From: a virus
Virus record (IMG/VR): IMGVR_UViG_3300012038_000010
Direction: 5' to 3' (one strand)
Length of the DNA: 32,488 bases
Notes under the pieces: generated by a model
The model's database searches: none
What the model was told of the DNA's origin: nothing
What the model saw: only the letters and a program-made list of their open reading frames with translations
Program-made: the position numbers and the translations under genes
Part shown: positions 1 through 32,488 of the stretch, piece by piece
Numbering within the stretch: the first letter of the stretch is position 1
Layout: the number at the start of each line of letters is the position of its first letter

Positions 1-94
1 CAGCCGAACGTAGGTTAGCCGAACGTAGGTCAGCCGAAGATAGGTCAGCCGAATATAGGTTAGCCGAACGTAGGTTAGCCGAATATAGGTTAGC
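1..94. repeat. Continuation of the same 15-bp tandem array at the other window end.
   Basis: A partial unit at 1..10 is followed by units at 11, 26, 41, 56 and 71, then a truncated unit at 86..94. Positions 1..68 are identical to 32421..32488. Confidence 0.97.
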
Positions 95-202
95 TTTTTC
101 TTTTATAGCCTGTTCTACTGTTTTTTTGATTGTATTATCTTCGCACTCATACTCGAATAATACATTTCCTAAAATAGATTTGATTTGAATTTTTGTTTTC
201 AT
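1..202 (-). CDS. Pentapeptide-repeat protein, N-terminal part. The gene continues across the window junction into 32488..31765, giving about 285 aa if the ends are joined by their 68-nt overlap.
   Basis: ATG at 202..200. My translation is MKTKIQIKSILGNVLFEYECEDNTIKKTVEQAIKEK-ANL-YSANL-RSANL-YSADL-SSADL-RSANL-RSAD..., and it stays open to position 1. The frame at position 1 (equivalent to 32421) matches the frame of ORF 31765..31992. The conserved early promoter motif lies 22 nt upstream. This ORF is absent from the supplied track because it runs off the window edge. Confidence 0.8.
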   Translation of the reverse strand, partial: MKTKIQIKSILGNVLFEYECEDNTIKKTVEQAIKEKANLYSANLRSANLYSADLSSADLRSANLRSA

Positions 203-224
203 AATATTTTTGTTTAAATGTTTT

Positions 225-249
225 TGTAAAGATAAGGATTATTTTAATA
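225..249 (-). promoter_or_regulatory. Copy 1 (most divergent) of the conserved early promoter motif, upstream of the pentapeptide gene.
   Basis: Plus strand reads tgtaaagataaggattattttaata. On the minus strand this gives ...TATCTTTACA with a Bacteroidota-type -7 box, TAnnTTT(A). It lies 22 nt before the ATG at 202. Confidence 0.55.
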
Positions 250-462
250 TTATTTTGTTTTTTTATTAAAATATCTTCTAACTAAATAACCTCGAATAAT
301 GCTAGTAATAAAAAACACAAATGTTATAATAAGGTTTTGCGAAAATGTAACCGGGATATTAAGCACCGGATACAGAATTAATTGTATCACGATGCTAGTT
401 ACTAACCCGATAATAGTTTGCGTAACGCTTTCTATTATTGAAAGTTTTTTAGTTTGGTTCAT
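250..462 (-). CDS. Small membrane protein (about 2 TM segments), translationally coupled to the helicase-methylase gene.
   Basis: 70-aa ORF with hydrophobic stretches IIGLVTSIVIQLILYPVL and LIITFVFFITSII and a basic C-terminus. Its start overlaps the upstream stop as TAATG at 460..464. Confidence 0.7.
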   Translation of the reverse strand: MNQTKKLSIIESVTQTIIGLVTSIVIQLILYPVLNIPVTFSQNLIITFVFFITSIIRGYLVRRYFNKKTK

Positions 463-2642
463 TAGAATAAAGTTAATGTAGAACTTTTTTCTTTTACAAA
501 ATCAGAATGATTCTTTGAATTTAAATGAAAGTAACTTTCTTTCAATTCAATGCTTATACTTTTACGATTCATTTTAATTGCAGAACAACCTTCTGAACCA
601 ATGCCCCCGAACGGGCTTAAAACAGTTTCCCCTTCATTCGAATATAAATGCAATATTCTTTCAATCGTATCTAACTGTAAAGGACAAATATGTTTTTCAT
701 CATTTCCATCGCGACCTGAACGATATTGTAAAGTCCTTCCGTAATCAATATCCATCCAAACAGGCGATGCATATTTCTGCCATAAATCAACCGGCAAATA
801 ATCTAATTCATTTGGATCTTTATCCTGGTGTTTTATTGGAGTTTCATTATCTCCTTCATTTCTGAAAAACAAAACGTAATCAGGAATACCCACTCTACTC
901 ATTACACTATCTTTTTTTATAGTTTTATGTAGCAATCCTAATGCTTTAGTTCTTTGCATTTCAGTTACCGGATTTTTCCATATTGTAGTCCGTGCATGAT
1001 AAATAAAACCTTCTTCTTTAAACCAATCAATTAACATTCCGCTAAAATCTCTTAACCCGATATAACCTTCTTTGCCTTTTTGTATCGGTAAGTCCATACA
1101 ATGAATAGCGCAAATACGACCGCTTTTAAGAACTCTTTTTAATTCAGGGATAAGGAATTTAAAATGCTGCTCAAACTGTTTATAATCGGATACATTACCC
1201 ATATCCTCTTCTTTATCTGAATAAACATAAAGTTCAGCGAATGGCGGAGAAAACACTATCACATCAGCGCAGTTGTCTGGTAATTTTTTAGTTTCCTGTA
1301 CACAATCGCCATTTATCAAATGGTAGTTGTCTGTTTTAATTTCTTTATTCATAATTTTAACTTTTGATTTAGCTGTTTTATAGTTTGTTTCTGCGGAGTA
1401 TAAAGCCATTTCTTTTATACGCTCAAAATGTTGTTTCTCTTTTTCTAAAATAGTGGCACGTACATTTGTCTGGCTTTCTGGGATTAAGATATGAACTGTA
1501 ACTTTATTTTTTTGCCCAAAACGGTAACATCTTCTAACTGCCTGGTAAAATGCTTCAAACTTAAAATCATAAGACATAAATATCATTTGATTGCATTGCT
1601 GATAGTTCATTCCAAAAGACGCTATACTGGTTTTTGTGATCAGAGTTTTAAAATTACCGTTTGCAAATCCATTTAAATGTTTCGCTTTATACTCATGACT
1701 ATCCGACCCTTGCACATTTACGCTATCATCTAACAACTTTGATAATGTATCAGTTTCATTATTTTTCAACCCCCAAACTATCCATTGATTATTATTTGAA
1801 TTAACCAATCCTAAAGTCTTTTGAATACGTAAATCAAAACTCCTGTTTAAGTCTTTGTGTAGTTCCGTAGCTGAAACTGCAACATCTCCAAATAAACTAT
1901 TACTTGTGTTTTCAACCGGAATAATATGCTCAATATATTCTATCTCAGGTAAATTATATCCTTCATCATCGAATCCCAATGTTGCAGGATTATCAATTGC
2001 AATGCTCCAACTTGAAACGTATTTCCAAAATGCATCTTTTGCGTGTTTTCTTAATCTCCATTTTGAAGTTTCCCCACCATCATGAACAAAGAACATTGCT
2101 AGCATTTCTAAATAACTCATTCCTCCTAAAAATTCCGAATGCTGCCCTAATTCCATGTGATCGTTTGGAGAAGGAGTTGCAGTACAGCAAAGTTTATAAG
2201 GAGTATTTTTGAATAACTCAATTATCAAACTTGATGTTTTTCCATCCCTGCCTTTTAAAATACTGCTTTCATCCAAAACAACTCCGGAATAAACTGAAAC
2301 ATCAATATTCTTTAACTGTTCGTAATTGTCAATATCAAAGCAATCTAAATCAACTCCGAACTTGATGGCCTCATTTTTAGTTTGTTCTATAATAGCCAAA
2401 GGTGCTAATATCAAAACTTTCATTTTTGTTTTTAATGATACTTGTTTAGACCATTCCAATTGGCAAAATGTTTTACCTAAACCGCAATCAAAGAACAAAG
2501 CAAATTTCCCTTTGAATAATGCTGTTTTAACTCCGAATTGTTGAAAGTCTTTCATAAGTTTATTTAACTTTTTATCTGACAATTCAAATCCGCTTTCAAT
2601 AAACGTTTTTCTTTTTGTGTCTAAAAATTCTGAATACTCCAT
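462..2642 (-). CDS. Fusion of an SNF2-family helicase (N-terminal) and a beta-class N6A/N4C DNA methyltransferase (C-terminal).
   Basis: Helicase motifs: CGLGKT (I), VVLDESS (II), CTATPSPN (III), QAVRRCYRFGQKNKV (VI). Methyltransferase motifs: GDC..LPDNCADVIVFSPPF (motif IV, SPPF) precedes HICPLQL...VLSPFGGIGSEG (motif I, FxGxG). That order is typical of N6_N4_Mtase enzymes. Confidence 0.85.
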   Translation of the reverse strand: MEYSEFLDTKRKTFIESGFELSDKKLNKLMKDFQQFGVKTALFKGKFALFFDCGLGKTFCQLEWSKQVSLKTKMKVLILAPLAIIEQTKNEAIKFGVDLDCFDIDNYEQLKNIDVSVYSGVVLDESSILKGRDGKTSSLIIELFKNTPYKLCCTATPSPNDHMELGQHSEFLGGMSYLEMLAMFFVHDGGETSKWRLRKHAKDAFWKYVSSWSIAIDNPATLGFDDEGYNLPEIEYIEHIIPVENTSNSLFGDVAVSATELHKDLNRSFDLRIQKTLGLVNSNNNQWIVWGLKNNETDTLSKLLDDSVNVQGSDSHEYKAKHLNGFANGNFKTLITKTSIASFGMNYQQCNQMIFMSYDFKFEAFYQAVRRCYRFGQKNKVTVHILIPESQTNVRATILEKEKQHFERIKEMALYSAETNYKTAKSKVKIMNKEIKTDNYHLINGDCVQETKKLPDNCADVIVFSPPFAELYVYSDKEEDMGNVSDYKQFEQHFKFLIPELKRVLKSGRICAIHCMDLPIQKGKEGYIGLRDFSGMLIDWFKEEGFIYHARTTIWKNPVTEMQRTKALGLLHKTIKKDSVMSRVGIPDYVLFFRNEGDNETPIKHQDKDPNELDYLPVDLWQKYASPVWMDIDYGRTLQYRSGRDGNDEKHICPLQLDTIERILHLYSNEGETVLSPFGGIGSEGCSAIKMNRKSISIELKESYFHLNSKNHSDFVKEKSSTLTLF

Positions 2643-2670
2643 ACTTTTTTATTTAGTGTTATTTTGATTT

Positions 2671-2695
2671 TGTAAAGATAGTGTTTATTTTTATA
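2671..2695 (-). promoter_or_regulatory. Copy 2 of the conserved early promoter motif, upstream of the helicase-methylase gene.
   Basis: tgtaaagatagtgtttatttttata. It lies 28 nt before the ATG at 2642. Confidence 0.6.
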
Positions 2696-2720
2696 TTAAA
2701 TAATGTTTATTTAAATATTT

Positions 2721-2930
2721 TTATTTTAATTTTTCAGCGTAAAAAATATACGTTGAACTCATTGCGTAGTTTATTTCGTCCTGAGTGATCGACTTATCGA
2801 ATGTTTTTATTCTCCCGTTTATGTTTACTTCGATAAACCATTTGTAATTAATGTAAACAGGATAAACTTTGATCCCGTTTTTAATGCATAAGTGAGCTGC
2901 ATTATTACTGTCTGGAATTTGTTTTTTCAT
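2721..2930 (-). CDS. Hypothetical protein (69 aa).
   Basis: ORF packed 2 nt after the primase-helicase stop. No motif recognised. Confidence 0.55.
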   Translation of the reverse strand: MKKQIPDSNNAAHLCIKNGIKVYPVYINYKWFIEVNINGRIKTFDKSITQDEINYAMSSTYIFYAEKLK

Positions 2931-2932
2931 GA

Positions 2933-4762
2933 TTAAAATGGAACTGTATCATCGTCAAAACCAAAGGCATCGACTAAATTAACTTTTGGCAATTCGTATT
3001 CCGGTTGTGGTTCAATTGTTTTTCCTGTTCTTGTTTGATCGAATTGAGTAAATGGACTTACTCCGTTAAAATAATATCTTTGATTCCTAATATTGAAAGT
3101 TATACAGTCAACATTTTGAGGCGTTCCTACTAACTTTTGTTTTTTAATTTTCTGACTCCCGAAAACAACTTCATTATCTTTAAAATCTAATGCTCTGTTT
3201 GGCCTCCATACATATAAAACATTATCAGCTTTATCAGCAAATGTGCCACCCCCTTTAATGTTATTTAATTCCGGTCTAAAATAACGACCTTCATCCTTTT
3301 CGTTTTTACGTGCGGTCAATTGGTGAGCGACTAAATTAACACTTAACTCATTTTCAACTCCAAAACGTTTTAATTGCGACATAAAACGACTTATGTATAA
3401 ATCTTCCCTTTCTCCATTGTTTAATAAATGTTCTACGGTGTTATAAGGATCGATTATTAAACCCCTTATTCCGTTCTTTTTGATAAGGTATTTTGTTTTA
3501 TCAAAAATGGTTTGTATTTTAAAATCTTTTTCTGGATATATTACAAAAAAATGGTCATTTACAAAAGACATCGCTTCTTTGTATTCGTCTTCACTCATGT
3601 AATTATTTTTGTAATATGGATCGCATGACTTCCCTATAAAAGTTTCAATTAAATCATTATAAAAGTCATCTAAAGGGAAGTTTTCAGGACTAAATACAGC
3701 GAACTTCCATCCTGATATTATAGATTTTATTAACGCTAATTGATTTACAAATAAAGACTTTCCTTCATTCTGGTAACCTGTCCATAAATTAACCTCTCCC
3801 CCTCTCCAAGTCCATGCGTTATCTACTTCTTCTACTCCGGTGCTTTCACCTCTGTTTTGCCCATTTCGATACCCATTTAACATTGAATCCGAAACATCTG
3901 AAACACTAAAAACGCCATCTATCTTTACGTCCTTAGATAATTTGATTCTATTTGCAAGACTTTCTTTTCCATACTTAATAAGATAATCATTTGCATCTTT
4001 ACAATCTCCAAAATCAACTATTTTACATTTTTCCGCCCCGAATCTTCTGATTAATTCTTTTTGCCCTTTTTGCCCTGCTTCATCGTTATCGACTGCAATA
4101 TAAATCACTTCTTTATTTTCAAAGTAATTGTAATAGTTATCAATGTAATCTAGGTTTAACTCCCCTTTTAAATTAAATCCGTTTGGAACTGAAACGACGT
4201 TGTTAACTCCGGCTGTTGCGAATGCCAAAACATCAAACTCCCCTTCAACAATTACACATTCATTCTCTGTCGCTATTGAATCTAAATTGTAAAAAATCTT
4301 TTCAGCGTCTTTGAACAGTTTAAAATTCTTACTGCCATCCCTGTATTTTACATTTATCAATTCGCCTTTAAAGTAATAATCAAAACAAATGCAATTCTCT
4401 TCTTTTTTAGTTTGCGGCATCCATTCTTTTGCCTCTCTTATTTTTAATTGTTTTAAGACGTTTAAATCTACTGACCTAACGCTTACCATGTAATTAATAA
4501 GTTTATCGCTTAAACTTGATTTATTTGCGCTTAAAATAGGTTTAGCATATGTTTTTATCAATTCTTTTTTCTTAAAAGTATGTAATTGGATGGTTTCCCC
4601 GCAATGGTTACACTTTCCTAGTCCGGTATCCCAAAAAACAGATAAGCATTTTTCTTTGCTTTTCTTTCTGGACTCTGAACAAAGTGGGCATGTATGAGTT
4701 TTTGATTTTTCAGGTATTCCAAAAACGTTATATTCTAGTATTTCAAATCCGTTAATTTCCAT
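2933..4762 (-). CDS. Bifunctional primase-helicase (Zn-finger, TOPRIM and RecA/DnaB-like ATPase), T7 gp4-like architecture.
   Basis: CPLCSES...CNHCG zinc-binding motif. TOPRIM motifs VIVEGEFDVLA and AVDNDEAGQKG. Walker A-like GYQNEGKS. Acidic C-terminal tail ...FDDDTVPF. Confidence 0.85.
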   Translation of the reverse strand: MEINGFEILEYNVFGIPEKSKTHTCPLCSESRKKSKEKCLSVFWDTGLGKCNHCGETIQLHTFKKKELIKTYAKPILSANKSSLSDKLINYMVSVRSVDLNVLKQLKIREAKEWMPQTKKEENCICFDYYFKGELINVKYRDGSKNFKLFKDAEKIFYNLDSIATENECVIVEGEFDVLAFATAGVNNVVSVPNGFNLKGELNLDYIDNYYNYFENKEVIYIAVDNDEAGQKGQKELIRRFGAEKCKIVDFGDCKDANDYLIKYGKESLANRIKLSKDVKIDGVFSVSDVSDSMLNGYRNGQNRGESTGVEEVDNAWTWRGGEVNLWTGYQNEGKSLFVNQLALIKSIISGWKFAVFSPENFPLDDFYNDLIETFIGKSCDPYYKNNYMSEDEYKEAMSFVNDHFFVIYPEKDFKIQTIFDKTKYLIKKNGIRGLIIDPYNTVEHLLNNGEREDLYISRFMSQLKRFGVENELSVNLVAHQLTARKNEKDEGRYFRPELNNIKGGGTFADKADNVLYVWRPNRALDFKDNEVVFGSQKIKKQKLVGTPQNVDCITFNIRNQRYYFNGVSPFTQFDQTRTGKTIEPQPEYELPKVNLVDAFGFDDDTVPF

Positions 4763-4766
4763 AATA

Positions 4767-5468
4767 TTAAATTTGATTTGTTTTACCTGATATCTTTTTC
4801 CTGAATGATGAAAGGTCTTGTTTTTTTAGCCAATGAGTGAAGTGTTCTTTATAATCTTTTAAATTACTTTTTTGTTCTTCCATTGTTATCAGGTGATCGT
4901 TGAAATTATCTATAAAAAAATTAACTACATCGATACTTATTTTGTTTTGCATTGCCGTTACTTCTAACCATTGGGATGAAATTTTACACTCCGAAGAAAA
5001 AACAACGTTGTTAATAGTTATTATATTTTCTTTTTTAGTTTCTCTTTCTCTTTCTCTTTCTCTTTCTCTTTGCTTCGGTATAGGCTTCTCGTTTTTTTTG
5101 TCAAGGCTTTCAATAGGCTTCGTAGTAGGCTTCGTAGTAGGCTTCGCAGTAGGCTTACTTTTTTTACCTCCTGAACTACCTCCGCGCACTAATTTTAAAC
5201 GGTTTTCGCATGAAGGAACGAATAAAAAATTATCATTAATATTTACAAGATTTAACCTAATTAATTTATCAATTATTGTATTGATTTCATCAAAATTAAC
5301 TGCAAATTTTCTGCACCATGTATCAATTTTAATTTCGGTCTTGTTATCGTTCATCATCGCAAGGTCAATTAATTCACGATATAAACCGCGCTCAGATAAA
5401 TTTAATTCGAATACATGTTCTGAATTACCCCAGTCTTTAGGATAAAAAGTATAACCAAGTTTAGCCAT
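4767..5468 (-). CDS. DUF1376-like replication-associated protein (putative initiator or helicase loader) with a low-complexity linker.
   Basis: The N-terminus YTFYPKDWGNSEHVFELNLSERGLYRELIDLAMM fits the DUF1376 pattern. The linker is KPTAKPTTKPTTKP...RERERERERE. It sits directly upstream of the primase-helicase gene. Confidence 0.6.
   Translation of the reverse strand: MAKLGYTFYPKDWGNSEHVFELNLSERGLYRELIDLAMMNDNKTEIKIDTWCRKFAVNFDEINTIIDKLIRLNLVNINDNFLFVPSCENRLKLVRGGSSGGKKSKPTAKPTTKPTTKPIESLDKKNEKPIPKQRERERERERETKKENIITINNVVFSSECKISSQWLEVTAMQNKISIDVVNFFIDNFNDHLITMEEQKSNLKDYKEHFTHWLKKQDLSSFRKKISGKTNQI
5041..5156. repeat. Internal DNA repeats: (TCTCTT)x5 at 5041..5070, and five TAGGCTT copies at 5081, 5114, 5126, 5138 and 5150, the last four forming a 12-bp tandem.
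   Basis: Read directly: tctctt x5, then taggcttctcg...ataggcttcgtag taggcttcgtag taggcttcgcag taggctt. Confidence 0.9.
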
Positions 5469-5685
5469 TACTCACCTCCTCATCTTCAATAAAAGAAATT
5501 TGTTTTTTAAGTTCTCGATGTAATTTAATTGAAGTAGATTTATCCAGGTAGATATGTGAGAATTCACCATTTGATCCTTTAATCTGAATCATTATCTCAT
5601 TACAAATGGTTTTGTAACATACTAATTCATTTTCATCCGTTCCGGTATCTTTTGTTCCGGAAAATACTAATTTGACTCTTGCCAT
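5461..5685 (-). CDS. Hypothetical protein (74 aa).
   Basis: The ORF overlaps the downstream start by 8 nt. No motif recognised. Confidence 0.55.
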   Translation of the reverse strand: MARVKLVFSGTKDTGTDENELVCYKTICNEIMIQIKGSNGEFSHIYLDKSTSIKLHRELKKQISFIEDEEVSNG

Positions 5686-5723
5686 AATTTTGTGAATGTT
5701 TAAAAAACAAACAAATTTAAATT

Positions 5724-5779
5724 GAAAAATCCCTTAATCGTTTGGCATTGCGTAGGAGCGGCCGCCCGATTAAGGGATT
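5724..5779 (-). terminator. Putative intrinsic terminator: long hairpin followed by a U-tract on the minus strand.
   Basis: The 13-bp stem pairs aatcccttaatcg (5728..5740) with cgattaagggatt (5767..5779). On the minus strand it is followed by TTTTT (plus-strand aaaaa just below the stem). The loop is unusually large at 26 nt. Confidence 0.45.
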
Positions 5780-5846
5780 AAATATTTTTATGTCTGTTCC
5801 GGCTCCTACCTCGTTACAAGTGTAAATATAATTCTTTTTTCATTAC

Positions 5847-5981
5847 CTACAAACTTTTTAATTCAAATTTATTGAAAATTATCTTATGATATATCCGGTT
5901 AACATTTTCACGGTTAACGCCTTTTTTATAATAGTAGTTCATTACTATTTTAATCCGTTGTAAGTCGCTTAGTTTTGTCAT
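5847..5981 (-). CDS. Small hypothetical protein (44 aa), below the ORF-track cutoff.
   Basis: Hand translation: MTKLSDLQRIKIVMNYYYKKGVNRENVNRIYHKIIFNKFELKSL*. ATG at 5981..5979 and TAG at 5849..5847. It fills an otherwise 340-nt gap. Confidence 0.35.
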   Translation of the reverse strand: MTKLSDLQRIKIVMNYYYKKGVNRENVNRIYHKIIFNKFELKSL

Positions 5982-6025
5982 GTGTGTAATTTAAAACAGC
6001 CTACGTTAATAGGCTGTTGGTTAGT

Positions 6026-6394
6026 TTAAAATGGCAAATCATTTGAATCGTCTTGTTTAATTTCTTTTGCATCAAAATACGCATCAACCGCGCTTTTTGG
6101 ATCAAATGTTGGAGCTTCAGATTCTGTTTTTTCAATTTTCCATCCTTGTATCTGATTAAAATACTTTATTTCTCCTGAAGGACTAACCCACTCCCTACCT
6201 CGTAAATTCAATTGTATCTTAACCGATTCGCCTACTTTGTAAGAATCTAATAAACCGCATTTATCCTGGTTAAATTCAATTAGAATATGCTGCGGATATT
6301 GCTCATTGGTCGTTACTATTAATTCACGTTTTTTAAATGTAGCACTCACGTCTTGAGTTGCATTGATAACTTTAATCTTTCCTGTAATTTCCAT
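6026..6394 (-). CDS. Single-stranded DNA-binding protein, DUF3127-type OB fold.
   Basis: MEITGKI..V.....FKKRELIVTT.EQYPQ.I.IEF.QDKC.LLD.YKVGE.V.I..NLRGREW matches the DUF3127 pattern common in Bacteroidota. The acidic SSB-like tip is DDSNDLPF. The gene is adjacent to the ERF recombinase gene. Confidence 0.75.
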   Translation of the reverse strand: MEITGKIKVINATQDVSATFKKRELIVTTNEQYPQHILIEFNQDKCGLLDSYKVGESVKIQLNLRGREWVSPSGEIKYFNQIQGWKIEKTESEAPTFDPKSAVDAYFDAKEIKQDDSNDLPF

Positions 6395-6398
6395 GTTA

Positions 6399-6932
6399 TT
6401 ATTTTAAAGTTGTTTTTAATTTTTCTTTCAAGTCAAATACTGCTGTACTTGGTATTTTAATTGCTGAATAAACCTTTTTAAGTTCGTCTAAAGTAGTACA
6501 TGAGTTTAAACGGTTAATATTCCTGTCCTCTTCGCTGTGTGTTTGTTGTTCGGTCTTTAAATTACTGCTAGCGTTCCCATCATCATCCACAGCACCTACG
6601 CAAAGAAGTGATTGTAAGCCGTAACGTCTTGCATAAGTAAGTCCTGAGCCTTGACTTTGTGCATCGTTTTGCTTTGATACAACGACTTTTGTAACGCTTT
6701 CAATAGTTTCCCCACTTTCATGTAAAAGAAGCGTTTTAACGTACATTTCACCGTTTATCTCAATCATAGGCTGTAACACTACAATCTTGTTTTCGTTTAG
6801 TGCAGGTATAACAGCTTCACGGATTGCGTTTAAATCGGCATAACTATTTTTAAGAAATGGATTCTTTGCGTTTTTCTTTGCATTGCTCATTTGTGACTGA
6901 GCGGTTATTAATGCTAAAGCGATATTTTTCAT
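6399..6932 (-). CDS. erf: ERF-family single-strand annealing protein (recombinase).
   Basis: NPFLKNSYADLNAIREAV and GSGLTYARRYGLQSLL are characteristic ERF blocks. Confidence 0.75.
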   Translation of the reverse strand: MKNIALALITAQSQMSNAKKNAKNPFLKNSYADLNAIREAVIPALNENKIVVLQPMIEINGEMYVKTLLLHESGETIESVTKVVVSKQNDAQSQGSGLTYARRYGLQSLLCVGAVDDDGNASSNLKTEQQTHSEEDRNINRLNSCTTLDELKKVYSAIKIPSTAVFDLKEKLKTTLK

Positions 6933-7144
6933 TTGTGTCTTTTATTAAATAGATAAGTTTGTAAATCCTTTTTCGCTTTTGATTCAGCTTTCTTTAGTAG
7001 AATATAGTTAGGATCATCCTTATTGCTTTCGTACTCATTTGATTCCCTTTTTTCCACATGCAAAAACTGCTCACGTGTTACCCAGTGCAATGCGTTAAAA
7101 TCCTCTTCCCGCATTATTAAAAACATTTCACCGGAGGCACTCAT
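6929..7144 (-). CDS. Hypothetical protein (71 aa).
   Basis: ORF with ATGA-type overlaps at both ends. Confidence 0.55.
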   Translation of the reverse strand: MSASGEMFLIMREEDFNALHWVTREQFLHVEKRESNEYESNKDDPNYILLKKAESKAKKDLQTYLFNKRHK

Positions 7145-7308
7145 AACACTTCCACGTTTATAACTTCCATTGCTTCCAAAGTTAATTTAAGTAAGATTGT
7201 AGCCTCTTTTAGTTTTTCATTAACTTCCTTTAGTTGATTTTCTAAAGCTTCGATTCTCATTTTCTGATATGCTTCTAAATGAGATAGTTCTTTTGTTGTT
7301 GTTTCCAT
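7141..7308 (-). CDS. Small coiled-coil protein (55 aa), below the ORF-track cutoff.
   Basis: Hand translation: METTTKELSHLEAYQKMRIEALENQLKEVNEKLKEATILLKLTLEAMEVINVEVL*. The stop overlaps the next start as ATGA at 7141..7144. Confidence 0.5.
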   Translation of the reverse strand: METTTKELSHLEAYQKMRIEALENQLKEVNEKLKEATILLKLTLEAMEVINVEVL

Positions 7309-7318
7309 ACTTTTATGT

Positions 7319-7459
7319 TTAATTGATTAGTAATTGAATGATTAATGCGATTGCTGAAACTACTGCAAGAGTAGTAAATATCAATCTTTGTTTTCGGGTT
7401 TTTGCGTTTAGTTCAAATAAGATGAACCAAAAAAATAACGCTAAGTTTAATGCTATCAT
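7319..7459 (-). CDS. Small membrane protein (46 aa), below the ORF-track cutoff.
   Basis: Hand translation: MIALNLALFFWFILFELNAKTRKQRLIFTTLAVVSAIALIIQLLIN*, with two hydrophobic segments. The start overlaps the upstream stop (tcat at 7456..7459). Confidence 0.5.
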   Translation of the reverse strand: MIALNLALFFWFILFELNAKTRKQRLIFTTLAVVSAIALIIQLLIN

Positions 7460-7632
7460 AATGCGTATATTAAATTACTTAATTCTAGTTTTGCTTTTTT
7501 ACGGATGATATAAGAATCATCTGTTTCTTTTGATCTACCGAAAACGATTTCCATTTCATCGATTTGGTTAATAAGTTCGTTTAGATGTTTCAACTTTGAA
7601 ACTGTGTCTACCGGGATAATTAAGTCGTTCAT
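7456..7632 (-). CDS. Small hypothetical protein (58 aa), first gene after promoter copy 3.
   Basis: Hand translation: MNDLIIPVDTVSKLKHLNELINQIDEMEIVFGRSKETDDSYIIRKKAKLELSNLIYAL*. Confidence 0.5.
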   Translation of the reverse strand: MNDLIIPVDTVSKLKHLNELINQIDEMEIVFGRSKETDDSYIIRKKAKLELSNLIYAL

Positions 7633-7654
7633 AATTTTAATGTTTTAAATGTTT

Positions 7655-7679
7655 TGTAAAGATAGTGTTTATTTTTATA
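7655..7679 (-). promoter_or_regulatory. Copy 3 of the conserved early promoter motif.
   Basis: tgtaaagatagtgtttatttttata. On the minus strand a TTTG lies 19 nt upstream of TATCTTTA, which fits the Bacteroidota -33/-7 promoter geometry. The motif is 22 nt before the ATG at 7632. Confidence 0.65.
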
Positions 7680-7688
7680 CTGACAAAT

Positions 7689-8072
7689 TTATTTTAATGT
7701 ATTTATATCAATTGCCAATCCTTTTTCAATCAATCCGAAAACGTCGAAATGCCACTTTAATAATACCTGCATTTCCCAATATTTAAAATCTGAATAAGGA
7801 TTAATTTTTTCTTTTCTGTAATCTTGGTAATTAATGATAATTCTAGTTTCTGCATCAAATAAAGTAAAATCAAGCTTTTCGCCGTTACATTCAACTTCTT
7901 TTGTAAGGTCTGAAATAGGCCGTAAAATCGGTTTTAATTTATGTAAAGTATTACACATTAAACTAAGTTCAAAAGGCGTTAATTCAATGCTTTTAATAGG
8001 TGAATAAAATTCGCTTTTCACAATTAAATTATAAGGCAAATAAGGGGCTAAGTGTTTTAACTCTAATTCCAT
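7689..8072 (-). CDS. Hypothetical protein (127 aa).
   Basis: Tightly packed ORF. No motif recognised. Confidence 0.6.
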   Translation of the reverse strand: MELELKHLAPYLPYNLIVKSEFYSPIKSIELTPFELSLMCNTLHKLKPILRPISDLTKEVECNGEKLDFTLFDAETRIIINYQDYRKEKINPYSDFKYWEMQVLLKWHFDVFGLIEKGLAIDINTLK

Positions 8073-8077
8073 AATAT

Positions 8078-8320
8078 TTATTTTAGGTTAATTAATGCCA
8101 TTTCGACAAGTTCATCAATAAATGAATCTGTTAAATTATCAATCATTTCAACGTCGTTAATTTTAATCGAATGAACGTCGAATGATGCAGATGCTTCCGG
8201 GGAACCCCCTTCATTAAACACATAACTGCCTTTGCAGTATGGAGAATAATAACCTTCTAAGTCAAACTCAAGTGTTTTTTTATCTGACAAATAAAGTACT
8301 GTTGTTAGTGTTGCTTTCAT
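8078..8320 (-). CDS. Hypothetical protein (80 aa).
   Basis: ORF that starts 21 nt downstream of promoter copy 4. Confidence 0.6.
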   Translation of the reverse strand: MKATLTTVLYLSDKKTLEFDLEGYYSPYCKGSYVFNEGGSPEASASFDVHSIKINDVEMIDNLTDSFIDELVEMALINLK

Positions 8321-8341
8321 AATGAAATATTTTAAATTCCC

Positions 8342-8366
8342 TGTAAAGATAGTTGTTATTTTTATA
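8342..8366 (-). promoter_or_regulatory. Copy 4 of the conserved early promoter motif.
   Basis: tgtaaagatagttgttatttttata. Confidence 0.6.
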
Positions 8367-8413
8367 GTAAATAATTTATTCGATGAACGGCACTAAATTT
8401 TAACATATAGACA

Positions 8414-8445
8414 CAAAAAAGCCGGGAAGTATGAGAAACCCGGCT
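8414..8445 (-). terminator. Rho-independent terminator ending the lysis/late transcription unit.
   Basis: The minus strand reads AGCCGGGtttctcatacttCCCGGCTTTTTTG: a 7-bp GC-rich stem (8420..8426 with 8439..8445) followed by T6. Confidence 0.75.
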
Positions 8446-8518
8446 TAATCAACTAAATCTTAAAAACATGAAAACATTTAAACCAAAAATATTATTATGA
8501 AACATTAAACAAGTACCC

Positions 8519-8977
8519 CTAAATGCTTAATGGTTTAGTAAATTTACGAAAATAAATGTAAATAGCAACTATTATTATAATAAAAAATAGAAATAAAAAG
8601 AAAAAAGCCCCTAAGCCCAGTAAAACAAAGAGTTTTGTGTTATCACTTTCTTTGTGTTTTACATCCTCATTAATCTTTTCAGCAACTTTTTCTTTTATGA
8701 ATACCGTGTCTTTTGAGTGAGTGAAGATAGTTTCTTTGTTGTTTATTACGCGCGTGTTAATTATCGTATCACGCCCGATAATCATAGGCTTAGTGTTATC
8801 GTATGGTTCGTATGAAAATAATTCCTTAAAAGCTGTTGTATTCGTTTCTGTACCGGATGCAGTTTCTTTTTCTGATTCCTTTGATGTTGACTTTCTGCTT
8901 TTGTACTTTTCAATTGAGCCGCACGAATTTAAGATAAGAAAAGACAGGATTAAGACAGGATTAAGATAGGATTTCAT
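8519..8977 (-). CDS. Unimolecular spanin candidate: N-terminal lipoprotein signal plus a C-terminal TM anchor.
   Basis: MKSYLNPVLILSFLILNSCGS has a lipobox, LNSC. The C-terminus has a strong TM segment, LFVLLGLGAFFFLFLFFIIIIVAIYIYF. The gene is immediately downstream of the endolysin gene and overlaps it. Confidence 0.65.
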   Translation of the reverse strand: MKSYLNPVLILSFLILNSCGSIEKYKSRKSTSKESEKETASGTETNTTAFKELFSYEPYDNTKPMIIGRDTIINTRVINNKETIFTHSKDTVFIKEKVAEKINEDVKHKESDNTKLFVLLGLGAFFFLFLFFIIIIVAIYIYFRKFTKPLSI

Positions 8978-9486
8978 ATATTAGGATATACAATGTTATT
9001 CTCGATAATGATATTATGCTTATCAACTTGCGATTTTAATTCACGCCATGTGTAACTTTGTCCGTTTGGCTTTTTTAATTGGAAATGTGGTTGATCTGGA
9101 AAACTTTTCCAATCTCCGCCATGTTCCCAACCTTTTGATTTAAAGTATGTAACTACTTCCATCCAATCGGACTGCCTATCTTTGTCAAAGTCCTTAACCG
9201 TATCCCAGCTTGCAGCTTCAAAAGTGCCATCGTTATTCGCATCGATCAATAGCACAATATCAAACGCAAGCCCGTAGCAATGGATTGACTGCCACGCATC
9301 GGCATTGGTTACTTTGGGACGTTGTTTAAATAATGCGTGCTGTTCTTCCGGTGTTCTGAATACATAAGCGAAACGCAATCTAACCCCTTCACCTAATAAA
9401 GCATTTGCCTCTTTATATTGTTGTAAAAGTGATTCCCTAATTTTAGGGTGCGCTTTTGCGATTCTTTCAATAGTGACTTTATCCAT
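8974..9486 (-). CDS. Endolysin, peptidase M15 (VanY / L-Ala-D-Glu peptidase-like).
   Basis: SIHCYGLAFD and GGDW..FPDQPHFQ are zinc-ligand motifs of the M15 family. I trimmed the start to the internal ATG at 9486 (MDKVTIERI...), because the track start at 9537 would overlap the holin gene by 59 nt. Confidence 0.8.
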   Translation of the reverse strand: MDKVTIERIAKAHPKIRESLLQQYKEANALLGEGVRLRFAYVFRTPEEQHALFKQRPKVTNADAWQSIHCYGLAFDIVLLIDANNDGTFEAASWDTVKDFDKDRQSDWMEVVTYFKSKGWEHGGDWKSFPDQPHFQLKKPNGQSYTWRELKSQVDKHNIIIENNIVYPNI

Positions 9487-9694
9487 TATTCTCTGTTTTT
9501 GTTTCGTCTGCTTTTGATTTAGTAGTTGAACTTCCAAAGTAATAACCCACGACCATCGACATTAATCCTACTACTGCCATTTTAACGTCCGTAGCTGAAC
9601 TTTCTTTATCCAATAAATACAATCCACCTACAATTATCATTATTGCGGAAATACCCTGTATATTAGCTTTTGCAATTGCTTCTTTATAGTTCAT
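9479..9694 (-). CDS. Holin candidate (71 aa, two TM segments, charged C-terminus).
   Basis: TM segments ISAIMIIVGGLYLL and MAVVGLMSMVVGYYF, with tail KSKADETKTENNG. It sits directly upstream of the endolysin gene. Confidence 0.65.
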   Translation of the reverse strand: MNYKEAIAKANIQGISAIMIIVGGLYLLDKESSATDVKMAVVGLMSMVVGYYFGSSTTKSKADETKTENNG

Positions 9695-10053
9695 TATTTA
9701 TTAGGTTTAAACATATTACTAATCCAGGAAAATAAACCATCAAAGAAAGCAGTTAAAAATATATCCACATTGAATTTATATATTACAAATTCCGCTATTT
9801 TATCCGATATGATAGCCACAAAAGCAATAGCAATACTTTGATACTGTAACGGTATTTCACCCTGAACAAATCCGCTTGACAAATAAGCCCCGCCAACTCC
9901 GACAAACATCGATAGGCATACATTAAAAATACTCACTTTCGTAGAATCCTTTTTCATTTCAATCGCTATTTTCATTCCTACACCTATAAAAGCCGGAAAT
10001 ATTATTTTAAGAATAAATTGCAGTAATTCACTCTCTAGTATTTTTGTCGTCAT
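9694..10053 (-). CDS. Membrane protein (3-4 TM segments), a second holin or antiholin candidate.
   Basis: 119 aa and strongly hydrophobic (IIFPAFIGVGMKIAI, CLSMFVGVGGAYL, IAIAFVAIISD). Located within the lysis cassette. Confidence 0.5.
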   Translation of the reverse strand: MTTKILESELLQFILKIIFPAFIGVGMKIAIEMKKDSTKVSIFNVCLSMFVGVGGAYLSSGFVQGEIPLQYQSIAIAFVAIISDKIAEFVIYKFNVDIFLTAFFDGLFSWISNMFKPNK

Positions 10054-10339
10054 TTCGTAGTATTTTGATTACCCAAACTACGGGTAAAGATAAGGCAAAA
10101 ATCAATTCGTTTAACTGCAATTTTGTTGCATCAAAAAAAAATTCATCTGCTAAGTTATTAATTGACAGCATCAACAACAACCAACAGATGAAAGATTTTT
10201 TGTTTTTTAAGTAAATGTATACTGATAACAGCAGTATAAAAATAGACATACCAATATAAAAAGCGCCTTCTGGTAAAAACTCCCAAAGGTTAAAAGTAAG
10301 TATCGAAATTATAACCGCTATGTAAAGTATCTTTTCCAT
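10028..10339 (-). CDS. Membrane protein (about 3 TM segments).
   Basis: 103 aa: ILYIAVIISILTFNLW, FYIGMSIFILLLSVYIYL, ICWLLLMLSINNL. Confidence 0.55.
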   Translation of the reverse strand: MEKILYIAVIISILTFNLWEFLPEGAFYIGMSIFILLLSVYIYLKNKKSFICWLLLMLSINNLADEFFFDATKLQLNELIFALSLPVVWVIKILRNDDKNTRE

Positions 10340-10468
10340 TTACCTGTCTTTTGGTCGTCCCCCTACAAGTTCAAGTCCTGCCTCTTCTAAGATAATTGAC
10401 GCAGCTTCTAAAGCTATAATTTCTTCCGGTGTAGCTTCGCGCCCTACAACTAAATATTTGAAATTCAT
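10340..10468 (-). CDS. Small hypothetical protein (42 aa), below the ORF-track cutoff.
   Basis: Hand translation: MNFKYLVVGREATPEEIIALEAASIILEEAGLELVGGRPKDR*. The stop abuts the next ATG (TAAATG). Confidence 0.4.
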   Translation of the reverse strand: MNFKYLVVGREATPEEIIALEAASIILEEAGLELVGGRPKDR

Positions 10469-10553
10469 ACATGTAAGTTTTTATTCCTACTAAGATAATA
10501 AAAAAATACATATGAATAATAAACCCCTCAATTAAGAAGGGTTTATTTTTTTG

Positions 10554-10742
10554 CTACTCAACACTATATCCTTTTTCTTCTAAAAATACTTCAATCATCT
10601 CGTATAACGACTGCAAGTTACGCATATAAGACAAGTCTTTTTCTGCGTGTTTATCTTTTATACAGTGCATCATATCAAACATCATATCCATTGCCACAGC
10701 TTCCGAAGGTTTAACCGGAAACTTCTCAAAAAACTTGTCCAT
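10554..10742 (-). CDS. Hypothetical acidic protein (62 aa).
   Basis: ORF 7 nt downstream of the preceding gene. No motif recognised. Confidence 0.55.
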   Translation of the reverse strand: MDKFFEKFPVKPSEAVAMDMMFDMMHCIKDKHAEKDLSYMRNLQSLYEMIEVFLEEKGYSVE

Positions 10743-10749
10743 CGTGAAA

Positions 10750-11412
10750 TTACTTTACGTTGGTTTGCTGGTTTGCCTGGTTTCCCGAAGCTGCCATTGT
10801 ACCAAAGTTAATAACGTCGTTACTGGTTTTGTTGATCTGATTAGATAAAAAATCAAATCTTCTGTCAAGTGCTGCACGGTCTAAAATTTGTTGTTGTTGT
10901 GCTTGTGCTTGTGCTTGACTAACTGTGATTGTAATATCACTTTTGTCAGCGTGTCTGTGAGCAGTGTGTAATTGATCTCTTAACGCATCAATTTCAGTTT
11001 GATTAATCTTAGCTAAAATAGCTGCTGTCTGAGCAACGGAAGCCGCTTCTAATTCGTCAAATCTGCGATCAGCTACAATAGCTAAAGCAGTTGCCTGGTC
11101 TTTTATTGCCTGAGTGTTGTTTGATGCTTGTATAGCTGCTGCGTAAAATTGCTGTAAATTGGTTTTTTCCGCATCGCATACTTGCATTTGAATTGCTCTG
11201 GCTTCTGCTACAGATACATCTTTGGAATTTCCAATAGCAGCCAATAAAACAGCTTGACCTTGACAGTCATCGTCTTTTTTACGTCCTGTTATATCACCAA
11301 TTCCCAATAATCCTAAAAGTCCGAAAGTACCAATGCCCCCGCCTAATCCGCCAAAACCACCGCCAATACCTGAGCCAATAGCATTATATTCACTCGCGTT
11401 TGATAAACTCAT
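10750..11412 (-). CDS. Glycine-zipper / Ala-Gln-rich protein of unknown function (220 aa from the internal ATG).
   Basis: The N-terminus is GSGIGGGFGGLGGGIGTFGLLGLLGIG (GxxxG-rich and hydrophobic). A long A/Q-rich helical region follows, with two Cys and AQAQAQQQQ. A start at 11412 (MSLSNASEY...) is preferred over the track start at 11451. It leaves an 88-nt divergent intergenic region containing TAATTTTG, a consensus -7 box, on the minus strand at 11447..11440. Confidence 0.6.
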   Translation of the reverse strand: MSLSNASEYNAIGSGIGGGFGGLGGGIGTFGLLGLLGIGDITGRKKDDDCQGQAVLLAAIGNSKDVSVAEARAIQMQVCDAEKTNLQQFYAAAIQASNNTQAIKDQATALAIVADRRFDELEAASVAQTAAILAKINQTEIDALRDQLHTAHRHADKSDITITVSQAQAQAQQQQILDRAALDRRFDFLSNQINKTSNDVINFGTMAASGNQANQQTNVK

Positions 11413-11500
11413 AATTTTAGATTTTAAATTAATAATATCCAAAATTAACACTAACTTAGTATGTTAAGGTTGTGATTGTTAACTACTTATATATCACTAC

Positions 11501-11734
11501 ATGAAATATAAAAAAGAATTAAGCTGTATACTGGTGGCTATTGGAAGGAATGTAAAAAGGTTAAGGTTAGAGAAAGGATTAACTCAACAAGATTTAGCCT
11601 TCGAATGCGATATGGATAAAAGTACAGTATCTAACATTGAACGGTTTAATTTAGATAATATAACAATAGGCACACTAGTGAAAATGTGCCTAATATTAGA
11701 ATGCAATCTGATCGAATTATTTAAAATTCTTTAA
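11501..11734 (+). CDS. XRE-family helix-turn-helix transcriptional regulator. This is the only plus-strand gene.
   Basis: LRLEKGLTQQDLAFECDMDKSTVSNIERFN...TIGTLVKMCLILECNLIELF is the classic HTH_3 pattern. Confidence 0.85.
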   Translation: MKYKKELSCILVAIGRNVKRLRLEKGLTQQDLAFECDMDKSTVSNIERFNLDNITIGTLVKMCLILECNLIELFKIL

Positions 11735-12056
11735 TGCTTTTTTTGCAGTGATCTTTTTCTATTTTACCTAAGATAAAACAAATTACTTTTCCGGTTTTGC
11801 TGAGTGTATTATCCCTTTCGTTTTTACCCAAAGCTGATGATATAGTTTCGTTTTCATTCCCGAATTTATAACCTGATTCAACTTTTAAATACTTATTCCA
11901 TGTAGCACGAAATTCTCTATTTGCAAACTTATCTATATTGATCGCAGTTTCTTTGAAATATCCCTTCTTTCCAGGTACAACAAAATAGTTAATTATTGTC
12001 ATAGGCAAAAGAAATACAATAGCTATTAATAATAGAATCATGCGTCTATTTCCCAA
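11721..12056 (-). CDS. N-terminally membrane-anchored or secreted protein (111 aa).
   Basis: MGNRRMILLLIAIVFLLPMTIINYFVV is a signal anchor. The 3' end overlaps the 3' end of the convergent XRE gene by 14 nt. Confidence 0.55.
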   Translation of the reverse strand: MGNRRMILLLIAIVFLLPMTIINYFVVPGKKGYFKETAINIDKFANREFRATWNKYLKVESGYKFGNENETISSALGKNERDNTLSKTGKVICFILGKIEKDHCKKSIKEF

Positions 12057-12391
12057 TCAGTTGATAATGTATTGTAGTTTGTAGTTTCTTCCATTTGTAA
12101 TAAAATGAAAGTTAACTCGGTTAACCTTTGATTGAAGTTAGCAAACAGGCTTGTAGTCGACTCTAATGCAGCCAAATTAGCCTCAATAGCTTCATAATCC
12201 GACTTAAGAATTAATTTATCAATCTTAGACATAACAATAATAGCATCGTTATCAATACGGTAATAATACCCTTTAACCCTGATGTTATTTATATCACATT
12301 CAATGCCATCAATTGACATTCTTATAATAGACTGTGTAACCCCTCTTTCAGTAGGTACGGTAAACTCTGTTGTTGTTCTTAATTTTAGCAT
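12038..12391 (-). CDS. Hypothetical protein (117 aa), downstream of the tail-fibre genes.
   Basis: ORF only. Confidence 0.55.
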   Translation of the reverse strand: MLKLRTTTEFTVPTERGVTQSIIRMSIDGIECDINNIRVKGYYYRIDNDAIIVMSKIDKLILKSDYEAIEANLAALESTTSLFANFNQRLTELTFILLQMEETTNYNTLSTDWEIDA

Positions 12392-12400
12392 ATTAATTAA

Positions 12401-13150
12401 TTATAATGGATAAGTACGCCCCGTGCCGGAGTTGTAAAGATATGTTATTTCTGTCTGTGTTAATGCTCTGTTTCCCCATATTGCAACCTCTTCAACATAT
12501 CCTAAATGCTGAAGTGTAGAGTTTGCGAAATCCCAATTAGATATGCCAATTGTTGTGCCGGATGTTCCGTTTGGCATGCCTGTGTATGAACCAGTGCCGG
12601 CACTTGATACCGTTTGCAAAGTTCCGTTAATGTACATCTTCATTCCCGCAACTGTTTTAGTTCCATCGTCTGTAATGGTTATAAAATACCACGTATTTAA
12701 AGAGAAAGGAGCCGAGCTTGTTCTGATTGTTTGATGTATAGCAGGATTAGTTCTATCGAATTTATAAAAATACAAATTGCCGTCGGAATTACTGCGTATT
12801 AATTGCCATTCATCATTACCCCCTGTATTTGCCCGCTTATTAATTATGAAATTAAATGCGGAACTAAATCCGGTAAAATAAACCCACATAGACATTGAAA
12901 AAGGAATATCATTACCTAGCCCCGTAGTAAATGAAAAATTTGTGTTATCTGCTATCGTAACCCTATCACCAGTAGCGTTAAACCTTGCAGCGTTCCCGCT
13001 AATTCCTGAAACGTAGTCAACCCCGGTAGCCGTTCCAGTTGGACTTAATCCTGTGGAGTCACTAGTAATACTGTTTAATGTATAGTAAGCTACTAAATTA
13101 GTAAGCAATGCACTGCTTTTTATTCCTGAAAAAAATATAGGATTAAACAT
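12401..13150 (-). CDS. LamG / concanavalin-A-like lectin-domain protein, a probable receptor-binding or tail-fibre accessory protein.
   Basis: LVAYYTLNS...SGNAARFN..GDRVTI...FSMSMWVYF...WYFITITDDGT..KMYINGTL...VEEVAIWGNRALTQTEITYLYNSG fits the Laminin_G_3 pattern. Confidence 0.7.
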   Translation of the reverse strand: MFNPIFFSGIKSSALLTNLVAYYTLNSITSDSTGLSPTGTATGVDYVSGISGNAARFNATGDRVTIADNTNFSFTTGLGNDIPFSMSMWVYFTGFSSAFNFIINKRANTGGNDEWQLIRSNSDGNLYFYKFDRTNPAIHQTIRTSSAPFSLNTWYFITITDDGTKTVAGMKMYINGTLQTVSSAGTGSYTGMPNGTSGTTIGISNWDFANSTLQHLGYVEEVAIWGNRALTQTEITYLYNSGTGRTYPL

Positions 13151-13152
13151 AA

Positions 13153-14505
13153 TTAGTAATTAGTTATTTCTAAATAGTCGATTGTTCCGTTACTCCACAA
13201 AGACGCCTTGCTTCCAGCTATTCCGCTTAATATTGCCGTCCCGCTTAATTGTACTAATGTCCTTCCAGAACCCTGTACAAAAGTAATTGCGGCAGTACCT
13301 CCCTTACCGTATGAAGTAGTTACGCCGCCATTGCAAGTTATATTAATTGCACTTGCGCCGTTAGCAATTACAACATGCCTTCCATTTTGCCCTAATCCTG
13401 TCACTCCGTCTACTGTTGCAGTCGTGATGCTGACCGATGTTGTTATTGTTATTTGAGGGGCTAAGTAAAAGCTATCAAAATAAGTTTTTAAAATAGATTT
13501 TAATTGCGCAAAAGTTCGCGTCTTTGTTTTTGAAACATCCGCACTATCACCGATTACCATTAAATCAGCATCAACTAAATCAGTTGATTTTGCTGGCAGT
13601 AAAGAAATAAACCCCTCTTTTAAATAGTCAGCTATTGCCTTTGTTGTAGCGAAAAATGTGGTACTCGCTTCATTACCTACAATGGTCGGTTTTTTGTTTG
13701 CAGTATCTTCTTTAGTTACGTCTGCCGGAATGGATACGATATTCATATTTCTGCGAAGTACAGAAAATAAAAAGTTCTTTACTTTAATAGTTCCATTTCC
13801 ATCTGATAAAATATAAAATTCATTTGGATATGACTGAGCAATTAATGTGCCTACTACAACCTGAACGTTAATCGCAAATAATAAAGTCCCTGCCGTTTTA
13901 GTTGAATCATTAAGAAATGTAGTTGTAACCTCTGCAACTGAACCAATTCCGCTTTTGAACTGAATTGAAAACACTTGATTTGCTGATGTTGTAGTTACCT
14001 CACCAATAAAACGCATGTTAATGATATCTCCTAACGAACATTCCGATGCTATCATCTGATTATTAACGGAATCCCAAAGAGTTGAAACTCCCAAAGGCGG
14101 ATAAGCTATATTTGTGCTTGTGCCTAAAGTATCATTTGTTAGCTTCTTAGGAACTCCGGCAACAAATGGAATAGGAGTTGTATTTGTAGCTAAATCAGCA
14201 TACATAAACCACCCTATTGAATTTACAAAAGTGTCCGGTTTATTGAAAATATAATCATCAGCATCCGGATCGTCTTGCAGCCAATTGGCAGGGACGTTAA
14301 TTTCTGCCCCTACTTCAATACTATCTAACTTTGTTTTATCAGCATCCGTATAATTATTTTCAGATAGTCCAAAGCCTGGTGCAACTTCAACTTTCTTTGT
14401 GTTTAACTCCGCAAAGTTATCGTTTGCCTTTACCTGTGAATCCCGTAGAGTATCACCAAGCCCCGAATCCGGAGTTGAAACATTTATTGTTGATATTATA
14501 GCCAT
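13153..14505 (-). CDS. Tail fibre protein.
   Basis: The N-terminus GDTLRDSQVKANDNFAELN...GLSENNYTDADKTKLDSIEVGAEIN is a widespread phage tail-fibre N-terminal motif. The rest is Thr/Gly/Ser-rich beta-type sequence. Confidence 0.7.
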   Translation of the reverse strand: MAIISTINVSTPDSGLGDTLRDSQVKANDNFAELNTKKVEVAPGFGLSENNYTDADKTKLDSIEVGAEINVPANWLQDDPDADDYIFNKPDTFVNSIGWFMYADLATNTTPIPFVAGVPKKLTNDTLGTSTNIAYPPLGVSTLWDSVNNQMIASECSLGDIINMRFIGEVTTTSANQVFSIQFKSGIGSVAEVTTTFLNDSTKTAGTLLFAINVQVVVGTLIAQSYPNEFYILSDGNGTIKVKNFLFSVLRRNMNIVSIPADVTKEDTANKKPTIVGNEASTTFFATTKAIADYLKEGFISLLPAKSTDLVDADLMVIGDSADVSKTKTRTFAQLKSILKTYFDSFYLAPQITITTSVSITTATVDGVTGLGQNGRHVVIANGASAINITCNGGVTTSYGKGGTAAITFVQGSGRTLVQLSGTAILSGIAGSKASLWSNGTIDYLEITNY

Positions 14506-14999
14506 GGAAATGTTGTTTCGATTGTGATCGTTTTATTTGCTAATTCAGGTAAAGATAAATCTTTTACAAACTCTTTAAAGTTAGACTCTACCCCAGCAAT
14601 CAATTGGTTATATCTCAAAGATAGTCTTTCAGTTTCAGAACTATCCAACGTTTGCATGTTTTCTCCTGTGATTTTATGCAATCCGTTTTCGCTTACCTTA
14701 TACCCTCCGAAATCAACGAACAAAACTGAAGTGTAATAACTTAAAAAGTCCTTAATATAGTCTTCGTATATCGTTAAATAAACCCCTGTTAACGTTGAAG
14801 GTGTAAAAACTCCATCATTATAATCAGCTGAGTAATCAGTATAGATTTTAGTGTATAAATCTAGCCCTAGAAATGATTTTAAGTGCGTGGTTTGCGCAAT
14901 AAATATCATCGGCTTAAGATTGTCTACGTCTATATTGCCATCAAAAGGAGTTAACGAAATAACGTCCTGCGGCTGTATCATTAAATTCACTTGGCTCAT
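14496..14999 (-). CDS. Virion protein, possibly a gp6-like head-tail connector.
   Basis: Located directly after the portal gene. The N-terminal pattern ...ISLTPFDGNIDVDNLKPMIFIAQTTHLKSFLGLDLY resembles connector/adaptor families. This is a weak assignment made by eye. Confidence 0.35.
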   Translation of the reverse strand: MSQVNLMIQPQDVISLTPFDGNIDVDNLKPMIFIAQTTHLKSFLGLDLYTKIYTDYSADYNDGVFTPSTLTGVYLTIYEDYIKDFLSYYTSVLFVDFGGYKVSENGLHKITGENMQTLDSSETERLSLRYNQLIAGVESNFKEFVKDLSLPELANKTITIETTFPWL

Positions 15000-16309
15000 A
15001 TAGTTGTCGGTATTATCGTTGCATCTTCTTTAGGTGTTCCTAGCAATTTCTTAGCTTCATCCTCTGTAAATCCATATATCAAGTTAATCATTGAAATAGC
15101 TGAACCGTAAGATGTAGTTCCTGCTACATATGACGCTTGTATTTCTAATAAAGCCTGCACTCCACCAACTGAACCCCTTAACGTAGCTTGCGCTTCTGCA
15201 TTTTGTTGCTCTGCTGACTTATCAGCTACAACTCCAACTGATGTATTTTCTCCGTTGTCGTTTTCATCCATTGATTCCGTGTCAAAATCTTCCACAGCTA
15301 ATTTAAAACCTCCGTTATCAATAGCATTAAAAACACCTTGTAACTCATTTAGTAATATTTCGCGTGCCGGATTAATAACCCTTCTAAATACTGATTTTGT
15401 AGCTACTGCAATTTCATCAGCGTTGGAAGAAAACCCTGTTTTACTGCCCGCTAATAAAATGGAAGGATAGGAGTGTGCAATTAATATTTTACGTTCCGCT
15501 TCCTCTGTGTAATTAACATAAGTTGCATTAACGTTTGGCGGATCGATATTGTCAACTACTACACTATTTTCTGCACTCGCATTTACTGAAACAATTGTAC
15601 GCTGTCCGTTAATTCCGCTAAAGTTTTCACGTAATTTTGTAGCTACACCTGTTTTTTGTTCTTCGGTAAGACCACGGCCCCCTACCCAGTTGATAACTTT
15701 CTGCCCACTAAAGCCTGTACTTACATCATTAAATGAATGTTGAGCCATTAATCCCTCATCTTGAGCCCATCTTAAAGCCGGAAACCAATCAGGACGTACA
15801 AATAAAGGCTCATTGGAAGGACGTTGTATAACCAACATACTTATATCGTAGCCTTCCGGCTGTTTGCCATCAAATTTAGGATAAAACTTAGGCGTATATC
15901 TTTGTCGTTTAGTCCAGTCGTATGAATACCAATAACCGTTAACTCTTACAGTATCTTTACAAACATTTAATGCCGTTCTTTCAACCGGTACATGATATAT
16001 TTTCGCGGGCTTTCCGTTATACCATACAACCTGCAAAGCGCATTGTCCTTGTTTCTTATAATCTAAAACTAATAAAGACCAATCTTTTTTGGATAGGTGG
16101 ATAGAAGGATTTTTTCCGCCTTCATGTTCATTTATTAACCCTTCACCTGCAATTAAATTGCTAATATCGTTAATACAAGCTGAGTTTGTAACGCTATCAT
16201 CGTAGGCATCAGCAAATAGCTTGTAATTTTTATTGTTATCTCCGTTCAAAATGTACTTTGTACCTACTAACACTTCAGTAATTGACGGCATATAAGCCGA
16301 AAATGTCAT
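14996..16309 (-). CDS. Portal protein (candidate).
   Basis: Size 437 aa. The central block is ...YTEEAERKILIAHSYPSILLAG..GFSSNADEIAVATKSVFRRVINPAREILLNEL, and the C-terminus is an acidic/Ala-Gln tail. It lies in the head module. Confidence 0.55.
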   Translation of the reverse strand: MTFSAYMPSITEVLVGTKYILNGDNNKNYKLFADAYDDSVTNSACINDISNLIAGEGLINEHEGGKNPSIHLSKKDWSLLVLDYKKQGQCALQVVWYNGKPAKIYHVPVERTALNVCKDTVRVNGYWYSYDWTKRQRYTPKFYPKFDGKQPEGYDISMLVIQRPSNEPLFVRPDWFPALRWAQDEGLMAQHSFNDVSTGFSGQKVINWVGGRGLTEEQKTGVATKLRENFSGINGQRTIVSVNASAENSVVVDNIDPPNVNATYVNYTEEAERKILIAHSYPSILLAGSKTGFSSNADEIAVATKSVFRRVINPAREILLNELQGVFNAIDNGGFKLAVEDFDTESMDENDNGENTSVGVVADKSAEQQNAEAQATLRGSVGGVQALLEIQASYVAGTTSYGSAISMINLIYGFTEDEAKKLLGTPKEDATIIPTTI

Positions 16310-16320
16310 GATATTTGGTG

Positions 16321-16659
16321 TTATTTGAACCTCTGTGTTGTTTGTGTCGATGGCGTAAAGTTTTGAATGTCAGTATCTTCCTTAACAACTATCATTTTAC
16401 CCCTATAAATAACGGTTTCAATAGTTGTATTCGTTATAATAATCTCGTGTTTGTCGCCTGCAAAGTACGCAACATCTTGAGTAATTGCAGGTAATTCAAA
16501 TATAAGCCTTCCGTGTGAGTATTCCCAATTTATATTGTAAGTAGTTTCTAAATTGGTTGCTTCATTCCGTGAATAAAAATCGATAATATCCCCAGAAGTG
16601 GGTGCAATCCTTACGACTGCACTCAATTCAAAGGGTGTATCTATTCTAATGACTTTCAT
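16321..16659 (-). CDS. Hypothetical virion-module protein (112 aa).
   Basis: ORF only. Confidence 0.5.
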   Translation of the reverse strand: MKVIRIDTPFELSAVVRIAPTSGDIIDFYSRNEATNLETTYNINWEYSHGRLIFELPAITQDVAYFAGDKHEIIITNTTIETVIYRGKMIVVKEDTDIQNFTPSTQTTQRFK

Positions 16660-17177
16660 TATGCAGCTACTACAATTGCCGCGTTATAAGCGGTAACCGC
16701 TGCCGATGCTAATGTGTACATGAAAGAAGGCTCTACCGTGTTAGCTGTAAACAAAAAGCCTTGAGCGTCTGTACTCTCAACTACTGTCGAAATATCCGCA
16801 CCGTTAACCGCCCCTGCAACAGTAATACTACCATCGTTGTGTTCAAAGAAAATGTTAAACACACCATCCAATAAAGCTTGAGCATCAGTTACGTTTTTAA
16901 TACGGTCGCAGTACATCAAAGCAAATGTTCCAACTCCTGCCTTGCTCCCTGTCATTGTAACTGGATCCTTCGTAGCTGTTTCGATAAAGTTGTCAGCTGT
17001 GTTTTTTACCTCAAAACGGTAAATATCTGTAATACCTGCCGGGATTACGACAACCCCCGTAGCAGTATTTTGGATAATATCCGCACTATCCCAGTACGCA
17101 AATGAAATAGCTTTGTAGCCCTTAGGTTTTACAAAGCCCGTCTTTTTTCTCGACGCTGTTAATGTAGTTCCGCACAT
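16659..17177 (-). CDS. Virion-module protein (172 aa), possibly a tail-tube or decoration protein.
   Basis: First ORF after the capsid-gene terminator, with beta-rich composition. No motif recognised. Confidence 0.4.
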   Translation of the reverse strand: MCGTTLTASRKKTGFVKPKGYKAISFAYWDSADIIQNTATGVVVIPAGITDIYRFEVKNTADNFIETATKDPVTMTGSKAGVGTFALMYCDRIKNVTDAQALLDGVFNIFFEHNDGSITVAGAVNGADISTVVESTDAQGFLFTANTVEPSFMYTLASAAVTAYNAAIVVAA

Positions 17178-17192
17178 AATTTATTTTGTTTT

Positions 17193-17225
17193 AAAAAAAA
17201 CCCCCTCCGATTTAGAGAGGGTTTT
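17193..17225 (-). terminator. Rho-independent terminator after the major capsid gene.
   Basis: The minus strand reads AAAACCCTCtctaaatcgGAGGGGGTTTTTTTT: a hairpin followed by T8. Confidence 0.75.
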
Positions 17226-17248
17226 AATATTAATTTAAATTGTAAGTA

Positions 17249-18265
17249 TTAACCTCCGTAAAGGACTCCATGCGACTGATCCATAACCGTAGCATCCAAA
17301 GTATAGATTGAACGTACAAACATAGTATCCCCGTCGTTGGCAACTTTTCCAGTTTCAAAACTAGCACAGTCAGCCATTGCATCAGTAGACCAATGGATTA
17401 CTGAAGGTCTTTGACAATATGCAAAACCTGTAGGCATTGGCACGAACTCGATAACAATACCGTTATAAGAAATAACCTCAGTATCTCCTAACCCGGTAAC
17501 TAAGAAGTTAACTTGTTGAGCTGCTCCAACTGCATTATTAGCAACTTTGATAAACTGTTTCCAAGCGTAAGGTGCATAGATAACTGGCATCTCAACACCT
17601 TCTAAAGATGCTGCCGGAATAGCTGCGTAAATCTTAGCACATTCCGCTGCGATGTTTGCCGCTGTAACGGTTGTACCTGTAACTTTAATGTAAGCCCCTA
17701 AAGCCGTTGCGTCGTAAAGCACTCTTGAAAGTACCCCATCAACTCCAGCCGGATCTGCTGTATAACCTGCAACCGCTGTTTGAGCCGCTGCTGTAATACT
17801 TCCTTGAGCCGCGCCAGGTGTTAATGCCGCGATAGCTGTTTTGGTAGTTGAAGAAACTGCCGCCCAGAATTTCAATTGTGCATCCTCTGAAACTCTTGGC
17901 CCTGTCATTGCAAGCACCTGAGAATTAAACTCATCGCTATCAATATTCCAAGCACCTGAAGACATGTCTCTGTTAAATCTTGACTGTCTTAAATCGTTGT
18001 ACAAGAATGTATATTTGTACTCGATTTTCTTAGGTGTTGCCTCACGGTCTTTTACAACTGGGCCACCTGAAGACGATAACGCCGCACCTGTGTAAAGTTG
18101 TCCGGTTACGTCAACACGTGCCTCTGTGATAATTGTAGATGCTTTCACGTCATCTGCAAAGTTTACTAATCCTTTGTTCACGGTCTTATTCGCGAACATA
18201 ATTTCCTGTATGATAGGCGATACTGCGTCGCCCTTAATCGATACCGGTGTATAAGTTAAAGCCAT
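17249..18265 (-). CDS. Major capsid protein (HK97-fold candidate).
   Basis: 338 aa and Ala/Thr/Gly/Val-rich. It follows the protease/scaffold gene and is itself followed by a strong terminator. This arrangement is typical of a highly expressed capsid gene. Confidence 0.7.
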   Translation of the reverse strand: MALTYTPVSIKGDAVSPIIQEIMFANKTVNKGLVNFADDVKASTIITEARVDVTGQLYTGAALSSSGGPVVKDREATPKKIEYKYTFLYNDLRQSRFNRDMSSGAWNIDSDEFNSQVLAMTGPRVSEDAQLKFWAAVSSTTKTAIAALTPGAAQGSITAAAQTAVAGYTADPAGVDGVLSRVLYDATALGAYIKVTGTTVTAANIAAECAKIYAAIPAASLEGVEMPVIYAPYAWKQFIKVANNAVGAAQQVNFLVTGLGDTEVISYNGIVIEFVPMPTGFAYCQRPSVIHWSTDAMADCASFETGKVANDGDTMFVRSIYTLDATVMDQSHGVLYGG

Positions 18266-18267
18266 AG

Positions 18268-18459
18268 TTATTTAGTTTTAAAGTGTGTTAAATCGTTTAC
18301 TAGCCATTCGATTTTCTCCGGCTCTAAGTTGCCTTTGCAATATTCTTCTACTGTTTTTTTCCCTACCGCATCCAAAAACTGAACGTAATTAACACCTTCA
18401 GTAAACGGATTTAAGAACTTGCCTTTAGTCGGCTCAGTTTGTTTTTCGTTTTCTTCCAT
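18268..18459 (-). CDS. Hypothetical small head-module protein (63 aa).
   Basis: ORF between the protease/scaffold and capsid genes. Confidence 0.5.
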   Translation of the reverse strand: MEENEKQTEPTKGKFLNPFTEGVNYVQFLDAVGKKTVEEYCKGNLEPEKIEWLVNDLTHFKTK

Positions 18460-19442
18460 TATTTAAGCGCTTCTTTTTTTTGTCTGTACTTTTCCAAAGC
18501 TGTTGCTGGTTTATCGTCTGCCGGAATCATAGGAATCTTTTTAAACTCCATTAATTCAGATTGAAGTTTCAAGGTTTCAGCGTCTAAAGTTTCTTTTGAA
18601 AGTTTTAACGCTTCAAAATCTTCTTTTAGTTTCAAGTCCGATGCTTCGTTTGACATTTGCATCTCGTTAACTTTAGCCAATTCAGCTTCTAAGTCTGCGA
18701 TTCTTGTTAATGCCGCAGTAAGTTCCGCTTGTAAATCAGATTCCTCTTCTTTAGGCTCTTCATCAACTACAACTTCCTCATCTAATTCTTTATCTTTTAC
18801 CTCTTCTTCAATCGGTAAATCTTTTTCTTTATCCTCTTCACTCTCGAAAATCTCTTTTAGTTTCTCGATAGCTAGGGCAAAAGCGCCTTTTTTATTCATA
18901 TCCTCTTTTTTTAAATTTACATTCTTTTGCTCTTCAGGGAATAACTGACCCTCAATAGATAGCCCTTTCAACTTCCCTTCTTTAATGTCATTCCAAACTT
19001 GATCGTTGTCAATTTTGTAACCCTTCATCAGAGTGCCAATAGGTAACTCAAAACCTAACTTAATAGATTTATCGTTTACAGTATCTTCAATTATCCATTG
19101 TTCAAAACAGAAAACGCCTTCCGTATCATTATCCTGATCGTGGTTAAGGTTTACTTTGTTATCGTAACCGTTACGCATACCTTCAATATGTAACTCTCTG
19201 ATCGTTTCAGCATCGAAATAAACATTTGCCGGCTCACCATTTATATTCTTTCTAAATATTAATTTATTAGGAATCAAAGCGGGTGCATAAAACAATCGTT
19301 TCTCTTCATTAAAAAAAACAAAGTCCGGTTTTTCGTCATTGAAAAAAAAGCCCGTGCTTTCAATAGCTGGATCGCAAACGACGCTAGTTTTCATTAGCCC
19401 TTTGTGTTCGGCATCCCTTATAAGTCTATATGTTTTTATCAT
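18459..19442 (-). CDS. Prohead protease (XkdF / S78_2-like) fused to a coiled-coil scaffold domain.
   Basis: The N-terminus ...VVCDPAIESTGFFF....FFNEEKRLFYAPALIPNKLIFRK..NGEPANVYFDAETIREL...VNLNHD fits the XkdF-like pattern. The C-terminal half is acidic with heptad-like sequence (EEDKEKDLPIEEE...LEAELAKV...). Confidence 0.65.
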   Translation of the reverse strand: MIKTYRLIRDAEHKGLMKTSVVCDPAIESTGFFFNDEKPDFVFFNEEKRLFYAPALIPNKLIFRKNINGEPANVYFDAETIRELHIEGMRNGYDNKVNLNHDQDNDTEGVFCFEQWIIEDTVNDKSIKLGFELPIGTLMKGYKIDNDQVWNDIKEGKLKGLSIEGQLFPEEQKNVNLKKEDMNKKGAFALAIEKLKEIFESEEDKEKDLPIEEEVKDKELDEEVVVDEEPKEEESDLQAELTAALTRIADLEAELAKVNEMQMSNEASDLKLKEDFEALKLSKETLDAETLKLQSELMEFKKIPMIPADDKPATALEKYRQKKEALK

Positions 19443-19453
19443 AATTATAAACG

Positions 19454-19489
19454 TAAAAAAAGCCTGCCCTAATTACTTAAGGAGGCTTT
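19454..19489 (-). terminator. Hairpin plus T7 on the minus strand, between the HNH gene and the prohead protease gene.
   Basis: The minus strand reads AAAGCCTCCttaagtaattagGGCAGGCTTTTTTT. The stem contains one bulge. Confidence 0.55.
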
Positions 19490-19558
19490 GATTGTATTTT
19501 ATGGAAAGGTAATTTGCATCTTCACAAATTTCAATTACCTCAAAGATATAAAAAAATA

Positions 19559-20065
19559 TTAATTAGTTGTTATTTCTTTTAATTTTTTTTCGTATGCTAA
19601 GTGTGCTTCGTGTTCGTCTGTGAATAACCCTAAATGTTTTAATTTCTTTTTAATACTTATATACGCCTTCCATTTGTTTGAATTCTTATCCCAACTAACC
19701 CCAACAAATTTACTGCTACTTGGTATGTGTTTCATATTTGAATTCTCTCTAGCTGTAACTATTTCTAAATTATCAACGTGGTTGTTTTGTTTATTAAGAT
19801 CAATATGATTAACAACTATGTTATGACTTTTTATCTTATGATTTAAAAAATAAAAAGCTACTAACTGATGTGTTATAAAAGTCTTTTGCTTTCCGCCCTT
19901 ATTAAGGGTTACGCTATAATAACCTCTAGACGTTAGGCCTTGCTTTAATATTTTTTCCTTAACCAAATGGCCTATATGACTTAGTCTTCTTAAACTTTTT
20001 ACATTTCCAAGATTACTAATTTGATACATTTTTTCATAGCCTTCAATATCTTTAAAAACTTCCAT
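19559..20065 (-). CDS. HNH homing endonuclease (NUMOD4, HNH_3 and AP2-like DNA-binding domains).
   Basis: FKDIEGYEKMYQISNLGNVKS (NUMOD4), HQLVAFYFL...VNHIDLNKQNNHVDNLEIVTARENS (HNH), KFVGVSWDKNSNKWKAYI...LGLF..EHEA..AY (AP2). Start trimmed to the ATG at 20065 (MEVFKDIEGY...). Confidence 0.85.
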   Translation of the reverse strand: MEVFKDIEGYEKMYQISNLGNVKSLRRLSHIGHLVKEKILKQGLTSRGYYSVTLNKGGKQKTFITHQLVAFYFLNHKIKSHNIVVNHIDLNKQNNHVDNLEIVTARENSNMKHIPSSSKFVGVSWDKNSNKWKAYISIKKKLKHLGLFTDEHEAHLAYEKKLKEITTN

Positions 20066-20175
20066 AATAAAAAAAAGATAAGCTTTCGGGGTTACGGCCT
20101 TACTCACTTATCTTTTAAATTGATTTCTTTTATATCGACCCGTAACTTTCGATAACCAAAGATACGAAAATATTT

Positions 20176-22071
20176 TTAACCTCCAGTGCCTCCGAAAGAG
20201 TTTTCCTGAACTAAAGCAGCATCAAGGCCTTGTTGCGTAGTTACCTGACTACCAACAACATACGTTTGAATTGGCGGCTGCTGTGCTTGTGAGTTCGCTA
20301 TCGATGTTCCTATTTGGTTTTCGGCGGAGGCTTGGAAACCTACGGTAGGCGCAGCGTTCACTCCACTCGGTGCGCTTATCGTAGCGGGTGCGCTTGGTGC
20401 GCTTCCACCCCCAACAGCTTGTAATGCCTTAGAAGTGTTTTGAATAATAGCCGCCGCACTCGTTGCTCCTACTGCAATATCCAAAGCAACCAAAGGAACG
20501 GAAATTGGAAACCCCTTAGCCAAATCTTTTGTAACTGCTTCGGCTGTATTGATTCCGACCTTGCCCAAACTTACAGCACTATCCGCAATAATAGCGGCTT
20601 TCATTATCTGTTTATTCTTACCCGCTAATGTCTGCACGTTTTTAATTAGGTTTTCCCCTAATGCAGTTATTTGTTCCTGATTTGCTTTCTTTGCCGCTAC
20701 TGCTGCCGCCTCTGCTGCTAAATCTCTGTCAATCCTGGCTAATGTGTTTTGATGAGCAACGTCCCCCATTTCCTGTTTAACCTGTTCAATACTTTCAGCT
20801 GTTAATCGTTCATCTTCGACTTTAAGCTCCCGTTTAAATTCTAAATCGCCCTCTAAAATTGAGTTTTCAATTTCCAATAAATCAGCTTCAACTTTTTTAA
20901 TATCAACCTTTTTTTCTAGCTGTTCTTTATTGGCTTTTTCTTCAGCTTCTTTTCGCTTTTTCGCTTCATCTTCTAACCTCTTAGCCTCTTTTTCAGCAGC
21001 TTCTTTACGTGCTTTTTCTATTGCATCTATTCTGTCTTTGTCGGCTTGTTCTATTTCACGGTTAAGTCTTGCAGCTAATTGCACTTGTCTTGTAGCATCT
21101 TCTTTTAACGCCTCGTTATAAGCGTTTACGGCGTCTATTTTTCTTTTAGTGTATTCGTCTACCTGATCGCCATGTTCTTCTAAAAACTGTTTATTCTTTT
21201 TCAAAGACTTATCTGCTGCCGCTGTTAATCTGTCTAACGCGCGCTCGCCTTCCGACGTTGCGCCTACAAAATCAGTTACCGCATTAACTATATTGCCTAT
21301 AAAATCCCCAACTTGAGCAAGACCCGGCACTAAGTTTAAAATAACTTCTTTTACTTTGTCAAAGTTATTTATCAAAGCTACAACCCCAACAACCAATAAA
21401 CCTATCCCGGTTGCAGCAATTGCTCCCTTAAGTACCTTAAACGATACCGCAGTAGTATTAACCGAACCCCCGAACGCCTTTGTCGCTAACGCTGCTAATC
21501 CGGTTGCTGCCGCGTTCGCTTTCATAGCAATTGACGACGATGTAATAACCGCTTTTAATGCCGCCCATTGATCGCTAAAGTTTGATAGGTTACTAATAGC
21601 ATCACTAAACGCCATCGCGCTCTGAACTTTCAAAAGCATCTTTTCAGTATCTTCCGTTTGATCACCAAATAAAGCCATTCCCGCAGTTACCCCTTGCATA
21701 CCGGTTGCCGCCACTTGAGTAGCTGCTCCTAATGCTTTGAACTTTTGATCAGGATTAAACTTATCAGCTAAATCAGTCGCAAAACCAATATTGTCTTTTA
21801 TCTCAGCTACTCCCTTAGCTGCTTTAATAGCTTGAGTTGACGTTTCACCGTATAGTTGAATAGACTTTACTAACTCCTGATTTGCTTCCCTTAATTGCGT
21901 CTTTAAACTCTTATAAGCTTCATCCTGTTTGTCAACAGCCTTTGAATTATCCTTTACGCTTTCAGTCGTTTGTTCGATTGATACGTTTAAACCGTTTACG
22001 TCCTTTGCTGCTTTATCGGCATTCGTTTGAAAGTCTAATATAATTTTTTCTTTACTCGTTTCGTCTGCCAT
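20176..22071 (-). CDS. Tape-measure-like protein (or an internal/ejection protein).
   Basis: 631 aa. It has Ala-rich helical segments, a hydrophobic stretch GIGLLVVGVVALI, a long charged coiled coil (KEAAEKEAKRLEDEAKKRKEAEEK) and a Gly/Ala/Ser-rich C-terminus. Confidence 0.5.
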   Translation of the reverse strand: MADETSKEKIILDFQTNADKAAKDVNGLNVSIEQTTESVKDNSKAVDKQDEAYKSLKTQLREANQELVKSIQLYGETSTQAIKAAKGVAEIKDNIGFATDLADKFNPDQKFKALGAATQVAATGMQGVTAGMALFGDQTEDTEKMLLKVQSAMAFSDAISNLSNFSDQWAALKAVITSSSIAMKANAAATGLAALATKAFGGSVNTTAVSFKVLKGAIAATGIGLLVVGVVALINNFDKVKEVILNLVPGLAQVGDFIGNIVNAVTDFVGATSEGERALDRLTAAADKSLKKNKQFLEEHGDQVDEYTKRKIDAVNAYNEALKEDATRQVQLAARLNREIEQADKDRIDAIEKARKEAAEKEAKRLEDEAKKRKEAEEKANKEQLEKKVDIKKVEADLLEIENSILEGDLEFKRELKVEDERLTAESIEQVKQEMGDVAHQNTLARIDRDLAAEAAAVAAKKANQEQITALGENLIKNVQTLAGKNKQIMKAAIIADSAVSLGKVGINTAEAVTKDLAKGFPISVPLVALDIAVGATSAAAIIQNTSKALQAVGGGSAPSAPATISAPSGVNAAPTVGFQASAENQIGTSIANSQAQQPPIQTYVVGSQVTTQQGLDAALVQENSFGGTGG

Positions 22072-22074
22072 CGT

Positions 22075-24360
22075 TTAGAAGTTTAATAGGTTTATATCCG
22101 TGTTCCCTGTGGTAATATCTATTTGCGCATCTATAATGCTAAAGCGTTGTTCTTGTAATACTATTTCATTCTGTAATCTAAATCCACCAGGGACGTTTGA
22201 CATTCCCGGCTCGGTAGTCGCAAAGTTTAAAACCAACTCACTCGCTGGCAATCTTAATTTATACGATTGGTTTAATGTATTCGGACTTAACAGTCTTTCA
22301 GTTTGCACCCGGTAAAAATCATAGTACAAACTTCTTACAGTTGCTTCATGAATTAAACTAAAGCCAAAGCTAAACCCGTTCGGATGAACCGGACTTGTTT
22401 TAATGTACGATTGTAAACGTGCTGCGTATAAAGTACCATCCGGCATACTCTTTTGAAATGCTAAGTTGTTAACGTAAATGTTTGTGATACCGATATTCAC
22501 AGTTAAATTTCTTAATCCTGCTGCAAAGAATATCGTTAAATCACCATTATTAGGCTTGTATCTCTTTTCTCCACCTGCTAATATTTCAGGTGGTTCTGAA
22601 TTGAACCCATAAGAAGTAAATTCCGTCGCCATCCCATCAATTGGCAAAGCCTCTAAAATACAGAACCCTGTTTCTACTTTAAATTCATTTAGATTTTCTG
22701 TAGGTTTAACAGTTGGATATGTTGTTTGTCCGAACTCTAAACCGTGAGCTGCTAAATAATCCTCGTTTGATTTGTACTTTGAAGTCTTATGCTTAAAATT
22801 GTAGTAGTTGTAATCTGCTGCAATGGTTTTACTTACTGCTTTTGATACGATATAAGGCGTATAGTCTACCACTCTTTTGGAATATACCTGATTTTCTGTT
22901 AATAAATCCTGTGGAGTTAGCCAAAACAGTTTATCATTGTTAGGACTTGCATCGAAAACAGATATGTTAAACGTCTTGAAAAAGCTATTTAAGAAGTCCA
23001 CACATTTCGTTTCAGGCAATGCCTTGAATAAATCAATCTTACCCCCACCGGACGCACCTGAATTGTTATTAGTTGCTGAAATATAACGCCATTTTCTACG
23101 CTCTACCGAAGTCCCACCGAACCCATTACCGTATGTGTGGTAATATTCTTGTTCGGTAAAGACATCCATATTGCTCCAACTACATAACTGCTTAGGTGAT
23201 ATTTCAATTGTAAAGGCTAACTGCGTTCCCAAAAACATACTGTCGTTCAAAAATAAATCCATTTGCGATGTTGAAGGCGACAAAGAAACCGTATTTGTAT
23301 AAAGCACTCTACCGTCTGTACGTTTAACGATTACTAGAAACTCGCTGTTGGTTGTATCGTCTAAAATAACGATTCCGTTTAACCTTAGTGATAGCATAAA
23401 ATCACCGCCCCATCGTTCAGGATAAAACGAATTATCTAAGTTAACAGTCCAAATGTCTGTACCTGTATCGAGGATAGTGTTATATCTAGGACTACCCGGT
23501 AATCCATCACCGCCGGCGTCGTTGTTTTCACTTATTACAGATAACGTTAAAGGATTGATTAAGTCAATAGTCGTTAGTTCACTAGTTGCCTTTATATCGG
23601 CATTACAATACACATACCAATCATTGTAATGTACAGTATCTTCTAAAGGCATCTCAATGTCTAAATTATACTTTGCCTTTATTAAGTCGATGATAGTTCT
23701 GCCTTGAATAGCCGGTCTAAACTCCGACGTTTTTAAAACACCGGTGCCGGTTGGATCTGCTCCGGCTACATAAGCCACATTATCTAAATATGTCGCGTCG
23801 CCTGTGTTTAGCTTTCTTTGGAATATCCTATTACGCGACATTAAAGGCACGTAGTATTTAGTTGTTATTCCATCAATCGGTTCTGCATCTGCCACCTTAA
23901 TAGATGAGATTGAGCTATGCACGTCATTAGGCAACCATGATACTTCAACAGGATTATCCGGTAACTTATTTATTAAGTCTTCGCCCATTCGGGTAGTAAG
24001 GCTTAGCATTGTAGTTGTGAAGTTAGCAGTAAAGGACTTTACAATACCGTTATCTTCCCTAACCTCTGTTAACTTTAATTTACCGGTTTGGAATAGTAAC
24101 CCGTTTGAATATATCTTACAAGGAAATACGTTATCAGTTTTGATTTTGTAAACCTTAGTATTGCCTACAAAACCGAATATCCTTTGATTGTTCAAAGTAC
24201 CCGGAAAAGTAAACGACAAACTAAAAGCGGAAAAGATTTTATTTAAATCGGTAGTGTCTTTCAGAACGTATTTCATATTAATGCTTTCGTTCTTAGCTAA
24301 GTCAACTTTATTATACTCTAATCCATCAATAGAAATATATACATCAGTTAATACGTTCAT
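22075..24360 (-). CDS. Large tail/baseplate structural protein (761 aa).
   Basis: Assigned by size and position in the tail module. The N-terminus ...ESINMKYVLKDTTDLNKIFSAFSLSFTFPGTLNNQRIFG resembles N-termini of distal-tail/hub proteins. This is a by-eye judgement only. Confidence 0.45.
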   Translation of the reverse strand: MNVLTDVYISIDGLEYNKVDLAKNESINMKYVLKDTTDLNKIFSAFSLSFTFPGTLNNQRIFGFVGNTKVYKIKTDNVFPCKIYSNGLLFQTGKLKLTEVREDNGIVKSFTANFTTTMLSLTTRMGEDLINKLPDNPVEVSWLPNDVHSSISSIKVADAEPIDGITTKYYVPLMSRNRIFQRKLNTGDATYLDNVAYVAGADPTGTGVLKTSEFRPAIQGRTIIDLIKAKYNLDIEMPLEDTVHYNDWYVYCNADIKATSELTTIDLINPLTLSVISENNDAGGDGLPGSPRYNTILDTGTDIWTVNLDNSFYPERWGGDFMLSLRLNGIVILDDTTNSEFLVIVKRTDGRVLYTNTVSLSPSTSQMDLFLNDSMFLGTQLAFTIEISPKQLCSWSNMDVFTEQEYYHTYGNGFGGTSVERRKWRYISATNNNSGASGGGKIDLFKALPETKCVDFLNSFFKTFNISVFDASPNNDKLFWLTPQDLLTENQVYSKRVVDYTPYIVSKAVSKTIAADYNYYNFKHKTSKYKSNEDYLAAHGLEFGQTTYPTVKPTENLNEFKVETGFCILEALPIDGMATEFTSYGFNSEPPEILAGGEKRYKPNNGDLTIFFAAGLRNLTVNIGITNIYVNNLAFQKSMPDGTLYAARLQSYIKTSPVHPNGFSFGFSLIHEATVRSLYYDFYRVQTERLLSPNTLNQSYKLRLPASELVLNFATTEPGMSNVPGGFRLQNEIVLQEQRFSIIDAQIDITTGNTDINLLNF

Positions 24361-25505
24361 TATCTTAAGTTATTAATTCGCCCTGTTGTAACTTCAAACT
24401 CTAAATCATAGTTAATCTTCCCTTTATCATTTAATCGTGTGCGTTTAACAAATGATTCTGTACTACATACAACAGGAATCTGTTTGTAAGTGGAGAATAA
24501 ACCCTGATCGGCTTCGGTTATTGTAACCGCATCAACTGTTATTGTTGTGCTGTCTACCGTAACCACTGTGCTATCAACCGTTAAACCAACTGAAACAATA
24601 TCATAAACAGCCCCGGTAAACTCCATCAAATAAACCAAAGGTGAATAAATAACCTCTTCAATTTGTTCGGTCATTAACTCATGTAAATCACCTGTATTAA
24701 GCACGTAAGTCTGATCGCTATTTTCAATCTGTCTATATTTCGAATGTGAAACGCTATTGTTAATGCTGTTTGTATTCCGGTACAATCTAGGCGTTACCTG
24801 ACTGTCAAGTTTAACACTTTTAATTGCTTTGCCGTAAGGTGTAAAGTAATCCCAAAGACCATGTCGGTTAATGTAAACAATTAAATACTTATCACCTAAC
24901 TGTAAACCTGTACAGGCTGCCGGGTTAACTGTTGAAGTAATTATGTTTTCGGATGTACACGTACCTAATGTTTTGGTAAAATCAAACTCCCTTTTATAGT
25001 AAACTAACTTATCAGTATAATTTCGTGTGTAATTTATAGGCAGTAACCCAAAATAAGGTTGGTTTGCTGTACTCATTGCAACATCTCCAACCTGCTCAAA
25101 GTCATATCTGTAACCCATTGTAGCAAAATTTGTAACACTTTCAATAGGAGTTTCATCACTTACGCTTGTAACCTGATATTTATATTGGAAAAATACACCT
25201 TCACCGGATATGGAAGGCGGGTTTGCACCCGTACCCCATGCGAATTTTGTCCCGGTTATATAGCTTGCAAGTATCTCAGATATTTGAAACTCTATATAAT
25301 CATCGTTAACACTTACTTTATCGCCTATAAGTGTTTTAGTTGGTAGTACTGGCGGCGTATCTAGATCACCCGACCAGATATAAAGTTCACATTGTACGCT
25401 TGTTATAGTTGAATCGCCTGCCAAATTTCTAAGGCGTAACTTTATCGGAGTGCCGCAAAGATATATTTGATCTTCAGTTGTTATAGTTGTTGGTGTAACT
25501 GCCAT
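24360..25505 (-). CDS. Tail structural protein (381 aa).
   Basis: It follows the gp10-like pair, with start/stop overlaps to both neighbours. Confidence 0.4.
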   Translation of the reverse strand: MAVTPTTITTEDQIYLCGTPIKLRLRNLAGDSTITSVQCELYIWSGDLDTPPVLPTKTLIGDKVSVNDDYIEFQISEILASYITGTKFAWGTGANPPSISGEGVFFQYKYQVTSVSDETPIESVTNFATMGYRYDFEQVGDVAMSTANQPYFGLLPINYTRNYTDKLVYYKREFDFTKTLGTCTSENIITSTVNPAACTGLQLGDKYLIVYINRHGLWDYFTPYGKAIKSVKLDSQVTPRLYRNTNSINNSVSHSKYRQIENSDQTYVLNTGDLHELMTEQIEEVIYSPLVYLMEFTGAVYDIVSVGLTVDSTVVTVDSTTITVDAVTITEADQGLFSTYKQIPVVCSTESFVKRTRLNDKGKINYDLEFEVTTGRINNLR

Positions 25506-25879
25506 TATATCGGTTTATTTTGTTTACCTTTTTTAAACGCTTCGGCATTCTTAAAATTATATAAAATACTTTCGGTTAAGTCCTTTTTAATAACCCTTAT
25601 TCCTTCAGGTAGTAATTTCTTAATCGTAATCATTAACGCGTCTGTTGGCCCTTCATTCATCTTTGTTGGCCTTACGTCCTTCCCGTAATCGTTTTGATAA
25701 AAAGTTAAAACAGTATCCGGCTTAACAGAATAGTTAATTGAGTTTTTTAAGCTACCTGTGTCAACTCTTGTAATTTTCTTAGTTGATTTATAAATCTTTT
25801 CTCCTAAAATATTAAGGTTATCCTTAATTATCTTATCAGCTTCAATCTGTGCTTTTGTTCTCCTTGCCATCAGTTCCAA
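25505..25879 (-). CDS. HK97-gp10-like head-tail joining protein, paralogue 2.
   Basis: VDTGSLKNSINYSV motif. 124 aa. Confidence 0.45.
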   Translation of the reverse strand: MELMARRTKAQIEADKIIKDNLNILGEKIYKSTKKITRVDTGSLKNSINYSVKPDTVLTFYQNDYGKDVRPTKMNEGPTDALMITIKKLLPEGIRVIKKDLTESILYNFKNAEAFKKGKQNKPI

Positions 25880-26324
25880 CTTTATTAACCGCTATTTTTT
25901 TAAGAAAGTCTTTTATTCCGTTTATCTTATTGGCTTTTTTATATCGCTCAATAGTTTCATTTATCTTACTCCTTGCTTTTGTGTTAACTACATTTACCTG
26001 TGATATACGACCGCTTTTAAAGCGCTTAACAGTTTGATAAGGAGCGCCATTATCATCCGTATAAAGAAGATTATAAGGTTCTCCTTTAGGAAACATTTCT
26101 TTTATGTTTTCTTCCAGCTTACTGTTGTTGTTGAACTGTCCGTAAAAAACCTCAGTAAATGTGTACACCCCTTGCTTATCTATAACGTAAGATATTGATC
26201 GCTTCAATCTTCCCGTATCTACTTCGGCATCATTCTTTGACTGCTTAACAATATTTCGCGCTATCTTCCTTAGCCCTTCCTGATAGGTAAATTCTTTTTG
26301 TATCGCTGTTTGACTTTCTGCCAT
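25842..26324 (-). CDS. HK97-gp10-like head-tail joining protein, paralogue 1.
   Basis: VDTGRLKRSISYVI motif. 160 aa. Confidence 0.45.
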   Translation of the reverse strand: MAESQTAIQKEFTYQEGLRKIARNIVKQSKNDAEVDTGRLKRSISYVIDKQGVYTFTEVFYGQFNNNSKLEENIKEMFPKGEPYNLLYTDDNGAPYQTVKRFKSGRISQVNVVNTKARSKINETIERYKKANKINGIKDFLKKIAVNKVGTDGKENKSTD

Positions 26325-26333
26325 GATTACAAT

Positions 26334-26792
26334 TTAAGTAGTTGTACAAAAACCTGTATTTGGTACAGAAAAAGTAATGTCAATTCTAAACCCATCTAAA
26401 TTTGCACCACCGTAATTACTCAAAGGCTCTGATATTGAAAGACTATCGATGTTGATATTCTCTAACTCAAACCTATCAATGTAGTTAACGAAATTAACGC
26501 ATATACTTTGGCACTCGTTAAGGTTGTCGATGTAGTTAGTATCTTCCATTAACTTACTCGGTTGTTCTGCCTTACGTGAGTCCCTTTGCTGTAATATCGT
26601 TATAGTGTAGTCATCTTTCAATAAAGCGTTATCCCTGTCTATTTCGAACCCGTTATACTCGATTGTTACTAAAGGATAAATACTTTCTTTTTTAGTATCG
26701 ATTATACCGGACGCACTAAGCGCAATAGTGTTAACCAATTCATCAGCCGCGAAAAGGTTAACTATGTAGTTCGTTGTTGTTGATACACTCAT
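26334..26792 (-). CDS. Hypothetical morphogenesis-module protein (152 aa).
   Basis: ORF only. Confidence 0.5.
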   Translation of the reverse strand: MSVSTTTNYIVNLFAADELVNTIALSASGIIDTKKESIYPLVTIEYNGFEIDRDNALLKDDYTITILQQRDSRKAEQPSKLMEDTNYIDNLNECQSICVNFVNYIDRFELENINIDSLSISEPLSNYGGANLDGFRIDITFSVPNTGFCTTT

Positions 26793-27221
26793 TTACTTTA
26801 TATTTTCTACGTACTTCTTATGCAATAAATAATTACCCCAAAAAAGAAAGTCCTGTACTTTCATTTCTAACACTTCGAAAGGTTTATACTTAAACGATTG
26901 ACAGATTAAGTAAACTAATTCAACATAACCCCCGTACATTTCGGCGAACTCCTTTCTATACTCGTCACCTATCGTCTTAGGCTTTTCATCCAGGTTGCTA
27001 GGTAATGCCGGTGGATTATAAATAAACTCGTAACTTTCTTTTATCTCAAGTATTTCCTTTGCGTAATCTCCAATTATCGTAACGCATTCACTTTCATTAG
27101 GTATTCGCCCTATCAAAAGTAAATAAAAATTACTAATTAAATCGGTATTATCGGACATACTATTGAAATAATTATCTAAATCAATAAAGTCCCCTGCTTT
27201 GCGTTCAATTATGTTATACAT
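26793..27221 (-). CDS. Hypothetical morphogenesis-module protein (142 aa).
   Basis: The ORF overlaps the TerL stop by 13 nt. Confidence 0.5.
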   Translation of the reverse strand: MYNIIERKAGDFIDLDNYFNSMSDNTDLISNFYLLLIGRIPNESECVTIIGDYAKEILEIKESYEFIYNPPALPSNLDEKPKTIGDEYRKEFAEMYGGYVELVYLICQSFKYKPFEVLEMKVQDFLFWGNYLLHKKYVENIK

Positions 27222-28429
27222 AAACTTACATTGTCATAGCCTATTGATTCCATCTCGTGGTATCTGGTTGCGTCAATCGCATGATTCCAGTTATCAATCG
27301 GTTTGTTAATTTTATCGTTTGTTCGTCTGTCTTTTTTCCAGGTGTATTTTTGGAACTCGTTAATCAAATCAACTGAACTTTTCGTTATAAGGTAGTTCTC
27401 TTCCTGCATTATCTGAATACCGTATGTGATGCTATCCGGTCCTTTAGTAACAGGATAGGCGTTTATACCTAATGTTTGAAGTTCAGCTATACTTTTAGGC
27501 TCTGCACTATCGCAATAACAAGGCATTAAGGTAGGGATGAACTTAGCAATCTCTTTATTGCTTAACCCTTTGCGGTAGCAGATTTGATTTAGGATTCTTT
27601 TATCGTTCCACTTCCATACTTCGACTATTGCAGTCGGATCATTCGAATAACCAAAGTCAAGACCGTAACCAAGTAAACGAGCGTCTGCTGGCATCTCATC
27701 TATTTGCTTCCAGTTATCAAATACAACCCCATCCAATGAACCAACCATCCCCAAGCCATATACCCGCCACTTATTTGACCAATAAGAGCTTTTGGTATTC
27801 TCTTCTTTAAATAGTTGTTCGAATGGTAAGTTAGGATTGTGGAATCCTTTTATCTTATAGTCCAGGATTGAATCTACTTCACTTTGTGGCAAGAACTCGT
27901 TATCTTCAAAGGTAAGTGTTATAAAGTTGTTTTCGTTAATGTAGTCGTCCCCCCAGAATAAGCTATCCGGGTTGTAATCGATGATAGTAAGACCGGCACG
28001 AGATATAAACTGTACAGCCGTATCAATGTCCATCTTGTCCGCTTCATTGATATAAACAATATCCCTTCTAAAACCTTTACCAATATCGTTAACGTCTGCC
28101 CCTAAGAAATCGATATAACTGTCGTTAGGGTATTCATGTTTGCTTTCTGACCTATTAAACTGATCGCCGGTTAACACACCCCAGTCTTTAGCTATCTTCT
28201 TATAATCCCTTACAACCGTTCTTTTCATCTTTGAAAGTTCAGATGATATAACGGATATTTCTTTTGTGGATTTTTGTAAAGATATAATTAACAATTCAAG
28301 GATTGATATTGTTTTTCCTGCACCCTGCCCCCCCCTTATAACAAAAACGGTTTCGTTAGGATTAGACATAATTAAATTGCTAATCTTACGAAACGCCTTT
28401 GAATAGTTGTATTTATTTTCTGTCGCCAA
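27209..28429 (-). CDS. terL: Terminase large subunit (Terminase_3 / PBSX XtmB-like).
   Basis: Walker A VIRGGQGAGKT and Walker B-like DIVYINEADKM. The C-terminal nuclease region contains GLDFGYSNDPTA...CDSAEPKSI...HAIDATRY. Confidence 0.85.
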   Translation of the reverse strand: MATENKYNYSKAFRKISNLIMSNPNETVFVIRGGQGAGKTISILELLIISLQKSTKEISVISSELSKMKRTVVRDYKKIAKDWGVLTGDQFNRSESKHEYPNDSYIDFLGADVNDIGKGFRRDIVYINEADKMDIDTAVQFISRAGLTIIDYNPDSLFWGDDYINENNFITLTFEDNEFLPQSEVDSILDYKIKGFHNPNLPFEQLFKEENTKSSYWSNKWRVYGLGMVGSLDGVVFDNWKQIDEMPADARLLGYGLDFGYSNDPTAIVEVWKWNDKRILNQICYRKGLSNKEIAKFIPTLMPCYCDSAEPKSIAELQTLGINAYPVTKGPDSITYGIQIMQEENYLITKSSVDLINEFQKYTWKKDRRTNDKINKPIDNWNHAIDATRYHEMESIGYDNVSLCIT

Positions 28430-28862
28430 TGTCCGGTAATTCTGGAATGTTTAAGCCCCCGCTTATTTCTGTTTTGGTAGTTTCAGATAGGTTGTTAAGT
28501 CGTTGAGTAATCGATGGATTGTAGAAACCCATTAGCCCCCCTATGATTTGATTTTCTCTTATCTCATCTTTTATCGCGCGGCAGATGGCAGAAAAGTCGT
28601 TGTAGTATTCTAGTTTATTATCAAAATAATCTCCTACTTCACCATAATTATTTCTGCAAAATCTTTTAAACCCTTCGAATGTCATAGGCACTTTAGTTGG
28701 TTCGGCTACTCTTTGCCCATCTTTGCCTACGTACAAGACTTTAAGCCACTCTGTTGACTGTATATCTAAATCATTTTTAAACTCCCCCCATGCCTTTAAT
28801 AAGTCGTCGGGCGTTTTAAAGTTTCTTTTCGGGTGCTGCCCTCCTTCATTATACTTCGCCAT
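28413..28862 (-). CDS. terS: Terminase small subunit (candidate).
   Basis: 149 aa. It lies immediately upstream of terL and overlaps it. The N-terminus is GGQHPKRNFKTPDDLLKAWGEFKND. Confidence 0.55.
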   Translation of the reverse strand: MAKYNEGGQHPKRNFKTPDDLLKAWGEFKNDLDIQSTEWLKVLYVGKDGQRVAEPTKVPMTFEGFKRFCRNNYGEVGDYFDNKLEYYNDFSAICRAIKDEIRENQIIGGLMGFYNPSITQRLNNLSETTKTEISGGLNIPELPDIGDRK

Positions 28863-28863
28863 C

Positions 28864-29070
28864 TTAATTTTGTCTTAAATCAATTTCTTTTCCTGTGAAT
28901 TCATCTACTTCAGAAACGAACTCGCCCATAATCGACAGGTACGGAAAATATTTTTTCACATATACCTCCGCATCCTGTTGACTATCTGAGTACACATCAT
29001 TACCTACGAATGTTTTTATACTTCCATCCGTGCGATCAATTGCTTTAAACGATGTAGTAAATCTTTTCAT
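28864..29070 (-). CDS. Hypothetical protein (68 aa).
   Basis: ORF only. Confidence 0.5.
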   Translation of the reverse strand: MKRFTTSFKAIDRTDGSIKTFVGNDVYSDSQQDAEVYVKKYFPYLSIMGEFVSEVDEFTGKEIDLRQN

Positions 29071-29087
29071 TGTACTAATATACTAAA

Positions 29088-29240
29088 TTATTGTTCTAGT
29101 TGTTCAGTTGTATAATTATCTAACGCAAACTGTTTAACTCTTTCATCACTTGATTTATAGAAGTGCTTTGCTGTTTGTAACGTGATCTTTGATGATTTCT
29201 TAACCTGAACTAAATTAATTGCTTCGTCTAGGTAAATCAT
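29088..29240 (-). CDS. Small hypothetical protein (50 aa), below the ORF-track cutoff.
   Basis: Hand translation: MIYLDEAINLVQVKKSSKITLQTAKHFYKSSDERVKQFALDNYTTEQLEQ*. Confidence 0.4.
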   Translation of the reverse strand: MIYLDEAINLVQVKKSSKITLQTAKHFYKSSDERVKQFALDNYTTEQLEQ

Positions 29241-29241
29241 A

Positions 29242-29481
29242 TTAGAATTTATACCCATCGTTAAGATGTTTTTGTATGTTGTCAGGATGTACTAATTTAG
29301 AAACTTTACCTAAGTTCATAAAGCGATAACCCTTTTGCAGCTTAAACACTTCATTTGCTTTGGCAATTTCCAACGCTGTCATTGCTTTGGCTTTCTCTTT
29401 GGCCTCCGCACTATTGCCGTGAATCTTATTAGTGTCTAACTCGGTAACGTTTTTCGGGTTTAATTTATTCTTTAGTGACAT
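29242..29481 (-). CDS. Hypothetical protein (79 aa).
   Basis: ORF only. Confidence 0.5.
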   Translation of the reverse strand: MSLKNKLNPKNVTELDTNKIHGNSAEAKEKAKAMTALEIAKANEVFKLQKGYRFMNLGKVSKLVHPDNIQKHLNDGYKF

Positions 29482-29692
29482 GATATATTTTTTTTACGGT
29501 TGTGTTTTTAAATACTTCAAATGTTATTCCTGTGTATGCTTCTTCACTGGTTTTAAATGAAACTATTTCTTTACCCCCTGATTTAGTTATGTAAGGCAAT
29601 AGTATTTCTTTGCCGTGAAAGTTACGATCAACATAGTAAACTTCAAATCTATTTTCATTGTTTTCTTTGATTACAAATTCAGGTTTCGGCAT
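29465..29692 (-). CDS. Hypothetical protein (75 aa).
   Basis: ORF only. Confidence 0.5.
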   Translation of the reverse strand: MPKPEFVIKENNENRFEVYYVDRNFHGKEILLPYITKSGGKEIVSFKTSEEAYTGITFEVFKNTTVKKIYHVTKE

Positions 29693-29695
29693 AAT

Positions 29696-29884
29696 TTACT
29701 TTTTTCTAGTTCCAGTTATTAATTTCGTTTTGTGGATCGTGTACTCTTTATGTTCAATAGGAAAATAAAGCATCTTCAAAGAGTGATACGGGAAACCCAT
29801 GTTATCACAAGCAACTGTTAAAGCTGTGAATGTTTGCGGATCTTCGTCCTTTTTGTTTACTATTATGATATGTTTCTGATTCAT
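29696..29884 (-). CDS. Hypothetical protein (62 aa), possibly translated from a leaderless mRNA.
   Basis: The ATG at 29884 lies only 2 nt from the promoter motif, that is 4 nt after the -7 box TATCTTTA. Confidence 0.5.
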   Translation of the reverse strand: MNQKHIIIVNKKDEDPQTFTALTVACDNMGFPYHSLKMLYFPIEHKEYTIHKTKLITGTRKK

Positions 29885-29886
29885 AT

Positions 29887-29911
29887 TGTAAAGATAGTGT
29901 TTATTTATTTA
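29887..29911 (-). promoter_or_regulatory. Copy 5 of the conserved early promoter motif.
   Basis: tgtaaagatagtgtttatttattta. It overlaps the stop codon of the upstream gene (29901). Confidence 0.55.
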
Positions 29912-30269
29912 TTCTTTGCAAGTTAAATGAACTTTCTACACATAAATAACGATTCGCTTTTATCGGGTTCATTTCTTTCATAAAGTCTTCGTATCTGTCG
30001 CGATACTCTTTTCCGAACCGGTGTAAGTTCTTATGCAGCCGGATTAAATAAATAACGTTTGAATGTCCTTTACTTATGATATTCCCGATTGACTGCTGAG
30101 TAAGTTGTTTATCGTTGTAAAGGAAGAAAGCTATTGCTGCTCGCGCTTCTACATTTTCTCTTAGTCGGTTATCAACTAAGCAGTCAGGTACTTTAAAACT
30201 TTTATTAATCGCTCTTATCATTTCCTGCTTATAGTACTTTGATATTATGTTTGTGTTATATTGCCCCAT
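29901..30269 (-). CDS. DnaA domain-IV-like helix-turn-helix DNA-binding protein.
   Basis: RENVEARAAIAFFLYNDKQLTQQSIGNIISKGHSNVIYLIRLHKNL parallels the DnaA C-terminal pattern (..AR.IAMYL.R.LT..S...IG..FG.RDHSTV.HA..KI). Confidence 0.5.
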   Translation of the reverse strand: MGQYNTNIISKYYKQEMIRAINKSFKVPDCLVDNRLRENVEARAAIAFFLYNDKQLTQQSIGNIISKGHSNVIYLIRLHKNLHRFGKEYRDRYEDFMKEMNPIKANRYLCVESSFNLQRINK

Positions 30270-30664
30270 TATCTTAATGTTTTTTTTGCTATTCCTAACA
30301 TGCTGCTTTTATCTTTAGCTAATGCCATTAAAACCATTTCCACCTCGTCGTAATCGGTAAACACCATCCTGGCTAGTAATTGAATTATTTTGCCGGATTT
30401 TTCAAAGGCTTCATCAATAACATTTTTCATATCTAAATCAATCTCAGCTTTTTCGATACGTGCGAACTCATCTTTTTCCTGTTTTATTAATTCTAAGATT
30501 AAAGGATTACCGTATTTTTTAACGTTACCCTTCCATGCCGGAGTTCTTTTCAACACTTCGTTATGTGCGTTTGCATTTTGGTTTGCTAGTATTGCTTTGG
30601 CTCGTGCGCTGTCGTATATCCTTTTTGCTAACTGCTGCTGCGTTATTTCTTCTACTTTACTCAT
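30269..30664 (-). CDS. Hypothetical protein (131 aa).
   Basis: ORF only. Confidence 0.55.
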   Translation of the reverse strand: MSKVEEITQQQLAKRIYDSARAKAILANQNANAHNEVLKRTPAWKGNVKKYGNPLILELIKQEKDEFARIEKAEIDLDMKNVIDEAFEKSGKIIQLLARMVFTDYDEVEMVLMALAKDKSSMLGIAKKTLR

Positions 30665-30785
30665 TTTCTATATCGTGTTTAATGTCTTTCAATATTGAAA
30701 TTACTTCCTCAACATTATAATATTCATAAGTGTGCATTTCTATGCATTGAATATATTTATCTAGTATTTCGGTTGCTTTACTCAT
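30657..30785 (-). CDS. Small hypothetical protein (42 aa), below the ORF-track cutoff.
   Basis: Hand translation: MSKATEILDKYIQCIEMHTYEYYNVEEVISILKDIKHDIENE*. It overlaps both neighbouring genes by 8 nt. Confidence 0.4.
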   Translation of the reverse strand: MSKATEILDKYIQCIEMHTYEYYNVEEVISILKDIKHDIENE

Positions 30786-30975
30786 TGCGTTCAATTGTAA
30801 AAAATTCTTTTGCATTGTGAAGTTCCATCCAATAACGTGGGCTTGTTTTATATTCCTCAGTTAAGTGGTGTTTAAACGCCATTAAGATGCTGTCTGATCC
30901 GGTATTGAAGTCTTGTTCCTGTCGGTATCTTTCGGCTCTTTTTCTTATTGCTGTGGGTAATTCTGATATTTTCAT
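30778..30975 (-). CDS. Hypothetical protein (65 aa from the internal ATG).
   Basis: MKISELPTAIRKRAERYRQEQ.... The track start at 31065 would overlap the better-looking small TM ORF at 30980..31087. Confidence 0.5.
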   Translation of the reverse strand: MKISELPTAIRKRAERYRQEQDFNTGSDSILMAFKHHLTEEYKTSPRYWMELHNAKEFFTIERNE

Positions 30976-30979
30976 AACT

Positions 30980-31087
30980 TTATTTTTTTGATTGTTTATG
31001 TGTTTTTTTATATGCTTCTTTCGCTGTGTAGTAAATGAATATCGCTGCGAAAATTGCAAATCCAATAATAAAGTGATATAATTTCAT
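30980..31087 (-). CDS. Small single-pass membrane protein (35 aa).
   Basis: Hand translation: MKLYHFIIGFAIFAAIFIYYTAKEAYKKTHKQSKK*. Confidence 0.4.
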   Translation of the reverse strand: MKLYHFIIGFAIFAAIFIYYTAKEAYKKTHKQSKK

Positions 31088-31090
31088 AAT

Positions 31091-31258
31091 CTATTTTTTA
31101 TATTTTACATGCCATACCCCTTTTAATGTGCTACCATAGTCTTTAAACATTGGGGTAAATTGAAGATAATGATACTCTACTAAATCTTTTGATGCTTCAT
31201 AATTAAATAATAGTATATAATTTACTATTGATGGACTAAGAAAATGACTTACTTTCAT
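31091..31258 (-). CDS. Small hypothetical protein (55 aa).
   Basis: Hand translation: MKVSHFLSPSIVNYILLFNYEASKDLVEYHYLQFTPMFKDYGSTLKGVWHVKYKK*. Confidence 0.4.
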   Translation of the reverse strand: MKVSHFLSPSIVNYILLFNYEASKDLVEYHYLQFTPMFKDYGSTLKGVWHVKYKK

Positions 31259-31261
31259 AAC

Positions 31262-31762
31262 TTAAAATTTAAATCCGGCTCTTACAAATCCACTTCCTTG
31301 AAACTCCTCTTTTGCACCGCTCCAAATGAAGTCCTCTCTATAGTCGTACGTCGCACGTAATCCAACAAACCAAACATCATTAATATTGTAGTCAGTTCCT
31401 GCTTCTAATCCAAACAAAGGATAAGTACGTGAATCATTTGTTTTGTACCCTCGTTTGATAAACCCTAATCTTATCCCTGCATAGCTTCTAAAGTCCTCAA
31501 ATGTTCCATAAGTTACATTCACACCCCCAGCGCCTGTTAAATCAAAATACCCTCCTTCTAAAGCGTCAAACGATTGTACTCCGGCCTTAACGTAACCGCC
31601 ATAAGAAACAAGTTCGATTTCCGCGCCTAAGTTTAAACCGCTTTCTTTTATGCTCCCACCAGGATCGACGTAAACCGAACCCGTAAAATATTCCTTTTGC
31701 CCTAATTGTAACTGCGCGCTTGCTGTCATTCCGACTAATAACGCAAATAATAATGTTTTCAT
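31262..31762 (-). CDS. Small outer-membrane beta-barrel protein (OmpX/Lom-like size class).
   Basis: Signal peptide MKTLLFALLVGMTASAQ. The body has alternating Gly/aromatic beta-strand patterns, and the C-terminus GFVRAGFKF ends in Phe (an OMP beta-signal). The gene starts 3 nt after the pentapeptide gene stop. Confidence 0.7.
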   Translation of the reverse strand: MKTLLFALLVGMTASAQLQLGQKEYFTGSVYVDPGGSIKESGLNLGAEIELVSYGGYVKAGVQSFDALEGGYFDLTGAGGVNVTYGTFEDFRSYAGIRLGFIKRGYKTNDSRTYPLFGLEAGTDYNINDVWFVGLRATYDYREDFIWSGAKEEFQGSGFVRAGFKF

Positions 31763-31764
31763 AA

Positions 31765-32488
31765 TTAACTGTTTAAATGGTTTAAATATGCTTTGTAACT
31801 TTCGAAAATCGCTTGTATTTGTTTAAATTCATGAGTGCCTCTTCTTGTTGAATACTCTTCATTGGAATCAAAAAATATCTGCCATTCTTCAACTGATTTT
31901 GTTTTACACCCTATTTTTATTTTATCCCCCAAAATTGAATGCTCCCATTTGCAATATTGTGACAAATACGCTGATTCTTTGTTTTTAGCCAAATATAGGT
32001 CAGCCGAAGATAGGTCAGCCGAAGATAGGTCAGCCGAAGATAGGTTAGCCGAATATAGGTTAGCCGAAGATAGGTCAGCCGAAGATAGGTTAGCCGAAGA
32101 TAGGTCAGCCGAAGATAGGTTAGCCGAACGTAGGTCAGCCGAATATAGGTCAGCCGAATATAGGTTAGCCGAAGATAGGTTAGCCGAATATAGGTCAGCC
32201 GAAGATAGGTTAGCCGAACGTAGGTCAGCCGAAGATAGGTCAGCCGAAGATAGGTTAGCCGAACGTAGGTTAGCCGAACGTAGGTCAGCCGAAGATAGGT
32301 CAGCCGAATATAGGTTAGCCGAAGATAGGTCAGCCGAACGTAGGTTAGCCGAACGTAGGTCAGCCGAAGATAGGTCAGCCGAATATAGGTTAGCCGAAGA
32401 TAGGTTAGCCGAAGATAGGTCAGCCGAACGTAGGTTAGCCGAACGTAGGTCAGCCGAAGATAGGTCAGCCGAATATAGGTTAGCCGAA
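31765..32488 (-). CDS. Pentapeptide-repeat protein, repeat body plus C-terminal domain (same gene as 1..202).
   Basis: The track ORF 31765..31992 starts at a TTG, but the same frame has no stop upstream through the whole array to 32488. Each unit reads (S/R/Y)-S-A-(D/N)-L. The C-terminal part ...CKWEHSILGDKIKIGCKTKSVEEWQIFF... resembles the conserved tail of this class of pentapeptide proteins, judged from memory. Confidence 0.8.
   Translation of the reverse strand, partial: SANLYSADLSSADLRSANLRSADLSSANLSSANLYSADLSSADLRSANLRSADLSSANLYSADLSSADLRSANLRSANLSSADLSSADLRSANLSSADLYSANLSSANLYSADLYSADLRSANLSSADLSSANLSSADLSSANLYSANLSSADLSSADLSSADLYLAKNKESAYLSQYCKWEHSILGDKIKIGCKTKSVEEWQIFFDSNEEYSTRRGTHEFKQIQAIFESYKAYLNHLNS
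31996..32488. repeat. Tandem array of the 15-bp unit TAGGTYAGCCGAANN: 32 full units plus 13 nt.
   Basis: Units start at 31996 and every 15 nt after that (for example 32041, 32101, 32161, ..., 32476). Twelve of the 15 positions are invariant in every unit. Position 6 is C or T. Positions 14-15 are GA, CG or TA only. Confidence 0.97.

What the first reader, a model, noticed from the sequence alone, without database searches (positions are those of the whole stretch)
31765..32488. The terminal 'repeat region' is a junction-spanning pentapeptide-repeat gene, a possible early DNA-mimic or anti-defence protein
The supplied ORF track shows only a 75-aa stub with a TTG start (31765..31992).

What the sequence shows:
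- The same minus-strand frame stays open through the entire 15-bp array to the window edge.
- That frame is in phase with an ORF that begins at the ATG at 202 at the other end of the window. Position 1 is equivalent to 32421, and both are codon-first positions.
- Joining the ends by their 68-nt overlap gives one 285-aa protein. It has a 36-aa N-terminal domain (MKTKIQIKSILGNVLFEYECEDNTIKKTVEQAIKEK), then ANL plus 34 copies of x-S-A-(D/N)-L, then a 75-aa C-terminal domain containing IKIGCKTKSVEEWQIFF.
- A(D/N)LXX is the textbook pentapeptide-repeat signature (Pfam PF00805).

Background and inference:
- Proteins of this family form right-handed quadrilateral beta-helices. Several (Qnr, MfpA) mimic B-DNA and act on DNA gyrase.
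- Here the gene sits directly behind a conserved early promoter (225..249) and is the first gene of an early operon.
- From this I infer a host-takeover or anti-restriction/anti-defence role, as a DNA mimic or protein decoy. No such role has been shown for it.

Annotation pipelines would miss the gene because it is split by linearisation and masked as a tandem repeat.
Basis: partly seen in the sequence, partly recalled or inferred. Interest (0 to 1): 0.85.

Follow-up and report, generated by a model that had tools for sequence, protein, structure and literature searches.

The report
Hypervariable pentapeptide-repeat gene spanning the phage contig junction
The repeat region at the contig ends is one real phage gene for a rod-shaped pentapeptide-repeat protein whose outer surface and length change rapidly between near-identical phages; it most likely binds and blocks a host defence protein and is probably not a DNA mimic.

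Summary
Joining the ends through their 68-nt overlap gives an 858-nt minus-strand gene of 285 aa: a 36-aa N-cap, 35 pentapeptide units (PF00805, E=1.8e-44), and a conserved 75-aa C-terminal domain. An independent contig carries the identical gene uninterrupted. The window is a circular ~32.4-kb phage genome with a Flavobacteriaceae-type host.

The array is hypervariable. Near-identical genomes carry 34, 18 or 13 units. All within-array differences are nonsynonymous and fall on outward-facing residues. This pattern recurs in 66 related arrays and in cultured P22-like phages.

Its timing of expression is unknown.

DNA mimicry is not supported. The protein scores far below the Qnr and MfpA family cut-offs, and array charge across relatives runs from -16 to +11.

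An anti-defence role is plausible. Gene 24_60 of Vibrio phage 24 has the same architecture and counters a RexAB-like abortive-infection system. Its escape mutations are Y-to-R and N-to-D at the same outward positions.

Verdict: a new variant of a known kind, with function still inferred.

The parts
1..202 (-). 5' part of the pentapeptide-repeat gene. Start codon at 200..202, N-terminal cap (residues 1-36) at 95..202, first array units at 1..94.
   Evidence: Translation. The N-cap is conserved in 20 aligned homologues. AF2 predicts a beta-hairpin plus helix with pLDDT about 80.
31765..32420 (-). 3' part of the same gene: remaining array units, the C-terminal domain, and the stop codon at 31765..31767.
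   Evidence: In-frame join. Identical to the uninterrupted gene in L003.
32421..32488 (.). Duplicate of 1..68. This is the terminal overlap from linearising a circular assembly and should be counted once.
   Evidence: Exact 68-nt overlap. The genome is 32,420 bp once the duplicate is removed. The lengths of L001 and L002 agree with this.
31987..32488 (-). Coding 15-nt tandem array. Together with 1..94 it encodes 35 A(D/N)L(S/R/Y)S units. There are six DNA unit types, which differ only at unit nucleotides 1, 2 and 10.
   Evidence: TRF. Unit table showing no synonymous variation. PF00805. Beta-helix match to 4yc5 with rmsd 0.8 A over 126 columns.
31768..31995 (-). Conserved C-terminal domain (about 75 aa): a three-stranded sheet plus two helices. 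Invariant residues are C224, W226, G238-C239, W247, F250-F251, T259, R261 and FKQI266-269.
   Evidence: Alignments A1 and A2. 230 clusters in the 1.84-billion-protein library at E<=1e-3. AF2 pLDDT about 90. No PDB fold match, best E=1.3. Core motif shared with Orf-232 of phage ST64T.
225..245 (-). Promoter-like or regulatory motif AAAATAATCCTTATCTTTACA, ending 22 nt upstream of the ATG. It is one of five copies in the genome.
   Evidence: 5 matches, all on the coding strand, against 0.21 expected by chance. Alignment of the five sites. The TATCTTTA core resembles the Bacteroidota -7 box TAnnTTTG (from my own knowledge).

Best explanation
What it is (shown). The terminal repeat is the middle of a single protein-coding gene of a circular ~32.4-kb phage genome from a Flavobacteriaceae-type host. 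The 285-aa product has three parts. A small N-terminal cap comes first. It is followed by about 35 pentapeptide units, predicted to form a right-handed four-sided beta-helix of nearly nine coils. A conserved C-terminal domain of unknown fold closes the protein.

How the array behaves (shown). It is a coding minisatellite. Its 15-nt units are identical at every synonymous site and at the inward-facing Ala and Leu codons. They differ only in the codons for two outward-facing residues, D/N and S/R/Y. Units are gained, lost and reshuffled quickly, so near-identical genomes carry 34, 18 or 13 units.

How it most likely works (inferred). The helix surface is a rapidly re-patterned binding face, and the constant C-terminal domain is the anchor, dimerisation or effector part. 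The protein is made inside the infected cell from its own promoter-like motif in the non-structural region. It binds and neutralises a fast-evolving host protein, most probably part of an anti-phage defence such as an abortive-infection system. Cassette shuffling lets the phage re-tune that binding surface.
For: - Gene and fold.
- Independent intact copies, and at least five array alleles in genomes that are 99.7-100% identical outside the array; one of the five comes from a ~97%-identical strain (L005). New unit types HSANL and CSANL are single-step intermediates between existing codons.
- Within the window's array, only unit nucleotides 1, 2 and 10 vary, and every difference is nonsynonymous.
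- Family-wide pattern in 66 distinct arrays: polymorphism sits at codon positions 1-2 of residues i-1, i+1 and i+2 (58, 54, 49 and 37 of 66 arrays). Third codon positions vary in only 4-18 of 66. Codon-variant pairs are 447 nonsynonymous against 31 synonymous.
- The same pattern, with 12-24 units, occurs in finished genomes of cultured P22-like phages whose C-domains are at least 99% identical. A 15-bp indel between phages L and ST64T is reported in 10.1101/2020.10.05.325894.
- The C-domain is also fused to other repeat scaffolds: LRR, GGxFL, DGxWE and a hexapeptide repeat. This fits a constant module paired with a variable binder.
- The gene lies in the non-structural region behind a repeated motif. 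Relatives lie next to exonuclease/ERF genes, or right after N/ral in the P22-like early-left operon.
- Function: Vibrio phage 24 gene 24_60 (SBVc24_0060) has the same architecture. Its deletion sensitises the phage to the RexAB-like Sucellos system. All six escapers sequenced carry Y112R plus N115D, which are positions i+1 and i-1 of an ANLYG-ANL stretch (10.1101/2024.07.02.601686).
Against: - There are no expression, interaction or phenotype data for this phage or for any member of its own subfamily.
- Homology to the 24_60/Orf-232 C-domain covers only a 26-29-column core (hhalign 94.8% and 78%). tblastn of the C-domain finds nothing in 50,697 cultured phage genomes.
- Short-read assemblies of such arrays can be wrong, so some unit counts among relatives may be underestimates.
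- The absence of synonymous variation could partly reflect recent expansion and homogenisation rather than selection.
- PADLOC and Pfam give no functional hint for the C-domain.
Confidence: 0.55

Rival explanations
1. The beta-helix is a B-DNA mimic that acts on DNA gyrase or on restriction-modification or other DNA-sensing defences, like Qnr/MfpA, or functionally like Ocr/ArdA.
For: - PRP fold shared with Qnr, MfpA and AlbG.
- The array is mildly acidic: net -9, pI 4.07.
- The gene sits next to a helicase-DNA methyltransferase gene.
- In P22-like phages the related gene lies beside ral, an anti-restriction gene.
Against: - It falls far below the curated family cut-offs: Qnr 60.9 against 240, MfpA 55.6 against 360.
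- 9 Arg are interspersed with 18 Asp on all four faces, with no face periodicity.
- Array net charge among relatives with the same caps runs from -16 to +11.
- Rod length varies 2.6-fold between near-identical genomes.
- McbG and QnrB did not inhibit BREX (PMC7261183).
- The tested relative counters a RexAB-like membrane abortive-infection system.
Confidence: 0.12
2. It is an intracellular binder with a role other than anti-defence. Examples are inhibiting or redirecting a host housekeeping protein (host takeover), or excluding competing phages.
For: - Same structural and evolutionary evidence as the main explanation.
- Non-structural location.
- In P22-like phages the related gene neighbours gene 17 and kil-type genes.
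Against: Housekeeping targets evolve slowly and would not obviously favour a constantly re-patterned surface. The only experimental datum in the wider family points to counter-defence.
Confidence: 0.2
3. The array is mainly a DNA-level element, such as replication-origin iterons or a packaging or recombination site, and only happens to be translatable. Alternatively it is an assembly artefact.
For: - 34 near-identical 15-bp units with invariant synonymous sites.
- It lies between the replication and packaging modules.
- Lambda-type origins lie inside coding genes (from my own knowledge).
Against: - The frame is always kept.
- The Ala and Leu core is invariant, while the variable nucleotides are exactly the amino-acid-changing positions of outward-facing residues, in 66 arrays with different DNA units.
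- The flanking N- and C-domains are conserved across hundreds of homologues.
- Identical arrays appear in independent assemblies.
Confidence: 0.03
4. It is a structural or surface protein, for example a fibre or decoration protein whose variable rod contacts the host surface.
For: - Weak repeat-driven hits to tail PHROGs (phrog_38009 E=0.0078, phrog_28766 E=0.13).
- Variable repeats are common in receptor-binding proteins (from my own knowledge).
Against: - The gene lies outside the structural module, among replication and small accessory genes.
- Relatives lie beside recombination or early-left genes.
- No signal peptide and no virion-protein domain.
Confidence: 0.05

Closest known systems
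Vibrio phage 24 gene 24_60 (SBVc24_0060), a pentapeptide-repeat anti-defence protein acting against the RexAB-like Sucellos system (bioRxiv 10.1101/2024.07.02.601686)
   Same: - Small phage protein with an N-terminal cap, a homogeneous tandem A(D/N)LXX array, and a C-domain carrying the beta-hairpin-GC-x3-T-x-EEW core.
- Non-structural location beside methyltransferase and primase genes.
- The repeat region was hard to assemble.
- Its functional escape mutations, Y to R and N to D, are the same substitution types that distinguish units in the window's array.
   Different: - Its N-cap is a helix, not a beta-hairpin.
- The C-domain is alignable only over about 29 columns.
- Different host phylum, and a shorter array in the deposited record.
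- Anti-defence activity is shown there and only inferred here.
Orf-232 / 'phage pentapeptide repeat family protein' of P22-like phages (ST64T, L, ST104, epsilon34 gp42; phrog_7713 and phrog_37032)
   Same: - Shared PHROG hits: phrog_7713 E=3.8e-53 for the window protein and 1.9e-46 for Orf-232.
- 15-nt cassette arrays vary from 12 to 24 units between phages with identical flanks. Only outward-facing residues change.
- A 15-bp indel between L and ST64T is noted in the literature.
- It is an accessory gene of an early transcription unit, placed after N/ral.
   Different: - Function untested.
- Remote C-domain relationship (hhalign 94.8% over 26 columns), and no BLAST-level similarity.
- The window's array is longer, at 35 units.
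Qnr / MfpA / AlbG / McbG topoisomerase-interacting pentapeptide-repeat proteins
   Same: PF00805 right-handed quadrilateral beta-helix.
   Different: - Those proteins have diverged, non-tandem repeats at the DNA level, a fixed length, and characteristic loops or dimer interfaces (from my own knowledge).
- The window protein scores 4-6 times below their NCBIfam cut-offs.
- It has a distinct C-domain and a surface of variable charge.
Constant-module plus variable-repeat proteins of biological conflict systems (LRR, TPR or pentapeptide sensor arrays in bacterial NLR-like proteins; lamprey VLRs; DGR targets)
   Same: A conserved domain is coupled to a solenoid repeat whose exposed residues diversify. 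Pentapeptide repeats are listed among such sensor arrays (PMC7159879; 10.1101/2022.07.19.500537).
   Different: - Here the system is phage-encoded and very small.
- Diversification is by gain, loss and shuffling of 15-nt cassettes within the gene.
- The varying bases are not adenine-specific, and no reverse-transcriptase family appears among the Pfam or PHROG hits of the genes scanned.

Membership tests
Pentapeptide repeat proteins (Pfam PF00805) | Tandem A(D/N)LXX pentapeptides scoring above the Pfam gathering threshold | tested here: met
   E=1.8e-44, 149.3 bits against a cut-off of 20.2, 6 stretches. 35 units in register.
Pentapeptide repeat proteins (Pfam PF00805) | Right-handed quadrilateral beta-helix fold | tested here: met
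   The AF2 model has one strand every 5 residues, with pLDDT 85-95 over residues 120-210. Foldseek matches 4yc5 (rmsd 0.8 A over 126 columns) and also HetL, Qnr and MfpA. This is a prediction, not a solved structure.
Qnr/MfpA-type DNA-mimic, gyrase-interacting PRPs | Sequence membership (NCBIfam equivalog cut-offs) | tested here: not met
   penta_rpt_Qnr 60.9 bits against 240; MfpA 55.6 against 360; all Qnr subfamilies at or below 56 against 425-500.
Qnr/MfpA-type DNA-mimic, gyrase-interacting PRPs | Conserved polyanionic, DNA-like surface | tested here: inconclusive
   The window's array has net charge -9 (18 D, 9 R), spread over all four faces. Relatives with the same caps range from -16 to +11. 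No electrostatic surface was computed.
Qnr/MfpA-type DNA-mimic, gyrase-interacting PRPs | Binds or protects DNA gyrase or topoisomerase IV | not testable with these tools
   Needs biochemistry.
Phage Orf-232 / 24_60-type hypervariable PRPs (phrog_7713, phrog_37032, phrog_31567) | Architecture: short N-cap, DNA-homogeneous tandem PRP array, and a C-domain with a beta-hairpin-GC-x3-(T/S)-x-EEW core | tested here: met
   Window motif IKIGCKTKSVEEW against ST64T VRAGCQNHTVEEW and phage 24 VRAGCQSYTIEEW. hhalign 94.8% (E=4.9e-8) and 78% (E=1.8e-5). Shared PHROGs.
Phage Orf-232 / 24_60-type hypervariable PRPs (phrog_7713, phrog_37032, phrog_31567) | Homology over the whole C-terminal domain | tested here: inconclusive
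   Only 26-29 columns align. The C-domain alone hits phrog_31567 at E=0.0074. tblastn against cultured phages finds nothing at E<=1.
Phage Orf-232 / 24_60-type hypervariable PRPs (phrog_7713, phrog_37032, phrog_31567) | Unit-number variation in 15-nt steps, with changes confined to outward-facing residues | tested here: met
   34, 18 and 13 units in near-identical genomes. Only unit nucleotides 1, 2 and 10 vary. Same pattern in 66 arrays and in P22-like phages.
Phage Orf-232 / 24_60-type hypervariable PRPs (phrog_7713, phrog_37032, phrog_31567) | Counter-defence activity | not testable with these tools
   Shown genetically only for phage 24 gene 24_60.
Diversity-generating retroelement targets | Adenine-specific variation together with a reverse transcriptase and a template repeat | tested here: not met
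   The variable bases are T/C, C/G/A and G/A. No reverse-transcriptase family appears among the Pfam or PHROG hits of the window genes scanned.

The most novel reading that the evidence does not exclude
Phages may carry a widespread, enzyme-free surface-diversification module. It would consist of a constant C-terminal domain joined to an exchangeable solenoid scaffold: pentapeptide, hexapeptide, LRR, GGxFL or DGxWE repeats. The outward-facing residues would be re-patterned by gain, loss and conversion of short DNA cassettes within the gene. That would give a fast-evolving family of intracellular binders that track host defence proteins, a phage-side analogue of variable repeat receptors. The window's 35-unit gene would be an extreme, expanded example in Flavobacteriaceae phages.
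Probability: 0.3. Interest if true: 0.8.

Novelty: new variant of a known kind. Interest (0 to 1): 0.6.

Why it matters
If the inference holds, this family is a compact natural system in which a phage retunes a binding surface simply by reshuffling 15-nt cassettes on a rigid beta-helix. That would help explain how phages keep up with diverse abortive-infection and other defences. It would give Flavobacteriaceae phage biology a concrete counter-defence candidate, and it would offer a programmable solenoid scaffold.

There is also a practical point. The gene systematically breaks short-read assemblies and sits at contig ends. It is therefore under-annotated in metagenomic viral catalogues and even in GenBank phage records. 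A terminal overlap inside it can also be mistaken for a true terminal repeat.

Tried and rejected
- Megablast of 25 kb of the window and tblastn of the full protein against 50,697 phage records found nothing. The protein query was probably masked as low complexity.
- tblastn of the C-domain alone also found nothing at E<=1.
- Exact flank searches found nothing in IMG/VR or in the JGI metagenome collection. Intact copies came from the look-up of encoding contigs instead.
A 25-mer with up to 3 mismatches found only the site itself. Inspecting the intergenic gaps revealed the motif, and a degenerate 21-mer confirmed 5 copies.
- The sigma-70 scan gave only a hit whose -10 box overlaps the ATG, and no terminator upstream of the gene. 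I do not rely on it for a Bacteroidota-type host.
- PADLOC gave no hit.
- NCBIfam 'Alr5209' passes its cut-off only by summing repeat hits, so I did not take it as membership.
- Fold search of the C-domain found no PDB match. In the viral library it found only an unannotated homologue.
- The DGR idea was rejected.
- The iteron or DNA-element idea was rejected as the main explanation.
- A four-unit 'face' periodicity of charge was looked for and not found. Only a 6-unit segmental duplication signal appeared.
- There is no conserved neighbouring partner gene. DUF7220 recurs next to a relative in only 1 locus and the 166-aa signal-peptide protein in none.
- Tenacibaculum phage JQ, the closest cultured relative by primase, shows no annotated PRP in the 9.6 kb examined.
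Full report
**1. Observation**

The window ends in a 15-nt tandem array at 31987..32488 (33.5 copies, 89% matches) and begins with six more copies at 1..94. The two ends share an exact 68-nt overlap.

Removing the duplicate and reading the minus strand from ATG 202 through position 1 into 32420 and down to the stop at 31765..31767 gives an 858-nt ORF of 285 aa. Its layout is:
- residues 1-36: MKTKIQIKSILGNVLFEYECEDNTIKKTVEQAIKEK;
- ANL plus 34 x-S-A-(D/N)-L units;
- a 75-aa C-terminus.

The mechanical ORF list shows only the 75-aa TTG stub.

One caveat: the 68-mer also occurs at 32331, so the overlap alone cannot fix the copy number.

**2. Is the join real?**

Look-ups of the two flanking proteins found the same phage in many public assemblies.
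- Contig L003 (JGI 3300027362, 5380 bp) crosses the array and is identical to the joined gene over all 858 nt.
- Two MEGAHIT k141 contigs linearised elsewhere (L001 from a 32,321-bp contig, L002 from a 32,246-bp contig) also contain the gene intact, with 18 and 13 units.
- Their lengths minus a 141-nt circular overlap equal 32,420 minus 16 and 21 units exactly. That is independent support for a circular ~32.4-kb genome.
- Outside the array these genomes are 99.7-100% identical to the window.
- The longest exact internal repeat in the gene is 89 nt, so 150-nt reads or k>=91 can resolve it.
- Eleven further contigs simply stop inside the array. In L003 the gene caller chose a 257-aa ORF on the opposite strand.

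**3. What the protein is**

- PF00805 matches at E=1.8e-44.
- PDB sequence hits are all pentapeptide-repeat proteins.
- An AlphaFold2 model built on 20 homologues predicts a beta-hairpin plus helix N-cap, a strand every five residues, and a compact C-terminal domain. Mean pLDDT is 76.8 and exceeds 85 over residues 120-285. The low-confidence stretch at 41-93 coincides with alignment gaps.
- Foldseek superposes the helix on a designed pentapeptide solenoid (4yc5) at 0.8 A, and also on HetL, Qnr and MfpA.

**4. Genome context**

All genes lie on the minus strand. PHROG and Pfam hits give this order along the direction of transcription:
1. an ERF recombinase;
2. DUF3127;
3. DUF7833;
4. a primase/DnaB helicase (2933..4762);
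5. an SNF2 helicase fused to an N6/N4 DNA methyltransferase (462..2642);
6. DUF7220 (250..462);
7. the repeat gene;
8. a 166-aa signal-peptide protein that starts 2 nt after the repeat gene's stop;
9. small ORFs;
10. terminase small and large subunits, then tail genes and the portal.

The closest cultured relatives are Tenacibaculum phage JQ (primase 65% identity) and Flavobacterium psychrophilum phages (TerL 37%). GC content is 35.1%. Related contigs are binned with Flavobacterium MAGs.

**5. The promoter claim**

My first test was a false negative: a 25-mer with up to 3 mismatches found only the site itself. Printing all intergenic gaps revealed a shared element.

The pattern AAAATAANCNYTATCTTTACA occurs five times, always on the coding strand, against 0.21 expected by chance. 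The sites are:
- 225..245, ahead of the repeat gene;
- 2671..2691, ahead of the helicase-methyltransferase gene;
- 7655..7675 and 8342..8362, ahead of the small genes leading into the recombination module;
- 29887..29907.

Four of the five lie in intergenic gaps 22-35 nt upstream of a start codon, and they align over about 28 nt. The TATCTTTA core resembles the Bacteroidota -7 box TAnnTTTG (from my own knowledge).

The gene therefore does sit behind a repeated promoter-like or regulatory motif, and it may head a transcription unit. That the unit is 'early' is not shown.

**6. The array is hypervariable in a specific way**

The 34 DNA units fall into six types. They differ only at unit nucleotides 1-2 (TCT, CGT or TAT, encoding S, R or Y) and nucleotide 10 (GAC or AAC, encoding D or N). 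The other 12 positions, including every synonymous site, are invariant.

In the standard pentapeptide geometry (from my own knowledge of the family), Ala (i-2) and Leu (i) point inward, while i-1, i+1 and i+2 point outward. All variation is therefore amino-acid-changing and on the surface.

At least five alleles exist. Four are in genomes 99.7-100% identical to the window outside the array; the fifth is from a ~97%-identical strain:
- 34 units (window and L003);
- 18 units including a new HSANL unit (L001);
- 13 units (L002);
- an RSADL-to-RSANL change (L015);
- a CSANL unit (L005, the ~97%-identical strain).

CAT and TGT are one-step intermediates between the TAT, TCT and CGT codons.

**7. 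The family**

- The C-domain alone retrieves 21 close homologues.
- It retrieves 230 clusters at E<=1e-3 in an exhaustive 1.84-billion-protein search.
- 111 IMG/VR loci and 6 genome contigs encode relatives.
- Full-length relatives in the IMG/VR and genome contigs have 160-390 aa and 10-55 units. Close homologues from the protein search are shorter: 107-150 aa with roughly 1-11 units. Many contigs start or end inside the array.
- Across 66 non-identical arrays, polymorphism with minor-allele frequency >=10% is found at the first codon position of i-1 in 58 arrays. It is found at positions 1 and 2 of i+1 in 54 and 49 arrays, and at position 2 of i+2 in 37.
- At third codon positions it appears in only 4-18 arrays. 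Codon-variant pairs are 447 nonsynonymous against 31 synonymous. Unit selection required Ala and Leu, so only their third positions are informative.
- Different lineages use different residue sets (for example R/E/I, Y/W and G/D/N), and array net charge spans -16 to +11.

**8. The C-terminal domain**

It has invariant C224, W226, G238-C239, W247, FF250-251, T259, R261 and FKQI266-269. It is modelled confidently as three strands plus two helices.

It has no PDB fold match (best E=1.3), no Pfam, NCBIfam or PADLOC hit, and only an unannotated 'COG1357' phage homologue in BFVD.

The same domain follows other repeat scaffolds:
- LRR (P0143);
- GGxFL (P0047);
- DGxWE (P0156);
- CKGNL-type repeats (P0145);
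- in Aeromonas phage PS, a GNAxVx hexapeptide repeat precedes an Orf-232-type C-domain (RAGCQIYTFQEW), the related domain described in section 9.

This is the pattern of a constant module coupled to an interchangeable, variable solenoid.

**9. Links to cultured phages and to function**

A literature search turned up the phage L genome paper. It notes a 15-bp deletion removing one pentapeptide repeat in early-left-operon gene orf232 as one of only two differences from ST64T.

ST64T Orf-232 lies between ral and gene 17. It has an N-terminal helix, a homogeneous GADLR-type array and a C-domain containing VRAGCQNHTVEEW. It shares phrog_7713 with the window protein. It aligns to the window family's C-domain profile at 94.8% probability (E=4.9e-8) over 26 columns. 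A four-sequence profile gives 78% (E=1.8e-5) over 29 columns. This is remote homology limited to the hairpin-GC-x3-T-x-EEW core.

Forty-three cultured phage records carry this domain. In P22-like phages the gene follows N or ral directly. Phages with at least 99% identical C-domains have arrays of about 12-24 units. Their DNA units again differ only at amino-acid-changing positions of i-1 (D/N/Y), i+1 (R/C/Y) and i+2 (G/D). This removes the worry that the pattern is a metagenome-assembly artefact.

Several GenBank records are cut inside such genes:
- Yersinia phage fEV-1, where the record starts in the array and only the C-terminal stub is annotated as g01;
- Salmonella phage Bp96115;
- Aeromonas phage PS.

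One member has a tested function. Vibrio phage 24 gene 24_60 (SBVc24_0060, my hit H56) is reported in bioRxiv 10.1101/2024.07.02.601686. Deleting it makes the phage far more sensitive to Sucellos, a RexAB-like abortive-infection system. All six sequenced escapers carry Y112R with N115D in it. The authors had to PCR and Sanger-sequence the repeat because it would not assemble. In the repeat register (ANLYG-ANL), Y112 is position i+1 and N115 is position i-1. These are exactly the two positions, and the same residue swaps, that distinguish units in the window's array.

**10. Interpretation**

Shown:
- the gene, its fold class and its architecture;
- its hypervariability and the surface-restricted, nonsynonymous pattern;
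- its promoter-like motif and its non-structural position.

Inferred:
- the helix surface is a binding face;
- the target is a host defence protein;
- cassette shuffling retunes specificity.

- the curated Qnr and MfpA thresholds are not met;
- charge is neither strong nor conserved;
- the length is not fixed.

It is still not excluded biochemically. A DNA-level role for the repeats, a virion role, and DGR-type mutagenesis are unlikely.

**11. Novelty and score**

Phage pentapeptide-repeat proteins are an annotated family with no assigned function in PHROGs. One distant relative has a published counter-defence phenotype. The window's gene is therefore not a new kind of thing.

What appears new:
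- the Flavobacteriaceae-phage subfamily, with its own uncharacterised C-domain and very long arrays;
- the family-wide rule that only outward-facing residues vary through 15-nt cassette turnover;
- the pairing of the C-domain with several solenoid types.

I rate it a new variant of a known kind, with interest 0.6.

Noticed in passing
window 2671-2691, 7655-7675, 8342-8362, 29887-29907 (minus strand), plus 225-245: There are five copies of a 21-28-nt motif, (T)ATAAAAATAAACACTATCTTTACAAAA, all on the coding strand, against 0.21 expected. Four sit 22-35 nt upstream of start codons. It is probably the phage's own promoter or regulator site, and its core resembles the Bacteroidota -7 box.
   Followed up: partly
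L107 (Yersinia phage fEV-1, LT992259) 1-514; L108/L109 (Aeromonas phage PS, MT259468) record junction; L116 (Salmonella phage Bp96115) record end: GenBank records of cultured phages are cut inside homologous repeat genes. The fEV-1 record starts within the pentapeptide array, and only a 62-aa C-terminal stub is annotated as g01. The Aeromonas phage PS junction splits a GNAxVx hexapeptide-repeat gene that carries the same C-domain core.
   Followed up: partly
proteins P0143, P0047, P0156, P0145, P0110: The conserved C-terminal domain also follows leucine-rich repeats, GGxFL repeats, DGxWE repeats and CKGNL-type repeats. In one 375-aa protein it lies in the middle of the sequence.
   Followed up: no
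window 5039-5071 and 5114-5156 (inside the DUF7833 gene 4767-5468, minus strand): There are two further in-frame coding tandem repeats: TTTCTC x5.5 and a 12-nt unit x3.6. Contig L012 begins exactly in the GAGAAA repeat, so this repeat also breaks assemblies.
   Followed up: no
window 462-2642 (minus strand): A single 726-aa ORF fuses an SNF2-type helicase C-terminal domain with an N6/N4 DNA methyltransferase (PF00271 + PF01555). It lies one gene upstream of the repeat gene and may be relevant to restriction evasion.
   Followed up: no
window 31262-31762 (minus strand): A 166-aa protein with a typical signal peptide (MKTLLFALLVGMTASAQ...) starts 2 nt after the repeat gene's stop codon. It has no PHROG hit and is not found next to the repeat gene in the 86 related loci searched (L019-L104).
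   Followed up: partly
window 5686-6025 and 11452-11720: These are the largest non-coding gaps in an otherwise tightly packed one-strand genome. The second contains the only sizeable plus-strand ORF (11501-11734, 77 aa). They could be a regulatory or origin region.
   Followed up: no
L003 3038-3811: The public gene call over the array in this JGI contig is a 257-aa ORF on the antisense strand. The antisense frame (GQPKI-type) is open through the repeats, so wrong-strand calls are likely elsewhere too.
   Followed up: yes

What the first reader, a model, noticed from the sequence alone, without database searches (positions are those of the whole stretch)
31996..32488. Array variation is restricted to 3 of 15 nucleotides, is always non-synonymous, and uses only 2 x 3 states
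There are 34 non-redundant units in total, 32 full ones in this window end.

Pattern of variation:
- Twelve nucleotide positions are invariant. I saw no synonymous or other substitution among roughly 400 invariant-position nucleotides.
- Position 6 is C or T, giving codon GAC or AAC (Asp or Asn).
- Positions 14-15 are only GA, CG or TA, giving codon TCT, CGT or TAT (Ser, Arg or Tyr). These three dinucleotides differ from each other at both positions, and no single-step intermediates are present.
- My counts are 17 Ser, 9 Arg and 8 Tyr, and 18 Asp and 16 Asn. Arg pairs mostly with Asn within a unit (7 of 9).
- A 75-bp higher-order block (units encoding Y/D, S/D, R/N, R/D, S/N) recurs exactly.

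Interpretation:
- In the pentapeptide fold, A (i-2) and L (i) point inward. The variable residues (i-1 and i+1) are solvent-exposed. The array therefore looks like an invariant scaffold displaying a combinatorial surface of Asp, Asn, Ser, Arg and Tyr.
- The pattern is not what point-mutation drift would produce. It suggests very recent expansion and shuffling of a few unit types by slippage or unequal recombination. The 15-nt unit keeps the frame, so this would give length and pattern variation rather than on/off switching.
- Alternatively there may be an extra DNA-level constraint, such as iterons or binding sites superimposed on the coding sequence.
Basis: seen in the sequence. Interest (0 to 1): 0.75.

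Follow-up and report, generated by a model that had tools for sequence, protein, structure and literature searches.

The report
Self-homogenising pentapeptide-repeat gene in a phage
The repeat is the middle of a phage gene for a rod-shaped pentapeptide-repeat protein; its 15-base units stay identical except at the codons for surface residues, and about 60 related phage lineages show the same pattern, which points to a fast-evolving binding surface of unknown target.

Summary
The 34 canonical 15-nt units (coding strand is minus: GCT RAC CTA [TCT|CGT|TAT] TCG = A-D/N-L-S/R/Y-S) are invariant at 12 positions and use 2 x 3 states. One sub-claim is wrong: TCT and TAT differ by a single base. The unit count is uncertain because the contig ends inside the array.

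The array is the core of a 285-aa pentapeptide-repeat protein (Pfam PF00805, E=1.8e-44). It has a conserved N-terminal cap and a conserved C-terminal domain with no match to any solved structure.

The pattern is family-wide. In 59 independent lineages, probably Flavobacterium phages, within-array variants are 19 synonymous against 260 non-synonymous (68 synonymous expected, P=8e-15). They sit at the three solvent-exposed positions. Each lineage uses its own synonymous codons for Ala and Leu.

Arrays are identical between independent samples at 99.57% flank identity or more. They differ in number and order in every pair at 98% or less, and in two pairs above 99.5%.

Best explanation: concerted evolution by slippage or unequal recombination, plus selection that keeps a mixed exposed surface. 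This is the regime known from fungal NLR repeats and TALEs, and I found no report of it for pentapeptide repeats or phages. The iteron, DGR and assembly-artefact readings are rejected. Function is inferred only: an intracellular binder or decoy encoded in the recombination/replication module.

The parts
95..202 (-). N-terminal cap domain of the repeat protein (codons 1-36, ATG at 200-202): MKTKIQIKSILGNVLFEYECEDNTIKKTVEQAIKEK
   Evidence: ORF reconstruction. The domain is conserved in relatives. AF2 predicts a beta-hairpin plus helix at pLDDT 91-93.
1..94 (-). First about 6.2 units of the 15-nt array (N-terminal end of the array). Bases 1-68 duplicate 32421-32488.
32005..32488 (-). Main body of the array: canonical units GCT RAC CTA (TCT|CGT|TAT) TCG = A(D/N)L(S/R/Y)S.
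   Evidence: Twelve of 15 positions are invariant and there are six unit types.
31990..32004 (-). Terminal 35th unit GCTGACCTATATTTG (ADLYL), a degenerate C-terminal edge unit.
31765..31989 (-). Conserved C-terminal domain (AKNKES...CKW...IGCK...EW..FF.S.EEYST.R.T.EFKQIQA..ESYKAYLNHLNS) plus stop codon at 31765-31767.
   Evidence: 17 and 75 IMG/VR loci. 229 protein clusters at 50% identity. Invariant columns are listed. AF2 gives three short strands plus two helices at pLDDT 83-94. No PDB fold match.
32421..32488 (.). Terminal 68-nt overlap with window 1-68: the contig is 'circularised' inside the array. The same sequence recurs within the array, so the join and the unit count are ambiguous.
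32220..32220 (-). The only array difference from the independent metagenome contig L018: G to A on the + strand, CGT (Arg) to TGT (Cys) in a variable codon.
6399..6932 (-). Erf-like single-strand annealing protein of the same phage. Inferred, not shown, to contribute to recombination between repeat units.
   Evidence: phrog_2324/155, E=5e-41. In 12 related loci an Erf gene lies a median of 172 nt downstream of the repeat gene.

Best explanation
What it is. The array is the coding core of an intact gene on the minus strand. The gene wraps round the contig ends and encodes a 285-aa pentapeptide-repeat protein in a roughly 32-kb tailed phage, probably of Flavobacterium. The protein has an N-terminal cap, at least 34 A(D/N)L(S/R/Y)S units (about 8.5 coils of a four-sided beta-helix), and a conserved C-terminal domain of about 65 aa with no match to any solved structure.

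How the pattern arises.
1. The perfect 15-nt units are continually duplicated, deleted and exchanged by replication slippage and unequal or single-strand-annealing recombination. This is concerted evolution. It removes neutral (synonymous) differences between units faster than mutation makes them.
2. Ala (i-2) and Leu (i) are fixed by the fold.
3. Ordinary point mutations at the three solvent-exposed codons are kept at intermediate frequency by selection for a mixed surface. The alphabet here is Asp/Asn x Ser/Arg/Tyr. Across the family the commonest residues are N and D at i-1; R, S, Y and E at i+1; and G, S and N at i+2.
4. The result is an invariant scaffold with a re-patternable surface. 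Length and order change in frame between closely related phages.

Shown: the gene and domain structure, the family-wide pattern, the excess of non-synonymous variants, lineage-specific backbones, and array turnover relative to the flanks.

Inferred: the recombination mechanism, and selection as the cause of the pattern.

Inferred with low confidence (about 0.3): the protein is an intracellular, early-expressed binder or decoy for a host or competitor macromolecule, perhaps a DNA-processing enzyme. This rests on its position in the recombination/replication module and its mildly acidic rod shape. The C-terminal domain would then serve oligomerisation or an effector role.
For: Gene and fold:
- ORF and unit table.
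- PF00805 at 149.3 bits against a cut-off of 20.2.
- PDB pentapeptide-repeat proteins at E=1e-25 to 1e-35. Foldseek top hits are all pentapeptide-repeat proteins.
- Buried and exposed positions from PMC2964730.

Family:
- 17 + 75 IMG/VR loci and 4 Flavobacterium MAG contigs share the N- and C-terminal domains.
- 229 protein clusters at 50% identity.

Concerted evolution:
- Each lineage has its own codons for Ala (GCT/GCA/GCC/GCG), Leu (CTA/CTG/CTC/CTT/TTA/TTG) and Ser. Within an array these are uniform.

Selection:
- In 59 independent lineages there are 19 synonymous and 260 non-synonymous variant states, with 68 synonymous expected (P=7.7e-15). 43 of 59 arrays have none.
- Amino-acid variation occurs at codon 2 in 56 lineages, codon 4 in 56 and codon 5 in 46. 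It occurs at codon 1 in 5 and codon 3 in 5.
- The trio CGT/AGT/TAT recurs on different backbones. The window and L035 use TCT for Ser.
- D/N and S/R/Y combine freely.

Turnover:
- All 19 pairs with flanks at 98% identity or less differ in unit number and order.
- L079/L086 (99.5%) differ, and L098/L004 (99.9-100%) have 3 against 21 units.
- Higher-order repeats have arbitrary periods of 3 to 8 units, not the 4 of a coil.

Not an artefact:
- Four pairs of contigs from different samples, with flanks at 99.57% identity or more, have identical arrays.
- L018 reproduces the 18 units nearest the C-terminus of this window.

Context:
- Erf, SSB, primase-helicase and an SNF2-methylase fusion are in the window.
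- Erf-like and exonuclease genes lie just downstream in 12 related loci each.
Against: - Selection is inferred from a count of variant states, not from a recombination-aware codon model. Duplicated variants are not independent events within an array, although lineages are.
- A few arrays carry synonymous variants (19 in all), and one relative (L017/L093) has an ordinary degenerate array. The regime is therefore not universal.
- Arrays are identical across samples at 99.57% flank identity or more, so turnover is evolutionary rather than hypervariable within populations.
- No reads were available. The N-terminal half of this window's array and its unit count are not independently verified.
- Function is untested. 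Array net charge is only about -0.2 per unit on average and is positive in 11 of 76 arrays, which fits a strict DNA mimic poorly.
- The N- and C-terminal domains have no PDB fold match and there is no PADLOC hit.
- The AF2 model of the array is of low to moderate confidence.
Confidence: 0.75

Rival explanations
1. Neutral recent amplification. A few unit types that happened to differ at three positions were amplified very recently by slippage. No selection acts on the variable sites.
For: Exact 89-, 74- and 67-nt internal repeats show recent block duplications. In this window alone, 3-4 non-synonymous states are not statistically unusual.
Against: The same pattern recurs in 59 independent lineages, with 19 synonymous against 260 non-synonymous variants. 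The same Arg/Ser/Tyr and Asp/Asn polymorphisms sit on backbones that differ at synonymous sites. Seeds taken from a diverged array such as L017 would carry synonymous differences (11 of 28 variants there).
Confidence: 0.1
2. Assembly artefact. The array is collapsed, consensus-smoothed or mis-ordered by a short-read assembler, and the real units carry scattered substitutions.
For: The contig begins and ends inside the array with a 68-nt overlap that recurs internally. At least 13 related contigs also end in their arrays.
Against: L018, from another metagenome, has the same 18 units in the same order, with one substitution. Four pairs of contigs from different samples have identical arrays of 16-34 units. 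Scattered substitutions would make assembly easier, not harder. Unit types, as opposed to order and number, cannot be created by a de Bruijn assembler.
Confidence: 0.04
3. A DNA-level element (iterons or protein-binding sites of a replication origin) is superimposed on the coding sequence and enforces nucleotide identity.
For: The array lies in the replication/recombination part of the genome. It is 35 tandem copies of a 15-mer.
Against: Between lineages the 15-mer differs at synonymous positions while A-(D/N)-L is kept. The variable bases are exactly the exposed-residue codons. The same C-terminal domain is joined to unrelated repeats such as GGEFL, GTWED, hexapeptides and LRR-like units. The unit is absent elsewhere in the genome.
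Confidence: 0.03
4. Targeted hypermutation, as in diversity-generating retroelements, acts on the variable codons.
For: Variation is confined to the first or second codon positions of surface residues, as in DGR targets.
Against: No reverse transcriptase among the ORFs scanned. No template copy of the unit elsewhere. There are only 2-4 states per site rather than a spectrum. The changes are not adenine-specific (G/A, and TC/CG/TA).
Confidence: 0.01
5. Functional rival. The protein is a Qnr/MfpA-like or Gam/Ocr-like DNA mimic that blocks a host DNA enzyme (gyrase, RecBCD/AddAB, restriction or BREX). The surface variation tunes charge rather than specific recognition.
For: It has the pentapeptide-repeat fold. 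62 of 76 arrays are net negative, and the window protein has pI 5.1. In 12 related loci each, an Erf-like gene and an exonuclease gene lie just downstream of the repeat gene, which recalls lambda gam-bet-exo (the lambda order is from my own knowledge).
Against: Qnr and MfpA models score far below their cut-offs (60.9 against 240; 55.6 against 360). The charge is weak (-0.19 per unit) and positive in 11 arrays. The C-terminal domain is unrelated to the Qnr/MfpA dimerisation helices. The same C-domain is fused to non-pentapeptide repeats.
Confidence: 0.2

Closest known systems
Pentapeptide repeat proteins (Pfam PF00805; e.g. Np275/276, HetL, Rfr23, MfpA, Qnr)
   Same: Tandem A(D/N)LXX units. PF00805 scores 149 bits. 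Sequence and fold matches are to solved pentapeptide-repeat proteins. Positions i-2 and i are buried and the others exposed (PMC2964730).
   Different: Known members have degenerate repeats with ordinary synonymous divergence. Here the units are identical at the nucleotide level apart from the surface codons. The N- and C-terminal domains are specific to this phage family, with no Pfam, NCBIfam or PDB match. Qnr and MfpA model scores are far below their cut-offs.
Repeats with high internal conservation in fungal NLRs (WD40, ANK, TPR; HET-E/D, NWD genes)
   Same: Near-identical repeats, repeat-number polymorphism and concerted evolution. Positive diversifying selection acts on a few positions that map to the interaction surface (PMC4986451). 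All of this is paralleled here.
   Different: A different fold (beta-solenoid with a 5-aa unit, against 34-42-aa repeats). There is no NOD/STAND domain. The gene is in a phage, not a cellular immune receptor. RIP-type mutation does not apply.
TAL effector repeat arrays with repeat-variable di-residues (from my own knowledge)
   Same: The repeats are almost identical at the DNA level. Variation is confined to the codons of the ligand-contacting residues. Arrays are re-patterned by recombination.
   Different: TALE units are 33-35 aa and read DNA bases one per repeat. No code or target is known here, and no per-coil periodicity was found.
Phage DNA-mimic inhibitors next to recombination genes (lambda Gam, T7 Ocr and gp5.9) (from my own knowledge; Ocr and ArdA papers listed)
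   Same: A small, acidic, elongated early protein. In many relatives it is encoded immediately upstream of the Erf-like annealing protein and an exonuclease.
   Different: No sequence or fold relation. The charge density is much lower. No functional data.

Membership tests
Pentapeptide repeat protein family (PF00805) | Tandem five-residue repeats fitting A(D/N)LXX | tested here: met
   35 consecutive units A(D/N)L(S/R/Y)(S/L).
Pentapeptide repeat protein family (PF00805) | Profile score above Pfam gathering threshold | tested here: met
   149.3 bits against 20.2, E=1.8e-44.
Pentapeptide repeat protein family (PF00805) | Right-handed quadrilateral beta-helix, four repeats per coil | tested here: inconclusive
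   The AF2 model has a beta-bridge every 5 residues over residues ~83-213 at pLDDT 57-82, but residues 45-93 are below 50. All Foldseek top hits are pentapeptide-repeat proteins (probability 1.0) with TM-scores of only 0.2-0.5.
Qnr / MfpA gyrase-protecting DNA mimics | Score above the NCBIfam equivalog cut-off | tested here: not met
   Qnr 60.9 against 240; MfpA 55.6 against 360.
Qnr / MfpA gyrase-protecting DNA mimics | Strongly electronegative rod that dimerises through C-terminal helices | tested here: inconclusive
   Array net charge is -9 in the window. The family mean is -0.19 per unit, with 11 of 76 arrays positive. The C-terminal domain is different and has no PDB match. Dimerisation is not testable here.
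Qnr / MfpA gyrase-protecting DNA mimics | Binds or protects DNA gyrase | not testable with these tools
   Needs biochemistry.
Repeats with high internal conservation under concerted evolution and diversifying selection (fungal NLR type) | Repeats of one gene nearly identical to each other at the sequence level | tested here: met
   Twelve of 15 nt are invariant in 34 units. 43 of 59 lineages have no synonymous variant.
Repeats with high internal conservation under concerted evolution and diversifying selection (fungal NLR type) | Repeat number and order polymorphism between close relatives | tested here: met
   L079/L086, L098/L004 and all pairs at 98% flank identity or less differ. For this window's own lineage only a partial second copy exists (L018), so it is not tested there.
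Repeats with high internal conservation under concerted evolution and diversifying selection (fungal NLR type) | Excess of amino-acid-changing variation at surface positions | tested here: met
   19 synonymous against 260 non-synonymous, P=7.7e-15. The variation is at i-1, i+1 and i+2. This is a count test, not a codon model.
Repeats with high internal conservation under concerted evolution and diversifying selection (fungal NLR type) | Repeat domain attached to a NOD/STAND NTPase | tested here: not met
   Only the N-terminal cap, the array and the C-terminal domain are present. There is no NTPase domain.
Diversity-generating retroelement target | Nearby reverse transcriptase, template repeat and adenine-specific changes | tested here: not met
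   No reverse transcriptase among the ORFs scanned. No second copy of the unit. Changes are G/A and TC/CG/TA.
Replication-origin iterons | DNA repeat conserved as DNA, independent of coding | tested here: not met
   Units differ between lineages at synonymous sites while the peptide motif is conserved.

The most novel reading that the evidence does not exclude
These phages carry a modular, evolvable 'binder' family. A conserved C-terminal module is joined to interchangeable, self-homogenising solenoid arrays: pentapeptide, hexapeptide, LRR-like, GGEFL-type and GTWED-type. The exposed residues, an antibody-like alphabet rich in Tyr, Ser, Arg, Asp and Asn, are re-patterned by the phage's own Erf/exonuclease recombination system. 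This would let the protein track or evade variable host targets such as defence or DNA-repair proteins. It would be a phage counterpart of TALE, VLR or NLR repeat diversification that works without a reverse transcriptase.
Probability: 0.2. Interest if true: 0.8.

Novelty: new variant of a known kind. Interest (0 to 1): 0.6.

Why it matters
Diversity-generating retroelements are the main described route to targeted protein hypervariability in phages (from my own knowledge). This family suggests a second route that needs no reverse transcriptase: perfect short coding repeats that recombination keeps homogeneous while selection varies only the surface codons.

It offers a natural, minimal, re-patternable beta-solenoid scaffold. 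It also provides a large comparative data set (about 60 lineages) for studying concerted evolution under selection. And it flags an uncharacterised early phage protein, often encoded beside the Erf/exonuclease genes, as a candidate host-interaction or anti-defence factor.

Practically, these arrays break short-read assemblies. Unit counts in databases should therefore be treated as uncertain.

Tried and rejected
Searches that found nothing:
- GenBank phage collection, with 3.5 kb of DNA, the whole protein and the C-domain alone: no match. No cultured relative was found.
- Exact unit pattern in IMG/VR and in GTDB genomes: none. One metagenome contig was found (L018).
- Fold search of the N/C-domain model against PDB: nothing at E<=0.001. 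BFVD returned only uncharacterised phage pentapeptide-repeat proteins.
- PADLOC: no hit. NCBIfam: repeat-only hits. The Alr5209 model passes its cut-off only through summed repeat matches, so I did not take it as membership.
- Literature: no paper found on homogenised pentapeptide repeats or on phage pentapeptide-repeat function.

Ideas tested and dropped:
- Per-coil (4-unit) periodicity of Arg, Tyr, Ser or Asp: none. Higher-order periods are 3-8 units and differ between arrays.
- Charge pairing of Arg with Asp/Asn at lags 0, +/-1, +/-4, +3 and +5: no consistent association across about 50 lineages.
- DGR: no reverse transcriptase and no template.
- Iterons: rejected on synonymous divergence between lineages.
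- Promoter and terminator scans around the gene: uninformative.
Full report
**Observation**

TRF reports a 15-nt array at 31987-32488 (33.5 copies, 89% matches). The same unit is at 1-94. The first 68 nt of the window are identical to the last 68, so the contig was closed, or broken, inside the array. All genes of the window are on the minus strand.

With the overlap removed, the minus strand gives an intact 285-codon ORF:
- ATG at 200-202 and stop at 31765-31767.
- A 36-aa N-terminal segment.
- 34 canonical units plus a 35th edge unit (ADLYL).
- A C-terminal segment of about 75 aa.

In coding orientation the unit is GCT RAC CTA (TCT|CGT|TAT) TCG, which encodes A-(D/N)-L-(S/R/Y)-S. Twelve of 15 positions are invariant in the 34 units. 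All six combinations occur: ADLSS 10, ANLSS 7, ANLYS 6, ADLRS 5, ANLRS 4, ADLYS 2.

His higher-order block is real. There are exact repeats of 89 nt at an offset of 6 units, 74 nt at 5 units and 67 nt at 11 units. The unit occurs nowhere else in the window (37 matches against 0.01 expected).

Two corrections are needed:
- TCT and TAT (GA and TA on the + strand) differ at one base, not two.
- The 68-nt overlap sequence is itself repeated inside the array. The circular join, and so the figure of 34 units, is ambiguous. Only the 33.5 contiguous units at the window end are certain.

**What it is**

The protein is a pentapeptide-repeat protein:
- Pfam PF00805 scores 149.3 bits against a cut-off of 20.2.
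- Solved pentapeptide-repeat proteins match at E=1e-25 to 1e-35.
- The Foldseek top hits for the AF2 model are all pentapeptide-repeat proteins, although the model is mediocre (mean pLDDT 69).

In this fold four repeats make one coil. Positions i and i-2 are buried, and i-1, i+1 and i+2 are exposed (PMC2964730).

The window is a small tailed-phage genome. It encodes terminase, portal, protease, tape measure, endolysin, Erf, SSB, primase-helicase and an SNF2-helicase/DNA-methylase fusion. No reverse transcriptase was found among the ORFs scanned. Four relatives lie on contigs binned with Flavobacterium or Flavobacteriaceae MAGs, so the host is probably a Flavobacterium.

**The family**

The C-terminal domain has the motif CKW..IGCK.KT.EEW..FF.S.EEY.T.R.T.EFKQIQA.YESYKAYL. 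It recovers the following:
- 17 and then 75 IMG/VR loci.
- 15 proteins in the 5.8-billion-protein set, mostly fragments from short contigs.
- 229 clusters at 50% identity, 73 of them at E<=1e-10.

Members share the plan of N-terminal cap, repeat array of 5 to 55 units, and C-domain. The N- and C-domains have no Pfam, NCBIfam or PADLOC match and no PDB fold match. BFVD returns only uncharacterised 'pentapeptide repeat' proteins of uncultured phages. No cultured phage in GenBank has it.

**The pattern is family-wide**

I extracted the arrays at the DNA level and kept one array per group of loci with more than 85% identical flanks. This left 59 independent lineages.
- Within-array variant states are 19 synonymous and 260 non-synonymous, with 68 synonymous expected from the codons used (binomial P=7.7e-15).
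- 43 of 59 arrays have no synonymous variant at all.
- Amino-acid variation occurs at codon 2 (i-1) in 56 lineages, codon 4 (i+1) in 56 and codon 5 (i+2) in 46. It occurs at codon 1 (Ala) in only 5 and at codon 3 (Leu) in 5.

Between lineages the synonymous positions are thoroughly diverged: Ala is GCT, GCA, GCC or GCG, and Leu is CTA, CTG, CTC, CTT, TTA or TTG. This is the signature of concerted evolution. One relative (L017/L093) has an ordinary degenerate array, with 11 synonymous and 17 non-synonymous variants. This shows what an unhomogenised array looks like.

**Selection rather than a recent accident**

If turnover is fast enough to erase synonymous differences, neutral surface differences should be erased too. 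Yet nearly every array keeps two to four states at the exposed codons, at intermediate frequency.

The same alphabet recurs on different backbones. The trio Arg CGT, Ser AGT and Tyr TAT at i+1 appears in lineages whose Ala, Leu and Ser(i+2) codons differ. The window and L035 reach Ser through TCT instead. Across lineages the commonest exposed residues are as follows:
- At i-1: N (54 lineages), D (47), Y (10).
- At i+1: R (45), S (35), Y (21), E (14).
- At i+2: G, S, N.

TGT (Cys) occurs in L036, L094 and L018, and CAT (His) in L030 and L038. Ordinary point mutation therefore supplies the states.

D/N and S/R/Y are combined freely within units (chi-square p=0.27). No consistent pairing of Arg with Asp or Asn exists at any lag across about 50 lineages. 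No 4-unit (per-coil) periodicity exists. Higher-order repeat periods are 3-8 units and differ between arrays, as expected from arbitrary block duplications.

**Tempo and reliability**

With arrays masked, flanks were compared all against all.
- Four pairs of contigs from different samples, with flanks at 99.57% identity or more, have identical arrays of 16-34 units: L052/L053, L039/L040, L035/L069 and L056/L059.
- The metagenome contig L018 is identical to the window over 2.4 kb except for 3 nt. It has the same 18 units nearest the C-terminus in the same order. Its only array difference is CGT to TGT in a variable codon, at window 32220.

The unit types and much of the order are therefore real and not assembler noise.

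Conversely, all 19 pairs with flanks at 98% identity or less differ in unit number and order while sharing the same backbone. L079/L086 (99.5%) have 19 and 17 units. L098/L004 (99.9-100%) have 3 and 21 units, with the deletion falling between two identical ADLSF units.

Arrays therefore change much faster than flanking sequence, but not so fast as to differ in every sample. At least 13 related contigs, this window and L018 all end inside the array. Array length in short-read assemblies is therefore unreliable.

**Rejected alternatives**

- Iterons: the DNA unit is not conserved between lineages, whereas the peptide is. The same C-domain is fused to unrelated internally homogeneous repeats: GG(E/Y)F(L/R), G(T/V)W(E/K)(D/S), hexapeptides and LRR-like units of about 20 aa.
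- DGR: there is no reverse transcriptase and no template repeat, only a few states per site, and the changes are not adenine-specific.
- Assembly artefact: see the previous section.
- Qnr/MfpA membership: model scores are far below the cut-offs.

**Function (inferred)**

In relatives the gene lies among early DNA-metabolism genes (loci not de-duplicated):
- An Erf-like annealing protein lies a median of 172 nt downstream in 12 loci.
- An exonuclease lies downstream in 12 loci.
- A VRR-NUC-like nuclease lies upstream in 7 loci.

In the window the gene follows the Erf/SSB/primase-helicase/SNF2-methylase block. The protein has no signal peptide by inspection, has pI 5.1, and its arrays are mostly mildly acidic (62 of 76; mean -0.19 per unit), with 11 positive.

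My best guess is an intracellular binder or decoy aimed at a host or competitor macromolecule, possibly a DNA-processing enzyme. The gene order resembles lambda gam-bet-exo, but that is an analogy from my own knowledge and not a test. The C-domain would then provide oligomerisation or an effector function. Confidence in this is about 0.3. The weak and variable charge argues against a strict DNA mimic.

**Comparison with known systems**

The closest described evolutionary regime is that of the 'high internal conservation' WD40/ANK/TPR repeats of fungal NLRs. These show concerted evolution, repeat-number polymorphism and positive selection at surface positions (PMC4986451). TALE repeat-variable di-residues are a second analogue (own knowledge). 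This family meets the three sequence-level criteria of that regime, but it has a different fold, has no NOD domain and sits in a phage.

I found no paper describing this for pentapeptide repeats or for phage proteins. I therefore rate it a new variant of a known kind.

**Verdict**

Scaffold plus combinatorial surface, and slippage or unequal recombination, hold. 'Very recent expansion' is replaced by persistent homogenisation plus selection. Iterons are rejected.

Noticed in passing
Proteins P0038, P0150, P0101, P0133, P0145, P0130, P0136, P0138, P0164: The same conserved C-terminal domain is fused to other internally homogeneous repeats: GG(E/Y)F(L/R), G(T/V/I)W(E/K)(D/S), hexapeptides such as (I/G)(G)(Y/N)Q(Y/D)V and SGNARV, LRR-like units of 20-22 aa, FNGAS/FNDAR and L(D/V)GA(I/S/R). 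There are also two alternative N-terminal caps. This suggests a modular design of conserved module plus swappable solenoid.
   Followed up: partly
window 29053-29850 against L018: L018 differs from the window at about 100 positions in the first 800 nt, but at only 3 in the next 2.4 kb. This is a sharp mosaic (recombination) boundary near 29850, in the small-gene region upstream of the terminase.
   Followed up: no
window 462-2642 (-): A 726-aa fusion of an SNF2/helicase-C domain with an N6/N4 DNA methyltransferase domain (Pfam, PHROG and PADLOC MTase_II hits). It lies about 260 nt upstream of the repeat gene and may be a phage self-methylation or anti-restriction function.
   Followed up: partly
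window 31262-31762 (-): A 166-aa ORF immediately downstream of the repeat gene. It has a weak match to the outer-membrane beta-barrel family (PF13505, E=7e-4, below cut-off) and, by inspection, a signal-peptide-like N-terminus. This is unusual cargo for a small phage.
   Followed up: no
window 5039-5156, within ORF 4767-5468 (-): Two further short coding tandem repeats (TTTCTC x5.5 and a 12-mer x3.6) encode RERERERERE and KPT(A/T)KPTTKPTT linkers in a DUF7833 protein.
   Followed up: partly
window 19559-20107 (-): An HNH endonuclease gene lies between the tape-measure-like gene and the head protease/portal region. It is possibly a mobile or packaging-associated HNH.
   Followed up: no
L098 against L004: Contigs from different data sets with 99.9-100% identical flanks carry 3 and 21 units. 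The junction lies between two identical ADLSF units. A MEGAHIT k141 contig spans the short form, which suggests a real deletion variant rather than a collapse. This was not proven.
   Followed up: partly
C-terminal domain, window 31765-31989 (-): Two invariant cysteines (CKW ... IGCK, 14 residues apart) and invariant Trp, Phe, Arg and Lys across the family. They could form a metal site, a disulfide or an interface. No fold match was found.
   Followed up: no
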